DNA of 64,000 nucleotides from an uncultured Chitinophaga sp. (GCA_964473035.1 CAYYMK010000009.1:1450-65449); one strand, 5' to 3'; shown: positions 1 to 64,000, counted from the first letter of the stretch. Notes: a model not told the origin generated them from the letters alone. A program made the numbers and translations.

Positions 1-1707
1 TTTAAAATATTGGGTGCACCGTTGTAAAGTATTTATACAATTTGAAATTTTTACTTCCGGGCCGAAAACACGGATTGTTCTAATATGATTAGACAAGTAT
101 TTACGAATACCGCGACTAAACTCTGTTGCATCCACCAAACTATCCGGATAAAAAAACATTTTATTGGCCCAGCCTTCTGCTTTGCCAGTTCCTTTTAAAA
201 TACCCGTTACACCCACTTTTTGTATAGCTTCCCAATGCGGGTCATCCGGTTTCACATCCGTAAAAGGCATCAAATAAGCTTTTGCTTTCAGCAGTTCTTC
301 CTGCACTGTTCTCACAGGCACATCTCTTACGTTCTTTCTCAACTGAACTGTTTTTGCTGCCAGCACTCCTGCCGCTTGCCCGGTTAATAGAACAACAGGT
401 TGCAATCGTGTAGTACCATTCACAATATTGGTCACTGAAATTCCTTTTTCACAAACAATGAGTCCATCGATTTTCTCCGGAATCAACACACCCATTGGTA
501 TATTATAGGCAGGTATAGGCGGAAATTCTATCTCCGGCACTTTGCCCGGGTAGCGGGCATGATGATGGTCCACCGGGTAATCTCCTACTGATATGCCTGT
601 TCTGTACAAAGTATTATCATACGGGTTTTTGATATGATTGATATTCATCCTCACCACTCCTTTTATTCTTCTACCTTCCCGGTTATAAGGAATCAGGGCC
701 ATGCCTCCGTCCAGTTCATCATCGGCAAGCCCGATATTTTTCATCCCCAGTTCTGTTTGCATGAAATAAATAAAACTCAATGTATGTTGTTTGGCCAATT
801 CGTACTTCTTACTTCGTACTTCGTAGTTTTCTTTCACCACATTCAGGTAAATATCATTTCCAAATGGCGGCCAGTTCAGCATATACTTATCCTGTTTTGC
901 ACCGGGGCTTCTCGGCAACTTTCCATAATTCAGCATTTTTATTTTATCGCCATTCCACGGTTTCCCATCACAGGGTGCATCGGTACAAGTACAATAAAAT
1001 TGTTTGGCATCATATCCATCTGGTTTTGCAATCGTTTTATCTGATCCGGCCCCATAGTCCTTTAACACAGCAGCCCAAGTAAGGTCTTGTATGATATCAT
1101 TCTTTTCCCTTGCTTCTTTTTCACCACTCACCGCCGGATCATCCATACCCAAATCATAAGCAGCGCCGGCAGCAGCAAACACATCCCCCAGTTCGGTTCC
1201 ATCAATCACCACTGTTGCTTTTATTTTTAATATTTCTGAATTATCCTTTTTTCGCAGGGTGGCACCGGTAACTTTGTTTCCGGCTTTTTGTACCGATTCA
1301 AATTCGTACTCATAATAAACTTTAAGGTTCTTTTCATGGGCTACCCATGCTTTGAAAATACTATCACCCACTTTGGGTTCAAAGTTGGTATTGCTTACCC
1401 ACCCGGTATTAAGGCGTTTTCTTCCGTAATGTTTGTACAAAGCCTGCCGAAATTCTTCCCACATACCACTGGGCAACTGGTCATTTCCGTCTGTGCAACT
1501 GACTCCGGCAGCAGTTATCATACCGCCCAGCATTGATGTTGGCTCCAATAATATTGTTTTGGCCCCCTGTCTGGCAGATTGAATGGCCGCAGCTGTGCCG
1601 CCCACACCGCCGCCTACTACCAGTACTTCTGTTTTCAGCTGCACATGTTTTGCCTGTGCCACACAGACTGCAGGGATGAATAACATCCATAATAATCGAA
1701 GCCACAT
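1..1707 (-). CDS. FAD-dependent oxidoreductase with signal peptide; C-terminus runs off the left window edge (not in supplied ORF track)
   Basis: Hand translation of the minus strand from ATG at 1707 gives MWLRLLWMLFIPAVCVAQA (signal-like). It continues KTEVLVVGGGVGGTAAAIQSARQGAKTILLEPTSMLGGMITAAGVSCTDGN, a GxGxxG FAD fold. By eye the frame stays open for all 569 codons down to base 1. Plus-strand ORFs 634..1044 and 780..1082 lie antisense inside it. Confidence 0.8.
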   Translation of the reverse strand, partial: MWLRLLWMLFIPAVCVAQAKHVQLKTEVLVVGGGVGGTAAAIQSARQGAKTILLEPTSMLGGMITAAGVSCTDGNDQLPSGMWEEFRQALYKHYGRKRLNTGWVSNTNFEPKVGDSIFKAWVAHEKNLKVYYEYEFESVQKAGNKVTGATLRKKDNSEILKIKATVVIDGTELGDVFAAAGAAYDLGMDDPAVSGEKEAREKNDIIQDLTWAAVLKDYGAGSDKTIAKPDGYDAKQFYCTCTDAPCDGKPWNGDKIKMLNYGKLPRSPGAKQDKYMLNWPPFGNDIYLNVVKENYEVRSKKYELAKQHTLSFIYFMQTELGMKNIGLADDELDGGMALIPYNREGRRIKGVVRMNINHIKNPYDNTLYRTGISVGDYPVDHHHARYPGKVPEIEFPPIPAYNIPMGVLIPEKIDGLIVCEKGISVTNIVNGTTRLQPVVLLTGQAAGVLAAKTVQLRKNVRDVPVRTVQEELLKAKAYLMPFTDVKPDDPHWEAIQKVGVTGILKGTGKAEGWANKMFFYPDSLVDATEFSRGIRKYLSNHIRTIRVFGPEVKISNCINTLQRCTQYFK

Positions 1708-1734
1708 AGGATGGTAAGTTACACGATTCACGGT

Positions 1735-1771
1735 TTAAAATAAAAATGCCCCGCAGTATATGCAGGGCATT
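1735..1771 (-). terminator. Rho-independent terminator downstream of ssb
   Basis: Hairpin AATGCCC(C)GCA..TGC(A)GGGCATT at 1745-1771. On the minus strand it is followed by a TTTTTATTTT run. Confidence 0.5.
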
Positions 1772-1786
1772 TATTAAAAGATTCAC

Positions 1787-2218
1787 TCAGAATGGTAAAT
1801 CATCTGAACCGCCGGAGACTTCAGTACTGATGGGAACCTGACCCGCAGACTCAGAACTTCCTGCGGCAGATTGCTGTTCATGCACAGCAGATGACCCGTC
1901 GCCCCTGCCACCCAGCAGTTGTACTTCCCGCACCCGTAATGAGAGGGAAGCGCCTGGGCTTCCGTCATTGCGCTTGAAAGACCTTGCTTCAGGCTGTCCT
2001 TCTACAAAAACCTGCTTTCCCTTTGTCAGATACTGGGCGATAGCCGTGCGATCGACCCAGTAGGCACAATCTACCCAGGTTGTTTTTTCCTGCTGGTTGC
2101 CCTGGCTGTCTTTGTATTTTTCGGTGTGGGCTACCGTGAAGTTGATCACATTTTTTCCGTTTACGGTGTTAACCGTACAATCTTTTCCCAGATTGCCAAT
2201 AACCTGCATTTTAATCAT
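1787..2218 (-). CDS. ssb: single-stranded DNA-binding protein
   Basis: OB-fold N-terminus MIKMQVIGNLGKD, a Gly/Ser/Gln-rich linker and the canonical acidic tail DDLPF. The track ORF starts at TTG 2227; the first ATG is at 2218. Confidence 0.93.
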   Translation of the reverse strand: MIKMQVIGNLGKDCTVNTVNGKNVINFTVAHTEKYKDSQGNQQEKTTWVDCAYWVDRTAIAQYLTKGKQVFVEGQPEARSFKRNDGSPGASLSLRVREVQLLGGRGDGSSAVHEQQSAAGSSESAGQVPISTEVSGGSDDLPF

Positions 2219-2331
2219 AGTGCTCAATTTTTAAAGTGACGTAATAAATGAAAGAGCAATTTAAAACTTTTTCATGAACCGGACTAAAAATTTTAGTACC
2301 CGCCGTAGTTTATGAACAGAACGGCACAACC

Positions 2332-4893
2332 TTATTCCTCTGTCCTTGCGCTTCCAGCATCAATCATTTTTCCAAAGAAAATTGCATTCATAAACAACTT
2401 GCTGCCACCCAGCCAGAAAGCCCGGAAATTGGGGTTGTCGGCAATGCTTATGACCCTGCCAAGACCCACAGTGCTGACCACAACCGCTGCCGAGTTTTTG
2501 ATTGCATCAAGATTTTCCCGGCTCACCCATCCGCTTTGCAATGGGCTGCTACCATAGATAAAAGGAGTGGCAAATGGATTTTTGCTTTTTTCCATAAAAA
2601 CCCTGTTTGCTTTAAAGAGGTTCACAGCTTTTGCATGATACCCAAAAGCAAGCGGATGTGTCGGGTCAGGTTCTGCTTCAAAAATAGCTCCCCGTATTTG
2701 CTGCGCCCCCTCCACCTGCTCCCTGTCGGCGTATCGCAGGCGCTGTGTGGTATCAGTTGCAGCCTTAGCTTTCTTAAATTTAATATCCATAATCCCGCTT
2801 TGTGCAGCCCAGCTTACTGCTTCTTCTGTAAGTATCAGAATGCCGCCGCCCTGCACCCATGATTTCAGTTTTTCTTTATTGAGTTCTGAGGATACAGCGC
2901 CTGCAAGGATAATGGTATTGTATTTTGAAGGATCAATGCGGTTGAACACAGAGGCTTCCAGATGCGTTGCTGGTATATTCATACGTTGATCCAGCAAATG
3001 CCATACTTCACCTGCATCGAGCGGATTGGCGCCCGGTCCTACGAGCAACGCCACATGTGGTTTTGTTAGTACAAAAAACCTGCTGCTACCCAGATCGGGA
3101 CCACTGGTTGCACTGCCGCCCTGCACTGCAGCTACACTCAGTGAATATTTTTCTGCCAGCGTTAAAATTCTATTTTCAACAGCAGCCGCATCTTTTTGCT
3201 GACCCGCCACTGGCACCAGTAATGTGCCTTGATGAAATAATCGCCGCGAACCTGCGACCGGAATTTCAGTTTTTACGGTTGCCGCTTTCACGAGGTAGCC
3301 TTCCTGTAGTAATTCGTACAATGCAGCGGGAGCATACAGGTCGTCCCACTCAATCAAATAGGCATAATTACTTTGTCCGCCTGTAACCGATCCTTTGGGC
3401 ATTGGTACTGTTTCCACTTTGCTACCAGGGCTTACATGGCTGATAAGCTCTTTATGGGGAAGCCCGAGTGCAAGGGGAATGGTCCAAGCGGTGATGTCAT
3501 AAAACAAACTGTCAGAAAACTGTTTTGTTTTTTCAAAAACAGCTCGGATCAAACTATGCTGCGGCTGGCTCATGGGTACCAGGTATGCATTTCCTTTTTC
3601 AAAAACCGGATCAGACCACTGATCAGGTAGTTGATACAATTCCACCTGGTGCCTTTGCAGCATTTCGGCAAAAAGGTATGTTTTTACCGGATCGTTTTTA
3701 TCGCCAAACACATAACCCTTTACCGGATATGCGTCAGCTCTAGATGGAGCCTGCCGGTAAAAATCTCTTTGATACCCGAGCAATTCTTTGCGCAGTGTTT
3801 TTGCCCCTTCCAGTGTCGAGAGCGCTGTTACAAACTGGTTGCGGATAGTAAAAGGAAAACTGAGCAGGCCGTTGGCTGTTTGCTGCAAATGGCCCCTGGA
3901 CGATCCCTGCTCAAACAGGATTCCGATACATCCCTGTACATCAGGATAAGTGGAGCCTTTGCCATAATAAAAATCATCATAATTCTCTTTTGTGAAATAC
4001 ATGGAGCCGATGCGATCCAGGTATTGCGCATGGAATGCAGCAAGTTTTGCAGTAAGCTCCTGGTTTTTTTGTGGTGTCAGTGCATTGACCCTTGATGGCA
4101 CTCCCGGCTGAAAGAAGAAAGTGGCATTGCTGCCCTGCTCATGATGATCGGTGAGGATATTGGGTTTCCAGTGGTGAAACCATTTCAGCCGGTTCTGACT
4201 TTCCACATGTACAGCAGGCAGCCAGTCTCGGTTCAGGTCGAACCAATAATGGTTAAACCGCCCGCCGGGCCATACTTCATTAAACTCTCTTGAATTAGGA
4301 TCACTCACCAGGTTTTTGCTTTTGTGCTGGTTGGCCCACGTAGAAAAACGCTGCAGCCCATCCGGGTTGAAGGAGGGATCGAACAGGATGACAACCTGCT
4401 CCAGCATGTCCTCTATTTCTTTTCCCTGTGCAGCAGCAAGATGATAGGCGCTGACCAATGATGCATTAGCACCACTGGGCTCATTGCCATGAATGGAATG
4501 ACCGATCCATACTACAGCAGGCATCTGATCAATATTCAAAGAAACGGATTTGGCAGGGTCGGTCAGTTGTACATGCTGCTGCCGGATTTGCTCCAGTCGT
4601 GCATGGTTGCCTGGTGAAGTGAAGATGAGAAGCAGTTGCGGCCTTCCCTCATAGGTATATCCCATGGTTTCCAGTTTCACACGGGTGGGGGCTGCCTGTG
4701 CCACAGCCTTCATATAATTGACAAGACGGTCGTGAGTGATGTGCCACTCACCCACTTCATGGTAAATAATCTGATTCGGTTTTGGGATGGCCGGATTGTA
4801 GGTAACGCCTGCCGGCAGATAGTAGTGCAGATCCTGACCATTCAGAAAAAATACTGAGAAAAGGATACCGAGTGCAAGAACAAATTTCTTCAT
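2332..4893 (-). CDS. M14-family zinc carboxypeptidase-like protein, secreted, 853 aa
   Basis: Signal peptide MKKFVLALGILFSVFFLNGQ. M14 zinc motif region WIGHSIHGNEPSGANASL, followed by a long C-terminal extension. Confidence 0.85.
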   Translation of the reverse strand: MKKFVLALGILFSVFFLNGQDLHYYLPAGVTYNPAIPKPNQIIYHEVGEWHITHDRLVNYMKAVAQAAPTRVKLETMGYTYEGRPQLLLIFTSPGNHARLEQIRQQHVQLTDPAKSVSLNIDQMPAVVWIGHSIHGNEPSGANASLVSAYHLAAAQGKEIEDMLEQVVILFDPSFNPDGLQRFSTWANQHKSKNLVSDPNSREFNEVWPGGRFNHYWFDLNRDWLPAVHVESQNRLKWFHHWKPNILTDHHEQGSNATFFFQPGVPSRVNALTPQKNQELTAKLAAFHAQYLDRIGSMYFTKENYDDFYYGKGSTYPDVQGCIGILFEQGSSRGHLQQTANGLLSFPFTIRNQFVTALSTLEGAKTLRKELLGYQRDFYRQAPSRADAYPVKGYVFGDKNDPVKTYLFAEMLQRHQVELYQLPDQWSDPVFEKGNAYLVPMSQPQHSLIRAVFEKTKQFSDSLFYDITAWTIPLALGLPHKELISHVSPGSKVETVPMPKGSVTGGQSNYAYLIEWDDLYAPAALYELLQEGYLVKAATVKTEIPVAGSRRLFHQGTLLVPVAGQQKDAAAVENRILTLAEKYSLSVAAVQGGSATSGPDLGSSRFFVLTKPHVALLVGPGANPLDAGEVWHLLDQRMNIPATHLEASVFNRIDPSKYNTIILAGAVSSELNKEKLKSWVQGGGILILTEEAVSWAAQSGIMDIKFKKAKAATDTTQRLRYADREQVEGAQQIRGAIFEAEPDPTHPLAFGYHAKAVNLFKANRVFMEKSKNPFATPFIYGSSPLQSGWVSRENLDAIKNSAAVVVSTVGLGRVISIADNPNFRAFWLGGSKLFMNAIFFGKMIDAGSARTEE

Positions 4894-5202
4894 AATGCAG
4901 TTTTAGAACAGGGAAATTACAAAATGAAACAGAAACCGGGATCATGGACAAAAATTACCTTGTTTTAAAAGCAACGGCATATTTTTCTTAATACGCAGTA
5001 AGAGGCCGGGTGCCTGAAGATTTTACATTCAGGCCAGCGTTAAACCTGAAAGAAATAAACCAGGAAGCAGATTTGTACGACTTATATCTGGCAATGACGC
5101 ATACAACTTTATTTTGCAGACTTTAATACTGTCCGGTAATTTTGGGGAAGTATTCAAATTAAAACCGGGAAATGTTGAAAAAGTGAACGCAAGTATAGCA
5201 GA

Positions 5203-5580
5203 ATGATTCGCAGACAATTCAACAGCATCAATATGGCAATAGATATTTTTCAAACTTTGGATGTAATTGAGGCGATGGAAAATTTCCTGGAACGAATAAG
5301 GCCCCGGAAAGAGATCAGGCCTGAGTTAGACTACGGCTATAAAATTGAAGGCCAAAGCATCCTCATTTTTGAAATCAGGCCTCGATGGAACAAACCTGAA
5401 ATTATTCTTGAAGATCCTTTTGCAAAGACAACCTTTGTGAAAGCAAAAAAATACTGGAAAGTATTTTGGATGAGGGCAAATCTTAAGTGGTATCCTTACT
5501 CTCCCATGCCGGTTGTGAAAACAATTCATAAATTCATCAAAATTGTTGAAGAAGATGAATATCATTGCTTTTTTGGATAA
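5203..5580 (+). CDS. small conserved hypothetical protein (DUF3024-like)
   Basis: 125-aa ORF. The pattern IFEIRPRWNKPE...AKTTFVKAKKYWKVFWMRANLKWYPY recalls the DUF3024 family. Assigned from memory only; the start could be the internal ATG at 5233. Confidence 0.55.
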   Translation: MIRRQFNSINMAIDIFQTLDVIEAMENFLERIRPRKEIRPELDYGYKIEGQSILIFEIRPRWNKPEIILEDPFAKTTFVKAKKYWKVFWMRANLKWYPYSPMPVVKTIHKFIKIVEEDEYHCFFG

Positions 5581-5687
5581 GAGGAGATTCGGTCTGTAGC
5601 TTCCCGTTTGTTGCAGCACAACCGGTTTTTGATGTAGCTGCAATAAAGCTATCCCATCCCACCCTGCCGCAGGTTCAGCCCGATCCT

Positions 5688-5695
5688 TACCTTTG
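5688..5695 (+). promoter_or_regulatory. Bacteroidota-type -7 promoter box TACCTTTG
   Basis: Exact match to TAnnTTTG, ending 5 nt before the ATG at 5700. Confidence 0.35.
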
Positions 5696-5699
5696 CAGT

Positions 5700-6926
5700 A
5701 TGCTTACCATTTCTCAACGAGGGCAGCAAATGCCGCCATCGCCCATCCGCAAACTGGTGCCTTTTGCCGAGGCAGCCCGTCAAAAAGGAATTAAAGTGTA
5801 TCACCTCAATATCGGCCAACCAGATATTGAAACTCCGCCTGCAATACTTGATGCAGTGCGCAATGCCCGCATTAAAGTTCTGGAATACAGCCACAGCGCC
5901 GGAAATGAAAGCTACCGCCGAAAACTGGTGCAGTATTATCAAAAGGCAGGCATCAGCGTCAGCCATGACCAGATCATTATTACCACCGGAGGCAGCGAGG
6001 CCATCATGTTTGGTTTTTTTACCTGCCTGAACCCCGGCGATGAGGTCATTATTCCTGAACCTTTCTATGCCAACTACAATGGTTTTGCCTGCGCTGCGGG
6101 TGTACAGGTGGTTCCCGTGACCTCCCGCATCGAAACAGGCTTTGCACTGCCTCCAATTGAAGAATTTGAAAAAAAGATTACTGATAAGACCAAAGCCATC
6201 ATCATTTGCAGCCCCAATAATCCCACCGGATACCTGTACAGCCGACAGGAAATGGAGGCGCTAAAAGAAATCTGTGTCCGGCGCAGCCTGTACCTGTTCA
6301 GCGATGAGGCATACCGTGAATTTTGCTACGATGGTTCATATTTCAGTGCCATGCACCTGCTGGGAGCAGATGATCATGTTGTAATGATGGATACCATATC
6401 CAAACGGTACAGCGCCTGTGGCGCCAGGCTGGGGGCATTTGTAACCAAAAACAAACAAGTGTATGATGCTGCAATGAAATTTGCACAAGCCAGGCTAAGT
6501 CCGCCCGGACTGGCTCAAATCATGGGCGAAGCAGCTATTGACCTGCCCGATCATTACTTTGATGCTCCAAAAGCCGAATACCTGGCAAGACGAAACCGGC
6601 TGGTACAGCGAATGAATGCCATGCCAGGAGTTTATTGCCCTGTTCCGGGAGGCGCTTTTTATGCAATAGCCCGGCTGCCCATTGACAACAGCGATGCCTT
6701 TTGCCAATGGCTGCTTGAAGATTTTACTTACCAGCAGCAAACTGTGATGCTGGCTCCCGCAACAGGTTTCTATGGTACGGCAGGACTTGGAAAAAATGAA
6801 GTACGCCTCGCCTATGTGCTCAACCTTGATGCCATCAATGCTGCAATGGACTGCCTGGAGCAAGCCCTGCAGCAATACCCCGGCAGGGTAGAAGCACAAC
6901 CTGCACTTGCTGCTGCATCCAGATAG
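5700..6926 (+). CDS. pyridoxal-phosphate-dependent aminotransferase (class I/II, aspartate aminotransferase-like)
   Basis: MLTISQRGQQMPPSPIRKL N-terminus, NPTGY motif and SKRYSACGARLG (PLP lysine region). The track ORF from 5565 is a 5' over-extension that overlaps the previous gene. Confidence 0.9.
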   Translation: MLTISQRGQQMPPSPIRKLVPFAEAARQKGIKVYHLNIGQPDIETPPAILDAVRNARIKVLEYSHSAGNESYRRKLVQYYQKAGISVSHDQIIITTGGSEAIMFGFFTCLNPGDEVIIPEPFYANYNGFACAAGVQVVPVTSRIETGFALPPIEEFEKKITDKTKAIIICSPNNPTGYLYSRQEMEALKEICVRRSLYLFSDEAYREFCYDGSYFSAMHLLGADDHVVMMDTISKRYSACGARLGAFVTKNKQVYDAAMKFAQARLSPPGLAQIMGEAAIDLPDHYFDAPKAEYLARRNRLVQRMNAMPGVYCPVPGGAFYAIARLPIDNSDAFCQWLLEDFTYQQQTVMLAPATGFYGTAGLGKNEVRLAYVLNLDAINAAMDCLEQALQQYPGRVEAQPALAAASR

Positions 6927-7010
6927 GAACCATACCTATTGTGCTGAATCTTCTTTTTACAGGGAATGTTTTTCCACTATATTGCCCCCCTTAATTCAAA
7001 TCGACATTAT

Positions 7011-9770
7011 ATGAGAAAACTACTGCTGCTACTTTCAGCATGTTTATTTACTGCCTTTGCTGTTCTGGCACAAGTTACCATAACAGGAAAAGTAACCGAT
7101 GCCAACGGAACAGCGCTGGCTGGTATGACAGTTAAGTCTAAAAAAACGGGCAAAGGAACAGTTACTGCTACCGATGGAAGTTTCCGGATCAGTGCCAGCC
7201 CAGGCGAAGAACTGGAAATCTCCGGTGTGGGTTTTGCACCCATAACTATTACCGCTACCGCTGCAGAAATGACGATTTCAATGACACAAACAATCGAAGA
7301 ACTCATACAGGTGGTACTGGTGGGTACCCGACGTATTGGCCGTGTAAAAACAGAAACTACTGCGCCGGTAGATGTGATCAATGTGGGCCAGGCCACAGCC
7401 CCTACTGGACGAATGGACCTGACCTCCGTTTTGAACTATGCAGCCCCATCCTTCAACTACAACAAACAAAGCGGAAGCGACGGAGCCGATCATATTGACC
7501 TGGCAACGCTGCGTGGGCTGGGCCCCGATCAAACTCTTGTGCTGGTCAACGGAAAGCGCCGCCACCAGACTGCCTTTGTTGCGGTATTCGGAACAAGAGG
7601 CCGGGGCAATTCCGGTACCGATCTGAATGCCATTCCTGCCTCAGCTATTGACCGTGTCGAAATATTGAGAGACGGCGCTTCGGCACAATATGGCTCGGAT
7701 GCCATTGCCGGGGTAATGAACCTCATCCTGAAATCTTCAGTCAATAAATTTACCGGAACTGTTGGCTGGAGTGGCTATCTCGACCCAAAATTCAATACCG
7801 CTTTTGCTGATGACCTGAGTACACAATATGAATCGGCCGGAAAGGTGGATGGAAATTCCCTTTCTGCAAATCTGAACTATGGGGTGCCAATAGGAAAAAA
7901 AGGCGGATTTCTGAACATGAGTCTCGACCTGCAAACAACCGGCAAAACTTTCCGGCAGGCACTGGACACCAGCGACTATTACAACAATGATGATGCCATG
8001 TACATTGATATTTACCGCCGCGGCCATGGCGATGCCGAACTGGATCTTGTGAGCGGAGCATTGAACCTGGAAGTACCCACAAAAGGCAATGCCGTTTTTT
8101 ATTCCTTCGGCTCCTATAGCTATAAATCGTCCGATGCTTTTGCATTTACACGAAACTGGTCGGCCCGCCCTGACCGCTTTCCAACCACCGGCACAGGCGA
8201 TCTGATTTTTGTTGATGGTATCATGAAGAATACGAATGACGGCGAAACATTTTTTTCACCGCATATACAAACAAAAATCAACGACCTTTCACTCACTGCC
8301 GGTGTAAAAGGTGTAGCCGACGGATGGAACTGGGATCTGAGTAATACCATTGGCCGGAATGATTTTCATTTTTATGGCGACAAAACATTCAATGCTTCTC
8401 TGGGCGCTACACAAACTCATTTTGATGACGGCGGATTCAACTTTCTGCAAAACACAGTAAACCTGAATTTCAGCAAAGCTATTACCAGCCGATTCAATTT
8501 TGCCCTCGGTGCTGAAGGCCGGATTGAACGCTACCAGATTTTTGCAGGTGAAGAAGCTTCTTACAAAAACTATGATCTCTCAGGAGAAAAAGCAACCGGA
8601 GCCCAGGGTTTTCCTGGCTATCAGCCCAATGATGAAGTAAACGCAAGAAGGTCCGTTGTGGGTCTGTATGCCGATGCAGAATATGATGTAACAACCCAAT
8701 GGCTGGTCAATGGGGCGGTGCGTATTGAAAACTACAGCGATTTTGGATTTACCAGCAATTACAAATTTTCTACCCGCTATAAGGCATCTCCCCGGCTGAA
8801 CCTGCGTGCCTCGGCCAGCACAGGTTTCCGTGCTCCTTCATTGCAGCAAATCAACTTCAGCTCCACATTTACAACAGTACAGGCCGGAAATATTGCAGAA
8901 GTCAAGATTGCACCCAACTACAGTCCCATTACAAAAGCAGCAGGCATACCGGAACTGAAGCAGGAGGAAAGTGTGAATGCCAGTGTGGGCTTTGCATGGC
9001 AACCTGTAAAAGGACTGAATGTTACCGTGGACGGATACTATGTTAAAATAAAAGATCGTGTGGTCATCAGCGGGCAGTTCGACGGCAGTGATCCTGACCT
9101 GGATGCCGGCTTGCGTTCTCAAATGGCGGCACTGAATGTAAGCCTTGCTCAGTTTTTTGCCAACGGTGTTAACAGCACAAACATGGGGGTTGACATTGTA
9201 GTGGATTATGTAAAGAAATGGGGACATCACCGGATCAAAGGATTGTTTGCAGGAAATTTCCAGAATATGGAGATTGACAAAATCAATGTACCCACAAAGC
9301 TTTCCGGTTCTGAATTTTTACGTCAGACTTTTTTGAGCGACCGGGAACAAAAATTTATCCTCGCATCTGCCCCGAAAAATAAATTTGCGCTCAATCTTGA
9401 ATATGGACACCAGGAATTAACAGCCGGCGCCCGGTTCACCTATTTTGGTGAAGTTGAGTTGCTGGGCTACGGCGAAGACGGACTGGGTATTTCGCCCACT
9501 GTGCCACTGGACAACGGAAGCGGAAATGTACCGGACCTTTATAATTACTCCGGAAAACTGGTTACGGATGTATATGCCAGCTACGATTTAAGTAAACATT
9601 TGACCCTGATCATCGGAGCCGATAACCTACTGAATGTTCATCCTGAATTTGGGGTGGTAAAAGCTGCTAAAGACTGGGCCTACAATACAGAAACCGGCGG
9701 TGCATGGGATGCCGTACAGATGGGCTTTAACGGCAGAAGATTATTTGCCCGCATCGGGTTTAGATTTTGA
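7011..9770 (+). CDS. TonB-dependent receptor with N-terminal carboxypeptidase-regulatory-like domain
   Basis: Signal peptide MRKLLLLLSACLFTAFAVLAQ and a CarbopepD_reg-like segment VTITGKVTDANGTALAGMTVK. Plug motifs are present (IEILRDGASAQYGSDAIAGVMNLI). The beta-barrel ends in ...RLFARIGFRF. Confidence 0.9.
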   Translation: MRKLLLLLSACLFTAFAVLAQVTITGKVTDANGTALAGMTVKSKKTGKGTVTATDGSFRISASPGEELEISGVGFAPITITATAAEMTISMTQTIEELIQVVLVGTRRIGRVKTETTAPVDVINVGQATAPTGRMDLTSVLNYAAPSFNYNKQSGSDGADHIDLATLRGLGPDQTLVLVNGKRRHQTAFVAVFGTRGRGNSGTDLNAIPASAIDRVEILRDGASAQYGSDAIAGVMNLILKSSVNKFTGTVGWSGYLDPKFNTAFADDLSTQYESAGKVDGNSLSANLNYGVPIGKKGGFLNMSLDLQTTGKTFRQALDTSDYYNNDDAMYIDIYRRGHGDAELDLVSGALNLEVPTKGNAVFYSFGSYSYKSSDAFAFTRNWSARPDRFPTTGTGDLIFVDGIMKNTNDGETFFSPHIQTKINDLSLTAGVKGVADGWNWDLSNTIGRNDFHFYGDKTFNASLGATQTHFDDGGFNFLQNTVNLNFSKAITSRFNFALGAEGRIERYQIFAGEEASYKNYDLSGEKATGAQGFPGYQPNDEVNARRSVVGLYADAEYDVTTQWLVNGAVRIENYSDFGFTSNYKFSTRYKASPRLNLRASASTGFRAPSLQQINFSSTFTTVQAGNIAEVKIAPNYSPITKAAGIPELKQEESVNASVGFAWQPVKGLNVTVDGYYVKIKDRVVISGQFDGSDPDLDAGLRSQMAALNVSLAQFFANGVNSTNMGVDIVVDYVKKWGHHRIKGLFAGNFQNMEIDKINVPTKLSGSEFLRQTFLSDREQKFILASAPKNKFALNLEYGHQELTAGARFTYFGEVELLGYGEDGLGISPTVPLDNGSGNVPDLYNYSGKLVTDVYASYDLSKHLTLIIGADNLLNVHPEFGVVKAAKDWAYNTETGGAWDAVQMGFNGRRLFARIGFRF

Positions 9771-9791
9771 AACAGAGAAAAAAGAAACAAG

Positions 9792-9823
9792 AAGGCAGCG
9801 TACACAGTGTGTTGCCTTTTTTT
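9792..9823 (+). terminator. Rho-independent terminator after the TonB-dependent receptor
   Basis: AAGGCA...TGCCTT stem followed by TTTTT. It overlaps the stop codon of the convergent GNAT gene. Confidence 0.6.
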
Positions 9824-10412
9824 ATGGTCTTATTAGTTGTGTTTTCTCTGAAAAAATTGCAGGCAGAAATTCTTTGTCTAGTTCGGAAAAGAAAACAGGC
9901 GGAGCAGGTTCCTGGTCAAATTCATTCAAACCCAGCCGCCACCAGCCCACATTTTTCCATTGACCCAGTTTATACCCCACCTGTTCATATGTTGCAAAAT
10001 ATCGGAACCCGCAGCTTTCATGAAAGGCCACACTTTTTTCATTGGGTAAATTGATAACCGCATACAGGTTCCTGAAGCCCTGTTTTTTTACCACAACAAA
10101 TAATGCTTCGTATAAAGCCCTGGCAACAGCCCTGCGCTGAAACTGGTCGTGCACATACACCGAAGATTCAATACTCCACTGGTACGCCGTACGCTCCCGG
10201 TAGCCTGATGCATAACAATATCCTGCGATCATCCCGTCAATTTCACAAACCAGCCAGGGCCATTTCTGCAGGTACTTATGGATGCGTCCGGCAAATTCAT
10301 TGAACGGGGGTACTTCCGTTTCAAAAGTAAACGAAGTATTGGCAATATAAGGGGCATAAATGGCCAATATCCCTTCGGCATCGGAAGAAGTGGCCATCCG
10401 AATGATTTTCAT
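9822..10412 (-). CDS. GNAT-family N-acetyltransferase (phosphinothricin acetyltransferase-like)
   Basis: 196 aa. IRMATSSDAEGILAIYAPYI...QRRAVARALYEAL matches the GNAT acetyl-CoA motif Q/RxxGxA-like. Confidence 0.85.
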   Translation of the reverse strand: MKIIRMATSSDAEGILAIYAPYIANTSFTFETEVPPFNEFAGRIHKYLQKWPWLVCEIDGMIAGYCYASGYRERTAYQWSIESSVYVHDQFQRRAVARALYEALFVVVKKQGFRNLYAVINLPNEKSVAFHESCGFRYFATYEQVGYKLGQWKNVGWWRLGLNEFDQEPAPPVFFSELDKEFLPAIFSEKTQLIRP

Positions 10413-10730
10413 GTCAGGAACTTATTAAAATTTCAGCCGGTTGACTAGCTCCGGGCAATCTTATCTTACTCTCAAAAGCCAAAGTTAATTAGAGCAGAGA
10501 AACCCATTTTCTGTACGTAACAAATATTACATAGTGTGGCAGTTTCTGGCTTTTCCTTGCTCTGAATAGATTTCTGATTTCGATACAGCAAATTAAAAAG
10601 TTTTTCTGGTAAAAAGCCCTTGCATCAGAACCAGCAAAAAAATAATAACTTCTGCTATTTGTAACGGGAAGTTCCGCACGGCGGGAAACTGCTAACCTAC
10701 TGCACCAGTCCAAAAAAAATCCCTGTTCCA

Positions 10731-10762
10731 AAAGAAAAAAGCGAAACTTTTCTTGCTTCGCT
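10731..10762 (-). terminator. Rho-independent terminator downstream of the tRNA
   Basis: On the minus strand, an AGCGAA..TTCGCT hairpin (10740-10762) followed by TTTTTTCTTTT. Confidence 0.5.
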
Positions 10763-10768
10763 TCATTG

Positions 10769-10842
10769 TACCGGGGAGCAGACTTGAACTGCCGACCTCA
10801 GGGTTATGAATCCTGTGCTCTAACCAGCTGAGCTACCCCGGC
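10769..10842 (-). tRNA. tRNA with CAU anticodon (elongator tRNA-Met; tRNA-Ile2/lysidine not excludable)
   Basis: Reverse complement is GCCGGGGTAGCTCAGCTGGTTAGAGCACAGGATTCATAACCCTGAGGTCGGCAGTTCAAGTCTGCTCCCCGGTA, 74 nt. It folds as a cloverleaf with D-stem GCTC/GAGC, T-loop TTCAAGT and anticodon loop TTCATAA. CCA is not encoded. Confidence 0.9.
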
Positions 10843-10851
10843 AACGGGGGG

Positions 10852-10859
10852 CAAAAGTA
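10852..10859 (-). promoter_or_regulatory. -7 promoter box TACTTTTG for the tRNA
   Basis: Exact TAnnTTTG match on the minus strand, ending 9 nt upstream of the tRNA 5' end. Confidence 0.4.
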
Positions 10860-11014
10860 ATGATTTCCGGCGTTTTCAGAACAATAAAAAGATAGCCCCC
10901 ATTGCTAAAAATGATCAGCAAAACCGAAACAAGGCCACTGATTTTTTCAAAAAATTTGTTTAGAAGCAGGGTTTGAAAATGATCCGCTTCAGGAATAGTT
11001 CGCCATTGTATTTG

Positions 11015-12418
11015 TTAATCAAGCCCGGCTTCACGATGGGGTTCCGGTATCTCCACATCTGCAAATCCCTTCTTAATGAGTTTGCGCTGAAAGTCCTGCT
11101 GTACATGATACTCCCCATGCACCAGGAATATTTTTTGAACCTGCCCTGGATCCTGGCAGGCCAGCCATTGGCTCAGGTCTTCGTAATCACCATGGGCACT
11201 CATACTGCGTATGGCACCAATTTCTGCATGCACCTCATGCTGTATGCCATAAATGCTGACTTCTCTTTCACCGGAAAGCAGCCGGCCGCCAAGCGACCGT
11301 GGTTCGCAGTAGCCGGTAAAGAGTATAGTGTTTCGGCTGTTTTCAATATTATTGCTGATGTGGTGCTTCACCCGGCCGGCATCAGCCATACCACTGGCAG
11401 AAATAATCAGCATCGGCCCGTTCATAAAATTGAGTTGTTTGGATTGTTCTACCGTCTTTACATATTTCAACCCCTTGAAGGAAAAAGGATCCTGATCCGT
11501 TTTCATAATGCGCTGTACGGTTTTATTGAAATATTCCGGGTGGCTCTTGATAATTTCTGTGGCTTCCACACTCAGGGGACTGTCCACATAATATTCAAGA
11601 TCGGGCAGGCGGTTTTCCAGTTCCAGTTGGTTGAGGGCATAAAGTAATTCCTGCGTGCGGCCCACACTGAATGCTGGCATGATCAGTTTTCCTTTTTTTT
11701 GCAGGCAGGCTTTTTCAATCCAACGCAGTACCAGGTCGGGTGTTGTGACCGCCGGGTCGTGCAGGCTGTTGCCATATGTGGACTCAAGTATAATAAAATC
11801 TGCCTGCGGAAAAGGTTCAGGTGATCTCAGGATCACATCGCGGTATCGGCCCACATCACCGCTGAATGTAAGCTTTGTATGCTTTCCATTTTCGGTGATC
11901 CTCAGGTGCACCGATGCACTGCCGATGATATGGCCTGCATCGGTGTACATAGCCTGCACATTTTCCATAACATCGAACCAGGTATTATAGCCTCTTTCTT
12001 CAAAATAGCCAAGTGCATGGTCTACATCATCACGGGTATAAAGTGGCTTCAGATATCTGTTGCCGTTTTCAGCCCTTCTCTTATTTAGATACTTAATTTC
12101 ATCTTCCTGAATTTCGGCAGAATCACGCAGCAAAACTGCCGTAAGGTCATTCGTAGCAGGTGTGCAGAAAATTTTACCAGAAAACCCCTCAGCAACAAGC
12201 CTCGGAATTAGCCCGGAGTGATCAATATGTGCATGAGAAAGTACCAGCGCATCCACGCTGGCAGGATCAAAACCAAAGTCCCGGTTGAGCAGATCCGTTT
12301 CCTTGCCCATGCCCTGGAACATACCACAATCCAGCAATATTTTTTTACCGTTTTTAAGAGTGAGCAGGTGTTTTGAACCGGTTACGGTTCGGGCTGCCCC
12401 GTGAAATGCGATTTTCAT
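11015..12418 (-). CDS. MBL-fold metallo-hydrolase of the beta-CASP (RNA-processing) type
   Basis: HAHIDHSG (HxHxDH) motif near the N-terminus. The 467-aa length and C-terminal SAHGD motif are typical of beta-CASP RNases. Confidence 0.85.
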   Translation of the reverse strand: MKIAFHGAARTVTGSKHLLTLKNGKKILLDCGMFQGMGKETDLLNRDFGFDPASVDALVLSHAHIDHSGLIPRLVAEGFSGKIFCTPATNDLTAVLLRDSAEIQEDEIKYLNKRRAENGNRYLKPLYTRDDVDHALGYFEERGYNTWFDVMENVQAMYTDAGHIIGSASVHLRITENGKHTKLTFSGDVGRYRDVILRSPEPFPQADFIILESTYGNSLHDPAVTTPDLVLRWIEKACLQKKGKLIMPAFSVGRTQELLYALNQLELENRLPDLEYYVDSPLSVEATEIIKSHPEYFNKTVQRIMKTDQDPFSFKGLKYVKTVEQSKQLNFMNGPMLIISASGMADAGRVKHHISNNIENSRNTILFTGYCEPRSLGGRLLSGEREVSIYGIQHEVHAEIGAIRSMSAHGDYEDLSQWLACQDPGQVQKIFLVHGEYHVQQDFQRKLIKKGFADVEIPEPHREAGLD

Positions 12419-12495
12419 GTGTTAAGATTAATGTACCTAATATTTTTTTACCTGCTCTGCAGATCACACCCCGTTTGAACAGCCGGCTGTTTCCA

Positions 12496-12993
12496 CTAAG
12501 CAGTTTTTGCTTTTACTTTAAAGGACCATGTAAATGCAAACTCTGCCAGTTTTTCTCCGCTGGCTGATGTTCCTTCTGCCCTTGTAATCACTGTAACTGC
12601 CTCACCCGTATGAATGGCTTGCCGGATTGCTTCCTGCAGCAGCTCGCCATCCCTGCACACAAAACTGGTTCTGCCAGTTGCTTTCTTTAAAAACAAGGAT
12701 TCCATTTTAATGACCAGCATGGACACCGGCGGATGCAGCCGGTACAAATGTGCCATTGCCAAAGCGCCAGTACTCATTTCGGCAGCCATACTCAGGCAGG
12801 CAAAATAGGTGGAGCGGAAGGGATTTTGTGAAAACCATTTATATGGAACAGTTACCCGGCATTCTTTTTCAGTAATATCCCTGACACGTACACCTGAAAA
12901 AAATGCAGAGGGGAGTTTTGTAAGCAAAAACAACCGGTGTTTGACCGGGTTTTTCATTGTACGGCGAAATGCATGTATTCCTGAATTCATCAT
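12496..12993 (-). CDS. hotdog-fold thioesterase-like protein (DUF4442-like)
   Basis: 165 aa. The pattern FFSGVRVRDITEKECRVTVPYKWFSQNPFRSTYFACLSMAAEMSTGALAM matches that family; assigned from memory. Confidence 0.6.
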   Translation of the reverse strand: MMNSGIHAFRRTMKNPVKHRLFLLTKLPSAFFSGVRVRDITEKECRVTVPYKWFSQNPFRSTYFACLSMAAEMSTGALAMAHLYRLHPPVSMLVIKMESLFLKKATGRTSFVCRDGELLQEAIRQAIHTGEAVTVITRAEGTSASGEKLAEFAFTWSFKVKAKTA

Positions 12994-12997
12994 TCCA

Positions 12998-13552
12998 TCA
13001 GTTCTTTTTGGGTTCTTCCCGGTACAGCCATGCCCACTTTTCCTTTTTAAACTGGGCCGGCGACCAGTCTTGAAAAAATTCCATCACCTTTTTATAATCA
13101 TAAGAATCTTTTTCTTCAAGATAAACTGAATTCTGGGTATGGATCAGCTGCCCTTTGTCATTTAAGATCAGAAACACAGGAAACCCAAACCGGTTCGGAT
13201 AGCCGAATTTTTCAAGCAGGGACACATTTTTATTTTCCGGGCTGTAATTCATATGTACCGTTACAAAATTTTTTTTCACGAGAGTAGAAAGCGCCGAATC
13301 ATTTTGTACAAATGCATGAAATCTCAGGCACCAAACGCACCAGTTGCCTCCAATCTGTACCAATACAAACCGCTTGCTGGCACTGGCTTCCGCAATTGCC
13401 AGTTCCAGCTCTTTTTCTGCATCGGCAGCGGGATGATATAATTTTCGTGAAATGGTATCCTGTGCCATAGCGGAAACAGCAAAAATTAACACCGCTAAAG
13501 CTGGTATTGAATTGTGAACAAAGCGACGGTTTCTTTTACCATTTACTGCCAT
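12998..13552 (-). CDS. secreted thioredoxin-fold protein
   Basis: Signal peptide ...ALAVLIFAVSAMAQ and a CxxC motif in GGNWCVWCLRF. The track ORF extends to 13612; the ATG at 13552 precedes the signal peptide. Confidence 0.75.
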   Translation of the reverse strand: MAVNGKRNRRFVHNSIPALAVLIFAVSAMAQDTISRKLYHPAADAEKELELAIAEASASKRFVLVQIGGNWCVWCLRFHAFVQNDSALSTLVKKNFVTVHMNYSPENKNVSLLEKFGYPNRFGFPVFLILNDKGQLIHTQNSVYLEEKDSYDYKKVMEFFQDWSPAQFKKEKWAWLYREEPKKN

Positions 13553-13761
13553 GCAAAAAAATTTCTGAATAAGCCCGGTTTTGCTGCGAACTGAAGAGGT
13601 TTGCAGCATCACTGGTGAATTGAAGGAATGTTATTTTTAAATTTTCTTTAAAATTAGGAACTTACTTTGAAACAACGATTGTAAAAAAATATGGACGTTT
13701 TTTTTGACGGGCGCAACAAATACAGCAATTTATCGTCAAATTTGGTGTCCAATCATTAATA

Positions 13762-14646
13762 ATGAAAAAAGTATTCTGCAATTTTTTGTTCCTCCTTTCT
13801 TCAACTGCTGTATTTTCCCAAAAAACAAACAGCCGTTTGTATTTTACACAAGGCCAGTCCATAGCAGTGACGACAAACATCAGCACTACGATTTCTCAAC
13901 AGGCAATGGGACAAGCCATCGATTTTAATATGGATGCCACAGCCCTGCACTACTTTACTGTTACAAACAGCACAGAGGAAAATTTTACACTGCACCACCA
14001 GGTGCAACAAATTTTTTTCACATTTGACGGAATGGGGCAAAAAAGAAATTTCGACTCCAACAATGAGCAAAATCTGAACGGTCCGATGGGCAAACCCGTA
14101 AAAGATCTGCTTGATAAAAAATATGATATGATCATTGACACTGCAGGAAATACCCTGCTGACCATGCAGGAGAAAACTGATACGGTGCGCAAAGATAACC
14201 GTGCTGCAATGATTGCTGGCATGCTCCGGGATGTTGCGGTGATCGCTTTGCCCCCTGAACAGGGAAAAGCCAGCTTTTTTAAAGTACTACCCGATACTGT
14301 GCTGACAACCGGCAGCACCTGGATTGAATCGCACAAAACTACGGAGGGTTTCCGGGATGCTGCATACCGTATTGCTGAAATTACAGACTCTGTCATTGTC
14401 GTCAGTTTTGCGAGCAGCGGGACCAGCACCACAAAAGCTGAGATGATGGGAAATGAAACTACCACAAACCTGAACAGCAATTCCACTGGTAAAATAATAC
14501 TGGACCGCAGCACCGGGATCATGATCGAAAAAACTGAAACCATTGAATCATCAGGAACGACAGAAACAACATTTGGCAGCTTGCCTGTCAGTTCAAAAAC
14601 AGTGGCCCGTACTTCAGTAAATACCGGTGGCAGATCAGTTCAGTAA
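13762..14646 (+). CDS. hypothetical secreted protein
   Basis: 294-aa ORF with signal peptide MKKVFCNFLFLLSSTAVFSQ and a Thr/Ser-rich beta-type composition. No recognisable motif. Confidence 0.6.
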   Translation: MKKVFCNFLFLLSSTAVFSQKTNSRLYFTQGQSIAVTTNISTTISQQAMGQAIDFNMDATALHYFTVTNSTEENFTLHHQVQQIFFTFDGMGQKRNFDSNNEQNLNGPMGKPVKDLLDKKYDMIIDTAGNTLLTMQEKTDTVRKDNRAAMIAGMLRDVAVIALPPEQGKASFFKVLPDTVLTTGSTWIESHKTTEGFRDAAYRIAEITDSVIVVSFASSGTSTTKAEMMGNETTTNLNSNSTGKIILDRSTGIMIEKTETIESSGTTETTFGSLPVSSKTVARTSVNTGGRSVQ

Positions 14647-14705
14647 ACAAAACAGTGCAGATTTCTTTTTCAGACTCTCTTTTATCAACAGAAGCGTCGT
14701 GGTCA

Positions 14706-15920
14706 TTAAGGAATTAACAGCTGTGTGCGCAGTAAATCTTCCAGCGTTTCTCTTCTGCGGATCAGCATTGATTCGCCTTTGCTGATAAGTACTTCCGCCG
14801 GTCTGAAACGGGCATTGTATTGAGATGACATTTCAAAACCATAGGCTCCTGCATTTCTGAACACAAGTAAATCTCCTTCCCGTATTTCTGCGATCATGCG
14901 GTCTTCAGCAAAAGTGTCAGTTTCACATATATTGCCAGCCACTGTATACATCTTTTTAACGGCGGCAGGGTTTGAAATATTCAAAATTTCATGATATGCG
15001 CCGTAGAACATGGGCCTGATAAAATGGTTCAGCCCGCTGTTGACACCCGCAAAACAGGTATCGGCTGCCTGCTTCAGCACATGTACAGTTGTGACCAAAT
15101 ACCCTGCTTCACTCACCAGGTACTTGCCCGGTTCAAACCAAAGCCGGAAGCGTCGGTTTTGTGCTGCTTCAAACGCCCTGAACTTTTCTGCAACACGGAC
15201 GGCCAGTTGCCTGATGTCTGTTCCTTCTTCGCCGGGCATATAAGGCACTTTGAATCCCCCTCCCAGGTCTATCACTTCTGCTTCGGGAATCTGAAGCGCT
15301 GCTTCGAGCAGTACATCAATACCTTTTGCAAAAACATCCACATCTTTTATTTCGCTTCCAGTGTGCAGGTGCAGTGTACGCACCCTCAGTCCGGTTTGCT
15401 CCCTGATGCGAACGATATCAGAAAGATTTTCCACCGGAATACCGAATTTACTGCCTGAGTGGCCGGTAGAGATTTTCAGATTGCCCCCGGCCATTATATT
15501 CGGCCTGATGCGCACTCCAACGGGGTAGCTGCTGCCAAATTTTTTTCCGAATTTTTCCAGGTTGGAAAGGCTGTCAATATTAATATGCACCGCAGCATTT
15601 TTTGCTTCTTCAATTTCTTCAAAAGCAACATTACTGGATGTATAGAGGATTTCTTCAGGTGCAAACCCCGCCATCAATGCCAGCCGCACTTCATTGATGG
15701 AGCTGCAGTCTGTGTGGCAACCTATATTCTTAATCAGGCGCAGGATATTGATATTGGTCAGTGCCTTTGCAGCATAAAAAAAAACGGCACCGGTTCCTGC
15801 AAATGCCTGTTGCAACTGTTGATATTGTGCTGTGATGCGTTCTGCATGATATACATACAGGGGTGTGCCAAAGCGGGCAGCAGCCTTCCTTAATAATTCA
15901 TTTGTTAACTCCTCAGCCAT
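14706..15920 (-). CDS. lysA: diaminopimelate decarboxylase
   Basis: TPLYVYH, the PLP-lysine motif FFYAAKA, DLGGGF and GNICETDTF. The ATG at 15920 (MAEELTNELL) is preferred over the 45-codon-longer track ORF. Confidence 0.9.
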   Translation of the reverse strand: MAEELTNELLRKAAARFGTPLYVYHAERITAQYQQLQQAFAGTGAVFFYAAKALTNINILRLIKNIGCHTDCSSINEVRLALMAGFAPEEILYTSSNVAFEEIEEAKNAAVHINIDSLSNLEKFGKKFGSSYPVGVRIRPNIMAGGNLKISTGHSGSKFGIPVENLSDIVRIREQTGLRVRTLHLHTGSEIKDVDVFAKGIDVLLEAALQIPEAEVIDLGGGFKVPYMPGEEGTDIRQLAVRVAEKFRAFEAAQNRRFRLWFEPGKYLVSEAGYLVTTVHVLKQAADTCFAGVNSGLNHFIRPMFYGAYHEILNISNPAAVKKMYTVAGNICETDTFAEDRMIAEIREGDLLVFRNAGAYGFEMSSQYNARFRPAEVLISKGESMLIRRRETLEDLLRTQLLIP

Positions 15921-16101
15921 ACCTGCGAATATACACTGCAATTCAGGAATGATAACCAGCAGAAAAAATAAAGAGAGGATGACGCCACTGTGCTGTTTGT
16001 TTTTGTTGGATGAAGCAAGTATCCATGGACGATACCCGCTCCAGGGCGGAATCAAAAAATCAGTTTCACAGTCCGTTTATTGTTGCAAACAAGGCAAGTT
16101 G

Positions 16102-16452
16102 TGACATATATATTATATGGTCAAATATAATTTTTTGTATTAAACTCCCAAATGATTTCGGGAATATCCACAAAGTATTTTGGGGAAATTCCCGTTTTTT
16201 ATGAGCTGCAGATGGCAGAAATTTACAAAAGCAAGTTCTTTGAAAAGGATTCAGACAGTTATTGTTTTCTTTTTCATAGCATTAGTATAAAAAAAGGAAG
16301 TGGGAAAATTCCCGCCATTTTACGGGAAAAATCCCGGAGTTTTTTGGGGAAACAGCACAAACAACCTGCGGAGGCAACCAATAGTTTTGACTCATCATTA
16401 TTTCTTCAGCCATGGAGGGGGATTGATGAGACGGGTATGCCGAAAACCGGGA
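16102..16452 (+). repeat. copy 1 of a ~350-bp duplicated non-coding module rich in GGGAAA(N)TTCCC palindromes
   Basis: Collinear with 19674..20022. The flanks are near-identical around a ~60-nt diverged core, with a 2-nt indel in a TA run. Motifs lie at 16160-16169, 16183-16193, 16302-16313 and 16324-16335, with half-sites at 16346-16353 and 16449-16455. Confidence 0.85.
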
Positions 16453-16486
16453 AACCAACAAGGTATTCTTTCATTTTCAATAACAA

Positions 16487-16939
16487 GTAGATGGTATTGC
16501 TTTCTTCAACAACAAAACAAAAAAAGTTACCAAAGCCGGTTTGCTTTATCATTCAGGTGCAAGAGTACTTACCGGCATAAGAACTGGGCCGGTAACGGAT
16601 CCCGCCACCGGCAAACCGGTTAATTTTTTAAATTCATTTGCATCCCTTGGCTTGTATTTTCAAACAGGAGCATGGGATCGAAATAACTCAAAAAATGTGG
16701 GCATCAGCTGGTTTGCGTTCCGCTATATCGGTTGTTATACCAATCCTAATCAGCTAAAAGAATTTTTGCCCAATATAAATACCAATGGGCTTTATCATGG
16801 CTGGTCACTTGCCTGGGGAGTGGAGATCAATAATTTTGTAAACATCAAAGTGCTGTACTACAAATATGTGAAGAAGCCGGAGATCAATTATTCCCTGCCT
16901 ATTTACCAGTTTTCATTTAATTATACTTTGAAGAAATAA
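16487..16939 (+). pseudogene. 5'-truncated paralogue of the outer-membrane protein gene 21409..22215 (C-terminal ~150 codons only)
   Basis: Aligns codon-for-codon with 21763..22215 (VDGIAFFN...FSFNYTLKK). An in-frame TAA lies at 16481-16483. There is no ATG and no signal peptide; the first alternative start is TTG at 16541. Confidence 0.7.
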
Positions 16940-16943
16940 CCAG

Positions 16944-17612
16944 CTAATGTTCCGGAATTTTACCAATCAGTTCTCCTGCTTCAGTTACAGATAAAGCCTC
17001 AGGGTTTTCCGGTTCAGACTCCCCACCAGGAACCGGGCGGCCCGGTGCAGAAGGCTCTGTTACATCTGGCGCAATCTCTGTGAGCTTTGGCAGATCACCG
17101 GCAGAGTTGATCCCAAAATAATCCATGAAAATCCGCGATGTGGCATACAATAATGGCTGACCAGGCGCTTTTTCATTGCGGCCGCTGATGATAATTAATT
17201 CTTTCTCCAGCAGCTTCTGTACGGCATAATCGCAATTGACCCCCCTGATTGCTTCTATTTCGCCTTTGGTTACAGGCTGACGATAGGCAATAATAGCCAG
17301 TGTTTCAAGTGATGCAGCAGATAATTTTTTCAGGAATTTATCTTTTTGAAGCAACCCCACTGTGCTGTGATATTCTGCTTTTGTCAGAAATTGCCACCCG
17401 CCTCCGCTTTGCCTCATTTCAAATGGGTAATGCTCTGTGCTGTATTTTTCCACAATGCCCTCCAGGGCAGATTCCAGCATATCCAGCGAAACGGCCTCCT
17501 GCTCATCGCCCGGCTGGCTGTTCAGTAAGTCAAGAATGTCGAGAGTAGCCAGGGGTTTATCACTTGCAAAAATGAGGGCTTCGGTTTTTAGTATCAGTTC
17601 AGCTGTTGTCAT
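16944..17612 (-). CDS. scpB: segregation and condensation protein B
   Basis: ALIFASDKPL...LETLAIIAYRQPVTKGEIEAIRGVN...LLEKELI is the ScpB winged-helix pair. An acidic/Pro-rich tail follows. Confidence 0.9.
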   Translation of the reverse strand: MTTAELILKTEALIFASDKPLATLDILDLLNSQPGDEQEAVSLDMLESALEGIVEKYSTEHYPFEMRQSGGGWQFLTKAEYHSTVGLLQKDKFLKKLSAASLETLAIIAYRQPVTKGEIEAIRGVNCDYAVQKLLEKELIIISGRNEKAPGQPLLYATSRIFMDYFGINSAGDLPKLTEIAPDVTEPSAPGRPVPGGESEPENPEALSVTEAGELIGKIPEH

Positions 17613-17828
17613 AGTGATCCAATGTGGTTCAATCAGGGCAAATTAAAGCAGCAAATTAATACATGTAAAGAAAAAAACAGTAAGAGGTTATTCACAGTAT
17701 ATACGCATTTTTTATTGCAGGAGGCAACTGTGAAGTAACGAAAAAATTGGTGCACATATTGCAAAAGAAAAAGCAATCATTTCTGTGCAGACAGCCTGCA
17801 GCTGCTTTGTTCCTGCCCGGCCCGCGGT

Positions 17829-18710
17829 TTATCCCTGTAAAGCTGCAGCGCCGCTTACAATTTCAGTCAGCTCAGTCGTAATAGCCGCCTGCCTTGCACG
17901 GTTGTATGAAATCTTCAGCATGCGCAGCATTTCATTGGCATTTTCTGTAGCCTTGTCCATTGCTGTCATACGGGCACCATGTTCAGAAGCATGGCTGTCC
18001 AGTACGGCTTTGAACAGTTGCGTATTGAGTATCTTGGGCATTAGTTCCGCAATCAGTTGTTCTTTTGAAGGGTCGTAGATAAAATCGGCACGGGCCATGC
18101 CTTCCTTTTTTTCCACACGGGGTATGGGTAAAAAGCGTTCTGAAACAAAGCGCTGGGTTGCGGCATTTTTAAACTGGCTATACACAATTTCCACTACATC
18201 GTATTCTTTTTCGGCAAAGCGTTTCATTGCATCCGCTGCGGCCTGTTGTACATTTTCAAATGTCAGGTTCAGGAAAATATCCCTGAAGCGGGCATCGGCC
18301 CGATAATTATTTTTTACAAAATGCTCATACCCCTTTTTCCCGATACAGCAAAGATGCACATTGCCCTGTTTATGCTGTGTAGCGTACTGCTCTGCAATGG
18401 CAGCTTTGGTCAGCTTAATGATATTGGAATTAAATGCACCTGCCAGGCCCCGGTCGCTGGTGAGTACAATCAATAAAATTTTTTCTGGTTTTCTTTCTGC
18501 AGCCAGTTGCATGCCGGCGCCTGCCTCACTGTTGCTCACAATGTTGGTCAGCATTTCCTGAAGTTTTTGTGCATAGGGCCTCATTTGGATGATGGCATCC
18601 TGAGCCCGGCGCAATTTGGCAGCGCTGACCATCTTCATTGCCTTGGTAATTTGCTGTGTGCTTTGTACTGACTTGATGCGGTTTCGAACCTCTTTTAATT
18701 GTCCTGCCAT
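17829..18710 (-). CDS. atpG: F0F1 ATP synthase subunit gamma
   Basis: MAGQLKEVRNRIKSVQSTQQITKAMKMVSAAKLRRAQ N-terminus and C-terminal ...ITTELTEIVSGAAAL. Confidence 0.95.
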   Translation of the reverse strand: MAGQLKEVRNRIKSVQSTQQITKAMKMVSAAKLRRAQDAIIQMRPYAQKLQEMLTNIVSNSEAGAGMQLAAERKPEKILLIVLTSDRGLAGAFNSNIIKLTKAAIAEQYATQHKQGNVHLCCIGKKGYEHFVKNNYRADARFRDIFLNLTFENVQQAAADAMKRFAEKEYDVVEIVYSQFKNAATQRFVSERFLPIPRVEKKEGMARADFIYDPSKEQLIAELMPKILNTQLFKAVLDSHASEHGARMTAMDKATENANEMLRMLKISYNRARQAAITTELTEIVSGAAALQG

Positions 18711-18717
18711 GTTAAGA

Positions 18718-18807
18718 GTTTAAGGGTGAAGGTTTAATGCTTAAGGTCTTTGAAAGTCAAGGAGGAAAGTTTCAATCCGAAACAACCTTAAACCTTAGTC
18801 TTTAAAC
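18718..18807. repeat. 90-nt imperfect palindrome in the atpG upstream region
   Basis: Left arm GTTTAAGGGTGAAGGTTTAA (18718-18737). Right arm TTAAACCTTAGTCTTTAAAC (18788-18807). They pair at the outer 6 and inner 9 positions. Confidence 0.5.
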
Positions 18808-18876
18808 TTTAAACCCGTTTTCAGGCGGCAAAGGTATGGGCTGAAAGCTAAAATTCCATAAGTAATTATGGGTGTT

Positions 18877-19551
18877 TCAGGCCGTTATTTCTGTGAGAAT
18901 TCCACTGTGAAAAACACCCAGGGCAAGGCCGACCCGGCAGTGGACATCAAACCTGGCAAATAATCCTTCCCTCAGATAATCAACCTGACGGTCGGATAAA
19001 TCCATATCGGAAGCAATCTGTTTATATGTTTTTTCGGAACAGACCAGTTGCATGAACTTTAGTTCCGTCTCTGAAAAATCAATGCCCTGTTGTTTCCCTT
19101 TTTTATAGTTGTCCCTGTCCCCATAAGCCGCTTTTCCGCTGACCATCGGGAAATATTGCCCATTTTTCATCAGCTCATAAAAAGCTTTTCGTAATTCGGC
19201 TACCTGAGCACCTTTATTTACACAGCCATTTCCTCCGACAGCTATCATCCGGCACAGGGCCATTTCATTATGATGCATGGAACAGAAAAGTATTTTTACT
19301 TCAGGGTATTTTTCTTTCAGCGCTTTTGCTGCATCATAACCGTTCAGCTCCGGCATGGAAATATCAAGTAACACAAGATCAGTGTTAGGTTTTGTTTCCA
19401 TCTTATCCAGCAGTGCCCGGCCATTGGCAGCCTGTATCACCACTTTACAGTTTTCAATGGAATCAATATGAGATGATACCAGCTCCCTGAACATTTCATG
19501 ATCGTCTGCTACGGCAATCTTAATGATGCTTTTTCCATGGATATAAGGCAT
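18877..19551 (-). CDS. response regulator transcription factor, NarL/LuxR family (orphan: no kinase adjacent)
   Basis: REC domain with acidic pocket VADDH and phospho-acceptor region LVLLDISMP. C-terminal LuxR HTH: ETELKFMQLVCSEKTYKQIASDMDLSDRQVDYLREGLF. Confidence 0.9.
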   Translation of the reverse strand: MPYIHGKSIIKIAVADDHEMFRELVSSHIDSIENCKVVIQAANGRALLDKMETKPNTDLVLLDISMPELNGYDAAKALKEKYPEVKILFCSMHHNEMALCRMIAVGGNGCVNKGAQVAELRKAFYELMKNGQYFPMVSGKAAYGDRDNYKKGKQQGIDFSETELKFMQLVCSEKTYKQIASDMDLSDRQVDYLREGLFARFDVHCRVGLALGVFHSGILTEITA

Positions 19552-19636
19552 AATATATGATTTTGATGTGAGAAAATGCTGGTACTAATAAAAGCCTGAA
19601 CCCAGTAATGATTTGCTGAGGGTAATGATTACAGCG

Positions 19637-19656
19637 TATGTATGTATGTATGTATG
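19637..19656. repeat. tetranucleotide microsatellite (TATG)5
   Basis: Five perfect TATG units read directly. They lie between the response-regulator start (19551) and module copy 2 (19674). Confidence 0.9.
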
Positions 19657-19673
19657 TGATAAATGCCGGTGCA

Positions 19674-20022
19674 TGACATATATTGTATGATCAAATATAA
19701 TTTTTTGTATTAAACTCCCAAATGATTTCGGGAAAATTCACAAAGTGTTTTGGGGAAATTCCCATTTTTTATTCCAAAAATCTGTCTGAAATTTATTGTT
19801 GCAAGTTCTTTGATAACCTTAGGGAAAGCTATTGTTTTCTTTTTCATAGCATTAGTATGAAAGACGGCAGTGGGAAAATTCCCGCCATTTTACGGGAAAA
19901 ATCCCGGAGTTTTTTGGGGAAACACCACAAACAACCTGTGGAGGCAACCAATAGTTTTGGTTCATCATTATTTCTTCAGCCATGGAGGAGGATTGATGAG
20001 ACGGGTATGCCGAAAACCGGGA
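19674..20022 (+). repeat. copy 2 of the duplicated GGGAAA(N)TTCCC module
   Basis: Collinear with 16102..16452. Motifs lie at 19730-19740, 19753-19763, 19872-19883 and 19894-19905. The module ends 37 nt before the ATG at 20059. Confidence 0.85.
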
Positions 20023-20058
20023 TTTCAAAGAGAGTAGGCGTATTTTAAAATCAGCAAA

Positions 20059-21006
20059 ATGAAACAAGTCAAAATATTTTTTTGCACGATTTTTTTCGCA
20101 TGGATAGTTACTAATACAGCAAATGCTCAACTATTTCCAGAATGTGCAACCATTTCAGCAACGGTTATAGCACCTCAAACCCAATCAGGCAGCTACAACT
20201 ACTTTGGTGTTCGAATAGAACTTGACCAAACATATGATCAAAATATCACGGTAGAGGGATATATTTTTGACGTCGGCTCTCCCAACACTACCCATTCATT
20301 CTCTCTCACTGTAATAAGTGGAAATTTAACCGCAGAAACAGCAACGAATTTTTATCAAACCGGGCCAACTGAAGAGGCAGCGGTCAGTGTATCTTCTGTT
20401 GCACCACTAACAGTAACGGCAAGCAGTAGCTATTTTAGCACACAATGTTCCTTTGTTACATCTAACCCGAATCTCAAAGATTTTTTTAGCTCTTACGATA
20501 CTTCAATTCTTCGTAATGCAGATACACTACAGCCTACCGCTTTTGCTGCTATTTGCAGTTATATGGTGGGGAAAAATTCTGATCTAATTCAATATCTAAA
20601 TCAAAAGGCACCCAGTACTTTCACTATTGCAGACATGGACCCTAATGATGATTTAGTTACAGTAGCAGGTTTGATTTTCATGTACCTTGAAGATAAAGAC
20701 TCATCGTTTAAAGAATATTCTTATATGAGATATAATAATCCAGCACACTTGGCTTTTTCTGGGCCATTTACTGATATTACTCTGACGTCAATCAGGCTAA
20801 ATTTAACTGGTTTTTGGTCTTGTGTTGGCGATGTACTATTGGATGTAGTAGGTGTAGGGTCTCTTTATGAGGAATACAGAAACTTAATAAGAACCGGGGC
20901 CACTTGGGGAAGTGTAAGAGGAATAATATGGGGAATGATTAGAAGAGCAGCTGGATGGTGGACTGCTGTATATGGAACTTATCGAATAATAAGAGATTGT
21001 TTCTAG
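20059..21006 (+). CDS. hypothetical secreted protein with Gly/Trp/Arg-rich amphipathic C-terminal tail
   Basis: Signal peptide MKQVKIFFCTIFFAWIVTNTANAQ. C-terminus GATWGSVRGIIWGMIRRAAGWWTAVYGTYRIIRDCF. By eye the DNA is clearly more AT-rich than the flanks. Confidence 0.65.
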   Translation: MKQVKIFFCTIFFAWIVTNTANAQLFPECATISATVIAPQTQSGSYNYFGVRIELDQTYDQNITVEGYIFDVGSPNTTHSFSLTVISGNLTAETATNFYQTGPTEEAAVSVSSVAPLTVTASSSYFSTQCSFVTSNPNLKDFFSSYDTSILRNADTLQPTAFAAICSYMVGKNSDLIQYLNQKAPSTFTIADMDPNDDLVTVAGLIFMYLEDKDSSFKEYSYMRYNNPAHLAFSGPFTDITLTSIRLNLTGFWSCVGDVLLDVVGVGSLYEEYRNLIRTGATWGSVRGIIWGMIRRAAGWWTAVYGTYRIIRDCF

Positions 21007-21082
21007 CATTATTTTTCAAAGGTAGCCTTATGATCAATTTTGTAAATAGGGCTATCTTTTTTTGATAATAAAAAATAACGCA

Positions 21083-21313
21083 ATGAATTTAGAAAAAATA
21101 GGAAATATTGGTTTTATTGTGTGCCTCAGCTATGTAGTGATACTTCATATATTAAAATTAATATATCTTCTTTTTAAACCGAAATTTTTAGACCCTGTAA
21201 GATTTGGTACACCAAGCAAGATGATGATGACCTTTTACTATCTTTTGGTGATTTATTGTATGGTTGTTTATGTTCTTAGGCTGGCAGGGGTGCTTGAAGT
21301 AGTTATCAGGTGA
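21083..21313 (+). CDS. small two-helix membrane protein
   Basis: 76 aa from ATG 21083 (the track ORF starts at TTG 21062). Two hydrophobic segments: IGFIVCLSYVVILHILKLIYLLF and MMMTFYYLLVIYCMVVYVLRLAGVL. The DNA is AT-rich. Confidence 0.5.
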   Translation: MNLEKIGNIGFIVCLSYVVILHILKLIYLLFKPKFLDPVRFGTPSKMMMTFYYLLVIYCMVVYVLRLAGVLEVVIR

Positions 21314-21408
21314 ATATTTTCTTATTGAATTTATCATCATAATGGCTACGATTTACCTTCTTGGTTTTCTGGCTAAAGGCTCTTGCAACCCGCTTTTAAT
21401 TTTTGCGT

Positions 21409-22215
21409 ATGAAACATATTTTGCCAATATTATTTTGGCTCTGGCCCTGTCTTGTCAAAGCCCAAGCAAAAGAGATTTCATTTACTCTCAAAAAAGACAG
21501 TGTTGTTAAACAATCATCTGCCTACAAGCCCGAAATCTTCACCAGCGGGTTTATAGACATCATCAACAACGGCCAGGTAAATGCATCAGCAAGGTTTGTA
21601 AGGTTATTTATTGGGGAACCGGGTAAATTCGCCATCCCACTTTCACTGTATTCAGGTGTATCATCCAATAATTTTCAGAACACACAAAGTTTTTCCCAGC
21701 GGTCAAACGATGCATTGATCACCAACTTCATCAACCCCTTATGCGGCCTGGCCAATATTTCAGTAGATGGTATTGCTTTCTTCAATAAAAAATCAACAAA
21801 AGTGACCAAGGCCGGTTTGCTTTATCATACCGGGGCAAGAATACTCACGGGCATAAGAACAGGACCGGTAACCGATCCTGCCACCGGCAAGCCGGTCAAT
21901 TTTTTAAACTCATTTGGTTCCCTCGGCGTGTATTTTCAAACCGGCGCCTGGGATCGCAATAATTCAAAGAATGTGGGTATCAGCTGGTTTGCATTCCGCT
22001 ATATCGGCTGCTACACCAATCCTGGCCAGTTAAAAGAGTTTTTACCTGCTGTGGAAACCAACGGCCTTTATCACGGCTGGTCACTTGCCTGGGGAGTGGA
22101 GATCAATAATTTTGTAAACATCAAAGTGCTGTACTACAAATATGTGAGGAAGCCGGAGATAAATTATTCCCTGCCTATTTACCAGTTTTCGTTTAATTAT
22201 ACATTGAAGAAATAA
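21409..22215 (+). CDS. hypothetical outer-membrane (beta-barrel-like) protein
   Basis: Signal peptide MKHILPILFWLWPCLVKAQA. Alternating aromatic/polar strands, with a terminal ...IYQFSFNYTLKK. A truncated paralogue lies at 16487..16939. Confidence 0.7.
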   Translation: MKHILPILFWLWPCLVKAQAKEISFTLKKDSVVKQSSAYKPEIFTSGFIDIINNGQVNASARFVRLFIGEPGKFAIPLSLYSGVSSNNFQNTQSFSQRSNDALITNFINPLCGLANISVDGIAFFNKKSTKVTKAGLLYHTGARILTGIRTGPVTDPATGKPVNFLNSFGSLGVYFQTGAWDRNNSKNVGISWFAFRYIGCYTNPGQLKEFLPAVETNGLYHGWSLAWGVEINNFVNIKVLYYKYVRKPEINYSLPIYQFSFNYTLKK

Positions 22216-22599
22216 CCGCTAATCCATCAGCCAAAACTCCCTTCTGAGGCAGAAATAAACCACGTCAAACAAGTTTTCATTAGTTTAAAAAGTTGATGCA
22301 GTATTATGAAGGTTTGAACCCTTTGAAACTTCCAATACTTTAAACTTTTGAAGCCGCAACAGTACGGGCTGATGGCAGAAATTCCAAGCCTGGTTACAAG
22401 GGCACAGGTCATTGCTCCAAATCGTTGCCGGAAAGAGTAATCACTCCCCGATTCTGTTACAATACTGTGCAACAAACCTGGTTCATCATACCCGGTGAAC
22501 GGTTATTACCTGCGGCTCATCGCAAAAAAATTGCATGTGGATCCTGCAAAAAAAATTTTTTGTCCTTAAATATTTATTAAATTGAGCAAAATCAATTTT

Positions 22600-23838
22600 A
22601 TGAGATCAGCTATTCTTCTACTCCTTATTTTTTCTTTTACCTGTTTGGTGCAGGCACAACGAACACTGATAGCTCCGGCAAAACAGGAAAAAATTTATCC
22701 ACAGTGGGTTGCTGGCGACAGGGATTTCTGGGGACATGGCCCCAGTGTGACAGGTACCGTCAGGGTTGCAGTGACAGAAGGCAAAGGGCAGATCATTGCA
22801 TTTATCAACATCAGACTAGCAGAAACAGGTGGCGATGGAAGCGCTGCTGAAATCAACGAAACAAGATTAATTTATAATGCCCCGGCCGGAAAACAAATTA
22901 GCCGCATTATTACTCCGGCAAACACCACTACAGAATTCAATACCTTACTTTCCAGGGGTGGCTTGAGCAGAATTTCTGGAGTCTCGAGACAAGGGCCAGT
23001 GCATCATTTAATGATCAATGGTGACGGGTCAGGTCCGGATATTGGAAATAACACAGTTGACGACAGCCATGTCAGCATTGTCTTTAACGGGTTTGTCGTG
23101 GAATTGGAACCCTTGCCAGCTGGGGTCAGAGAAATTGTGCTGGAAAAAAGAGTGCTGACCGGTTTCGTCAGTGGAAAATTCCGGGGTACCACCGGAAGAT
23201 TGAATACCTATGGCCCCAGGGTGGGGGATTCCTGGTTTAAAGCAGATGATTCATGGATAAAATTCCCGGATGAAATAAGGAGGGACCGGATCAATTTTAC
23301 CCAGATGCAGGAAGTACAGATTGGCTCCAGGAGGTATTATTATAACGACATTAACCTTCTGAACATAAGAGGAGACGCAAATAATCAATACCTGAGGCTG
23401 CATGTAAACTGGGAGAGCAATGAGCCGGAGCTCCGCGGCGAGTGTGTCAACAATATTGACTGCATAGCCGGAACCCCGACCGTACAGTTAAATGATCTCA
23501 GCATCAAAATCAACTTCAGACCATTTGCACAGGGCAACCGCCTGTTATACGACCCCAACGACATCCAGATTGATTATGGGTTTAATTACAGTGCCGATTG
23601 CGGAATTCTTTCAGCCCTCTGTTCAGAAATTTTTAAAGACCCGGTAACCAGTGCTTTTTTCAATGCCAGATTTTTACTGGCATCAGTCTTAAAAGACCCG
23701 GTAACCGTCAATGAAATTTCGAATGCACTTACAAATGGAGTTTTGGATTATGCAAAGACTTTTGGAGGATTTCCGGGAGCCACAGCTGTTGTTGAAGTCG
23801 TTGACCGGGGAGCCCAGATTGCCATCAGGTGCAGGTAA
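22600..23838 (+). CDS. hypothetical secreted protein
   Basis: Signal peptide MRSAILLLLIFSFTCLVQAQ (ATG 22600; track ORF from TTG 22582). Several Cys pairs and no recognisable domain. Confidence 0.65.
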   Translation: MRSAILLLLIFSFTCLVQAQRTLIAPAKQEKIYPQWVAGDRDFWGHGPSVTGTVRVAVTEGKGQIIAFINIRLAETGGDGSAAEINETRLIYNAPAGKQISRIITPANTTTEFNTLLSRGGLSRISGVSRQGPVHHLMINGDGSGPDIGNNTVDDSHVSIVFNGFVVELEPLPAGVREIVLEKRVLTGFVSGKFRGTTGRLNTYGPRVGDSWFKADDSWIKFPDEIRRDRINFTQMQEVQIGSRRYYYNDINLLNIRGDANNQYLRLHVNWESNEPELRGECVNNIDCIAGTPTVQLNDLSIKINFRPFAQGNRLLYDPNDIQIDYGFNYSADCGILSALCSEIFKDPVTSAFFNARFLLASVLKDPVTVNEISNALTNGVLDYAKTFGGFPGATAVVEVVDRGAQIAIRCR

Positions 23839-23896
23839 TGCAGAATGTTCCATAATGCATCTTATGGCAGAATGATCAGGTTGCACGCATCAGCCC

Positions 23897-24598
23897 CTAA
23901 TCCCTGAGCCAAAATTCCCGGCGCACGGTATAGTACATCACAAGTGTACCTCCGGCTTCAGTACCATTTGCAACCGGCCGTTCTGTTTCGCCGATGAGTT
24001 CCATATTTACAGGACCGCTTTGCAGCACTGAAAGGTCGGCCCTGCTGATGACGAGGCGGTTGCCCCAGACCGTATCCACACGGTTGATTCCCTCACCGGT
24101 AAAACTGGTATCGGTTATTACGATCCGAACCACATCCTTGCCTGCAAGACCTTCAAGAAGAAGTTCCATTTTATCTCTTGCAAGCGTATCGGGCAACTCC
24201 GTTTTCAAAAGGAATGAACGAAAAGAAAATTCCTCTTTAAACTTCCTTTTATCGGCAGCGGTAAGCAGCACCTGGTGCTTTCCTGAAAAATCCTTCAGTG
24301 CTATGGTACGGGCATAATAGGGCCCCGACATGGGTGTACTGTCTGCAAAAATCTGATGCCCGTCCAGTATAACGGACGCTCCCTGAGGCAAAAGCAAGGA
24401 AGGTCCATACTCAGTAAATAGCTTAAACTGTAAAAGCACCGTTATGCTGTCGTTTCCTTCTTCACCGGTTATTTTGTAATCAAAGAAAAGTTCATCGGTT
24501 GACGCTTCCGGTTGCTGACCCGTGGACCCTGAGCAGGCTGCCAGCTGCAGCACCGCAAAAAAAACAATGGCCCGCCTAAACCAGCTTCTGATGATCAT
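23897..24598 (-). CDS. hypothetical lipoprotein
   Basis: Lipobox-like VLQLAACSGS after a basic/hydrophobic N-terminus. 233 aa, no recognisable domain. Confidence 0.65.
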   Translation of the reverse strand: MIIRSWFRRAIVFFAVLQLAACSGSTGQQPEASTDELFFDYKITGEEGNDSITVLLQFKLFTEYGPSLLLPQGASVILDGHQIFADSTPMSGPYYARTIALKDFSGKHQVLLTAADKRKFKEEFSFRSFLLKTELPDTLARDKMELLLEGLAGKDVVRIVITDTSFTGEGINRVDTVWGNRLVISRADLSVLQSGPVNMELIGETERPVANGTEAGGTLVMYYTVRREFWLRD

Positions 24599-24691
24599 AG
24601 CCTTTTTTATTGATCAGGCAAGGTACAGAACCTGCAGGCTTTGTGAAAAAATGATTCCTTAAATCCGTCTGCAAGACTGACCCCGAAGACT

Positions 24692-24699
24692 TATCTTTG
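24692..24699 (+). promoter_or_regulatory. -7 promoter box TATCTTTG upstream of secA
   Basis: Exact TAnnTTTG match. The identical octamer also precedes deoC (38073) and aspS (57780). It implies a ~155-nt secA leader. Confidence 0.45.
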
Positions 24700-24860
24700 C
24701 TCCCCTTCAAAGCGGAGCCTGAAAACGCTGGAATGACCCTGTCAATTTGGCCAAAAAACTTGTATAGCACCGTTTTTGAAGACGGGAATACCGCCAGAAC
24801 GGAGACCTAAGCGCCGGACCGGCAACCCGCAAACAATTTACATTCATTCAACCTCAGGTC

Positions 24861-27800
24861 ATGTTTGGTTTTATTTCAAAACTTTTTGGAGGCAGTAAAT
24901 CAGAAAAAGACGTAAAAAAGATAACCCCGCTGGTAGCACAAATCAACCAGCATTTTGAATTGTACCGGCAACTGGACAATGATGCCCTCAGATCGAAAAC
25001 ACAGGAATTTCGCAGCCGCATTAAAAAACACCTGGAAGAAGTTGATGCAGAAATAATTTCAAAGAATGAGGCGGCTGAAGCGCTTCCCTTCAACGATCTG
25101 GTTGGTAAAGACAGTATTTACCAGGAGGTGGACAAACTGAAAAAAGACCGGGACAAAAAAATTGAAGAAGCATTGGAAGAAATCCTGCCCGAAGCCTTTG
25201 CAGTAGTTAAAGAAACCGCACGCCGCTTCAAGGAAAATGCCGAACTGATTTCCACGGCCACCGGTGCCGACCGGGATCTGAGTGTAAAAAGAGATTACGT
25301 AACCATACAGGGCGAGCAATCTGTATTCAAAAACAGCTGGACAGCTGCCGGCGGGCTGGTTACCTGGAACATGCTGCATTATGATGTACAGTTGATTGGT
25401 GGTGCAGTGCTGCACCAGGGAAAAATTGCTGAGATGGCTACTGGTGAAGGTAAAACACTGGTCTCTACCCTACCTGCTTATCTGAATGCACTGGCGGGAG
25501 AAGGGGTGCACATTGTGACTGTGAATGATTACCTGGCCCGCCGCGACCAGGAATGGAATGGCCCCTTGTTTGAATGGCTGGGTCTGAAGGTGGACTGTAT
25601 TGACAAACACCAACCCAACAGTGAAGACAGAAGAAAAGCGTATCTGGCCGATATTACTTATGGCACGAACAACGAATTCGGTTTTGATTACCTGCGAGAC
25701 AATATGGTACACACTCCTGAAGAAATGGTGCAGCGTAAACACCACTTTGCGATGGTGGATGAAGTAGATTCTGTATTGATTGACGATGCCAGAACTCCGC
25801 TCATTATTTCAGGACCGGTGCCCAAAGGCGAAGACCAGCAATTTCATATTCACAAACCAAGAGTGCAGCAGCTGGTTCAGGAGCAGGAACGTATTGTACG
25901 TCACAACCTGAACGAAGCAAGGAAAAAATTCAGCGATGGTGATGATGATCCCAAAAGCGGCGGACTGTACCTGTTCCGGGCCTACCGGGGCCTGCCCAAG
26001 TATGGGCCCCTGATCAAGTTTCTGAGCGAACCGGGCACAAAAGTCAAACTGCAAAAGGCAGAAAATTACTATCTGGCAGATCAGCAGCGCAACATGCATA
26101 TCGTTGACGAAGACCTGCTGTTTCATATTGATGAAAAAAACAACTCAGTTGACCTGACAGATAAAGGACTGGGGATGATAACCAAAACCGGGGAGGACAG
26201 CGAATTTTTTGTGCTGCCCGATATTGGAATGAAGCTTGCGGAAATAGAAAAAGGCCCTCTGGCTCCGGAAGAAAAATTGCAGGCAAAAGAAACAGTGCTG
26301 AATGAGTATGCGCAAAAAGCCGACCGTATACACACCGTACAGCAGTTGCTGAAAGCATACACCCTGTTTGATAAGGATGTGGAGTATGTAGTGCTGGATG
26401 GTGCTATTAAAATTGTGGATGAACAAACCGGCCGTATCCTGGAAGGACGCAGGTATTCTGATGGATTGCACCAGGCCATTGAAGCCAAGGAAAACGTAAA
26501 AATTGAAGCTGCCACACAAACCTATGCCACAGTAACGCTGCAAAACTATTTCCGCATGTATCACAAGCTGGCTGGTATGACGGGAACTGCCGAAACAGAA
26601 GCAGCGGAATTGTGGAGCATTTACAAGCTGGATGTGGTGACCATCCCCACAAACCTGGCCATGATCCGAAAGGATAAAAATGACCTGGTATATAAAACCA
26701 AGAGGGAAAAGTACAAGGCTGTGATTGATGAAATAGAAGCGCTTCGCAATGCAGGGCGCCCCTGCCTGGTTGGTACTACATCGGTAGAGGTGAGTGAACT
26801 GCTGAGCCGAATGCTGCAACAGAAAAAAATTCCTCACAACGTTCTGAACGCTAAACAACATGCCCGTGAAGCCACCATTGTTTCTGAAGCTGGTCTTTCC
26901 GGTGCTGTTACAATTGCCACCAATATGGCCGGCCGGGGTACAGATATCAAACTGGGTCCCGGCGTAAAAGATGCTGGTGGGCTTGCTATTATCGGTACCG
27001 AAAGACATGAAAGCCGGCGTGTGGACAGACAATTGAGAGGGCGTGCCGGACGACAGGGCGACCCGGGAACATCACAATTCTATGTGTCATTGGAAGACGA
27101 CCTGATGCGTATGTTTGGCAGCGAGCGGATTGCATCGCTGATGGACAGACTGGGATATAAAGAAGGAGATGTCATACAACACAGCATGATCAGCAACAGC
27201 ATTCAGCGGGCACAGCGAAAAGTGGAAGAAAATAATTTCGGCATCCGCAAAAGATTACTGGAATACGACGATGTCATGAACAAGCAGAGAAATGTAGTGT
27301 ACGATAAACGGAACCATGCCTTGTTTGGCGACCGGCTGGCGCTGGATATTGATACATCATTTTCGATGGTTGCAGAAGGTCTGGTAAATTCTTTCCGAGA
27401 GCAGGAAGACTTTGAGGGCTTCAAACTTGCCTGCATCCTGCATTTTGGGCTGGATACCAGGATGGACGAAGAAGAGTTTAAAAGAAAAGACGGCGCAGTA
27501 CTGACTGAGCAATTGTACACAGAAGCCACCGAAAAATATACCCGTCACAAGGAAGAATTGCAGCGGCAGGCGATCCCCGTTTTTAAAAACATACGCCTGA
27601 CCCAGGGCAGCCATATTGAGAATGTAATTGTGCCCTTTACGGATGGGAAGAAAGGACTGAATGTGCTGACAAATCTTGACAAAACCATTAACAGCAGCGG
27701 CACAGAACTCACCAATGCACAGGAAAAAACAATAACGCTTGCCGTGATTGACGATGCGTGGAAAGAACATCTCCGTGCTATGGACGATCTGAAGCAAAGT

Positions 27801-28157
27801 GTGCAAACGGCCTACCTGGAGCAAAAAGACCCACTGGTCATATATAAAATGGAAGCGTACAACCTGTTCCGGAATATGACCGCAGAATTCAATAAAGACA
27901 TTGTATCGTTTTTGTGCCATTCATTTATACCCATTCAACAGGATACTGCCCCACTGAAGGAAGGACGACAGCAAAAAACTGACATGAGCCGTATGCGGGC
28001 CAATAAAGAAGAAGTAGATGCTGCAGGAGAGGATTATGCTGCCAACGAAAAAGACAAACTGGTGCCGGTAACGGCAGCACCAAAGATTGGTAGAAATGAA
28101 CCCTGCCCCTGTGGTTCCGGGAAAAAATACAAGCAATGTCACGGCCGTGATGCATAA
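24861..28157 (+). CDS. secA: preprotein translocase ATPase SecA
   Basis: 1098 aa with Walker A MATGEGKT and DEAD-like [22 protein letters not shown]-terminal zinc finger [14 protein letters not shown]. Confidence 0.97.
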
Positions 28158-28170
28158 AAAACCTGTTTGC

Positions 28171-28210
28171 CACAGAATGTATAATGTAAACTTATAACTG
28201 GTATTCTGTG
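28171..28210. terminator. weak hairpin between convergent secA and the corrinoid operon
   Basis: CACAGAAT (28171-28178) pairs with ATTCTGTG (28203-28210). The loop is 24 nt and there is no clear U-run. Confidence 0.3.
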
Positions 28211-28238
28211 AGCAACAGCTGCAACTCACATGCACTTA

Positions 28239-28937
28239 TCAGGCCTGATCTTTTTTCTTACGGTAAATGCAGTTTGACATTTCGCACACATGACAAGAAT
28301 AGTCTGTCCGCTTTACCTGACGGCCAATACCAATGATGCCGCTTACCGATTTTACCGGCTGCATGAGTGAACAGTCCGTAAGCGAGACTCCGCAAAATTT
28401 TTCAGGTAAAAGGGAAAATAGTTGTTGCTGCTCACTGACATGCCATCCGCAATAACCAGGGCTGTACCGGTTGGTGATGTGCAAGCCCTCCTGTTTAACC
28501 CTTTCCTCAAGCTGATCCTGTACCAGGTCCATTGCAGTTTCCACAATTTCAGAGCCCACGGCATCCAGGATATACGCTTCAGGCAAATCGCCCAACTTCA
28601 ACCGCATTTCAGCAAGGCTGCTGATGCCCGGACCGGCGGTGCAGCAGAAGAGTGCCACCGATTCTGCCTTGCGAAACTGGCTGCCGATTATTTTCTTTAC
28701 CTGCATCTCTGTATCACTCACACAAATTGTTTCATACCCTTTGTACACCGAAAATGCATTGATAAGGCGGTAGCCGCCTTTCACCGGCCCCAGCGTTTTG
28801 GATGTGTGCAACGCTTCTTCTATCATCTCACACACTGGAGCAGGCGCATGCCCCTTCGGGTATCCGATGAACTGCTCAATATCTGCAAGCTGCAGGCCAA
28901 GTTCATCAACAGAGAAAATGAATTCCTGTATTTCCAT
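28239..28937 (-). CDS. stand-alone methionine-synthase (MetH) reactivation/AdoMet-binding domain protein
   Basis: 232 aa. IEQFIGYPKG, ILDAVGSEIVE, NRYSPGYCGW and MQPVKSVSGIIGIG match the Met_synt_B12 activation-domain pattern. Confidence 0.75.
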   Translation of the reverse strand: MEIQEFIFSVDELGLQLADIEQFIGYPKGHAPAPVCEMIEEALHTSKTLGPVKGGYRLINAFSVYKGYETICVSDTEMQVKKIIGSQFRKAESVALFCCTAGPGISSLAEMRLKLGDLPEAYILDAVGSEIVETAMDLVQDQLEERVKQEGLHITNRYSPGYCGWHVSEQQQLFSLLPEKFCGVSLTDCSLMQPVKSVSGIIGIGRQVKRTDYSCHVCEMSNCIYRKKKDQA

Positions 28938-28940
28938 GTT

Positions 28941-29840
28941 CTATTCCTCAGTCGGATTTGCCCTTATTATATCAGCCATTTTACGGATATGCTCCGGCCC
29001 TGTGCCGCAACAACCTCCTATAATACCGGCGCCGGAAAATATCAATTCCTGAACATGAGCCGACATTTCTTCCGGCGTATCAGTGAACACCGTTTTCCCC
29101 CCTATGTATTGCGGCATACCGGCATTAGCATGCACTATAATTGGAATATGCGGGTTGACCTGCCTTATTTTTTTTACGACTCCTGTCATCTCTTTAATAC
29201 CCTGACCACAATTGGCGCCAACTGCATCGGCCCCGGCTGCAATTAATTTTTTTGTCATTTCTTCGGGAGATACACCCATGATGCTGTGATAGTCATGCCC
29301 GCTGGTGCGGTCAAATGTCATCGTACAAAAGACTTCACAACGGGTATTTTCTTTAGCAGCTCTTACCGCAAGCACTGCCTCTCCGATATCAGTCATGGTT
29401 TCTACAAGGAGTGCATCAGCGCCTCCCGACTGCAAGGCCAGTGCCTGCTCCCGGAAAGCCTCATAAAGCTCTTCTGCTGTTATCTCCTCCATCAGCAGCA
29501 TCTTCCCCGAAGGTCCGATAGATCCTAAAACATAAGCTGAATCAGCTGCTGCCTTTGCAGAAATGGATGCAGCAACACGATTCAGCTCAGTTACTTTTTC
29601 TGCAAGCCCGTAATCGTCCAGTTTATACCTGCTGGCCCCAAAGCTGTTCGTCTTTACCAGTTGCGCCCCTGCTTCCAAATAACTATGTGCAATAGACAAA
29701 ACCTCATCAGGATGAGTCAGGTTCCAAAGTTCCGGACATTCGCCGGGTGCTAATCCCCTTTGATGCAGTTGCGTACCCCAGGCCCCGTCGGACACAAGAA
29801 TTTTTCCTCTTTTCAGGATCTGAACGATTCCCATTTTCAT
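28941..29840 (-). CDS. homocysteine S-methyltransferase domain protein
   Basis: ILVSDGAWGTQL, then VKTNSFG. Zinc-ligand cysteines are present in GANCG and GGCCGTGPEHI. Confidence 0.85.
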   Translation of the reverse strand: MKMGIVQILKRGKILVSDGAWGTQLHQRGLAPGECPELWNLTHPDEVLSIAHSYLEAGAQLVKTNSFGASRYKLDDYGLAEKVTELNRVAASISAKAAADSAYVLGSIGPSGKMLLMEEITAEELYEAFREQALALQSGGADALLVETMTDIGEAVLAVRAAKENTRCEVFCTMTFDRTSGHDYHSIMGVSPEEMTKKLIAAGADAVGANCGQGIKEMTGVVKKIRQVNPHIPIIVHANAGMPQYIGGKTVFTDTPEEMSAHVQELIFSGAGIIGGCCGTGPEHIRKMADIIRANPTEE

Positions 29841-30520
29841 GGTGCCGTTTTTTTTGTAAGTACATCATTGAGATAATGGACAGCTTGTTGTGGGTTTGCG
29901 GCATAAAAATCAGCGCCAATCTGCTGTGCAAAATGAGCATTAAGAGGGGCGCCGCCCACAAGTATTTTCAGGTGATTGAATTCTTGCCGCAGGTCTCTTA
30001 CCGTTTGCTCCATATTTGCCATCGTAGTAGTGAGCAGGGCCGAAAGACCTATGCTGCATCCCGGATGCTGCTGAATAGCGTCCTTGAATTTTTCAGTCTT
30101 TACATCCTTTCCCAGGTTCAATACTTCCCACCCGTTGCCGGCAATAATCATGGCAGCCAGGTTTTTCCCAATTTCATGCAGGTCGCCGCAAACCGTACCA
30201 ATGATAAATGTTCCTTTTCGTTGTACTTCGCCGGATTCAAAAAAAGGACGCAGGTGCTCCATGGCGGTATTCATTGCTTTGGCCGACATCAGCATCTGTG
30301 GTACAAAAATCTGGTGTGCCGAAAATTTTTTTCCAACGATTTCCATTCCCCTGATAAAACCTTTCTGAAGAATATCTTCCGGCGAAATACCCTGTTGCAG
30401 TGCCAAACGGGTCAATTCATCTGCACCGGGCTGCCCTTTCAGGTGTGGGGGATAAGTCGCTGCCTGGGTTACTTTGCCAAATTCAATACAGGCAGCTATT
30501 TGTTCCAGAATTGCTTCCAT
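29837..30520 (-). CDS. corrinoid (B12-binding) protein
   Basis: An N-terminal helical cap followed by a Rossmann B12 domain. The domain has DxHxxG (GDLHEIG), SxL (SALLTTT) and GG (ILVGGAP) motifs. The stop overlaps the next start (ATGA at 29837-29840). Confidence 0.85.
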   Translation of the reverse strand: MEAILEQIAACIEFGKVTQAATYPPHLKGQPGADELTRLALQQGISPEDILQKGFIRGMEIVGKKFSAHQIFVPQMLMSAKAMNTAMEHLRPFFESGEVQRKGTFIIGTVCGDLHEIGKNLAAMIIAGNGWEVLNLGKDVKTEKFKDAIQQHPGCSIGLSALLTTTMANMEQTVRDLRQEFNHLKILVGGAPLNAHFAQQIGADFYAANPQQAVHYLNDVLTKKTAP

Positions 30521-30553
30521 ATCAATTTAGGGTTGAGGCATTCGGGTTTCATC

Positions 30554-31744
30554 CTATCGGGAATACCTTCCGTATTTTTCTGCAAGTTGGAACAATTTTT
30601 CTATTTGCTCCGGTTTGGTATGTGGCGATACAGAACAGGCAGTACTCAGAATATAGCCGCCACCGGGCATAGCGGTGGTCAGCCGTTTACATACAGACTG
30701 CTCCAGCATGTCATCGTCTCCCTTCAGCAATTCATTGACTGCATCAAGGTTTCCTTTGATAAATACTTTTCCCTTGGTTTGAGCAATAGCCTCTTCCAGC
30801 TCCACCGTGCCTAAAGGCGGCGGATCGAGGGTATCTATTCCATTAGTTCCGGTTTCCATCATCAGATCCAGCCTGTCGCCTATCCCGCCACAAGTGTGCG
30901 TATAGACAGGAATACTGGTCGCTGTTTTGATACCGCTGATTACTTTTTTTTCATACGGCAAAACAAACTGTTCGTAAAATTCTCTTGAAATAAAACCGCT
31001 TCCGGCAAATGCAGAAGAAATCAGCACTGCATCAGCGCCACAGGCAGCTTCTGAAATACCCAGCCGTATGGCACCGTCCGACAGGGCATCAAGGCAGGCA
31101 GCAGATTTTTCCGGCTCGGTCAACAGGGCCATCAGGGCCGGTTCATAATTCAGCAATTCAAGAAATTGCGAAAACGGACTGTATATTTCTCCATGAACAG
31201 AAACTTCTCCCTTTGTTTTTTGAATCACTTTCTTCAGTGTGTCGTTGATCGTGTCAGGAAAAAAATGATTTTTATCCGGAAGCTTGTCTTCAAAATCCCA
31301 TTTATACGGCCAGCTGTAACCAGTAATTTGCCATGGGTCGGCATAAAATAGATCGTCCGGATTTATATCATCAAGCGATGGGAAAAACCTGCTGCCGTCT
31401 GCCTGATAATAATGGGGATTATCATCGGGTGGAAAAATGGTGAATCCGCCGGTTTTCCAGTTAATTTTTTTTTCGCTGTTGATGGTTTCAATACTGCTGA
31501 TATAGCTGCGCCAGTTTTCTGGCCGTCCATGCAGATTTACAAGGATCCCATCAAAATGATAGCGTTGCTGCATTCGCACCAGTGCATCAGAAAAACCATC
31601 GGAACTGTACCAGACGTCTATCGGGTCTATGCCGCTGTGCAGAAAATAGTGGCCAAGGGAAAGCTGGCACATCACCGGTACCCTGTCCGGCACACCACAA
31701 CTCATAGCAATAAACATTCTTTCCTTGCTGGTCATACCCTGCAA
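30554..31744 (-). CDS. URO-D-family (MtaA/MtbA/MtsA-like) corrinoid methyltransferase
   Basis: 396 aa. N-terminus TSKERMFIAMSCGVPDRVPV is typical of the family. The zinc motif HxC is present in YTHTCGG, with a downstream Cys in STACSVS. Confidence 0.8.
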   Translation of the reverse strand: MQGMTSKERMFIAMSCGVPDRVPVMCQLSLGHYFLHSGIDPIDVWYSSDGFSDALVRMQQRYHFDGILVNLHGRPENWRSYISSIETINSEKKINWKTGGFTIFPPDDNPHYYQADGSRFFPSLDDINPDDLFYADPWQITGYSWPYKWDFEDKLPDKNHFFPDTINDTLKKVIQKTKGEVSVHGEIYSPFSQFLELLNYEPALMALLTEPEKSAACLDALSDGAIRLGISEAACGADAVLISSAFAGSGFISREFYEQFVLPYEKKVISGIKTATSIPVYTHTCGGIGDRLDLMMETGTNGIDTLDPPPLGTVELEEAIAQTKGKVFIKGNLDAVNELLKGDDDMLEQSVCKRLTTAMPGGGYILSTACSVSPHTKPEQIEKLFQLAEKYGRYSR

Positions 31745-31933
31745 TGATACACAGATTTTTTAGCGATTTATTCAAAATAGCCTGCGCCGCCGCCTTCCTC
31801 CGATTTGCGGGAAATTGCCGTTTTTTTATATTTTACAGCATTACAAAAGGCAAGACATCAAACAATTATCCTTTTTTTCAGAAACGTAAAAAATACTGTG
31901 GACAATACGATACAAGTTGTCATAAAAAAAACA

Positions 31934-31941
31934 TAGGTTTG
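31934..31941 (+). promoter_or_regulatory. -7 promoter box TAGGTTTG
   Basis: Exact TAnnTTTG match, 33 nt upstream of the ATG at 31974. Confidence 0.35.
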
Positions 31942-31973
31942 CGCTTTATTTATTTAACCAAAAAAACCAAAAA

Positions 31974-32375
31974 ATGAAAAAGCTACTCGCCTTACTGGCA
32001 CTTGCAGGTGTTCTGGTTTCATGCGGCAACAAGAAAAAAGATAATCCAACGCCGACTGATGACACAACGACAACCACCACCACAACCACACCAACAGAAA
32101 CTCCGACCACAACAACTACAACTTCTGTTCCTAAGTTTTCTGATCCTGATGTGCAAAAATTTGCGGATGATTATGCTGCATTTATTACCAGCTACAAAGC
32201 TGGCATGGGAGATCCTGCCAAAGCAGTGGAACTTGCTAAATCTGCCGAAGAGTGGTCAAAAAAATCTACTGAAATCGCAATGAAACTGGCTACAAATCCC
32301 GAAGAAGCAAAAGCTTTTTCTGAGTGGATTTTAGCTCTCGCAAATGAGATGATGCCAGCCGCAGTGACTCAGTAA
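31974..32375 (+). CDS. small lipoprotein with poly-Thr linker
   Basis: Lipobox LVSCG, a linker DDTTTTTTTTTPTETPTTTTTTS, then a helical ~80-aa domain. Confidence 0.7.
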   Translation: MKKLLALLALAGVLVSCGNKKKDNPTPTDDTTTTTTTTTPTETPTTTTTTSVPKFSDPDVQKFADDYAAFITSYKAGMGDPAKAVELAKSAEEWSKKSTEIAMKLATNPEEAKAFSEWILALANEMMPAAVTQ

Positions 32376-32400
32376 TAAACTCCTGTTTATAAAATAAAAT

Positions 32401-32434
32401 CCCCCTGCTGGTAACAACAGGGGGATTTTATTTT
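32401..32434 (+). terminator. Rho-independent terminator
   Basis: CCCCCTG(CTG)...(CAA)CAGGGGG stem followed by ATTTTATTTT. Confidence 0.8.
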
Positions 32435-32462
32435 ATCTTAGGTCTGCCAAAAAGATGGCTTT

Positions 32463-33305
32463 ATGTATCATTCTACCAAGAAAAAAGTTCATGCACTGCT
32501 GCACCCGGAAATAGTCGGAGACAAGCACTGGGATAAAATCATAAATATTTTTATCATCGTGCTGATCATCCTCAACGTGCTGGCAGTAATGCTTGAAACC
32601 GTACCAACAATGTGTGACGACCCCTGGGGGCAGGAGTTTTTTCATTATTTTGACCTGATTTCTGTGATCATTTTCACTATAGAATATTTTCTCAGGGTTT
32701 GGAGCAGCAATCATGAAGAAAAGTACAAAGGACCGCTGTGGGGTCGTATCAGGTACATGCTGTCACCCGGAGCATTAATTGACCTGGCAGCCATTTTACC
32801 TTTTTATCTGCATGTGCTTATTGGATTCGACCTTCGCATTTTGCGTATGCTCCGGTTGCTTCGTTTTTTCAGGCTTTTTCGCCTTACAGCCTACATGCGA
32901 TCGGCGCATGCTATTGCAAATATTTTCAAGAAAAGACTAAATGAATTGCTGCTCAGCCTGGTTTTGGTTATTTTTCTGATCATTATCGCTTCAAGTATCC
33001 TATATTTTACCGAGCACCTGCACCCAATCAATAAAAATAATTTTACAAGCATCCCTGAAACAATCTGGTGGGCTGTAGTGACGCTGACTACCACAGGCTA
33101 TGGTGACATGGTGCCAATGACATCACTCGGAAAAACAATGGCAGGAATCATTATGCTGACTGGAGTCGCTTTTTTTGCATTACCCGCTGGTATTATCACG
33201 GCAGGGTTTCTTGAAGAATTCAGAAAAACACGAAAAAAACAAAACCATACTTGTCCGCATTGCGGAAAAGAATTTGAAGATGCGAATAATCATGAAGAAC
33301 ATTAG
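32463..33305 (+). CDS. voltage-gated-type potassium channel (ion transport protein)
   Basis: S4-like RILRMLRLLRFFRLFRL and K+ selectivity filter TLTTTGYGD. 280 aa. Confidence 0.85.
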   Translation: MYHSTKKKVHALLHPEIVGDKHWDKIINIFIIVLIILNVLAVMLETVPTMCDDPWGQEFFHYFDLISVIIFTIEYFLRVWSSNHEEKYKGPLWGRIRYMLSPGALIDLAAILPFYLHVLIGFDLRILRMLRLLRFFRLFRLTAYMRSAHAIANIFKKRLNELLLSLVLVIFLIIIASSILYFTEHLHPINKNNFTSIPETIWWAVVTLTTTGYGDMVPMTSLGKTMAGIIMLTGVAFFALPAGIITAGFLEEFRKTRKKQNHTCPHCGKEFEDANNHEEH

Positions 33306-33360
33306 GTTTCTTCCCGTTGTTGCCGTATTGTATCTCACCAAAATCTTAGTATATACCACA

Positions 33361-33400
33361 AAAAAAACACACAAAGAACGATGCGGTATTCTTTGTGTGT
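33361..33400 (-). terminator. Rho-independent terminator after the 444-aa amidohydrolase
   Basis: Perfect 12-bp stem ACACACAAAGAA/TTCTTTGTGTGT (33367-33400) with a 10-nt loop. On the minus strand a T7 run follows. Confidence 0.8.
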
Positions 33401-33436
33401 TGTGTTCAAAACAATTCCGGTTCAGGTTCTATTGCA

Positions 33437-34771
33437 TTAAAATCCTTTCTTGTTTTTTAATTGATATTTCTGCTCATACCGCTCATTCAGTTGTTTTTGT
33501 TTGTCATCCAGGTTAATTTTCCGGCCCTGGATAAATGCATCGGTCACATTGCTGGTGCCCATATCCAGGAGATCGCCTGAACTGATCAGGAGGGTCGCTT
33601 CTTTTCCAGCCTCCAGACTTCCGATTTTATCTGATACGCCAAGAATTTTAGCTGCATTAAGGGAAATAGCACTCAATGCTTCCTCCTTAGTAAGACCGTA
33701 TGCTGCCGCTGTTCCGGCATTAAACGGAAGATTGCGCCCACGGGTCTGAGAATCATCATCAGAAATGGAGAATAATACGCCCGCTTTTTGCAGAATTGCC
33801 GCCGTCTTGTATGGCTGATCCACATCATCATCTGTGCTTGTAGGAAGGCTGTGCATCTGCTGCAGAATAACAGAGACATTATTTTGTTTTAAAAGATCAG
33901 CAATCTGCCAGCTTTCGCTGCCGCCAACAATTACCATATCGAACCCAAATTCTTTTACAAAGTCAAGCGCCACCAGTATTTGCTTTACGGTACTGGCATG
34001 AACATAAAATTTTTGTTTGCGGTTCAATAGCTGTTCCACTGACTGGTACTTCAGGTTTGTTTCCTGTTTTGCCGGGTTGGCAAGGTAGGCTTTCGCTTCC
34101 CGAAAAAAAGCCTTCAACTGTTCCAGTTTCTCGAGGCCTTCCTTTACAGGATCGGAAACCGAACCGGTTGCACTGGGCCCGCCGGGCATCATCCCCCCCC
34201 TGCCAAACCCAGAGCGGGCCATCAGCGAAGGCATAAACAGATGCATTCCTGCATCAGCTTTAAGTGCTGCATCCTTCCAGTTCCAGGCATCCAGTTGCAC
34301 TACAGATGATGATCCCGCAAGAAAAGATCCTTGTGGTACAATATTGGCAGTCAAAACTCCATTGGAACGAAGCGTATTGATCACTTTAGAATCGGTATTA
34401 TACGCCACCAGGGCTCTAACATTGGGGTTCATATCACCAATTTCGCGGCTGTCATTGGATGCCCGCACTGCGCTGATCTCGACTAACCCAAGTGTACTGA
34501 CCGGCAGCACCAGCCCGGGATACACATGTTTTCCGGTAGCATCTATGACCTGGGCATCAGAAGGTACAGGTAAATCTTTCCCCATTTTTTCAATCTTTCC
34601 GTCCCGTACCTGCAGGGAGCCGTTTTCCAGGACTGTACCATTGCCCACATGTATCGTGGCATTACGTATAAAGAGCAAACCTTTTTGAGGAGGAGCCGGC
34701 AGCACATTGGCCTGGGAAAAAACCATACAGGCCAGTGCAGTCAGGAAGCTCAATAAAAATATCTTTTTCAT
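33437..34771 (-). CDS. secreted amidohydrolase-family protein
   Basis: Signal peptide MKKIFLLSFLTALACMVFSQ (ATG 34771; the track ORF to 34810 overlaps the upstream gene). Amidohydrolase N- and C-terminal strands are present (IRNATIHVGNG..., VSDKIGSLEAGKEATLLI). Confidence 0.85.
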   Translation of the reverse strand: MKKIFLLSFLTALACMVFSQANVLPAPPQKGLLFIRNATIHVGNGTVLENGSLQVRDGKIEKMGKDLPVPSDAQVIDATGKHVYPGLVLPVSTLGLVEISAVRASNDSREIGDMNPNVRALVAYNTDSKVINTLRSNGVLTANIVPQGSFLAGSSSVVQLDAWNWKDAALKADAGMHLFMPSLMARSGFGRGGMMPGGPSATGSVSDPVKEGLEKLEQLKAFFREAKAYLANPAKQETNLKYQSVEQLLNRKQKFYVHASTVKQILVALDFVKEFGFDMVIVGGSESWQIADLLKQNNVSVILQQMHSLPTSTDDDVDQPYKTAAILQKAGVLFSISDDDSQTRGRNLPFNAGTAAAYGLTKEEALSAISLNAAKILGVSDKIGSLEAGKEATLLISSGDLLDMGTSNVTDAFIQGRKINLDDKQKQLNERYEQKYQLKNKKGF

Positions 34772-34796
34772 TTTCTGTTTGTTTTCTTTTTTAAAA

Positions 34797-37700
34797 TTAA
34801 TCTTCGTCAATCACCAGTAGCCCGTGGCTATGCCCGTGGTCATGACAGGAATGCATCACTTGGTATGATGGTACCGCAGGAATGATAGGGGCGCCACTCT
34901 TTTTTTCTCCATTCAGTTTTTTTACAAGGCGCATTCTTTCTGTTGCTACATCCTGTTGCATCGTTTCATCTTTCAGCCGGTCGAAATACACGGTGCCATC
35001 CACAATGGTATAAAGAGATTTGGCATAAATACTCAGGGGATTGTCGCTCCAAACTACTACATCAGCATCTTTTCCGGGTTTCAGGCTTCCTACTTTATCA
35101 TCCACATGCAGCATTTTGGCCGGATTCAGAGTAACCAATTTTAATGCTTCTTCCTCTGAAAGACCACCGTACTTTATTGTTTTAGCAGCCTCCTGGTTCA
35201 ACCGGCGTGCCATCTCTGCATCATCTGAATTAATAGCAACGGTTAGCCCCACTTTGTGCATAATAGCTGCATTGTAAGGAATGGCATCTTCCACCTCCAT
35301 TTTATAGGCCCACCAGTCGGAAAAGGTAGAAGCATAAGAGCCATGCTTTAGCATTTTATCGGCCACTTTGTATCCTTCAAGTATATGGGTAAAGGTGTTA
35401 ACGGTAAAGCCCATCTGATCTGCCACTTCAATAAGCCCGGTAATTTCACTCTGCACATAAGAATGACAGGTGATGAACCTTTTCTTCTCCAGAATTTCCA
35501 CAAGAGCGTCCAGCTCCAGGTTGCGGCGTGGCGGTATCAGTTCTGTAACCGGCTTCCGGGCCTTGATTAGTTTTTCTTTCTCAGCCTGATAGTTATCCCA
35601 TTCTTTTTTGTAATCTTTTGCTCTTGTAAATGCATCCATCAGTACCTGCTCCACTCCCATCCGGGTATCCGGGTAGCGGTTGTTTCCCTGAGTGGCGGCA
35701 GACCGTTTTACATTTTCCCCAAGTGCAAATTTTATTTGCCCGGTCCAGTTTCTGAACTTCATGCCCTCATCGCTTGCACCCCAACGAAGTTTTAGCAGTT
35801 GGGTTTGCCCTCCGATTACATTAGCCGACCCATGCAGGATATGCGAAGAAGTAACTCCGCCACTCAGTTGCCGGTAAATATTGATATCATCCGGGTTAAT
35901 GTTATCGCCGATTCGCACTTCCGAGGTTACAGATTGTGCGCCCTCATTGATCGAAGCAGCAGCAATATGTGAATGTTCGTCAATGATTCCGGCGGTTACA
36001 TGCTTGCCGTTGCCGTCAATAACCCTGGCTGCAGGGTCATTCAATGATTTTCCGATGGCCGCAATCTTTCCTTCTTTGAGCAGCACATCTGTATTCCTGA
36101 GTACACCTTCTTTTTCATTGGTCCACACGGTCGCATTTTTGATCAGTATTATTTCTTGTTTCGGTGTATTCGCTTCATCCCAACCAAAGGGCAGCAAGGG
36201 ATAGGTTACTTTCCCGAGCACAGGTGGGTCTTTCTTTTTAGCTGAATCCCGTTTGGGTTCTATCATTTTTACAAAAACAGCAGTCCAGGTAAATGTATTG
36301 CCCACAGAATCCTGCCCGGTTCCATTCCATTCAGTTCCGTTGCTCACACCGCTGAGTCTTGTGGCATTAGCAGGAAGGGGTTCTGAACCACCCGAACGTC
36401 CTGCAAATCCGCCCATCCGCCTTTGTGCTGTATCAGCCGCCGGCATGGAAGGTCTTTGCCTTCCGGACCTGGGAGCATAGCTCAGTTTCACCTGCTTGCC
36501 ATCAAAGCTGAATTTACTGTTCATCGTGTCTTTACTGTACAGTGTGGCCGACCCGGCTGATTTTACATCAAGTGTATATTTCTCCTGTCCTCCGGCCTTA
36601 TGTATGGTAAGAGTATAAAGGCCGGCTACTTGGTCATCATTCTTTACAGGATACTTGATACCCTGCACATAGTTATATAAGATGCTTGTCTTTTCTTCAA
36701 ACAAGGGCCCGTTTGTGATGAGGAAATTTGCCAGTTTTCCGGCATCCAGGCTTCCTACCTTATCAGAAATGCCCAGAACAGATGCCGGCGTTTTTGTCAA
36801 AGCTTCCAGGGCTTTTGTCTCAGAGAGGCCATATTCCATTGCCTTACGAAGTGCAGGCCAAAAAGAAGTGCTGCTTTTCAGGTCGGCTGCTGTAAGGCAA
36901 AAAGGGATTCCAGCCCGTTCAAATTCGGCTGCATTAGTAGGTGCCAGTTCCCAATGCTTCATGTTTTCCAGCGCAACAAAACGGGCATCGGCTGGGTCTT
37001 CTACATCCATGGCCTGCGGGAAATTCAGTGGTAAGATGAAGGTGGCGTTTGTGGCTTTCATTTCTTTGATCCTCTGGTACTCATTTTGCCCGGCTTTGAT
37101 GATATACTGGATTCCGAATTCATCGCCAATCCTATCGGCCCGCAGGTTGTCCCATTTATCATTTGCTTCAAAGATTTGCGGCAGGTTCTGATTATCGAGC
37201 CATGACTGCAGCGTAGCATTGAAACCCTCTTGCCAGGGCCTGTTCTTGTACCATGCTGCATCCAGGTATGTTTGCCGCAACAGTGCGATGTATCCCATTT
37301 TGGAACTCGGGTACGACTGTGCAGATGTTCCTTTATTAAAGGAGTAATGGGCCGAGGCTTTTTCTTTGATGATCACCAGGTTTTCTTTTTCATTGGCAAG
37401 TGTAACCACTGCCCCGGTACCCCTTGCTACGCCGTCTTTAATGTGAGTCAGAACTGAACCAAATCCGGCATCCCTCATCGTTTTTGCTGCGGCATCATTG
37501 ACAGAAAATTGACGGTACACATCCACATCAGACCGGATGGCCTGATTCCATCCGTACGGGCCTTTTACCGCCGTTTCAAATTGTTGCTGTGCAAAAAAAT
37601 TGAACCCCTGAGTTTGCTGTTGCTGCTTTTGGGGCGTTCCATAGTCCGTATAAATATCAATAAATGAAGGGTAGATATATTTTCCCCTGCAATCAACTTC

Positions 37701-37952
37701 CACGGCTCCTGCAGGTACTGAAAGGCCGGTACCAACGGATACAATTCTGCCATCCCGGATGACCATAGTGGCATTACTCAGAATGACCGATGCATCCCGT
37801 ACAATGGTAGCATTCGTAAAAGCATACAATCCATGGCGGGGGTCGGCAATCCCGTTTTCCGGGAATGTGGGTTGGGCGAGTAACGGCTCGCTGCATAAAA
37901 TACTACTTATCCCGAACGCAACCGGAACAAGCCATTTTGCTTTTTTTCTCAT
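34797..37952 (-). CDS. large secreted amidohydrolase-family protein (two amidohydrolase-like halves)
   Basis: Signal peptide MRKKAKWLVPVAFGISSILCSEPLLAQ. HxH metal motif in GIIDEHSHIAAAS. SDKVGSLDAGKLANFLI and DDKVGSLKPGKDADVVVW occur in the two halves. His-rich C-terminal tail HSCHDHGHSHG. Confidence 0.85.
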   Translation of the reverse strand: MRKKAKWLVPVAFGISSILCSEPLLAQPTFPENGIADPRHGLYAFTNATIVRDASVILSNATMVIRDGRIVSVGTGLSVPAGAVEVDCRGKYIYPSFIDIYTDYGTPQKQQQQTQGFNFFAQQQFETAVKGPYGWNQAIRSDVDVYRQFSVNDAAAKTMRDAGFGSVLTHIKDGVARGTGAVVTLANEKENLVIIKEKASAHYSFNKGTSAQSYPSSKMGYIALLRQTYLDAAWYKNRPWQEGFNATLQSWLDNQNLPQIFEANDKWDNLRADRIGDEFGIQYIIKAGQNEYQRIKEMKATNATFILPLNFPQAMDVEDPADARFVALENMKHWELAPTNAAEFERAGIPFCLTAADLKSSTSFWPALRKAMEYGLSETKALEALTKTPASVLGISDKVGSLDAGKLANFLITNGPLFEEKTSILYNYVQGIKYPVKNDDQVAGLYTLTIHKAGGQEKYTLDVKSAGSATLYSKDTMNSKFSFDGKQVKLSYAPRSGRQRPSMPAADTAQRRMGGFAGRSGGSEPLPANATRLSGVSNGTEWNGTGQDSVGNTFTWTAVFVKMIEPKRDSAKKKDPPVLGKVTYPLLPFGWDEANTPKQEIILIKNATVWTNEKEGVLRNTDVLLKEGKIAAIGKSLNDPAARVIDGNGKHVTAGIIDEHSHIAAASINEGAQSVTSEVRIGDNINPDDINIYRQLSGGVTSSHILHGSANVIGGQTQLLKLRWGASDEGMKFRNWTGQIKFALGENVKRSAATQGNNRYPDTRMGVEQVLMDAFTRAKDYKKEWDNYQAEKEKLIKARKPVTELIPPRRNLELDALVEILEKKRFITCHSYVQSEITGLIEVADQMGFTVNTFTHILEGYKVADKMLKHGSYASTFSDWWAYKMEVEDAIPYNAAIMHKVGLTVAINSDDAEMARRLNQEAAKTIKYGGLSEEEALKLVTLNPAKMLHVDDKVGSLKPGKDADVVVWSDNPLSIYAKSLYTIVDGTVYFDRLKDETMQQDVATERMRLVKKLNGEKKSGAPIIPAVPSYQVMHSCHDHGHSHGLLVIDED

Positions 37953-38072
37953 ATTCAGTGTGGTTTTAAAGAAGCCGAATTTAAAACAATCCGGCATTCG
38001 GATTCAAATTATGTGATAAATGGAGAAAGAAATGAGATAATACAGGGCTATTCCTTTCCCCCAAAGTTTGGT

Positions 38073-38080
38073 TATCTTTG
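38073..38080 (+). promoter_or_regulatory. -7 promoter box TATCTTTG upstream of deoC
   Basis: Exact TAnnTTTG match. It lies inside the 5' end of the track ORF (38068), which argues against that start. Confidence 0.45.
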
Positions 38081-38103
38081 GACAAATTAAAACATTTTAC
38101 AAA

Positions 38104-39024
38104 TTGGTCTCTGTTCAAGCACAAAACCGGGTTCAGGATTTTTCCCTCTCCCCCCGAATAGACCAGGTGGGGGTGGAAGAAAGGGCCTCCCGGTTTACCA
38201 AAAGAAGCATCAAGAAAGAAGCAAAGATGAATGGCCTCAAACTGGTGCTGAATATGATTGACCTCACCACACTTGAAGGAAAAGATACAGAGGGCAAAGT
38301 GAAACAGCTTTGTTACAAAGCCATGCATCCGCATGATGCCGTACCCGGCATCCCCACTGTTGCCGCTGTTTGTGTGTACCCCAGTATGGTTAGAGTGGCA
38401 AGAAAAGCATTAGAAGGATCGGGCATCAAATTAGCTTCTGTAGCAACTGCTTTTCCCAGCGGTCAGGCGCCAAGAGATGTAAAGATCAGGGACACCAAAT
38501 ATGCGGTGAATGAAGGAGCCGATGAAGTGGATATGGTGATCAGCCGCGGTAAGTTTCATGCAGGTGAATACAATTTTGTGTTTGATGAAATAGCCGCTAT
38601 AAAAGAAGCCTGTGGCAATGCAAGGTTGAAAGTGATATTGGAAACAGGCGAACTGGGCACTTTTGATAAAGTGAGAAGAGCCAGTGATATCGCCATGCTT
38701 GCGGGTGCAGATTTTATTAAAACTTCCACCGGGAAAATACAACCCGCAGCTACCATGCCGGTAACACTGGTGATGCTGGAAGCGATCCGTGATTTTTATT
38801 ATAAAACAGGTAAGATGATCGGTATGAAACCCGCCGGTGGTATTTCCAAATCAAAACTGGCTTTGCACTACCTGGTAATGGTGAAAGAAGTACTGGGTGA
38901 GGATTGGCTGACTAATGAATGGTTCCGCTTTGGCGCCAGCAGTTTGGCTAATGATGTGCTGATGCAGATAATGAAGGAGCATACGGGACTGTATCAAAGT
39001 GCTAATTATTTTTCGGTAGATTAA
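38104..39024 (+). CDS. deoC: deoxyribose-phosphate aldolase, long (eukaryote-like) form
   Basis: IDLTTLEG, AAVCVYP and the Schiff-base region DFIKTSTGK, plus KPAGGI. The N-terminal extension DFSLSPRIDQVGVEERASRF...IKKE aligns with the N-terminus of human DERA as I recall it. TTG 38104 is the only in-frame start between the promoter box and that segment. Confidence 0.85.
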   Translation: MVSVQAQNRVQDFSLSPRIDQVGVEERASRFTKRSIKKEAKMNGLKLVLNMIDLTTLEGKDTEGKVKQLCYKAMHPHDAVPGIPTVAAVCVYPSMVRVARKALEGSGIKLASVATAFPSGQAPRDVKIRDTKYAVNEGADEVDMVISRGKFHAGEYNFVFDEIAAIKEACGNARLKVILETGELGTFDKVRRASDIAMLAGADFIKTSTGKIQPAATMPVTLVMLEAIRDFYYKTGKMIGMKPAGGISKSKLALHYLVMVKEVLGEDWLTNEWFRFGASSLANDVLMQIMKEHTGLYQSANYFSVD

Positions 39025-39030
39025 TTTTCT

Positions 39031-39079
39031 CGCAACCGTCTCTAAGGAGCAACGAATGCAGCTCCGCTTCGTCTATGCG
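39031..39079. repeat. intergenic hairpin/REP-like element between deoC and ALDH
   Basis: CGCA..GGAGC (39031-39050) pairs with GCTCC..TGCG (39061-79), with an internal loop. Confidence 0.35.
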
Positions 39080-39106
39080 TTCTCTGCGTGAAATAAAAAA
39101 TAAATT

Positions 39107-40606
39107 ATGCCAGTTGTAAAAAAGAAGTCTGCAAAAAAAAGCAACACAATCAAATTAAAATTTGATACCAGCTGGTCCTACGACCCTGCGCCGGAAAGTA
39201 AAAGCGCTGCGGCAATCAGTAAACAATACGACCTATTCATCAATGGTGAATGGCAAAAGCCTGCATCAAAAAAATACTTTGAAACCATCAACCCGGCCAA
39301 TGAAGAAAAGTTGAGTGAAGTAGCGGAGGCCAATGAAGCCGATGTAAACAAAGCCGTAATGGCAGCCAGAAATGCGTATGAGAACGTGTGGAAGAAAATG
39401 CCGGCCAAAGAAAGGGCTAAATATATTTTTCGTATTGCCCGCATGGTACAGGAGAAAGCAAGGGAACTGGCCATCATTGAAACATTGGACGGAGGCAAAC
39501 CCATCAGGGAGAGCCGCGACTTTGATGTACCCACTGCCGCCAATCATTTCTTTTACTATGCAGGCTGGGCAGACAAATTGGAATATGCTTTCCCCAACAG
39601 GAGAACAGAACCATTGGGAGTGGCGGGGCAGATCATCCCCTGGAATTTTCCTTTACTGATGGCAGCCTGGAAAATTGCACCGGCTCTGGCAACAGGTAAT
39701 ACTGTTGTATTGAAACCAGCGGAGACAACGCCATTAACTGCTTTGAAACTTGCTGAAATAATTCAAGAAGCAGATATTCCTCCGGGTGTGGTTAATATTT
39801 TAACTGGGGCCGGCGTTACCGGTGCCGCAATTGTGAATCATTCTGACGTAAATAAAATTGCATTCACCGGTTCAACAGATGTTGGAAAAATAATTCAACG
39901 GGCCATTGCCGGAACGAATAAAAAACTAACGTTGGAGCTGGGCGGTAAAGCAGCCAATATCATTTTTGAAGATGCACCCATTGACCAGGCTGTTGAAGGT
40001 GTGATCAATGGCATTTTCTTTAACCAGGGACATGTGTGCTGCGCCGGTTCAAGATTGTATGTGCAGGAATCAGTAGCGAAAATTGTAATCAGGAAATTAA
40101 AAGACAGGCTTGCCTCTTTGATAGTTGGAGATCCCTTAGATAAGAATACCGATATCGGCGCTATCAATTCCAAACAACAATTAGAAACCATTCACAAATA
40201 CATTAAGATAGGCAGACAGGAAGGTGCCGAAATGTACGAGAGCAGTTGCAAACTGCCGGGCAAAGGATTTTTCTGCCGCCCTACCCTGTTTACCAATGTG
40301 GCGCAAAGCAACCGTATAGCACAGGAAGAAATATTCGGGCCGGTATTAGCCATCCTGACTTTCAGAACAGATGATGAAGTGATTGAGAAAGCGAACAACT
40401 CGCCTTATGGTTTGAGTGCCGGTGTATGGACCGATAAAGGATCAAAGATCTTTAATATGACCAAACGTATGCGGGCAGGCGTGGTGTGGGCCAATACGTT
40501 TAACAAGTTTGATCCTACATCGCCTTTCGGCGGTTATAAGGAAAGTGGTTTCGGAAGAGAGGGAGGACTGCATGGGCTTCTTCCTTACTTACATCTAATA
40601 AATTAA
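39107..40606 (+). CDS. NAD(P)-dependent aldehyde dehydrogenase
   Basis: 499 aa. Contains IIPWNFPLLM, the catalytic Glu in LTLELGGKAANI, the catalytic Cys in FFNQGHVCCAGSR, and EEIFGPV. Confidence 0.9.
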   Translation: MPVVKKKSAKKSNTIKLKFDTSWSYDPAPESKSAAAISKQYDLFINGEWQKPASKKYFETINPANEEKLSEVAEANEADVNKAVMAARNAYENVWKKMPAKERAKYIFRIARMVQEKARELAIIETLDGGKPIRESRDFDVPTAANHFFYYAGWADKLEYAFPNRRTEPLGVAGQIIPWNFPLLMAAWKIAPALATGNTVVLKPAETTPLTALKLAEIIQEADIPPGVVNILTGAGVTGAAIVNHSDVNKIAFTGSTDVGKIIQRAIAGTNKKLTLELGGKAANIIFEDAPIDQAVEGVINGIFFNQGHVCCAGSRLYVQESVAKIVIRKLKDRLASLIVGDPLDKNTDIGAINSKQQLETIHKYIKIGRQEGAEMYESSCKLPGKGFFCRPTLFTNVAQSNRIAQEEIFGPVLAILTFRTDDEVIEKANNSPYGLSAGVWTDKGSKIFNMTKRMRAGVVWANTFNKFDPTSPFGGYKESGFGREGGLHGLLPYLHLIN

Positions 40607-40610
40607 ATTA

Positions 40611-40667
40611 GCCACAAAGACACGAAGGTTTAAAGGAATTAGTTAGTGTCTTTGTGCCTTCGTGGCA
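40611..40667. repeat. intergenic palindromic (REP-like) element with two mutually exclusive stems
   Basis: CACAAAGACAC (40613-23) pairs with GTGTCTTTGTG (40647-57). CACGAAGG (40621-28) pairs with CCTTCGTG (40658-65). The two stems share bases 40621-40623. Confidence 0.5.
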
Positions 40668-40679
40668 AAAAATAAAAAG

Positions 40680-41630
40680 ATGGAAAAGACAGTAAAAAAG
40701 TCAGCACTCAGCATCGGTGAGAATGGGTTGGAGAAAAAAACTTCTTCTAAAAGATTAGAAGTGCTGAAGACATACAAAATTTATATCGGCGGACAGTTCC
40801 CCAGAACAGAATCGGGTCGTTATTATATAGCCACCAATGCTTCCGGGAAAAAATTAGCGAATGTATGTTTAAGCTCAAGAAAAGATTTTCGTGACGCAGT
40901 TGTCGCAGCAAGGGGAGCTTTTAGCGGATGGAGTGGCAGGGCTGCTTTTAATCGCTCACAGATTCTTTACCGTATGGCCGAAATGCTGGAAGGAAGGAAG
41001 GCACAGTTCATAAATGAACTGATGCAGCTGGATAACACAAAGGGAAAAGCTGAAAAAGAGGTTAATCTTTCCATAGACCGCTTAATATATTATGCCGGCT
41101 GGTGCGATAAATTTCAGCAACTGTTCAGCGCTGTGAACCCAGTGGCCAGTTCGCATTTTAATTTTTCTGTTCCTGAACCTACCGGTGTGGTAGCCATCAT
41201 CGCCCCGCAAAATAGTTCACTGCTTGGGCTAGTTTCTGTTATTGCTCCCGTCATTGCCGGTGGCAATACCTGTGTAGCGCTGGCCTCCGAAACAAAGCCG
41301 CTTTGTGCAGTAACCTTTGCTGAGGTATTAAATTCATCTGACCTGCCGGGTGGCGTTGTTAATATTTTAACAGGTAAACCTACTGAACTGGCCGGCTGGT
41401 TTACTGACCATATGGATGTAAATGCAACCATTTATTGTGAAAATAATTCTGAAACCCAGAAAATGATTCGGGAAAAATCAGCCAGTAACCTGAAGCGGAC
41501 TATTTTTTATGATAAAGTGAATTGGTACAGTGAAAATGGGCAATCGCCCTATTTCATCATGGATACCCAGGAAATAAAAACCACCTGGCACCCGGTTGAA
41601 AATATTTCAGGAGCAGGAGGAGGATATTAG
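40680..41630 (+). CDS. aldehyde-dehydrogenase-like protein lacking the catalytic domain
   Basis: 316 aa from ATG 40680. It aligns with the N-terminal NAD-binding half of the upstream ALDH (YYAGWCDKF vs YYAGWADKL; LPGGVVNILTG vs IPPGVVNILTG). After ...ASNLKRTIF it jumps to a short C-terminal tail. No ELGGK Glu and no catalytic Cys. Confidence 0.75.
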   Translation: MEKTVKKSALSIGENGLEKKTSSKRLEVLKTYKIYIGGQFPRTESGRYYIATNASGKKLANVCLSSRKDFRDAVVAARGAFSGWSGRAAFNRSQILYRMAEMLEGRKAQFINELMQLDNTKGKAEKEVNLSIDRLIYYAGWCDKFQQLFSAVNPVASSHFNFSVPEPTGVVAIIAPQNSSLLGLVSVIAPVIAGGNTCVALASETKPLCAVTFAEVLNSSDLPGGVVNILTGKPTELAGWFTDHMDVNATIYCENNSETQKMIREKSASNLKRTIFYDKVNWYSENGQSPYFIMDTQEIKTTWHPVENISGAGGGY

Positions 41631-41753
41631 GGCGCGGAATTTTTTGTGACTGGGAGGTTTAAAAAGTTCAAGAAGTTCGAAGTTTTTAAAAGTTTTAAAA
41701 TTTTGAACTCATGAAACAATTATATTGGCATCTCATTTGCCCAAACAAGCAAT

Positions 41754-42212
41754 ATGAAATACGTATTCAGCATCACTGGCCTATTGTTTTGTCTTTATTC
41801 GATTGCGCAGGATACCATCCCGAATAAAGTAGCCGACAGCAATTCCATTGTCATACATAAAGACCCACGCATTGATCTCCTGATTAAAAAACAGGCAGAA
41901 ATCAACGAAGCTACCAGCCGAAATGCAAGACGTACCGACAAAGGATACCGCCTGATGATCATCAGTACAACCAGCAGGGATGAAGCCATATCGGCCAAAA
42001 CCAAAGTATATACCTATTTCCCGGAGTTAAAAGCATATCTGTGGTACCAGTCGCCTTATTTCCGGGTAAAAGCTGGAAATTTTAAAGACATGAAAGAAGC
42101 CGAAAGCTACAAACGCAGGCTGAATGTGTATTTTCCCAGAGGTGTATTTATTATGAAAGACATCATTGAAGTAAAACCTGGAAAAGCAGGCATAACCGAC
42201 AATGATCCATAA
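41754..42212 (+). CDS. SPOR domain-containing protein
   Basis: Signal peptide, then a SPOR-type repeat GYRLMIISTTSRDEAISAKTKVYTYFPE...YFRVKAGNFKDMKEAESYKRRL. Confidence 0.8.
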   Translation: MKYVFSITGLLFCLYSIAQDTIPNKVADSNSIVIHKDPRIDLLIKKQAEINEATSRNARRTDKGYRLMIISTTSRDEAISAKTKVYTYFPELKAYLWYQSPYFRVKAGNFKDMKEAESYKRRLNVYFPRGVFIMKDIIEVKPGKAGITDNDP

Positions 42213-42254
42213 ACAGTTCCATCCCGGATATTTTGAAAATATTACATTTGCCGG

Positions 42255-43433
42255 ATGCTTGATAAAATAAAAAAACTGGCACATGCCTATGCCGGGGAAA
42301 TCATACAGGTACGCCGACATCTCCACGCAAACCCAGAACTGAGTTACCAGGAATTTGAAACTTCTGCCTTCATCCAAACCCGGTTGAACGAATACGGTAT
42401 CCCCTATGAACGCAAAGCCGGAACCGGAATATTGGGAATCATACAAGGGAAAAACCCTGACAAAAGAACCATTGCATTGCGTGCCGATCTTGACGCCCTG
42501 CCCATCACAGAAGAAAATGATATTTCGTACAAATCGCTCAACCAGGGTGTCATGCATGCCTGTGGCCATGATGTACATACTGCATGCCTGCTGGGTGCCG
42601 CCAGAATTTTAAATGATCTGAAGAACGAATGGGAAGGAACTGTGAAGCTGATCTTTCAGCCGGGCGAAGAGAAAAATCCCGGCGGCGCATCGCTGATGAT
42701 CAAAGACGGCGTACTGGAAAACCCAAAACCCCAGGCAATCCTTGCCCTGCATGTACATACAGCTATGGAAACTGGCCATGTAAGTTTCAGAAGCGGCCAG
42801 GTCATGGCCAGTGCCGATGAGCTGTACTTCACGATCAGAGGAAAGGGCGGACATGCGGCTTCACCACATCTTACAGTGGATCCTGTATTAATCAGTTCTC
42901 ACCTCATCATTGCATTACAACAACTGATGAGCCGGAACAATAGTCCTTTCAATCCATCCGTACTTTCAATTACTGCAATTAATGGAGGCAACACGACCAA
43001 TGTAATTCCGGACGAAGTAAAACTAAAAGGCACATTCCGTGCGATGGATGAAGAATGGCGGTTCAGGGCACATGACCTGATCCGTAAACTCTCCACAGAT
43101 CTTGCAGGTGCAATGGGCGGATCAGCTGATGTACATATTGATGTGGGATATCCCAGTGTCATCAATCATGAACAAGTCACAGAGCAGGCACGTCAGAACG
43201 CGGTGGATTATCTGGGTGCTGCACATGTGCATGAAACAGAATTGCGCATGGGTGCCGAAGACTTCGGGTATTATGCCCGGCAAATTCCCGCTTGTTTTTT
43301 CCGGCTTGGCACCATGAATGCCGCAAAAGGAATTACTGCTGGTGTACACACCGCAAAATTCAACATTGATGAAGAGGCCATCGTAGTGGGAATAGGACTG
43401 ATGGCCTGGCTGGGATGCAACTGCGCCACCTGA
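42255..43433 (+). CDS. M20-family amidohydrolase (N-acyl-L-amino-acid amidohydrolase-like)
   Basis: RRHLHANPELSYQEFETS, MHACGHDVH and LIFQPGEE motifs. 392 aa. Confidence 0.9.
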   Translation: MLDKIKKLAHAYAGEIIQVRRHLHANPELSYQEFETSAFIQTRLNEYGIPYERKAGTGILGIIQGKNPDKRTIALRADLDALPITEENDISYKSLNQGVMHACGHDVHTACLLGAARILNDLKNEWEGTVKLIFQPGEEKNPGGASLMIKDGVLENPKPQAILALHVHTAMETGHVSFRSGQVMASADELYFTIRGKGGHAASPHLTVDPVLISSHLIIALQQLMSRNNSPFNPSVLSITAINGGNTTNVIPDEVKLKGTFRAMDEEWRFRAHDLIRKLSTDLAGAMGGSADVHIDVGYPSVINHEQVTEQARQNAVDYLGAAHVHETELRMGAEDFGYYARQIPACFFRLGTMNAAKGITAGVHTAKFNIDEEAIVVGIGLMAWLGCNCAT

Positions 43434-43744
43434 TTGCTGCAATGCGGTTCTGCCCCATATTATAGTTCTCCTTGTTATAGAAACAAAATATGATAGCAAC
43501 CAAAAAAAATCTTTGTAGCGTAACCCCTTATTACCATAGCATCCTGGTGCATAATTCAATATATTAGTGCCATTGCACCCATAAATGAATCCTGAACAAC
43601 CTGGTGCAGGTATTACCGGCATAAGATGCGGCATATCCGGTTCAAAAAGCTTGTTCTGGCAGATTCAGCCTCCGCTGATTTATTTTGTACATTGCACCCC
43701 CAATATTCTGGGATAGTGCAGAAAGCGAATCATAAAAAACAGAT

Positions 43745-46087
43745 ATGCAAAACGATTTAAGAAAACAACAAGCCCTGGAATATCATGCCAAAGGAAGACC
43801 GGGCAAAATAGAAGTCATCCCCACCAAAGAAGCCAAAACACAGAGAGATCTATCCCTTGCTTATTCACCCGGTGTAGCTATCCCCTGCCTGGAAATAGCA
43901 AATAATGTTGAAAACGTATATAAATACACGGCAAAAGGGAACCTGGTGGCAGTTATCAGTAATGGCACCGCCGTACTTGGATTGGGTAATATAGGACCAG
44001 AAGCGGGGAAACCAGTCATGGAGGGCAAAGGAGTATTGTTTAAGATTTTTGCCGATATTGATGTGTTTGATATTGAAATTAATGAAACAGATCCGGAAAA
44101 AATTGTTCAGATCGTTAAAGCACTGGAACCCACTTTTGGAGGCATCAATCTGGAAGATATCAAAGCACCCGAATGTTTTTATATTGAACAAAAGCTCAAA
44201 GAAGAGCTGAATATCCCGGTCATGCACGACGATCAGCATGGTACAGCCATCATCAGTGGTGCCGCCCTCATAAATGCCGCTGAACTACAAAAGAAAAAGC
44301 TGGAGAAAATGAAATTTGTGGTAAGCGGTGCCGGCGCTTCAGCAATTGCCTGTATGAAAATTTATATCGCACTGGGTGCAAGAGTAGAAAATTTTCGTGT
44401 ATTCGACAGCAAAGGGCTGATTCATGAAAGCCGTACCGACCTGGATGACCTGAAAAAAGCATTTTCCGCCAAAGGAAAAAACCTGACACTTGCCGAAGCG
44501 CTGAAAGATGCTGATATTTTTATTGGCTTAAGCAAAGGAAATGTCCTGAATGCAGAAATGGTAAAAAGCATGGCTAAAAACCCGATTGTCTTTGCCATGG
44601 CAAACCCCGACCCGGAAATAAGCTGGGAAGAAGCTACCAGCGCCCGGAAAGACATCATCATGGCAACTGGCCGCAGCGACTATCCCAACCAGGTCAATAA
44701 TGTACTCGGTTTTCCGTACATCTTCAGGGGGGCACTGGACGTGCGGGCAAAACAGATTAATGAAGAAATGAAACTGGCTGCAGTAAAGGCGCTTGCCGAA
44801 CTAGCCAGAACTCCAGTTCCAGATATTGTGAATATGGCGTACAATGAAAATAATATTTCCTTCGGACCTCATTACATCATTCCCAAGCCCGTTGATCCAC
44901 GATTACTGTCCACTGTGGCGCCTGCTGTAGCGAAGGCAGCTATTGAGAGCGGGGTGGCACAGCATCCGATAACAAACTGGGAAGCTTACATTCATACACT
45001 CAACAACAGGCTTGGACTCGACAACCAGGTGATGCGGGTCATTGGCAATAAGGCCCGGAAAGATCCAAAGCGATTGGTTTTTGCAGAAGCAGACAATGTA
45101 AAAATTCTGAAAGCAGCACAAATTACCTACGACGAAGGAGTTGCGTATCCCATCCTGCTGGGCGATGAACATAAAATAAGACTGATTGCCGGCGAAAACG
45201 GAATTGATCTCAGCGATATTCCCATTTTTGACCCACGCAGCGATGAAATGGAAGAAAAAAGGCTGGCTTATGCTGAAATCTTTTTCCGCAAAAGAGGACG
45301 GAAGGGCTTTAATGCATACGAGTCAAAAAAAGTTATGAAAGACCGCAACTACTTTGGTTGCATGATGGTGGAATGTGGTGATGCAGATGCCATGATTTCG
45401 GGTCTGTCAAAAAATTATCCTGATACCATACGGCCGGCCCTGCAAACCATCGGTACAGAAGAGAATGTAAACAAGATTGCCGGAATGTACCTGATGCTGA
45501 CCAAAAGGGGACCATTGTTTCTGGCCGATACAACCGTCAACTTTAATCCCACAGCCAAAGAACTGGCCGACATCACTATTATGGTGGCCAGGGAAGTCAG
45601 AAATTTTAATATCGTACCCCGAATCGCTATGCTGAGCTATTCCAACTTTGGCAGCAGCGACTCACCAGAAGCAAAAATAGTATCCGAAGCCCGCATGCTG
45701 GTTAAAGAAAAAATGCCCGGACTGGTAGTTGATGGGGAAATGCAAGCCAGCGTGGCCTTCAATAAAGAACTGATGAAAGAAAATTATCCCTTTTGTGAGC
45801 TGGCCGAAAAAGATGTAAACACCCTGATCTTCCCCAACCTGGCAGCAGGCAATATTGCGTACAACCTGATGAAAGAGCTGGAAACCGCAGATGCTGTTGG
45901 GCCTATTCTATTGGGGCTGAAGAAACCTGTACATATCCTGCAACTGGGCAGTTCGGTTCGCAGTATTTACAATATGGCACTGGTGGCTGTGGTGGATGCA
46001 CAATTAAAAAGCAAAGCTTCCACGGAGGAAATTGTAAAAAAATCGCCCTGGTGGAAACGGTACAAAAAAGTATCAAAAGAGGTATAG
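43745..46087 (+). CDS. maeB: NADP-dependent malic enzyme (malic enzyme + PTA-like domain)
   Basis: [40 protein letters not shown] and [10 protein letters not shown] ~330-aa phosphotransacetylase-like C-terminal domain follows. Confidence 0.93.
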
Positions 46088-46153
46088 CCAGATCAAATTA
46101 CGTTTCACCGACTGCCTGTCAGAAGAACTCCGTATTTTACAGTAAATTTCTGC

Positions 46154-46900
46154 ATGACTATTTTCAGTGACATAGGCCGCTATCTGCTCATGATCAAAGG
46201 CATGTTTGCCCGGCCGGAAAATGCTAAAATGTACTGGAAAGAATTCATTCACCAGTGTACCGAAATCGGTTTTGGGTCATTGGGTATTGTCGCAATCATT
46301 TCTGTTTTTATCGGTGCTGTGTCCACTATTCAAACAGCCTACCAGCTTGTGAGTCCCCTGATTCCTTTATCCACGATTGCACAAGTAGTACGGGACACCG
46401 TAATTCTTGAGTTTGCCCCCACCCTTGTCTGTATCGTTCTGGCTGGTGTAGCGGGAAGCCGCATAGCCAGCGAGCTGGGCAATATGAGGGTGAGTGAGCA
46501 AATTGATGCCCTGGAAATCATGGGTATTAAAACCAAAACCTATCTCATACTTCCGAAGATCGTTGCCGCAATGGTCATGATCCCGCTTCTGGTCATCATT
46601 GCTATGGCACTAGGCATCTGGGGCGGGCGCATTGCCGGTATCACATCTGGTGCGATTTCGGCTAATATTTTTGACAAAGGCCTGCTGGAATTTTTTGTCC
46701 CGTACAATGTATTCTTTGCGCTCACAAAAGCCTATGTTTTTTCCTTTATCATCTCAAGCATCCCTGCGTTTTATGGTTATTATGTAAAAGGAGGTGCCCT
46801 TGAAATTGGGAAAGCCAGCACCAAAGCAGTGGTGGTCAGCTGTGTACTGATTCTGTTTGCCGATTATATTTTATCAGCATTATTGCTTCCCAATACCTGA
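46154..46900 (+). CDS. mlaE: MlaE-family ABC transporter permease
   Basis: 248 aa, multi-pass. Contains GVAGSRIASELGNMRVSEQIDALEIMG, the characteristic MlaE motif. Confidence 0.85.
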   Translation: MTIFSDIGRYLLMIKGMFARPENAKMYWKEFIHQCTEIGFGSLGIVAIISVFIGAVSTIQTAYQLVSPLIPLSTIAQVVRDTVILEFAPTLVCIVLAGVAGSRIASELGNMRVSEQIDALEIMGIKTKTYLILPKIVAAMVMIPLLVIIAMALGIWGGRIAGITSGAISANIFDKGLLEFFVPYNVFFALTKAYVFSFIISSIPAFYGYYVKGGALEIGKASTKAVVVSCVLILFADYILSALLLPNT

Positions 46901-46911
46901 ACCCCTTTCAC

Positions 46912-47721
46912 ATGATTGAAGTACGAAACATACAAAAAAAATTCGGGCAAAAAGTGATCATTGAGGACGTCAGCTCCGTCATGAAAGCAGGTCAGTGCAA
47001 TCTGATCATCGGCGCCAGCGGCAGCGGCAAAACAGTTCTGATGAAATGTATGGTAGGATTATTTGAACCGGATTGCGGGGAAGTACTGTACAGTGGCAAG
47101 AATTTTACAGCCATGAAGGGATTTGAAAAAACAGAAATCCGGAAAGAAATCGGGATGCTTTTTCAGGGTTCTGCACTTTTCGACAGCCTTACTGTAGAAC
47201 AAAATATCATGTTTCCACTCAGCATGTTTACAGACTGGAGCCATAAGAAGAAGCTTGACCGGGTCAATGAAGTGCTGGCAAGGATTAATTTACCGGATGT
47301 AAACAGGAAATATCCTTCCGAACTCAGCGGAGGCATGAAAAAAAGAGTGGCACTGGCACGGGCTATCGTCTTAAACCCAAAATATCTTTTTTGTGACGAG
47401 CCAAACTCCGGTCTGGACCCCCAGACTGCAATGGTCATAGACAAGCTGATAAAAGAAATAACCATCGAATTCAACATCACAACCGTAGTGAACACCCATG
47501 ACATGAACAGTGTGATGGAAATAGGCAACTATATCATTTACATGTATGAAGGCAGGAAAGAATGGGAAGGCACTAACCAGGAAATTATTTTCAGCAAAAA
47601 CAAACGGTTGAATGATTTCATTTTCGCTTCCGAATTTCTGAAAGATGCAAAAGACATGCGGATGCTGGAAGAAAAGGGTAAAATTCCCAATGAAAGAAAC
47701 ATGGATGACCTGCTAAAATAA
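46912..47721 (+). CDS. mlaF: ABC transporter ATP-binding protein (MlaF-like)
   Basis: Walker A GASGSGKT, signature LSGGMKKR and Walker B LFCDEP. Confidence 0.88.
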   Translation: MIEVRNIQKKFGQKVIIEDVSSVMKAGQCNLIIGASGSGKTVLMKCMVGLFEPDCGEVLYSGKNFTAMKGFEKTEIRKEIGMLFQGSALFDSLTVEQNIMFPLSMFTDWSHKKKLDRVNEVLARINLPDVNRKYPSELSGGMKKRVALARAIVLNPKYLFCDEPNSGLDPQTAMVIDKLIKEITIEFNITTVVNTHDMNSVMEIGNYIIYMYEGRKEWEGTNQEIIFSKNKRLNDFIFASEFLKDAKDMRMLEEKGKIPNERNMDDLLK

Positions 47722-47747
47722 CCGGGCCGGTTTTCCACAACGAACCT

Positions 47748-47755
47748 TACTTTTG
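47748..47755 (+). promoter_or_regulatory. -7 promoter box TACTTTTG upstream of sucD
   Basis: Exact TAnnTTTG match, 24 nt before the ATG at 47779. Confidence 0.4.
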
Positions 47756-47778
47756 CCCAAATTTTTAATACGCATACT

Positions 47779-48657
47779 ATGAGCATACTGGTTCATAAAA
47801 ATTCGAAAATACTGGTACAGGGCTTTACCGGCACTGAAGGTACTTTTCATGCCACCCAAATGATTGAATACGGAACAAATGTGGTTGGTGGCATCACGCC
47901 CGGAAAAGGAGGCACCATACACCTGGGTAAACCCGTTTTTAATACCGTCGCTTCGGCAGTACAAGCCACTTCCGCCGATGTCAGCATCATTTTTGTTCCT
48001 CCGGCCTTTGCAGCCGATGCTATCATGGAAGCTGCCGAAGCTTCAGTCGGGCTCATTGTGTGTATTACCGAAGGCATCCCGGTTCAGGATATGGTGAAAG
48101 TAAAAAATTATCTGTTCGGAAAAAAGACCCGGCTGGTAGGGCCAAACTGCCCGGGGGTCATCACTGCCGGTGCTTGCAAAGTGGGCATCATGCCAGGTTT
48201 TGTATTTGTACCGGGGCGTATTGGCATTGTGTCAAAATCAGGTACCCTTACATACGAAGCAGCAGACCAGGTTGCAAAAGCAGGGCTGGGTATTTCTACG
48301 GCTGTGGGCATTGGCGGAGATCCCATCATTGGCACCACAACCAGAGAAGCTGTTGAATTATTTATGAACGACCCCGATACTGATGCGATTGTTATGATTG
48401 GTGAAATTGGAGGTGGGATGGAAGCTGAAGCAGCCAACTGGATCAGGGAGGCGGGCAATCAGAAACCCATTGTAGGTTTCATTGCAGGACAAACCGCACC
48501 CCCCGGCCGAAGGATGGGCCATGCCGGTGCAATCGTTGGCGGCGCAGACGATACTGCTGCCGCAAAAATGAAGATCATGAGTGAATGCGGCATTCATGTG
48601 GTACACAGCCCTGCCGATATCGGGGCTAGTATGAAGAAAGTATTGGCAACCCGGTAA
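47779..48657 (+). CDS. sucD: succinate--CoA ligase subunit alpha
   Basis: [30 protein letters not shown] and the phospho-His loop GHAGAIV. Confidence 0.95.
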
Positions 48658-48661
48658 GAAA

Positions 48662-48736
48662 AAGGATACCCGACTGTGAAACGAATCACACTTCTCAGGT
48701 ACAATAAAATTTCAGATCTGTATCCTTCAATTTTTT
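48662..48736 (+). terminator. possible structured 3' end/terminator of sucD
   Basis: AAGGATAC (48662-69) pairs with GTATCCTT (48720-27) around an inner GTGA..TCAC hairpin. CAATTTTTTC follows. The long loop makes this atypical. Confidence 0.35.
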
Positions 48737-48916
48737 CTGTTTCGGATTGGATTTGTATGCTTCCATAACTGAACTTGCATTCTGAAAATCTGATGATAAA
48801 ACCCACAGGGAGAAAGAATACAGATGAACCTCTGATGCAATGCAGCAAAAGGAACTTTGTACATCTCGTACAAACTCATTAAACAACGATCCTGAATTCA
48901 TGCAATCTCAAAATTA

Positions 48917-48945
48917 TAAAGGCCGCCCGCCCGGGGCAGCCTTTA
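48917..48945. terminator. GC-rich hairpin terminator (bidirectional position; closest to the DUF4476 gene end)
   Basis: TAAAGGC(C)GCCC...GGGC(A)GCCTTTA. Confidence 0.55.
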
Positions 48946-48979
48946 TATCATAGGGTTGGTTGTGTGCTGCAACCGATTC

Positions 48980-49681
48980 TTATTTAGCTTCACGGATAAA
49001 ACGGGCCAGTTCTTCCTTGCTGCTGCTGAATGTAAGGGCATCCATTACAATATAGTAATTCTGCCGGTCCACTGTTTTACGATAAGCATACTTGGCCAGT
49101 TCCAGCCTGTTGTGTTCAAATGTAAACAACAACATCAGTTCCTTTGCCTGTGAGGCAGTTACATTATTCTTGTCAAGAATAAATTTTGCAGAAGTGAGCC
49201 TGTTGTTTTCAAACCACTCCTTACGAAGTGCTTCTTTTACCTGCTCCATCTCACGGCCACTCATGACATTTCGGTTGTTGTTCCAGCCGTCTTCTTCATC
49301 ATAATATTCATCTTCATCATTGTACCATTCATCATTACGGTCAATTCTTCTTTCATCAACCAATACACGACCAAAACGGTTTACAGTAATGTCAAGATGA
49401 AATCCTCTTTTCAGGATCACATTGTTCTGGTACACAATTTCCCGGCGGCCAAATCCAAATCCATTTCGTTTTCTTTCTTTATAAATCTTGATGTCATGCC
49501 GGCCATCTGCCAGATATCCCACAGTAATACTGTTGTTCTTCATTGTAAACCGGCGGCCATCAATCTCCACCTTCAGTTCTGTACTGGTGCCAGGGGCCGA
49601 TATACTGAGGCGGCTTCCATCAAAAGCCAGCAGAGCTACAGAAATAACAGTGCTGCATAAAAGGGTAAAAATTTTTTTCAT
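48980..49681 (-). CDS. DUF4476-like secreted protein
   Basis: Signal peptide MKKIFTLLCSTVISVALLA. The C-terminal pattern FTFEHNRLELAKYAYRKTVDRQNYYIVMDALTFSSSKEEL matches DUF4476; assigned from memory. Confidence 0.7.
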   Translation of the reverse strand: MKKIFTLLCSTVISVALLAFDGSRLSISAPGTSTELKVEIDGRRFTMKNNSITVGYLADGRHDIKIYKERKRNGFGFGRREIVYQNNVILKRGFHLDITVNRFGRVLVDERRIDRNDEWYNDEDEYYDEEDGWNNNRNVMSGREMEQVKEALRKEWFENNRLTSAKFILDKNNVTASQAKELMLLFTFEHNRLELAKYAYRKTVDRQNYYIVMDALTFSSSKEELARFIREAK

Positions 49682-49978
49682 AGTCTTTCAATTTTTAAGT
49701 TAGAAAATAATATATCTGCAAGCATAGTTTCCAAAGCCGTGCCAGTTCTGTTTAAAAGCCATCAAACAAAATGTTAAAGCAAAAACCGCAAATGCCGGTT
49801 TATGCAGGAACCTGCTTCCTCCTGCTTCTTATGAAATGGCATATACAGGCTCTGGCAAAAAAGTTATCCGGCCTGCTTTATGAAATGCTATTCTTGTATG
49901 CATCCTGTATCTGTAAAAAACAAATACAGTCCGGTCTGATAATATATCCACGAAATTGTACCTTGTAAAAAAAATGCT

Positions 49979-52900
49979 ATGAAAGCAGCAGTAATCAAAA
50001 CGAGCCTCCTGTTCTCCGCATCATTTTTCCTGATTGTTCTGTCTGCCCCTGCGCAGCTTCCTGTAAAAAAGTATGAAAAAGAATGGAAACGGGTGACTGA
50101 ACTGATTGATAAAGGTCTCCCCAAATCTGCCCTGGCCGAGGTGAAGAAGATTTATACCCTTGCCCAAAATCAAAAACAAGATGCTCAAGTCATCAAATCA
50201 CTAATGTACATGATTTCATTACAGCGGGAAAACCGGGAAAAGAACGCCGTGCTGTCTATTACTGAACTTGAAAAGGAACTGAAAGTCCGCAAAGGGTCTG
50301 CTGCTGCCATCCTCAATAGCCTGCTGGCCGAAATATACTGGGGCTATTACCAGAGTCAGCGATGGAAAATATATAACCGGACCAAAACGGAAAATTTTTC
50401 AAAAACCGATTTGACCACCTGGGATGCTGAAGATTTTCACAAAAGGATAAGCCAGCTTTACCTTCTGTCCATTCAGGAAGAAACCCTGCTGCAACAAACA
50501 AAATTAACCGCCTTCGATGAACTGATCCAGAAAGGCAATATGCGCCACCTGCGTCCCACCTTGTTCGATTTACTGGCTCATCGTGCCCTTAGTTATTTTG
50601 AAAATGATGAACGGGATATCAGAAAACCAGCCTACGCATTTGAAATAAATCAGGCGGCCGCATTTGCACCTGCATTTTCATTTGCGAAAGAACATTTTTC
50701 CACAAAAGATTCCCTTTCGCTGCAGCATAAAGCTTTGCAGCTGTACCAGAAAATATTAGCCTTTCACCAGCATGACACAAAACCCGATGCCCTGCTTGAC
50801 GCAGATTTACTGCGCCTTCAATTTGTAAAAAATCATTCCACCCATCCGGATAAAGATGTCCTGTATATGGATGCACTGCAGCAAATTTGCAGTCGGTACG
50901 GGCAACTCCCTGCTGCAGCACAGGCCTGGTACCTGGTAGCCAGCTGGCACCGTGCAAGAGCCAATGAATATAAACCGCTGGGCGATACTACATACCGTTT
51001 CAGCCAGGTAAAAGCCAAAGAAATTTGCGATAAGGTCCTGCAGCAAAAAGATTCCTCCGAAGGAAAAATAAATTGTCAGAACCTGCTGCAGGAAATAAGA
51101 AAACAATCTTTCCGGTTCAGCATCGAAAAAGTAAATATACCCAACCAGCCCTTCCGTACCCTGGTTCATTATAAAAACACAAATCAGCTCTGGTTCCGGA
51201 TTATAAAATCCAGTGAAGCCCTGAAAAAGATCCTCGAAAATCAATACGACGAAAAATTCTGGCCGGCCCTCACAGCAGCCCGTGCAGAAAAAATGTGGAC
51301 ACAATCACTGCCAGATACAAAAGATTTCCAGGAACACAGCACTGAAATAAAAATTGATGGACTTCCGTCAGGCGAATATGTATTGCTAGCTTCCGGAAAT
51401 GCCGGTTTTTCAGATAAAAACACAGTGCTGGGCGCCCGTTATTTCTATGTATCTGCAATCAGTTATGTACAGCAGCAAACAGACTTCTTTGTACTGCACA
51501 GAGACAGCGGGCTACCGCTTGAAAACGCTTCCGTGCAAATCTGGGATCAGCGTTATGATTACAATATTTCCAAATATATCCGGGAAAAAGGGCCATCCTA
51601 CCACACTGATGCCAACGGCTATTTTAAAATGGAAAGAAAAGACAAAAAAGAAAACCGCTACGGCACTTACTTCCTGGTTGACATATCACACAACAACGAC
51701 CGGCTTTTCATGAACGATAACCTGTACGACAGCTATTATGATAATCAGACCACAGATAAAACAGGTTCTGATATTTCCGTTCACCTGTTTACAGACCGCA
51801 GTATATACCGGCCGGGTCAAACATTATATTTTAAAGGCATCGTTCTTACAAAAAGTAAATCAGATCACACAGGCAGTGTGCAGGCAGGTTATGCTACATC
51901 TATAATCCTGCGCAACGCCAATTACCAAAACATGGACACCATCCATGTGACCACGAATGAGTATGGTTCATTCCAGGGCAAATTTCAGCTACCGCAAAGC
52001 GGCATGAATGGGCCTTTTATGTTAATGACACTGAACGAAGCCGGCAGCACCAATTTCCGTGTGGAAGAATATAAGAGGCCGAAATTTTATGTTAGCTACG
52101 AACCGGTAAAAGGGGCCTACAAAGTTCAGGACAACATTACAGTAACCGGAAATGCCAAAGGCTATGCTGGCAATAATATTGACGGCGCTCTTGTAACCTA
52201 CAGGGTGGTGCGCCAGCCCCGCTTTATTTACAGCTGGTATTTCTGGCGCTGGTGGCAGCCGCCTTCTGAAGAAATGGAAATTGCACATGGTGAAACAAAA
52301 ACCGATCAGAACGGAAAGTTCAGCATTACCTTCAAAGCAATCCCTGATCTGAAAATTGATAAGAAATTCGATCCCCTGTTTGATTTTACCATTTATGCCG
52401 ACGTCACCGATCTGAATGGAGAAACAAGAAGTGGCGAGCAAAGTATCACCGTCAGCTATAAAGCAGTGATGCTGTCCGCAATTGTTCCTGTATCATTACC
52501 GGCAGACAGCCTGAAACAAATGAACATTTTTACCCGGAATATGAATGGGGAACACGAACCCTCAATGCTGACCGTATCCATATCACGGCTCAAGGAAGAA
52601 AAAAGACTGATCCGGAACAGGTATTGGGAACGTCCCGACCAGTTTGTCATGACCAGGGAAGAATATATCAGGTATTTTCCAAATGATGAATATGCGAATG
52701 AAAGTGACTTCCGCAACTGGGAAAAAGGCGAACAGGTATTCAGCAAATCTGACTCTGCAAAAAAAGATGGTACATGGCCTGTACTCGGAACCTGGACGCC
52801 CGGATTTTATGTCATTGAAATATCGGCAGCAGACAAAAATGGAGAACGCATCAATGATATACGGTTTATCGAGTTATTTGATGAAAAAAGCAGTCAGCTC

Positions 52901-55900
52901 AGCAGGCCTGCCTATTTATGGACAGGGATGATGAACACCGTTGTGGATCCGGGACAAACTGCAAAAGTGGAACTGGGTACAGGGGCCGAAAATCTTTTTG
53001 TGGTTCAGCAGATCAGCAAGGGCAAAGCCCGTGCAACCACCGGATCATATTCATTCATCAGGCTACACAATCAAAAACAAACTTTTTCATTCCCAGCTTC
53101 AGAAGCAGACCGGGGTGGATTTGGCATAAACTGGATGTTCATCCGGCATAACAGGCTGCACCAGATGAACCAGTTGATCAATGTACCATGGACCAACAAA
53201 CAACTGAAAATTGAATACAGCACATTTCGTGAAAAAACCCTGCCTGGCAGCGAAGAGAAATGGAAAGTGAAAATAACCGGGTTCAGGAAAGAAAAAGTGG
53301 CAGCAGAATTACTGGCAGCAATGTACGATGCCTCACTGGATCAGTTTTATCATCACAGCTGGAGCGAACCGTATATATGGCCCTACTTCTATAACAGCAG
53401 AATCTGGAATGGCACACAAAACTTTAATCAACTCCATTCTTATCACAAATACCTGTACGACCAGGTATCGGCATATGTGGACAAAAGATACGATTACCTT
53501 TTTGGCACAATGAACGGATTTGGGTCACAGAATGGCTACGGTATGAGGCGTGCAATGAAGGATGGTGCACCAGCAGGGCAACCCGAAGCAGAAATGACAA
53601 CGGGGGCTCCGGTTCCGGTCAGTGAAAACAAGGAAATGGCGGAAGAAATTTCAGCCGATGGTCTTGTCTCCAAAAAAGTTGGTAAGGACGAAGATGGGAT
53701 TATCGATGATATGGAAAAAAAGAAAAAAGAGCCTTCCCCTGGCGAAGTTAAGGTCAGAAAAAATTTCAATGAAACCGCATTCTTTTTTCCGGAACTGAGA
53801 ACGGACAGTACGGGTGCTGTTGAATTTTCTTTCACTATGCCAGAAGCACTGACCCGCTGGAAATTTATGACCCTTGCTCATACCAAAGAAGCTGCCTTTG
53901 GCAGCAGCACCAAAGAAATCGTTACGCAAAAAGAACTGATGGTGCAACCAAATGCCCCAAGGTTCCTGAGAGAAGGTGATAAAATGGAATTCAGTTGCAA
54001 AATTGTAAACCTGACCGAAAAGGAAATGACCGGCACTGCAGAATTTCAGCTATTTGATGCTGCAACAGGCGAAGCAGTGGATGGATGGTTTCACAACAGT
54101 ATTCCCAACCAGTACTTCACAGTAAAAGCAGGGCAGAGCGAAGCAGTCAAATTCCCAATTGACATCCCGTACCAGTTCAACAAAGCACTGGGATGGAGAA
54201 TTATTGCAAAAAGTGGCAGCTACAGCGACGGAGAAGAAAATACATTACCTGTATTGACAAACAGAATGCTGGTAACAGAAACCCTGCCGATGCCTGTACG
54301 TGGAACAGGGACAAAAAAATTCAGCTTTGACAAACTGTTGAACAGTGGAAAAAGCGAAAGCCTTCAGCACTACAGGCTGACGGTTGAATACACTTCCAGC
54401 CCCGCCTGGTATGCCGTGCAGGCCCTGCCCTACTTGATGGAATATCCATACGAATGTGCAGAGCAAACCTGGAACAGATACTACGCAAACTCACTGGCTG
54501 CAATGATTGCCAATTCTTCTCCCAAAATAAAAGAAGTATTCAAAAAATGGCAATCCGCCAATCCTCCGGCCGGAAGCGAAGGAGCATTTCTCAGCAACCT
54601 GCAAAAGAATCAGGAACTGAAATCCGTGCTGCTGGAAGAAACCCCCTGGGTATTGCAGGCAAAAAATGAAGCCGAACAGAAAAAAAATATTGCACTGCTG
54701 TTTGATATGATCCGGATGAGTGAGCAGTTGCAAAACGCTTACGAAAAACTGAAGCAAATGCAAAGCAGCAACGGAGGATTTGTTTGGTTTAGCGGTGGCC
54801 CCGATGACCGGTATATCACACAATATATTGTGACGGGTATAGGCCATCTGAAAAAACTGAAAGCCATCGCCCCGGGACAGGATGGTTATCTGAAAGCCAT
54901 TCTCAGCAGGGCCATCCCTTACCTCGACAGAAAGATTAAAGAGGATTATGATGATCTGCTGAAGTACAAAACAAACCTGAATACATATACACCGGGCTAC
55001 ACGACCATCCAGTACCTGTACATGCGCAGCTTTTTCCCGGAATATGAAATGGCCGCCACATCAAAAAAGGCATACGACTATTTCCGCAGGCGTATGCAGT
55101 TAACTTGGGTAGGCCAAAATAAATACATGCAGGGAATGGCGGCACTGGCACTGTACCGAACAGCAGATACCAAAACTCCGGCAGCAATATTGAAATCGCT
55201 GAAAGAAACCTCTATCAGCAATGAGGAGTTGGGTATGTACTGGAAAGACCAGCGGGCCGGATGGTTCTGGTATGAAGCACCCATTGAAACACACTCATTA
55301 CTTATTGAAGCATTCCAGGAAGCAGGAACGGATACAAAAACCGTCGATGACCTGAAAACATGGCTGCTTAAAAACAAGCAAACTCATAACTGGAAAACAA
55401 CGAAAGCTACTTCCGAAGCATGTTATGCCCTGCTGCTGCAAGGATCCGACTGGCTGACTAACCAGCCCACGGTTGAGATCAATGCAGGTTCTGCCCTGAT
55501 CAAAACCACTGGTGAAGAAGAAGCCGGAACAGGGTATTTCAAAAAAATCATCGAAGGCAGACAGGTCAAACCTGAAATGGGTGATATTTCAGTAACAATC
55601 AGCAGCAATAATAATCAGCAGCCGGTTAGCTGGGGAGCTCTGTACTGGCAATACTTTGAAGACCTTGATAAAATCAGTACAGCGGCCACACCTCTCAGCC
55701 TGTCAAAAAAATTATTCATTGAAAAAAATACAGACCGTGGGCCGGTCATCAGTCCTGTGCAGGATGGTTCCGTGATTCAGGTAGGTGATAAAATAAAAGT
55801 ACGGATCGAACTCCGGGCAGACAGGGATATGGAATATGTACACATGAAAGATATGCGGGCATCTGCACTGGAACCCGTCAATGTACTGAGCCGCTACAAA

Positions 55901-56110
55901 TGGCAGGGTGGCCTGGGATATTATGAGAGTACCAAAGATGCCAGCACCAACTTCTTTTTCTCCTACCTGAGAAAAGGAACTTATGTGTTTGAATACACTT
56001 TGTTTGCAACGCATGCCGGCAATTTCAGCAATGGCATCACCAGCATCCAGTGTATGTATGCCCCTGAGTTTAGTTCACACAGCGAGGGTGTCAGAATTAC
56101 CGTTGAATGA
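49979..56110 (+). CDS. alpha-2-macroglobulin family protein with thioester motif, 2043 aa
   Basis: Signal peptide ...LIVLSAPAQ and MG-domain-like repeats. The thioester site is YPYECAEQTW (CAEQ at 54455-54466), followed by a typical TED/receptor-binding C-terminus. Confidence 0.9.
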   Translation: MKAAVIKTSLLFSASFFLIVLSAPAQLPVKKYEKEWKRVTELIDKGLPKSALAEVKKIYTLAQNQKQDAQVIKSLMYMISLQRENREKNAVLSITELEKELKVRKGSAAAILNSLLAEIYWGYYQSQRWKIYNRTKTENFSKTDLTTWDAEDFHKRISQLYLLSIQEETLLQQTKLTAFDELIQKGNMRHLRPTLFDLLAHRALSYFENDERDIRKPAYAFEINQAAAFAPAFSFAKEHFSTKDSLSLQHKALQLYQKILAFHQHDTKPDALLDADLLRLQFVKNHSTHPDKDVLYMDALQQICSRYGQLPAAAQAWYLVASWHRARANEYKPLGDTTYRFSQVKAKEICDKVLQQKDSSEGKINCQNLLQEIRKQSFRFSIEKVNIPNQPFRTLVHYKNTNQLWFRIIKSSEALKKILENQYDEKFWPALTAARAEKMWTQSLPDTKDFQEHSTEIKIDGLPSGEYVLLASGNAGFSDKNTVLGARYFYVSAISYVQQQTDFFVLHRDSGLPLENASVQIWDQRYDYNISKYIREKGPSYHTDANGYFKMERKDKKENRYGTYFLVDISHNNDRLFMNDNLYDSYYDNQTTDKTGSDISVHLFTDRSIYRPGQTLYFKGIVLTKSKSDHTGSVQAGYATSIILRNANYQNMDTIHVTTNEYGSFQGKFQLPQSGMNGPFMLMTLNEAGSTNFRVEEYKRPKFYVSYEPVKGAYKVQDNITVTGNAKGYAGNNIDGALVTYRVVRQPRFIYSWYFWRWWQPPSEEMEIAHGETKTDQNGKFSITFKAIPDLKIDKKFDPLFDFTIYADVTDLNGETRSGEQSITVSYKAVMLSAIVPVSLPADSLKQMNIFTRNMNGEHEPSMLTVSISRLKEEKRLIRNRYWERPDQFVMTREEYIRYFPNDEYANESDFRNWEKGEQVFSKSDSAKKDGTWPVLGTWTPGFYVIEISAADKNGERINDIRFIELFDEKSSQLSRPAYLWTGMMNTVVDPGQTAKVELGTGAENLFVVQQISKGKARATTGSYSFIRLHNQKQTFSFPASEADRGGFGINWMFIRHNRLHQMNQLINVPWTNKQLKIEYSTFREKTLPGSEEKWKVKITGFRKEKVAAELLAAMYDASLDQFYHHSWSEPYIWPYFYNSRIWNGTQNFNQLHSYHKYLYDQVSAYVDKRYDYLFGTMNGFGSQNGYGMRRAMKDGAPAGQPEAEMTTGAPVPVSENKEMAEEISADGLVSKKVGKDEDGIIDDMEKKKKEPSPGEVKVRKNFNETAFFFPELRTDSTGAVEFSFTMPEALTRWKFMTLAHTKEAAFGSSTKEIVTQKELMVQPNAPRFLREGDKMEFSCKIVNLTEKEMTGTAEFQLFDAATGEAVDGWFHNSIPNQYFTVKAGQSEAVKFPIDIPYQFNKALGWRIIAKSGSYSDGEENTLPVLTNRMLVTETLPMPVRGTGTKKFSFDKLLNSGKSESLQHYRLTVEYTSSPAWYAVQALPYLMEYPYECAEQTWNRYYANSLAAMIANSSPKIKEVFKKWQSANPPAGSEGAFLSNLQKNQELKSVLLEETPWVLQAKNEAEQKKNIALLFDMIRMSEQLQNAYEKLKQMQSSNGGFVWFSGGPDDRYITQYIVTGIGHLKKLKAIAPGQDGYLKAILSRAIPYLDRKIKEDYDDLLKYKTNLNTYTPGYTTIQYLYMRSFFPEYEMAATSKKAYDYFRRRMQLTWVGQNKYMQGMAALALYRTADTKTPAAILKSLKETSISNEELGMYWKDQRAGWFWYEAPIETHSLLIEAFQEAGTDTKTVDDLKTWLLKNKQTHNWKTTKATSEACYALLLQGSDWLTNQPTVEINAGSALIKTTGEEEAGTGYFKKIIEGRQVKPEMGDISVTISSNNNQQPVSWGALYWQYFEDLDKISTAATPLSLSKKLFIEKNTDRGPVISPVQDGSVIQVGDKIKVRIELRADRDMEYVHMKDMRASALEPVNVLSRYKWQGGLGYYESTKDASTNFFFSYLRKGTYVFEYTLFATHAGNFSNGITSIQCMYAPEFSSHSEGVRITVE

Positions 56111-56150
56111 CCCGGAAACGTCATCCTGCTGTCCGGTCGTAAGTGAAACA

Positions 56151-56186
56151 TACAAAGACCGGGAACCCGGGTTCCCGGTCTTTGTA
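56151..56186 (+). terminator. perfect 36-nt palindrome after the alpha-2-macroglobulin gene
   Basis: TACAAAGACCGGGAACCC/GGGTTCCCGGTCTTTGTA. No U-run follows. Confidence 0.65.
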
Positions 56187-56212
56187 TACAGCAGCAACCC
56201 TATTTTTGCGTG

Positions 56213-57274
56213 ATGCAGACAAATTATTTAATTATCGGTCAGGGACTCAGTGGTACCTGGCTCAGCTATTATTTACAAAAAGCGAATCAATCATTTTTTG
56301 TCATTGATCAAAACGACAGCAATGCTGCTTCCCGTCTGAACGCCGGGATCATAAACCCTGTAAGCGGCAGGCGCCATGCAGCTGTATGGATGGTGGACAG
56401 CATCATCCCCTTTGCTGTGCAGGCATACGAAGAATTGGGTGCTTCACTGGGAAGTCGGCTGATTGTTCAGAAGGATATTATTGATTTTTTTCCGACAGAA
56501 CAAATGCAACATAGCTTTGAAAAAAGGGTCGGTGAAAAAGCTCCTTTTGTGTCGTTTGATGCAAACCACCAGGACTTCTCTTCTTATTTTCAATATACTC
56601 ACGGGTTCGGCCGCATCAGCCCTGTATATGCCGTGCGTACAAAACATCTTCTTGATGCATGGCGGCAACAACTTCTCGAAAAAAATATTTTATCTGATGA
56701 AGAATTTATACCAGATGCACTCCAGGTGGAACCATCCGGAATCCGCTACAAAAATATACAGGCAAAAAAAATCATCTTCTGCAACGGCCACAGCTGTTCG
56801 GGAAATCCCTTTTTCAGCAAGCTGCCGTTTGCGCCCAATAAAGGAGAAGCACTCATTGTTTCAATACCCGGGTTGCCCGATGGGCTTACCTTCAAAAAAT
56901 CGGTAGCCATTGTTCCTCTTGCAGAAAAAGATTTATGGTGGACAGGTTCCACCTATGAATGGAATTATACAAACGACCAGCCGACGGCAGGTTTTCTTGC
57001 CAAAACAACTGCGGCACTTCAAGACTGGTTAAAAATTCCATTCCATATTGAAAAGCATATTAGCGGTATCAGGCCTGCCACACTGGAACGCAGGCCCTTT
57101 GTGGGTGTACATCCACAGGTTCCGCAGATTGCAATTTTAAACGGGCTTGGTACCAAAGGTTGTTCCCTGGCGCCGTATTTTGCCAATCAGTTGGTTGAAT
57201 TTTTAATGGAACACAAAAACATCAGCCCGGAAGCAGATGTCAGGCGCTTTCAAAAAATTCTGAGGAGGCACTGA
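56213..57274 (+). CDS. FAD-dependent oxidoreductase (DAO-like)
   Basis: N-terminal dinucleotide fold YLIIGQGLSGTWLSYYL. 353 aa. The ATG at 56213 is one codon after the GTG track start. Confidence 0.8.
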   Translation: MQTNYLIIGQGLSGTWLSYYLQKANQSFFVIDQNDSNAASRLNAGIINPVSGRRHAAVWMVDSIIPFAVQAYEELGASLGSRLIVQKDIIDFFPTEQMQHSFEKRVGEKAPFVSFDANHQDFSSYFQYTHGFGRISPVYAVRTKHLLDAWRQQLLEKNILSDEEFIPDALQVEPSGIRYKNIQAKKIIFCNGHSCSGNPFFSKLPFAPNKGEALIVSIPGLPDGLTFKKSVAIVPLAEKDLWWTGSTYEWNYTNDQPTAGFLAKTTAALQDWLKIPFHIEKHISGIRPATLERRPFVGVHPQVPQIAILNGLGTKGCSLAPYFANQLVEFLMEHKNISPEADVRRFQKILRRH

Positions 57275-57335
57275 ACAGGATGCCGAATTCCTTATTTTTA
57301 TTGATGCCGTCCAAAAAACACCCGGCACCAGGAAC

Positions 57336-57746
57336 ATGTACCAACACCAGGAAGAAAAATACATCATCCCGGCCCGATACCGCCGCATGGAGAATATGCA
57401 TATTGTTTTCTGGCTCCTGAAAGATATCAGCTGGTGTATGATCTGGAAGGAACTTGGAATTGCCATGTTTCTGCCCACCCTGACCATCTCTATCATCATT
57501 GCCTGGCGCACCCGGCATATCAAATCAGAACTGGCGCATAACCTGGCCATTACTTTCTGGATATGCGCCAATGGTTATTGGATGATCAGTGAGTTTTTTG
57601 GGTTTGACGAATACAGCGTTTGGAGAGAATTCACGGGAAAACACCTGTCACTGATTCCTTTCTTTATCGGCGCAGCCATACTTCTGTATTACTATGCCAT
57701 ACAAAGACCAAAGGAAATAAGCAGGCACCAAACAACCACCTTATAA
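57336..57746 (+). CDS. hypothetical membrane protein
   Basis: 136 aa with 3-4 hydrophobic helices ([61 protein letters not shown]). Confidence 0.55.
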
Positions 57747-57779
57747 ATTCAGCAGCAGACGGCGGGCATTCTTTTATCT

Positions 57780-57787
57780 TATCTTTG
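57780..57787 (+). promoter_or_regulatory. -7 promoter box TATCTTTG upstream of aspS
   Basis: Exact TAnnTTTG match, ~90 nt before the ATG at 57878. Confidence 0.45.
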
Positions 57788-57877
57788 CGCCCGGCAGGGA
57801 AATGCAGGCGGATTGGCCACAAAGAACCTGTTTTTTCTCTCATTCAGATTTACACCATTACAACTTTACGACAGAAG

Positions 57878-59707
57878 ATGTACAGAACACATACCTGCGG
57901 CGAACTAAGACTGAATCAAAATGGAACCGAAGTAACCCTTGCCGGGTGGGTACAGACGATCAGGAAATTCGGCGCCATCACTTTTGTGGACCTCAGAGAC
58001 CGCTACGGCATTACCCAGTTATTGTTCGGAGAAGACCTGAATAAACAACTGGAAGAAACCCCTCCCGGCCGGGAATTTGTGCTGCAGGTTACCGGTACCG
58101 TAAGCGAACGAATCAATAAAAACCCCAACCTTGCAACCGGTGATATTGAACTACTTGTTTCATCATTCCGCATTCTCAACAAGTCGACCCTGCCCCCATT
58201 TACCATCCAGGATGATACCGATGGCGGAGATGACCTGCGGATGAAATACCGTTTTCTGGATTTGAGAAGAAATGCAGTAAAGAAGAATCTTGAATTACGA
58301 TATGCGGTAAACCGTGCTGCCCGGAATTATCTGCACCAGCAACAGTTCATTGATATTGAAACCCCATTCCTCATCAAATCTACACCGGAAGGTGCAAGAG
58401 ATTTTGTAGTGCCTTCCAGAATGAACCCCGGGCAATTTTATGCACTGCCTCAATCACCTCAAACCTTCAAACAATTGCTGATGGTGAGCGGGTATGACCG
58501 TTATTACCAGATTGTAAAATGCTTTCGGGATGAAGACCTGCGGGCAGACCGCCAGCCGGAATTCACACAGATAGACTGCGAAATGGCCTTTGTGGAGCAG
58601 GAAGATATTTTGACCATGTTTGAAGGTATGATCAAGTCCATCTTTAAAGAGGTAAAAGGAATTGATTACTCAGAAGCCGTACCCAGAATGACATGGGAGG
58701 TTGCTATGTGGAATTATGGTAACGATAAACCGGATATCCGTTTTGGCATGCAGTTGCTGAACCTAAAAAAGCCGGCTACTGTATACACTGAAAAACAGGA
58801 TAACGCTGCCCTAATAAATGGCGCTGATTTCAAAGTTTTTGACGAAGCAGAAACAGTACTTGCCATTGCCATTCCCGGCTGCAGCGAATACAGCCGTAAA
58901 CAAACAGATGAATTGACGGAATGGGTGAAACGTCCGCAGATAGGAATGAAAGGTCTTGTATTCATCAAGTGTAATGCAGACGGAACATACAAAAGCAGTG
59001 TAGATAAATTTTACAGCGAAGAAAGAATAAAAGCTATTGCGGATGCCGCCCTTGCAAAGGCCGGCGACCTGGTATTAATTCTTGCCGGCACCGAAGAAAG
59101 AACAAGAAAAGCAATCAGCGAATTACGCTTGGAAATGGCGGAGCGCCTGGGGTTGCGTAAAAAAGATGAGTTGAAACTGCTATGGGTTATTGACTTCCCG
59201 CTGTTTGAATATGATGAAGAAGGGAACCGGTGGGTAGCCCGGCATCATCCCTTTACTTCGCCCAAACCATCACAGATAGAAACCATGATCCAACACAATC
59301 CGGCTATTGAAAACGCTGCTGATTACCTGAAGCATCCTTATGCCGGTATTAAGGCCAATGCCTACGACATGGTACTGAATGGAAATGAAATTGGCGGTGG
59401 CTCCATCCGTATTTTTCAAAGAGAGCTGCAGGAAAAAATGTTTGCAGCTTTGGGTATGGATGCCACAGAGCAGCAACATAAATTCGGGTTCTTACTGGGT
59501 GCCTTTGAATACGGCGCACCCCCTCATGGCGGTATTGCCTTTGGATTTGACCGACTGTGTTCCATTCTCGGAGGCAGCGAAAGCATCCGTGATTTTATCG
59601 CCTTCCCGAAAAACAATGCAGGTCGTGATGTAATGCTGGATGCACCGGCTACGATTGACGAAAAGCAGTTTGAGGAGTTGCAGATAAAGTTGAATTTGAA
59701 AAGATAG
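57878..59707 (+). CDS. aspS: aspartate--tRNA ligase
   Basis: [11 protein letters not shown], class II motifs [18 protein letters not shown] and GGGSIRI, and C-terminal GIAFGFDRL. The track ORF from 57620 is a 5' over-extension. Confidence 0.95.
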
Positions 59708-59748
59708 AAACACAGATGACGGCGATTTATTAGAGTAACACAGATTTT

Positions 59749-60664
59749 ATGATACCAGATTTTCAAACATTGATGCTACCTACATTAAAATTTGTCGGAG
59801 ACAATAAGGAGCATTCTATACATGAAACAATAGATTTCTTAGCCAGAGAATTCAAACTTACAGAAGAAGAACTTAATGAGTGGCTTCCAAGTAAAACTCA
59901 AAAAAATTTTTTATAACCGAGTTTATTGGGCCAAAGCTTATTTAAAAATGTCTGGGTTAGTAGAAAATGTAAGAAGGTCCTATTTCAAGATAACGAGGAG
60001 GGGCATTGAAGTTCTTGATGAAAAACCTGAAACAATTAATATAAAGCATTTAAGAAAATTTCCTGAATTCATTTCATCTATTGAAAGCGGAAGAAAAAAT
60101 GGGTCAAAGGAAGATGAAGTTGAAACCCATACAAACATTTCCTCTGAAACACCACAAGAAATCTTAGAGAAAGCATATCAAAAAATAAATGAATCTCTCT
60201 CAAACGAGGTTCTATCTAGAATAAAAAAAGTTCATCCTGCAGATTTTGAAAAACTTGTTGTTGAATTATTAGTCGAAATGGGATATGGAGGCTCTGTGGA
60301 TGAAGCAGGAAAAACTACCAGGTACAGAGGCGATGAAGGTATTGACGGAATAATTAAAGAGGATAAACTTGGTCTGGATGTAATTTATATTCAGGCAAAG
60401 AGATGGGAAAACGTTATCGGCCGGCCAGAAGTTCAAAAATTTGTTGGTGCCCTTGCGGGGCAAAGAGCAAAAAAGGGAGTTTTTATTACTACTTCACACT
60501 TTACAAAAGAAGCCATTGACTACGCAGCACAAATGGATACAAAAATTGTACTGATTGATGGTGAAAAACTGTCACAATTGATGATTGATCACAACCTTGG
60601 CGTATCTGTTCAAAACACTTACGAAATCAAAAAGATAGATTCTGACTATTTCGAAGAAGAATAA
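59749..60664 (+). pseudogene. mrr: Mrr-family (type IV) restriction endonuclease interrupted by a frameshift in an A7T6 tract
   Basis: Frame 1 from ATG 59749 gives the Mrr N-terminal winged helix MIPDFQTLMLPTLKFVGDNKEHSIHETIDFLAREFKLTEEELNEWLPSKTQK and stops at TAA 59914-59916. The +1 frame continues (I)FYNRVYWAKAYLKMSGLVENV... into the catalytic core GDEGIDGIIKEDKLGLDVIYIQAKRW. The region is low in GC. Confidence 0.8.
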
Positions 60665-60722
60665 TAATCCGTGTTTATCCGTTTAATCAGTGTTATCTGT
60701 GTTCCTGTATTTTTTTCTAAGA

Positions 60723-62789
60723 TTAAGAACGCAGCAATTGCTTCAATACAACAGCTACTTTCTCCGCATCCGGTAACATAGCTTTTTCCAATCCCATATT
60801 CATGGGTACTGCCGGCAAATTCAAAGCACCCATCACTTCCACCGGTGCATCCAGCCATTGAAAACAATTTTTGGATATACGTCCTGCTAAAGCCTCCGCA
60901 AAAGAATTATGCTGTTGTTCTTCTGTAAGCACCAGGCATTTGCCATGAGTTTTTACTCTTTCATAAATCAACTCCTCATCCAGCGGAAATAAGGTACGCA
61001 GGTCCACAACTTCCACCTGCCCGTTGAATTGTTTAGCCGCCGCTTTAGCCCAGTGTACACCCATGCCATACGTAATGATCACACAGCTTTCTCCATTGGC
61101 AATTTTATCAGTAGCAGCATTTGTTACAATATTTGCTTTACCAAAAGGCAGTATATAATCGGCAGACGGTTCAATTGTTTTTGCATCTTCTGTACCCGGC
61201 ACTTTACTCCAGTAAAGTCCCTTGTGTTCCAGCATGACAACCGGATTTGGGTCGTAAAAAGCAGCCTTCATCAACCCCTTCATATCCGCAGCATTGGATG
61301 GATAGGCTATTTTAATGCCTTTTATAGAAAGCAGCGTAGTTTCCACACTGGCGCTATGGTAAGGTCCTCCTCCGCCATAGGCGCCCACCGGAACCCGTAA
61401 GATCATGGGTACCGGAAACCTGCCGCAACTCAGATAGCAGCTTTTTGAAACCTCTGTTGCCAGTTGGTTGAGCCCCGGCCAGATATAATCGCCAAACTGA
61501 ATTTCTGCAATAGGCTTCAGGCCTGCCGCACACATGCCCACCGCCGATCCTACGATATATGCCTCCTGGATTGCCGTGTTAAACACACGATGCTCACCAA
61601 AAACTGTTCCCAGGGTTGCTGCCTCCCGGAATACTCCACCAAGTCTCTTACCCACATCCTGGCCAAACAGGATTGCTTCCGGATGTTTTTCCATGATTTC
61701 CCCTATGGCATGTAATGCAGCATCCACCATCACTATTTTCTCAGATTGTGCAGGCACCCTGTTTCCTTTTTCTATAGTAACAGTTGTGGGTGCAAAGACA
61801 AAATCACTCACCGTGTCCGGGTCTGGTTCTGGTGCTGCTTTCACTTTTTCAAAATCTGAGGCTATTTGTGTTGCTGCCTGTTGCGCTATGTGCAACAATT
61901 CATCTTCAGGCACTCCTGCTTCCATCAATTTTCTTCGGAGTTTCAGAAGCGGATCGTGGGCTTCGTGCAGTGCCAGGTCTTCAGCATCGCGGTAAAATTC
62001 CCTGCGAACCCCGCTTGTATGATGCCCCAGCAAGGGTACCTGAGCATGCACCAGTGCAGGCCGGCGCTCTTGTCGTACAGACTGCAAGACATTTTTTAGT
62101 ACAAAAAATGATGCCTCAAAATCGCTGCCATCTACCTGTACCCTGCTGAGTCCCTTGAACCCTGCAGCATATTCAAATGCATTCATTGCCCTCGACTCGG
62201 CAGCGGTAACGCTGATGCCCCAATTGTTGTCCTGCACCAGGTAGATCACCGGCAGTTGTTTTAGTACTGCCACCTGCAAAGCTTCACTCACCTCACCCTC
62301 TGTCATGCTGGCATCACCCAGGGAGCATAATACTACCGGCAAGGTTCCTGTATCATTTTTTTTCAGGAGATGTGGCAGGTAATTTTCTATATACTGCAAC
62401 CCCTGGGCAATACCGGTGCTTGGAATTGCCTGCATACCGGTGGCGCTGCTCTGATGGATGATGGTGGGTTTATCATGCCCACGATAACCTGGGTGTGCAT
62501 AATATTCCCGTCCTCCTGAGAACATATCATCTTTCTTCGCAAGCAATTGAAGCATCAGTTCATAAGGGGTAAATCCCAATCCCATCAGCATGCTTTCATC
62601 ACGGTAGTAAGGGCTGACAAAATCTTGTGGCTGTATTTGAAAAGCAGCTGACAGCTGTATGGCTTCGTGCCCGCGGGAAGTAGAGTGTACATAATGACAA
62701 ATGCCCCGGTTTGCTTCATAAATGCTGGCCATGGCATCTGTGCAACACATCAGCCGGTATGCTTTCAGTAAAATGGATACATCCATCAT
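60723..62789 (-). CDS. 2-oxo-acid dehydrogenase E1 component, fused alpha/beta subunits (TPP-dependent)
   Basis: TPP motif GDASMTEGEVSEALQVAVLKQLPVIYLVQDNNWGIS in the N-terminal half. The C-terminal half is transketolase-like beta (FNTAIQEAYIVGSAVG). ATG 62789/62786 is preferred over the track start at 62873. Confidence 0.88.
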   Translation of the reverse strand: MMDVSILLKAYRLMCCTDAMASIYEANRGICHYVHSTSRGHEAIQLSAAFQIQPQDFVSPYYRDESMLMGLGFTPYELMLQLLAKKDDMFSGGREYYAHPGYRGHDKPTIIHQSSATGMQAIPSTGIAQGLQYIENYLPHLLKKNDTGTLPVVLCSLGDASMTEGEVSEALQVAVLKQLPVIYLVQDNNWGISVTAAESRAMNAFEYAAGFKGLSRVQVDGSDFEASFFVLKNVLQSVRQERRPALVHAQVPLLGHHTSGVRREFYRDAEDLALHEAHDPLLKLRRKLMEAGVPEDELLHIAQQAATQIASDFEKVKAAPEPDPDTVSDFVFAPTTVTIEKGNRVPAQSEKIVMVDAALHAIGEIMEKHPEAILFGQDVGKRLGGVFREAATLGTVFGEHRVFNTAIQEAYIVGSAVGMCAAGLKPIAEIQFGDYIWPGLNQLATEVSKSCYLSCGRFPVPMILRVPVGAYGGGGPYHSASVETTLLSIKGIKIAYPSNAADMKGLMKAAFYDPNPVVMLEHKGLYWSKVPGTEDAKTIEPSADYILPFGKANIVTNAATDKIANGESCVIITYGMGVHWAKAAAKQFNGQVEVVDLRTLFPLDEELIYERVKTHGKCLVLTEEQQHNSFAEALAGRISKNCFQWLDAPVEVMGALNLPAVPMNMGLEKAMLPDAEKVAVVLKQLLRS

Positions 62790-62900
62790 GAGTGGAGAAA
62801 ATAAGGGAATCGGCAAAATTAGGTGAAATACAACAGCGGCAACCAGACACTTTAATGGCGCTGAAAAATTCAAGCTGAATCAGTATCAGTATGATCCCGT

Positions 62901-63512
62901 TTAGCGAACCTCCAGGGTAAACATACTCTCATCTTCGATAAATGCTTCCAGTTCATCTCCAACAACCACCTCTCCCACCCCTGCAGGAGTACCGGTAAAA
63001 ATCAAATCGCCGATGTTGACAGAAAAATAATTAGAAATATGAGCCAGAATCGTATCGAAATTGTATATCATAAGAGAAGAATTGCCCTGCTGCACCAGCT
63101 CTTTGTTTTTATACAGGCAAAAATTAATGTCTTTTTTGTTTTTTATTTCTGCAAATGGAATCCATTTGCCAATAACGGCGGAGTTGTCCCATGCTTTTGC
63201 TTTTTCCCAGGGTAGTCCTTTTTCCTTCAGGGCGTTTTGCAAATCCCTTGCAGTAAAATCAATGCCTGTGGTTACTGCATCATAATATTTGGATGCAAAT
63301 TTTTCCTGAATATATTTCCCATTCTTGCTGATCCGCAGCACCAGTTCGCATTCATAATGAAGTTCATTCGTAAACTCCGGATAATAGAATGGCGTATGCG
63401 GCTGCAGCAACGCACTCTTGGGTTTCATGAAAATGACAGGTTCTTCAGGCACATCGTTGCCCAGTTCCTTAGCATGCGCAACATAGTTACGCCCAATACA
63501 AAAAATCTTCAT
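62901..63512 (-). CDS. fumarylacetoacetate hydrolase (FAH) family protein
   Basis: MKIFCIGRNYVAHAKELGNDVPEEPVIFMKP, ELHYECELV and GDLIFTGTPAGVG. Confidence 0.88.
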   Translation of the reverse strand: MKIFCIGRNYVAHAKELGNDVPEEPVIFMKPKSALLQPHTPFYYPEFTNELHYECELVLRISKNGKYIQEKFASKYYDAVTTGIDFTARDLQNALKEKGLPWEKAKAWDNSAVIGKWIPFAEIKNKKDINFCLYKNKELVQQGNSSLMIYNFDTILAHISNYFSVNIGDLIFTGTPAGVGEVVVGDELEAFIEDESMFTLEVR

Positions 63513-63673
63513 AAAAAGGTGGTATTAATTAAAATACACAGGATTTCACACGGTGGCTTTTCCATCCTGCATATCTCATGGTCATCATAAAGCTTATTGG
63601 ATATACCCTGCCGGGTTAGCTGAAGCAGGGATTGAAGCGTCAGGGTACTAAAGTAAGTAATCCATTTGATTAA

Positions 63674-64000
63674 TCATAGCATAAATTCCTGATTATTTAC
63701 CAGGTTCATTGCGGCACTAATACCCTGTGTTGCAAAATTTTCGATGACCTCAACTGATTTTTGCAGTTTGTGCTGCACCAGCGGTTCTTCCTCTTTGTTC
63801 CATTTTCCCAGTACAAAATCTGACTGCATGCCTTTTGGATATTGGTCGCCTATGCCAAACCGCAGGCGGGAGTATTGCCGGGTGCCCAGATGCTCTTCGA
63901 TGCTCCTGAGGCCATTATGCCCTGCATGGCTTCCGGAGGGACGAATGCGCAGCTTTGACAAAGGCAGGGCCAGATCGTCCACAATAACCAATAAGTGAGA
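63674..64000 (-). CDS. pth: peptidyl-tRNA hydrolase, N-terminus beyond the right window edge
   Basis: ...VIVDDLALPLSKLRIRPSGSHAGHNGLRSI... The frame stays open to base 64000. Confidence 0.9.
   Translation of the reverse strand, partial: SHLLVIVDDLALPLSKLRIRPSGSHAGHNGLRSIEEHLGTRQYSRLRFGIGDQYPKGMQSDFVLGKWNKEEEPLVQHKLQKSVEVIENFATQGISAAMNLVNNQEFML

Follow-up and report, generated by a model that had tools for sequence, protein, structure and literature searches.

Several described systems share parts with the locus analysed here. Methionine synthase MetH from E. coli, Thermus and human contains a homocysteine barrel with a Zn(Cys)3 site, a B12 module of cap and Rossmann domains with the motifs DxHxxG, SxL and GG, and an AdoMet activation fold with the motif RxxxGY. 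In Thermotoga (TM0268/TM0269), the activation module exists as a protein of its own (1j6r). The split MetH/MtgBCDE systems of the roseobacters P. inhibens and R. pomeroyi, which are aerobic hosts, include a stand-alone homocysteine methyltransferase and a corrinoid protein (PMC5764234, PMC12478193), and the corrinoid protein MtgC serves a non-folate donor module as well as the homocysteine methyltransferase MtgE (PMC12478193). A UroD barrel with an HxC...C zinc site and a corrinoid partner of cap and Rossmann domains characterize the systems of MtaA, MtbA, MtsA, MtpA, and CmuA. Among these, MtpA, a UroD-family MMPA:cob(I)alamin methyltransferase, is a precedent for a donor role from thioether to Co(I), and a second methyltransferase is needed to pull its reaction (10.1101/548461). 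Type 1 mlp clusters combine UroD-family His-Cys-Cys enzymes with a corrinoid protein and an activase, without an H4folate methyltransferase, and are proposed to demethylate methyl-S/Se compounds, possibly feeding methionine (Kountz & Balskus, PMC10418091). Finally, the core-MetE synthases MesA-D methylate homocysteine from a methyl-corrinoid protein without methyl-folate (PMC7857596).

On the minus strand of the window, which denotes the whole 64-kb stretch of DNA analysed, four tightly packed open reading frames and two flanking elements were recorded:

30554..31744, minus strand: UroD-fold zinc methyltransferase, proposed donor-side MT1 (PF01208, 121.8 bits)
29837..30520, minus strand: corrinoid (B12) carrier with cap and Rossmann domains (PF02607, 66.1 bits; PF02310, 71.1 bits)
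28941..29840, minus strand: stand-alone MetH-type homocysteine S-methyltransferase barrel, proposed acceptor-side MT2 (PF02574, 245.3 bits)
28239..28937, minus strand: stand-alone MetH activation (AdoMet-binding) protein of the TM0269 type (PF02965, 38.9 bits, cut-off 25)
31745..31973, minus strand: upstream non-coding region, common to a divergent gene, presumably containing the promoter
28059..28083, minus strand: terminator-like hairpin followed by a T-run, possible operon terminator (consensus scan only)

The four genes had been proposed in an earlier note on this DNA. They were recovered in an ORF check and in an independent public gene call on identical DNA (L081), which agrees in genes and Pfam domains. 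The junctions described there were also found in the sequence, namely 33 nt (30554/30520), a 4-nt ATGA overlap (29837-29840), and 3 nt (AAC, 28941/28937). For the first gene the start should probably be moved: TTG at 31744 is merely the first possible start codon, and since homologs begin at MTSKERM, translation more likely initiates at the ATG at 31735 (393 aa). Pfam searches with the four proteins returned exactly the domains predicted earlier, and the pterin barrel PF00809, on whose absence the earlier interpretation depended, was found in none of them, which rules out full-length MetH (TIGR02082 equivalog, five modules including PF00809). The window contains a single UroD gene; neither a RACo activase nor a second paralog of the homocysteine methyltransferase or the B12 domain was detected in it. 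The hairpin lies 156 nt 3' of the last gene, within the 3'-terminal part of secA, a convergent gene, and since such sites are not clearly above shuffled expectation in this region, it is a weak candidate for the operon terminator. No riboswitch was detected: no Rfam family reached its gathering score across the window, a permissive scan of 31600-32100 produced chance-level sRNA matches only, and SAM or cobalamin riboswitches were also missing from 20 related loci.

Domain identities and catalytic motifs are established for all four proteins, and every motif quoted in the earlier note was found at the positions given below. In the UroD protein, YTHTCGG (residues 281-287) and STACSVS (367-373) provide the putative zinc ligands H283 (30896-30898), C285 (30890-30892), and C370 (30635-30637). 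In the alignment to MtaA the first two correspond to HxC and the third to the MtaA Cys, and the triad is present in 184/184, 184/184, and 183/184 subfamily homologs, respectively. The protein thus carries a predicted zinc site of the His-Cys-Cys (HxC...C) type known from UroD-family corrinoid S/Se-methyltransferases. Its PF01208 score is far above the cut-off of 23.9, with the match covering residues 164-391 only; the AF2 model (pLDDT 78, pTM 0.85) shows a full (beta/alpha)8 UroD barrel that includes the part not covered by Pfam. Conserved aromatic residues and prolines abound in an insertion of ~95 residues (roughly 70-165). MtaA (4ay7) is the best target-normalised match of the model (TMt 0.78), and MtaA and HemE structures align over the full length (TMt 0.67-0.78), with 14-16% sequence identity to MtaA (4ay7/4ay8). 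The protein is not HemE: TIGR01464, with a cut-off of 302.95, gave 55.2 bits and aligned residues 201-388 only. Scores also remained below the cut-offs for the MtaA/CmuA family TIGR01463 (99.5 vs 235.4), NCBIfam PRK06252 (103.5 vs 244), and the MtbA (85.6 vs 600) and MtaA (64 vs 400) equivalogs. Within the UroD superfamily, a His-Cys-Cys site is the hallmark of S/Se-methyltransferases, while O-demethylases are without Cys ligands (PMC10418091); under this rule, a methoxy compound, one of the donors considered in the earlier note, is disfavoured.

The corrinoid protein is of the His-on type and displays the features of methyltransferase-cognate corrinoid proteins, a PF02607 cap and a PF02310 Rossmann domain with GDLHEIG (DxHxxG, residues 112-118, 30167-30187), SALL (SxL, 160-163, 30032-30043), and VGGAP (GG, 188-192, 29945-29959). 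DxHxxG was present in 25/25 neighbouring corrinoid homologs. 1y80 and the methylamine corrinoid proteins are its nearest relatives in the PDB and outrank the B12 domain of MetH, but the protein is not assignable to a named donor-specific subfamily because its TIGR02370 score, 161.7, is under the cut-off of 215.3. The PF02574 protein resembles the homocysteine-binding module of MetH in its putative Zn(Cys)3 motifs, GANCG (residues 208-212, 29205-29219) and GGCCG (275-279, 29004-29018), the latter present in 27/29 neighbouring homologs. In the PDB search, homocysteine domains of MetH (8g3h, 177 bits; 1q7m, 160 bits) scored higher than BHMT (71-78 bits) and MmuM/5dml (45 bits). For the activation protein, AdoMet binding is predicted from the PF02965 fold and the RxxxGY motif within RYSPGYCGW (residues 157-165, 28443-28469), of which RYSPGY aligns to RISPGY of 1j6r. 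This TM0269 structure is the sole PDB sequence match and also the closest to the AF2 model (pLDDT 90, TMt 0.87, rmsd 2.6 A), followed by the activation domains of E. coli, Thermus, and human MetH. A C-terminal CxxCxxxxC (28269-28295) is specific to the subfamily; its cysteines C215, C218, and C223, as well as C163, are invariant in 25 homologs.

From these components, it appears somewhat probable that the operon specifies a four-component corrinoid-dependent methyl relay, MT1, carrier, MT2 and activator, in which the UroD enzyme acts on the donor side and a methyl group is moved from an S/Se-methyl donor to homocysteine to give methionine. Gene content and conservation point to such a system; that the UroD enzyme serves the donor side, to which chemical class the donor belongs, and which way the methyl group flows are inferences. 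The substrate of the UroD enzyme would be a small methylated compound, with a thioether or other S/Se-methyl compound the most likely candidate, and its methyl group would go to the Co(I) corrinoid protein, zinc holding the leaving thiolate. The MetH-type barrel would then transfer it from methyl-Co(III) to zinc-activated homocysteine, yielding methionine and regenerating Co(I). After oxidation to Co(II), the TM0269-like protein would restore the cofactor by AdoMet-dependent reductive methylation. Overall, the reaction would be R-S-CH3 + homocysteine -> R-SH + methionine, with the folate-binding module absent from the operon. A corrinoid relay to homocysteine had been proposed in the earlier note, and its reading of the modules is supported by domains, motifs and linkage, though the methoxy option is disfavoured and the wording that the UroD barrel had replaced the folate barrel goes too far. 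None of the four refuting conditions listed in that note was borne out.

The UroD subfamily has members in 565 or more GTDB species genomes, which span over ten phyla, and identity between phyla is 54-72%. Gene neighbourhoods were surveyed in 80 loci anchored on this subfamily, counting neighbours within 7 kb, and in a separate set of eight loci anchored on the activation protein. In 40 of the 80 loci, a gene for a stand-alone homocysteine methyltransferase lay no further than 7 kb from the UroD gene; a corrinoid protein was found in 35, an SSF match in 23, a RACo activase in 20, and the activation protein in 15. The same four genes in the same order occur in six (L001-L004, L009, L052), from Chitinophagaceae, Haliscomenobacter/Saprospiraceae, and Blastocatellaceae. 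Chitinophagaceae and Saprospiraceae, as hosts of the cassette, we take to be aerobic. Judged by this recurrent order and the frequent proximity of the homocysteine methyltransferase, the four-gene arrangement is not due to chance, and the co-occurrence in related genomes on which the earlier note relied proved to be widespread. In 23/80 loci, no recognised partner was present within 7 kb, so the UroD enzyme need not always act with the other three proteins.

Among 20 full-length SSF reading frames at UroD loci, 17 belong to one subfamily of sodium:solute symporters (sharing 40% or more identity with the reference; 43-47% identity between phyla), and an importer adjoining the cluster implies that the donor substrate is taken up. 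In one locus (L011), a UroD gene of the same subfamily (61% identity) shares the cluster with a gene for a PF00809 pterin methyltransferase and with those for MTHFR, RACo, and a corrinoid protein. This content indicates that the UroD enzyme itself is not the folate module and that the acceptor module is interchangeable. The symporter, the alternative or additional RACo, and the pterin locus all fit a donor-side role of the UroD enzyme. The symporter and the pterin locus also bear on the idea that the UroD barrel is a cryptic methyl-folate/pterin module, the four genes then forming a complete folate-dependent methionine synthase. MetE belongs to the same superfamily as UroD and binds CH3-THF, and MetE structures were among the fold matches. 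Yet their scores (TMq about 0.45-0.49) are much weaker than those of MtaA and HemE, the His/Cys zinc site of MetE and MtaA binds the thiol, not folate, and an associated importer would be senseless for an intracellular folate. Although an unrecognised H4folate methyltransferase in the UroD family has been raised as a possibility (PMC10418091), the subfamily occurs in L011 next to a genuine PF00809 methyltransferase with a single corrinoid protein, and a folate-binding role is very improbable.

The polarity of the relay could also be the reverse, with the UroD enzyme methylating a thiol (or selenol/sulfide) like MtaA, and the methyl group derived from methionine via the homocysteine barrel running backward or from AdoMet via the activation protein. 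In methanogens MtaA, the closest structural relative, works on the acceptor side, which counts against a donor-side role; this closest solved structure is a methyl-corrinoid:thiol methyltransferase, and a His-Cys-Cys zinc site is suited to thiolate activation. By our own estimate, the exchange between thioether and thiol is close to isoenergetic. Combined with the thermodynamically unfavourable transfer from a thioether to Co(I) (10.1101/548461), this would leave the net direction to be set by metabolite pools, and the assay of ClMlp2 ran from methylcobalamin to selenide (PMC10418091). However, the dedicated importer adjoining the cluster in many loci argues for uptake, L011 with its pterin methyltransferase and MTHFR has a catabolic, methyl-harvesting layout, and no exporter or thiol-biosynthesis genes are conserved near UroD loci. 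Thiol methylation in cells is, moreover, normally AdoMet-based. Reversed polarity is therefore considered improbable, and the donor-side reading was retained.

In other Bacteroidota, an orthologous trio of corrinoid protein, homocysteine methyltransferase and activation protein (47-62% identity) is found with different UroD paralogs or none adjoining. It adjoins three non-orthologous UroD paralogs and CobW in L082 and L087, one UroD gene and PhyH in L089 and L090, and no donor gene nearby in L085, while L086 contains the homocysteine methyltransferase/activator pair alone; in some genomes, the donor enzyme should thus be encoded elsewhere. Gene linkage is conserved and modules are exchangeable, and the trio looks like an acceptor unit of general use into which different UroD paralogs plug. 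To say that the UroD barrel replaced the folate barrel was therefore overstated, the UroD gene being an exchangeable add-on. The trio could even be an ordinary split MetH, a housekeeping B12 methionine synthase with its pterin subunit elsewhere as in Phaeobacter/Ruegeria, and the UroD enzyme a second methyl entry like MtgB for glycine betaine. This is compatible with L085 and L086, with L011, an example that clusters of this type can operate with a pterin methyltransferase, with the distance of the P. inhibens pterin subunit gene from the other split-MetH genes (PMC5764234), and with the use of MtgC in both GBT demethylation and methionine synthesis (PMC12478193). On the other hand, PF00809 is adjacent in only 1/80 UroD-anchored and 0/8 activator-anchored loci, in contrast to the often adjacent UroD donors, and the corrinoid protein resembles methylotrophic corrinoid proteins more closely than it does the B12 domain of MetH; the missing SAM and cobalamin riboswitches are a weak argument in the same direction. 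A split MetH is rather unlikely, but it overlaps the relay and differs from it on folate independence only. This independence has to be qualified because a pterin module could act in trans, as the trio without a donor gene and the separately encoded Phaeobacter subunit indicate.

A full-text literature search revealed no description of this module combination, in agreement with the earlier note. More tentatively, and with considerable doubt, the UroD subfamily may define a widespread unrecognised route in more than ten phyla, many of them probably represented by aerobic or facultative bacteria of soil, freshwater and sludge. A methylthio compound would enter via the dedicated SSF symporter, and its methyl group would reach homocysteine through B12, bypassing folate and AdoMet; in Bacteroidota the four-cysteine activator would stand in for RACo as a reactivator complete in itself, carrying a metal or an Fe-S cluster. 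The imported compound may be 3-methylthiopropionate, S-methylcysteine, or a methylthio-sugar. Were the relay to operate in this way, methionine could be made by many environmental bacteria from a scavenged methyl donor, with no need for methyl-folate, genome-based predictions of methionine auxotrophy and B12 dependence would be altered, and soils, sludge and waters would contain an added sink for methylated sulfur (or selenium) compounds. The relay would also broaden a principle only lately recognised, with roseobacter MtgBCDE as its example, by which split methionine synthases serve several methyl donors as common hubs. The UroD subfamily is a well-defined biochemical target because of its unusual conservation, with 82 positions at least 98% identical in an alignment of 184 sequences across phyla, and because sampled public records list it under generic names only, e.g. 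'uroporphyrinogen decarboxylase family protein'.

Compared with the known systems, the operon differs from MetH in that all modules are separate polypeptides, the PF00809 barrel is missing, and a UroD-fold zinc enzyme is added. Its activator has four invariant cysteines, whereas TM0269 has G at the position of C163 and ends before CxxCxxxxC. In roseobacters the donor module acts on glycine betaine and consists of MtgB, a member of the MttB superfamily, the pterin subunit MtgD is essential, and reactivation relies on a RamA-like protein and DUF1638 without PF02965; the operon combines a UroD-fold donor enzyme with a PF02965 activator and contains no pterin gene. Unlike MtaA, MtbA, MtsA, MtpA, and CmuA, the final acceptor would be homocysteine via the PF02574 enzyme rather than coenzyme M or H4folate. 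A type 1 mlp cluster contains a RACE activase together with two or three Mlps that share more than 25% identity with CoM methyltransferases; such clusters occur in obligate anaerobes only and are described without PF02574 or PF02965 (PMC10418091); in the operon, one divergent UroD enzyme is combined with an explicit homocysteine methyltransferase. An Mlp of this kind is ruled out by the low identity to MtaA, the single UroD gene, and the lack of RACo in the window. In MesA-D, the homocysteine-binding catalyst is of the MetE type, but in the operon it is of the MetH type (PF02574), and the donor side would be set by the UroD enzyme.

The operon consists of four minus-strand open reading frames, and the same four genes are present in an independent public gene call on identical DNA (L081):

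30554-31744, minus strand, UroD-fold enzyme (PF01208, 121.8 bits, residues 164-391 only)
29837-30520, minus strand, corrinoid protein (PF02607 plus PF02310)
28941-29840, minus strand, homocysteine methyltransferase, Hcy-MT (PF02574, 245.3 bits)
28239-28937, minus strand, activator (PF02965, 38.9 bits against a cut-off of 25)

As read from the sequence, the first two genes of the operon lie 33 nt apart, the second and third overlap by 4 nt (ATGA), and the last two are separated by 3 nt. The earlier note had already described these reading frames, their junctions and a series of protein motifs, all of which were recovered. The Pfam families it predicted were also obtained, and PF00809, the pterin-binding barrel it expected to be missing, was not found in any of the four proteins by the Pfam search. 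The UroD gene itself was likewise called correctly, but its start probably was not. TTG at 31744 is the start given by the ORF lister; since all homologs begin at MTSKERM, the ATG at 31735 is the likelier one. The operon is flanked by a convergent secA gene on one side and a divergent small gene on the other. The latter (31974-32375, plus strand, 133 aa) specifies a protein that resembles a lipoprotein at its N-terminus and contains a long tract rich in Thr and Pro, and no Pfam family is recorded for it in the public gene call. Further paralogs of Hcy-MT or of the corrinoid protein were not detected in the 64-kb window, and no methionine, folate or B12 genes were present among the ten other large ORFs scanned. 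SAM or cobalamin riboswitches were found neither in the window nor upstream of the cluster in 20 related loci, which counts only weakly against a housekeeping role.

Kinship of the UroD protein to MtaA, MtbA, MtsA, MtpA, CmuA, and OdmB was judged from NCBIfam scores and fold matches as a proxy for phylogeny. All scores were far under the respective cut-offs (in brackets): hemE 55 (303), mtaA_cmuA 99.5 (235), MtbA 86 (600), and MtaA 64 (400). An AlphaFold model obtained with 14 homologs as input (pLDDT 78, pTM 0.85) predicted the full UroD barrel with a beta-rich insertion at approximately residues 70-165. The best target-normalised match of this model was MtaA (4ay7, TMt 0.78), followed by HemE structures at about 0.7, and MetE was much weaker. 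H283 and C285 align with the HxC of MtaA and C370 with its Cys. Among 184 subfamily sequences, H283 and C285 are invariant and C370 is present in 183; 82 positions are conserved to at least 98%. The retained triad and the low hemE score agree with the earlier view that the protein is not HemE. Database searches yielded 4953 relatives at E <= 1e-5, the best 120 of which are 57-100% identical, and in the public records sampled the subfamily appears under generic names only.

The nearest relatives of the corrinoid protein are 1y80 and methylamine corrinoid proteins, ahead of the B12 domain of MetH. Hcy-MT is closest to the homocysteine barrels of MetH (160-177 bits), with far lower scores for BHMT (71-78) and MmuM (45).

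Scanning one genome per GTDB species revealed at least 565 carriers of the UroD subfamily. The best 80 loci are nearly all from metagenome-assembled genomes (MAGs) of Bacteroidota, Ignavibacteriota, KSB1, Calditrichota, Gemmatimonadota, Acidobacteriota, Planctomycetota, Fidelibacterota, Sumerlaeota, Nitrospirota, Syntrophomonadaceae, and a gammaproteobacterium; cluster members bearing an organism name, e.g. Haliscomenobacter, are all MAGs. Neighbours were counted within 7 kb on either side of the UroD gene, and RACo, the ATP-dependent activase, was recognised via PF14574, PF17651, and Fer2.

Partner genes near the UroD gene in the best 80 loci
Stand-alone Hcy-MT (~300 aa): 40 of 80
Corrinoid protein: 35 of 80
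Sodium:solute symporter (SSF) hit: 23 of 80
RACo-type ATP-dependent activase: 20 of 80
PF02965 activation protein: 15 of 80
None of these partners: 23 of 80

By our own estimate, a one- or two-copy gene should be linked by chance within 14 kb in well under 1% of genomes, and the linkage is therefore considered real. The four genes, whose failure to co-occur in relatives would have spoken against the reading of the earlier note, are found again in the exact order of the window in L001-L004, L009, and L052. Between phyla, UroD is the most conserved component (54-72% identity), followed by the corrinoid protein (39-49%), Hcy-MT (34-48%), and the activator (25-38%). In the 23 loci with UroD only, no extra neighbours recurred. 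Of 20 full-length SSF ORFs, 17 belong to one subfamily with 43-47% identity among Gemmatimonadota, Terriglobales, and Fidelibacterota; a dedicated importer subfamily thus travels with the UroD cluster. Its classification yielded only generic SSF, PutP or PanF-level matches, all under cut-off.

Several other arrangements were also seen. In L010 (11635-12408), L015 (4862-5635), and L017 (11664-12437), a short AMP-nucleosidase-type PNP_UDP_1 gene (PRK07115, 386 bits) follows Hcy-MT in the order UroD-RACo-activator-Hcy-MT, with no corrinoid gene within 7 kb. As these three loci have near-identical gene sets, it was taken as lineage synteny and not as a cluster component. An apparent UroD-Hcy-MT fusion in L051 is an ORF-caller artefact with a stop codon after the UroD ORF, and other long Hcy-MT ORFs are start-codon extensions in high-GC DNA. 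In seven loci, most of them from Ignavibacteria and related Bacteroidota MAGs (e.g. L038, 9833-10645; L055, 9112-9921; L053, downstream of UroD), the gene that immediately follows the cluster encodes a thioredoxin-TPR protein of 270 aa. It may indicate thiol chemistry or lineage synteny only.

In one locus, the system is directed towards folate. In a MAG labelled 'uncultured Maribacter sp.' (L011, 5801-13721), a single cluster contains two UroD paralogs, one of the window's subfamily (61% identity), along with genes for a corrinoid protein, an MTHFR-like protein with DUF5981, a PF00809 pterin methyltransferase, RACo, and an activation protein. This is the classical methyl-harvesting layout with the pterin enzyme as the acceptor-side methyltransferase (MT2). 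It follows that the UroD enzyme does not serve as the folate module and that one acceptor module can take the place of another.

Donor genes varied among loci anchored on the activator, whose subfamily comprises 4548 proteins at E <= 1e-3. Cytophagales-like genomes contain, at a syntenic site adjoining moaE/thiS, a trio of corrinoid protein, Hcy-MT, and activator orthologous to that of the window (58-59%, 57-62%, and 47-49% identity, respectively). In L082 and L087, a GntR-type regulator, three UroD paralogs, one of them fused to thioredoxin, and a CobW zinc-chaperone-like GTPase are encoded beside the trio. The gene order is as follows:

L082, 541-8714 (also L083, L084, L087): GntR+Peripla_BP_3, UroD (421 aa), UroD (334 aa), corrinoid protein, UroD-thioredoxin (539 aa), Hcy-MT, CobW, activator

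The 421-aa paralog apparently lacks the third Cys ligand. In L088 (3408-6178), an IS1595-family transposase gene (PF12762) lies within the UroD-thioredoxin gene, leaving ORFs for a 464-aa UroD and a 75-aa thioredoxin. L089 (3053-8711) and L090 (957-8717) contain beside the trio a single UroD of 419-422 aa and a PhyH-family dioxygenase, with an AP_endonuc_2 (sugar isomerase/epimerase-like) protein in L089 and a GntR/LacI-type regulator in L090. These genes hint at another methyl donor, which may resemble a sugar or inositol. L085 harbors the trio without a donor gene nearby, and L086 only Hcy-MT and activator. The UroD proteins of these loci are at most 24% identical to that of the window, none being orthologous, and PF00809 was not found in the eight activator-anchored loci. 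Varying UroD proteins beside a conserved trio suggest that the trio works as an acceptor, carrier and repair unit taking donor-specific UroD enzymes.

By sequence, the activator has a single relative in the PDB, TM0269 (1j6r), which in Thermotoga reactivates MetH as a protein of its own; its RISPGY aligns with RYSPGY of the activator. The activator model (pLDDT 90) also matched 1j6r best (TMt 0.87, rmsd 2.6 A), followed by the activation domains of E. coli, Thermus, and human MetH. In the form found in Bacteroidota and Blastocatellaceae, four cysteines are invariant, C163 inside SPGYCGW and three in a C-terminal motif, C215-x2-C218-x4-C223:

28443-28469, minus strand, AdoMet motif RYSPGYCGW with C163, residues 157-165 (homolog conservation)
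28269-28295, minus strand, C-terminal CxxCxxxxC, residues 215-223 (homolog conservation)

In the alignment, TM0269 differs by a G at the position of C163 and ends short of CxxCxxxxC. The C-terminal tail is disordered and of low confidence in the metal-free model. In the loci sampled, clusters with the four-Cys form lack RACo, the exception being L011, which has a CxxCxxxC variant and RACo; of five loci with a shorter form that is devoid of the Cys motif, four have RACo beside it. Activation protein and RACo are nevertheless not plain alternatives, since both occur together in six loci. The motif might bind a metal or an Fe-S cluster and take part in the reductive step.

Beyond the domains, motifs, linkage, and modularity observed, we infer that the UroD enzyme acts on the donor side (MT1), and likewise what class of donor it uses and which way the flux runs. 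The enzyme, its zinc holding a thiolate, would transfer a methyl group from X-CH3 to the Co(I)-corrinoid protein, yielding X(-) and CH3-Co(III). The PF02574 barrel would then convert CH3-Co(III) and Zn-homocysteine thiolate to methionine and Co(I). Occasionally, Co(II) would be returned to CH3-Co(III) with an electron and AdoMet by the TM0269-like protein. The donor-side placement is suggested by the co-travelling importer subfamily, the layout of L011, and the precedent of MtpA. This UroD-family enzyme has the thioether MMPA as its specific substrate; its loading of cob(I)alamin runs uphill thermodynamically, and it depends on a second methyltransferase (10.1101/548461). A His-Cys-Cys triad is given as a rule for S/Se-methyl over O-methyl substrates (PMC10418091), and its invariance here favours an S- or Se-methyl donor; methyl halides may also serve. 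The relay may operate independently of folate, as the earlier note proposed, but a pterin module could also act in trans: the trio occurs without a nearby donor (L085), P. inhibens encodes the pterin subunit of its split MetH apart from the remaining subunits (PMC5764234), and glycine betaine demethylation shares a single corrinoid protein with methionine synthesis in R. pomeroyi (PMC12478193).

A full-text literature search revealed no description of a cassette of UroD, corrinoid protein, PF02574, and PF02965, in keeping with the earlier note, which knew of none. The nearest known systems are MetH and TM0268/TM0269, the split MetH and MtgBCDE of roseobacters, the MtaA, MtsA, and MtpA systems of methanogens, type 1 mlp clusters of anaerobes (PMC10418091), and core-MetE families (PMC7857596). 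The logic of MT1, corrinoid protein, MT2, and activator is already known; new are the combination of modules, the UroD subfamily, and its breadth.
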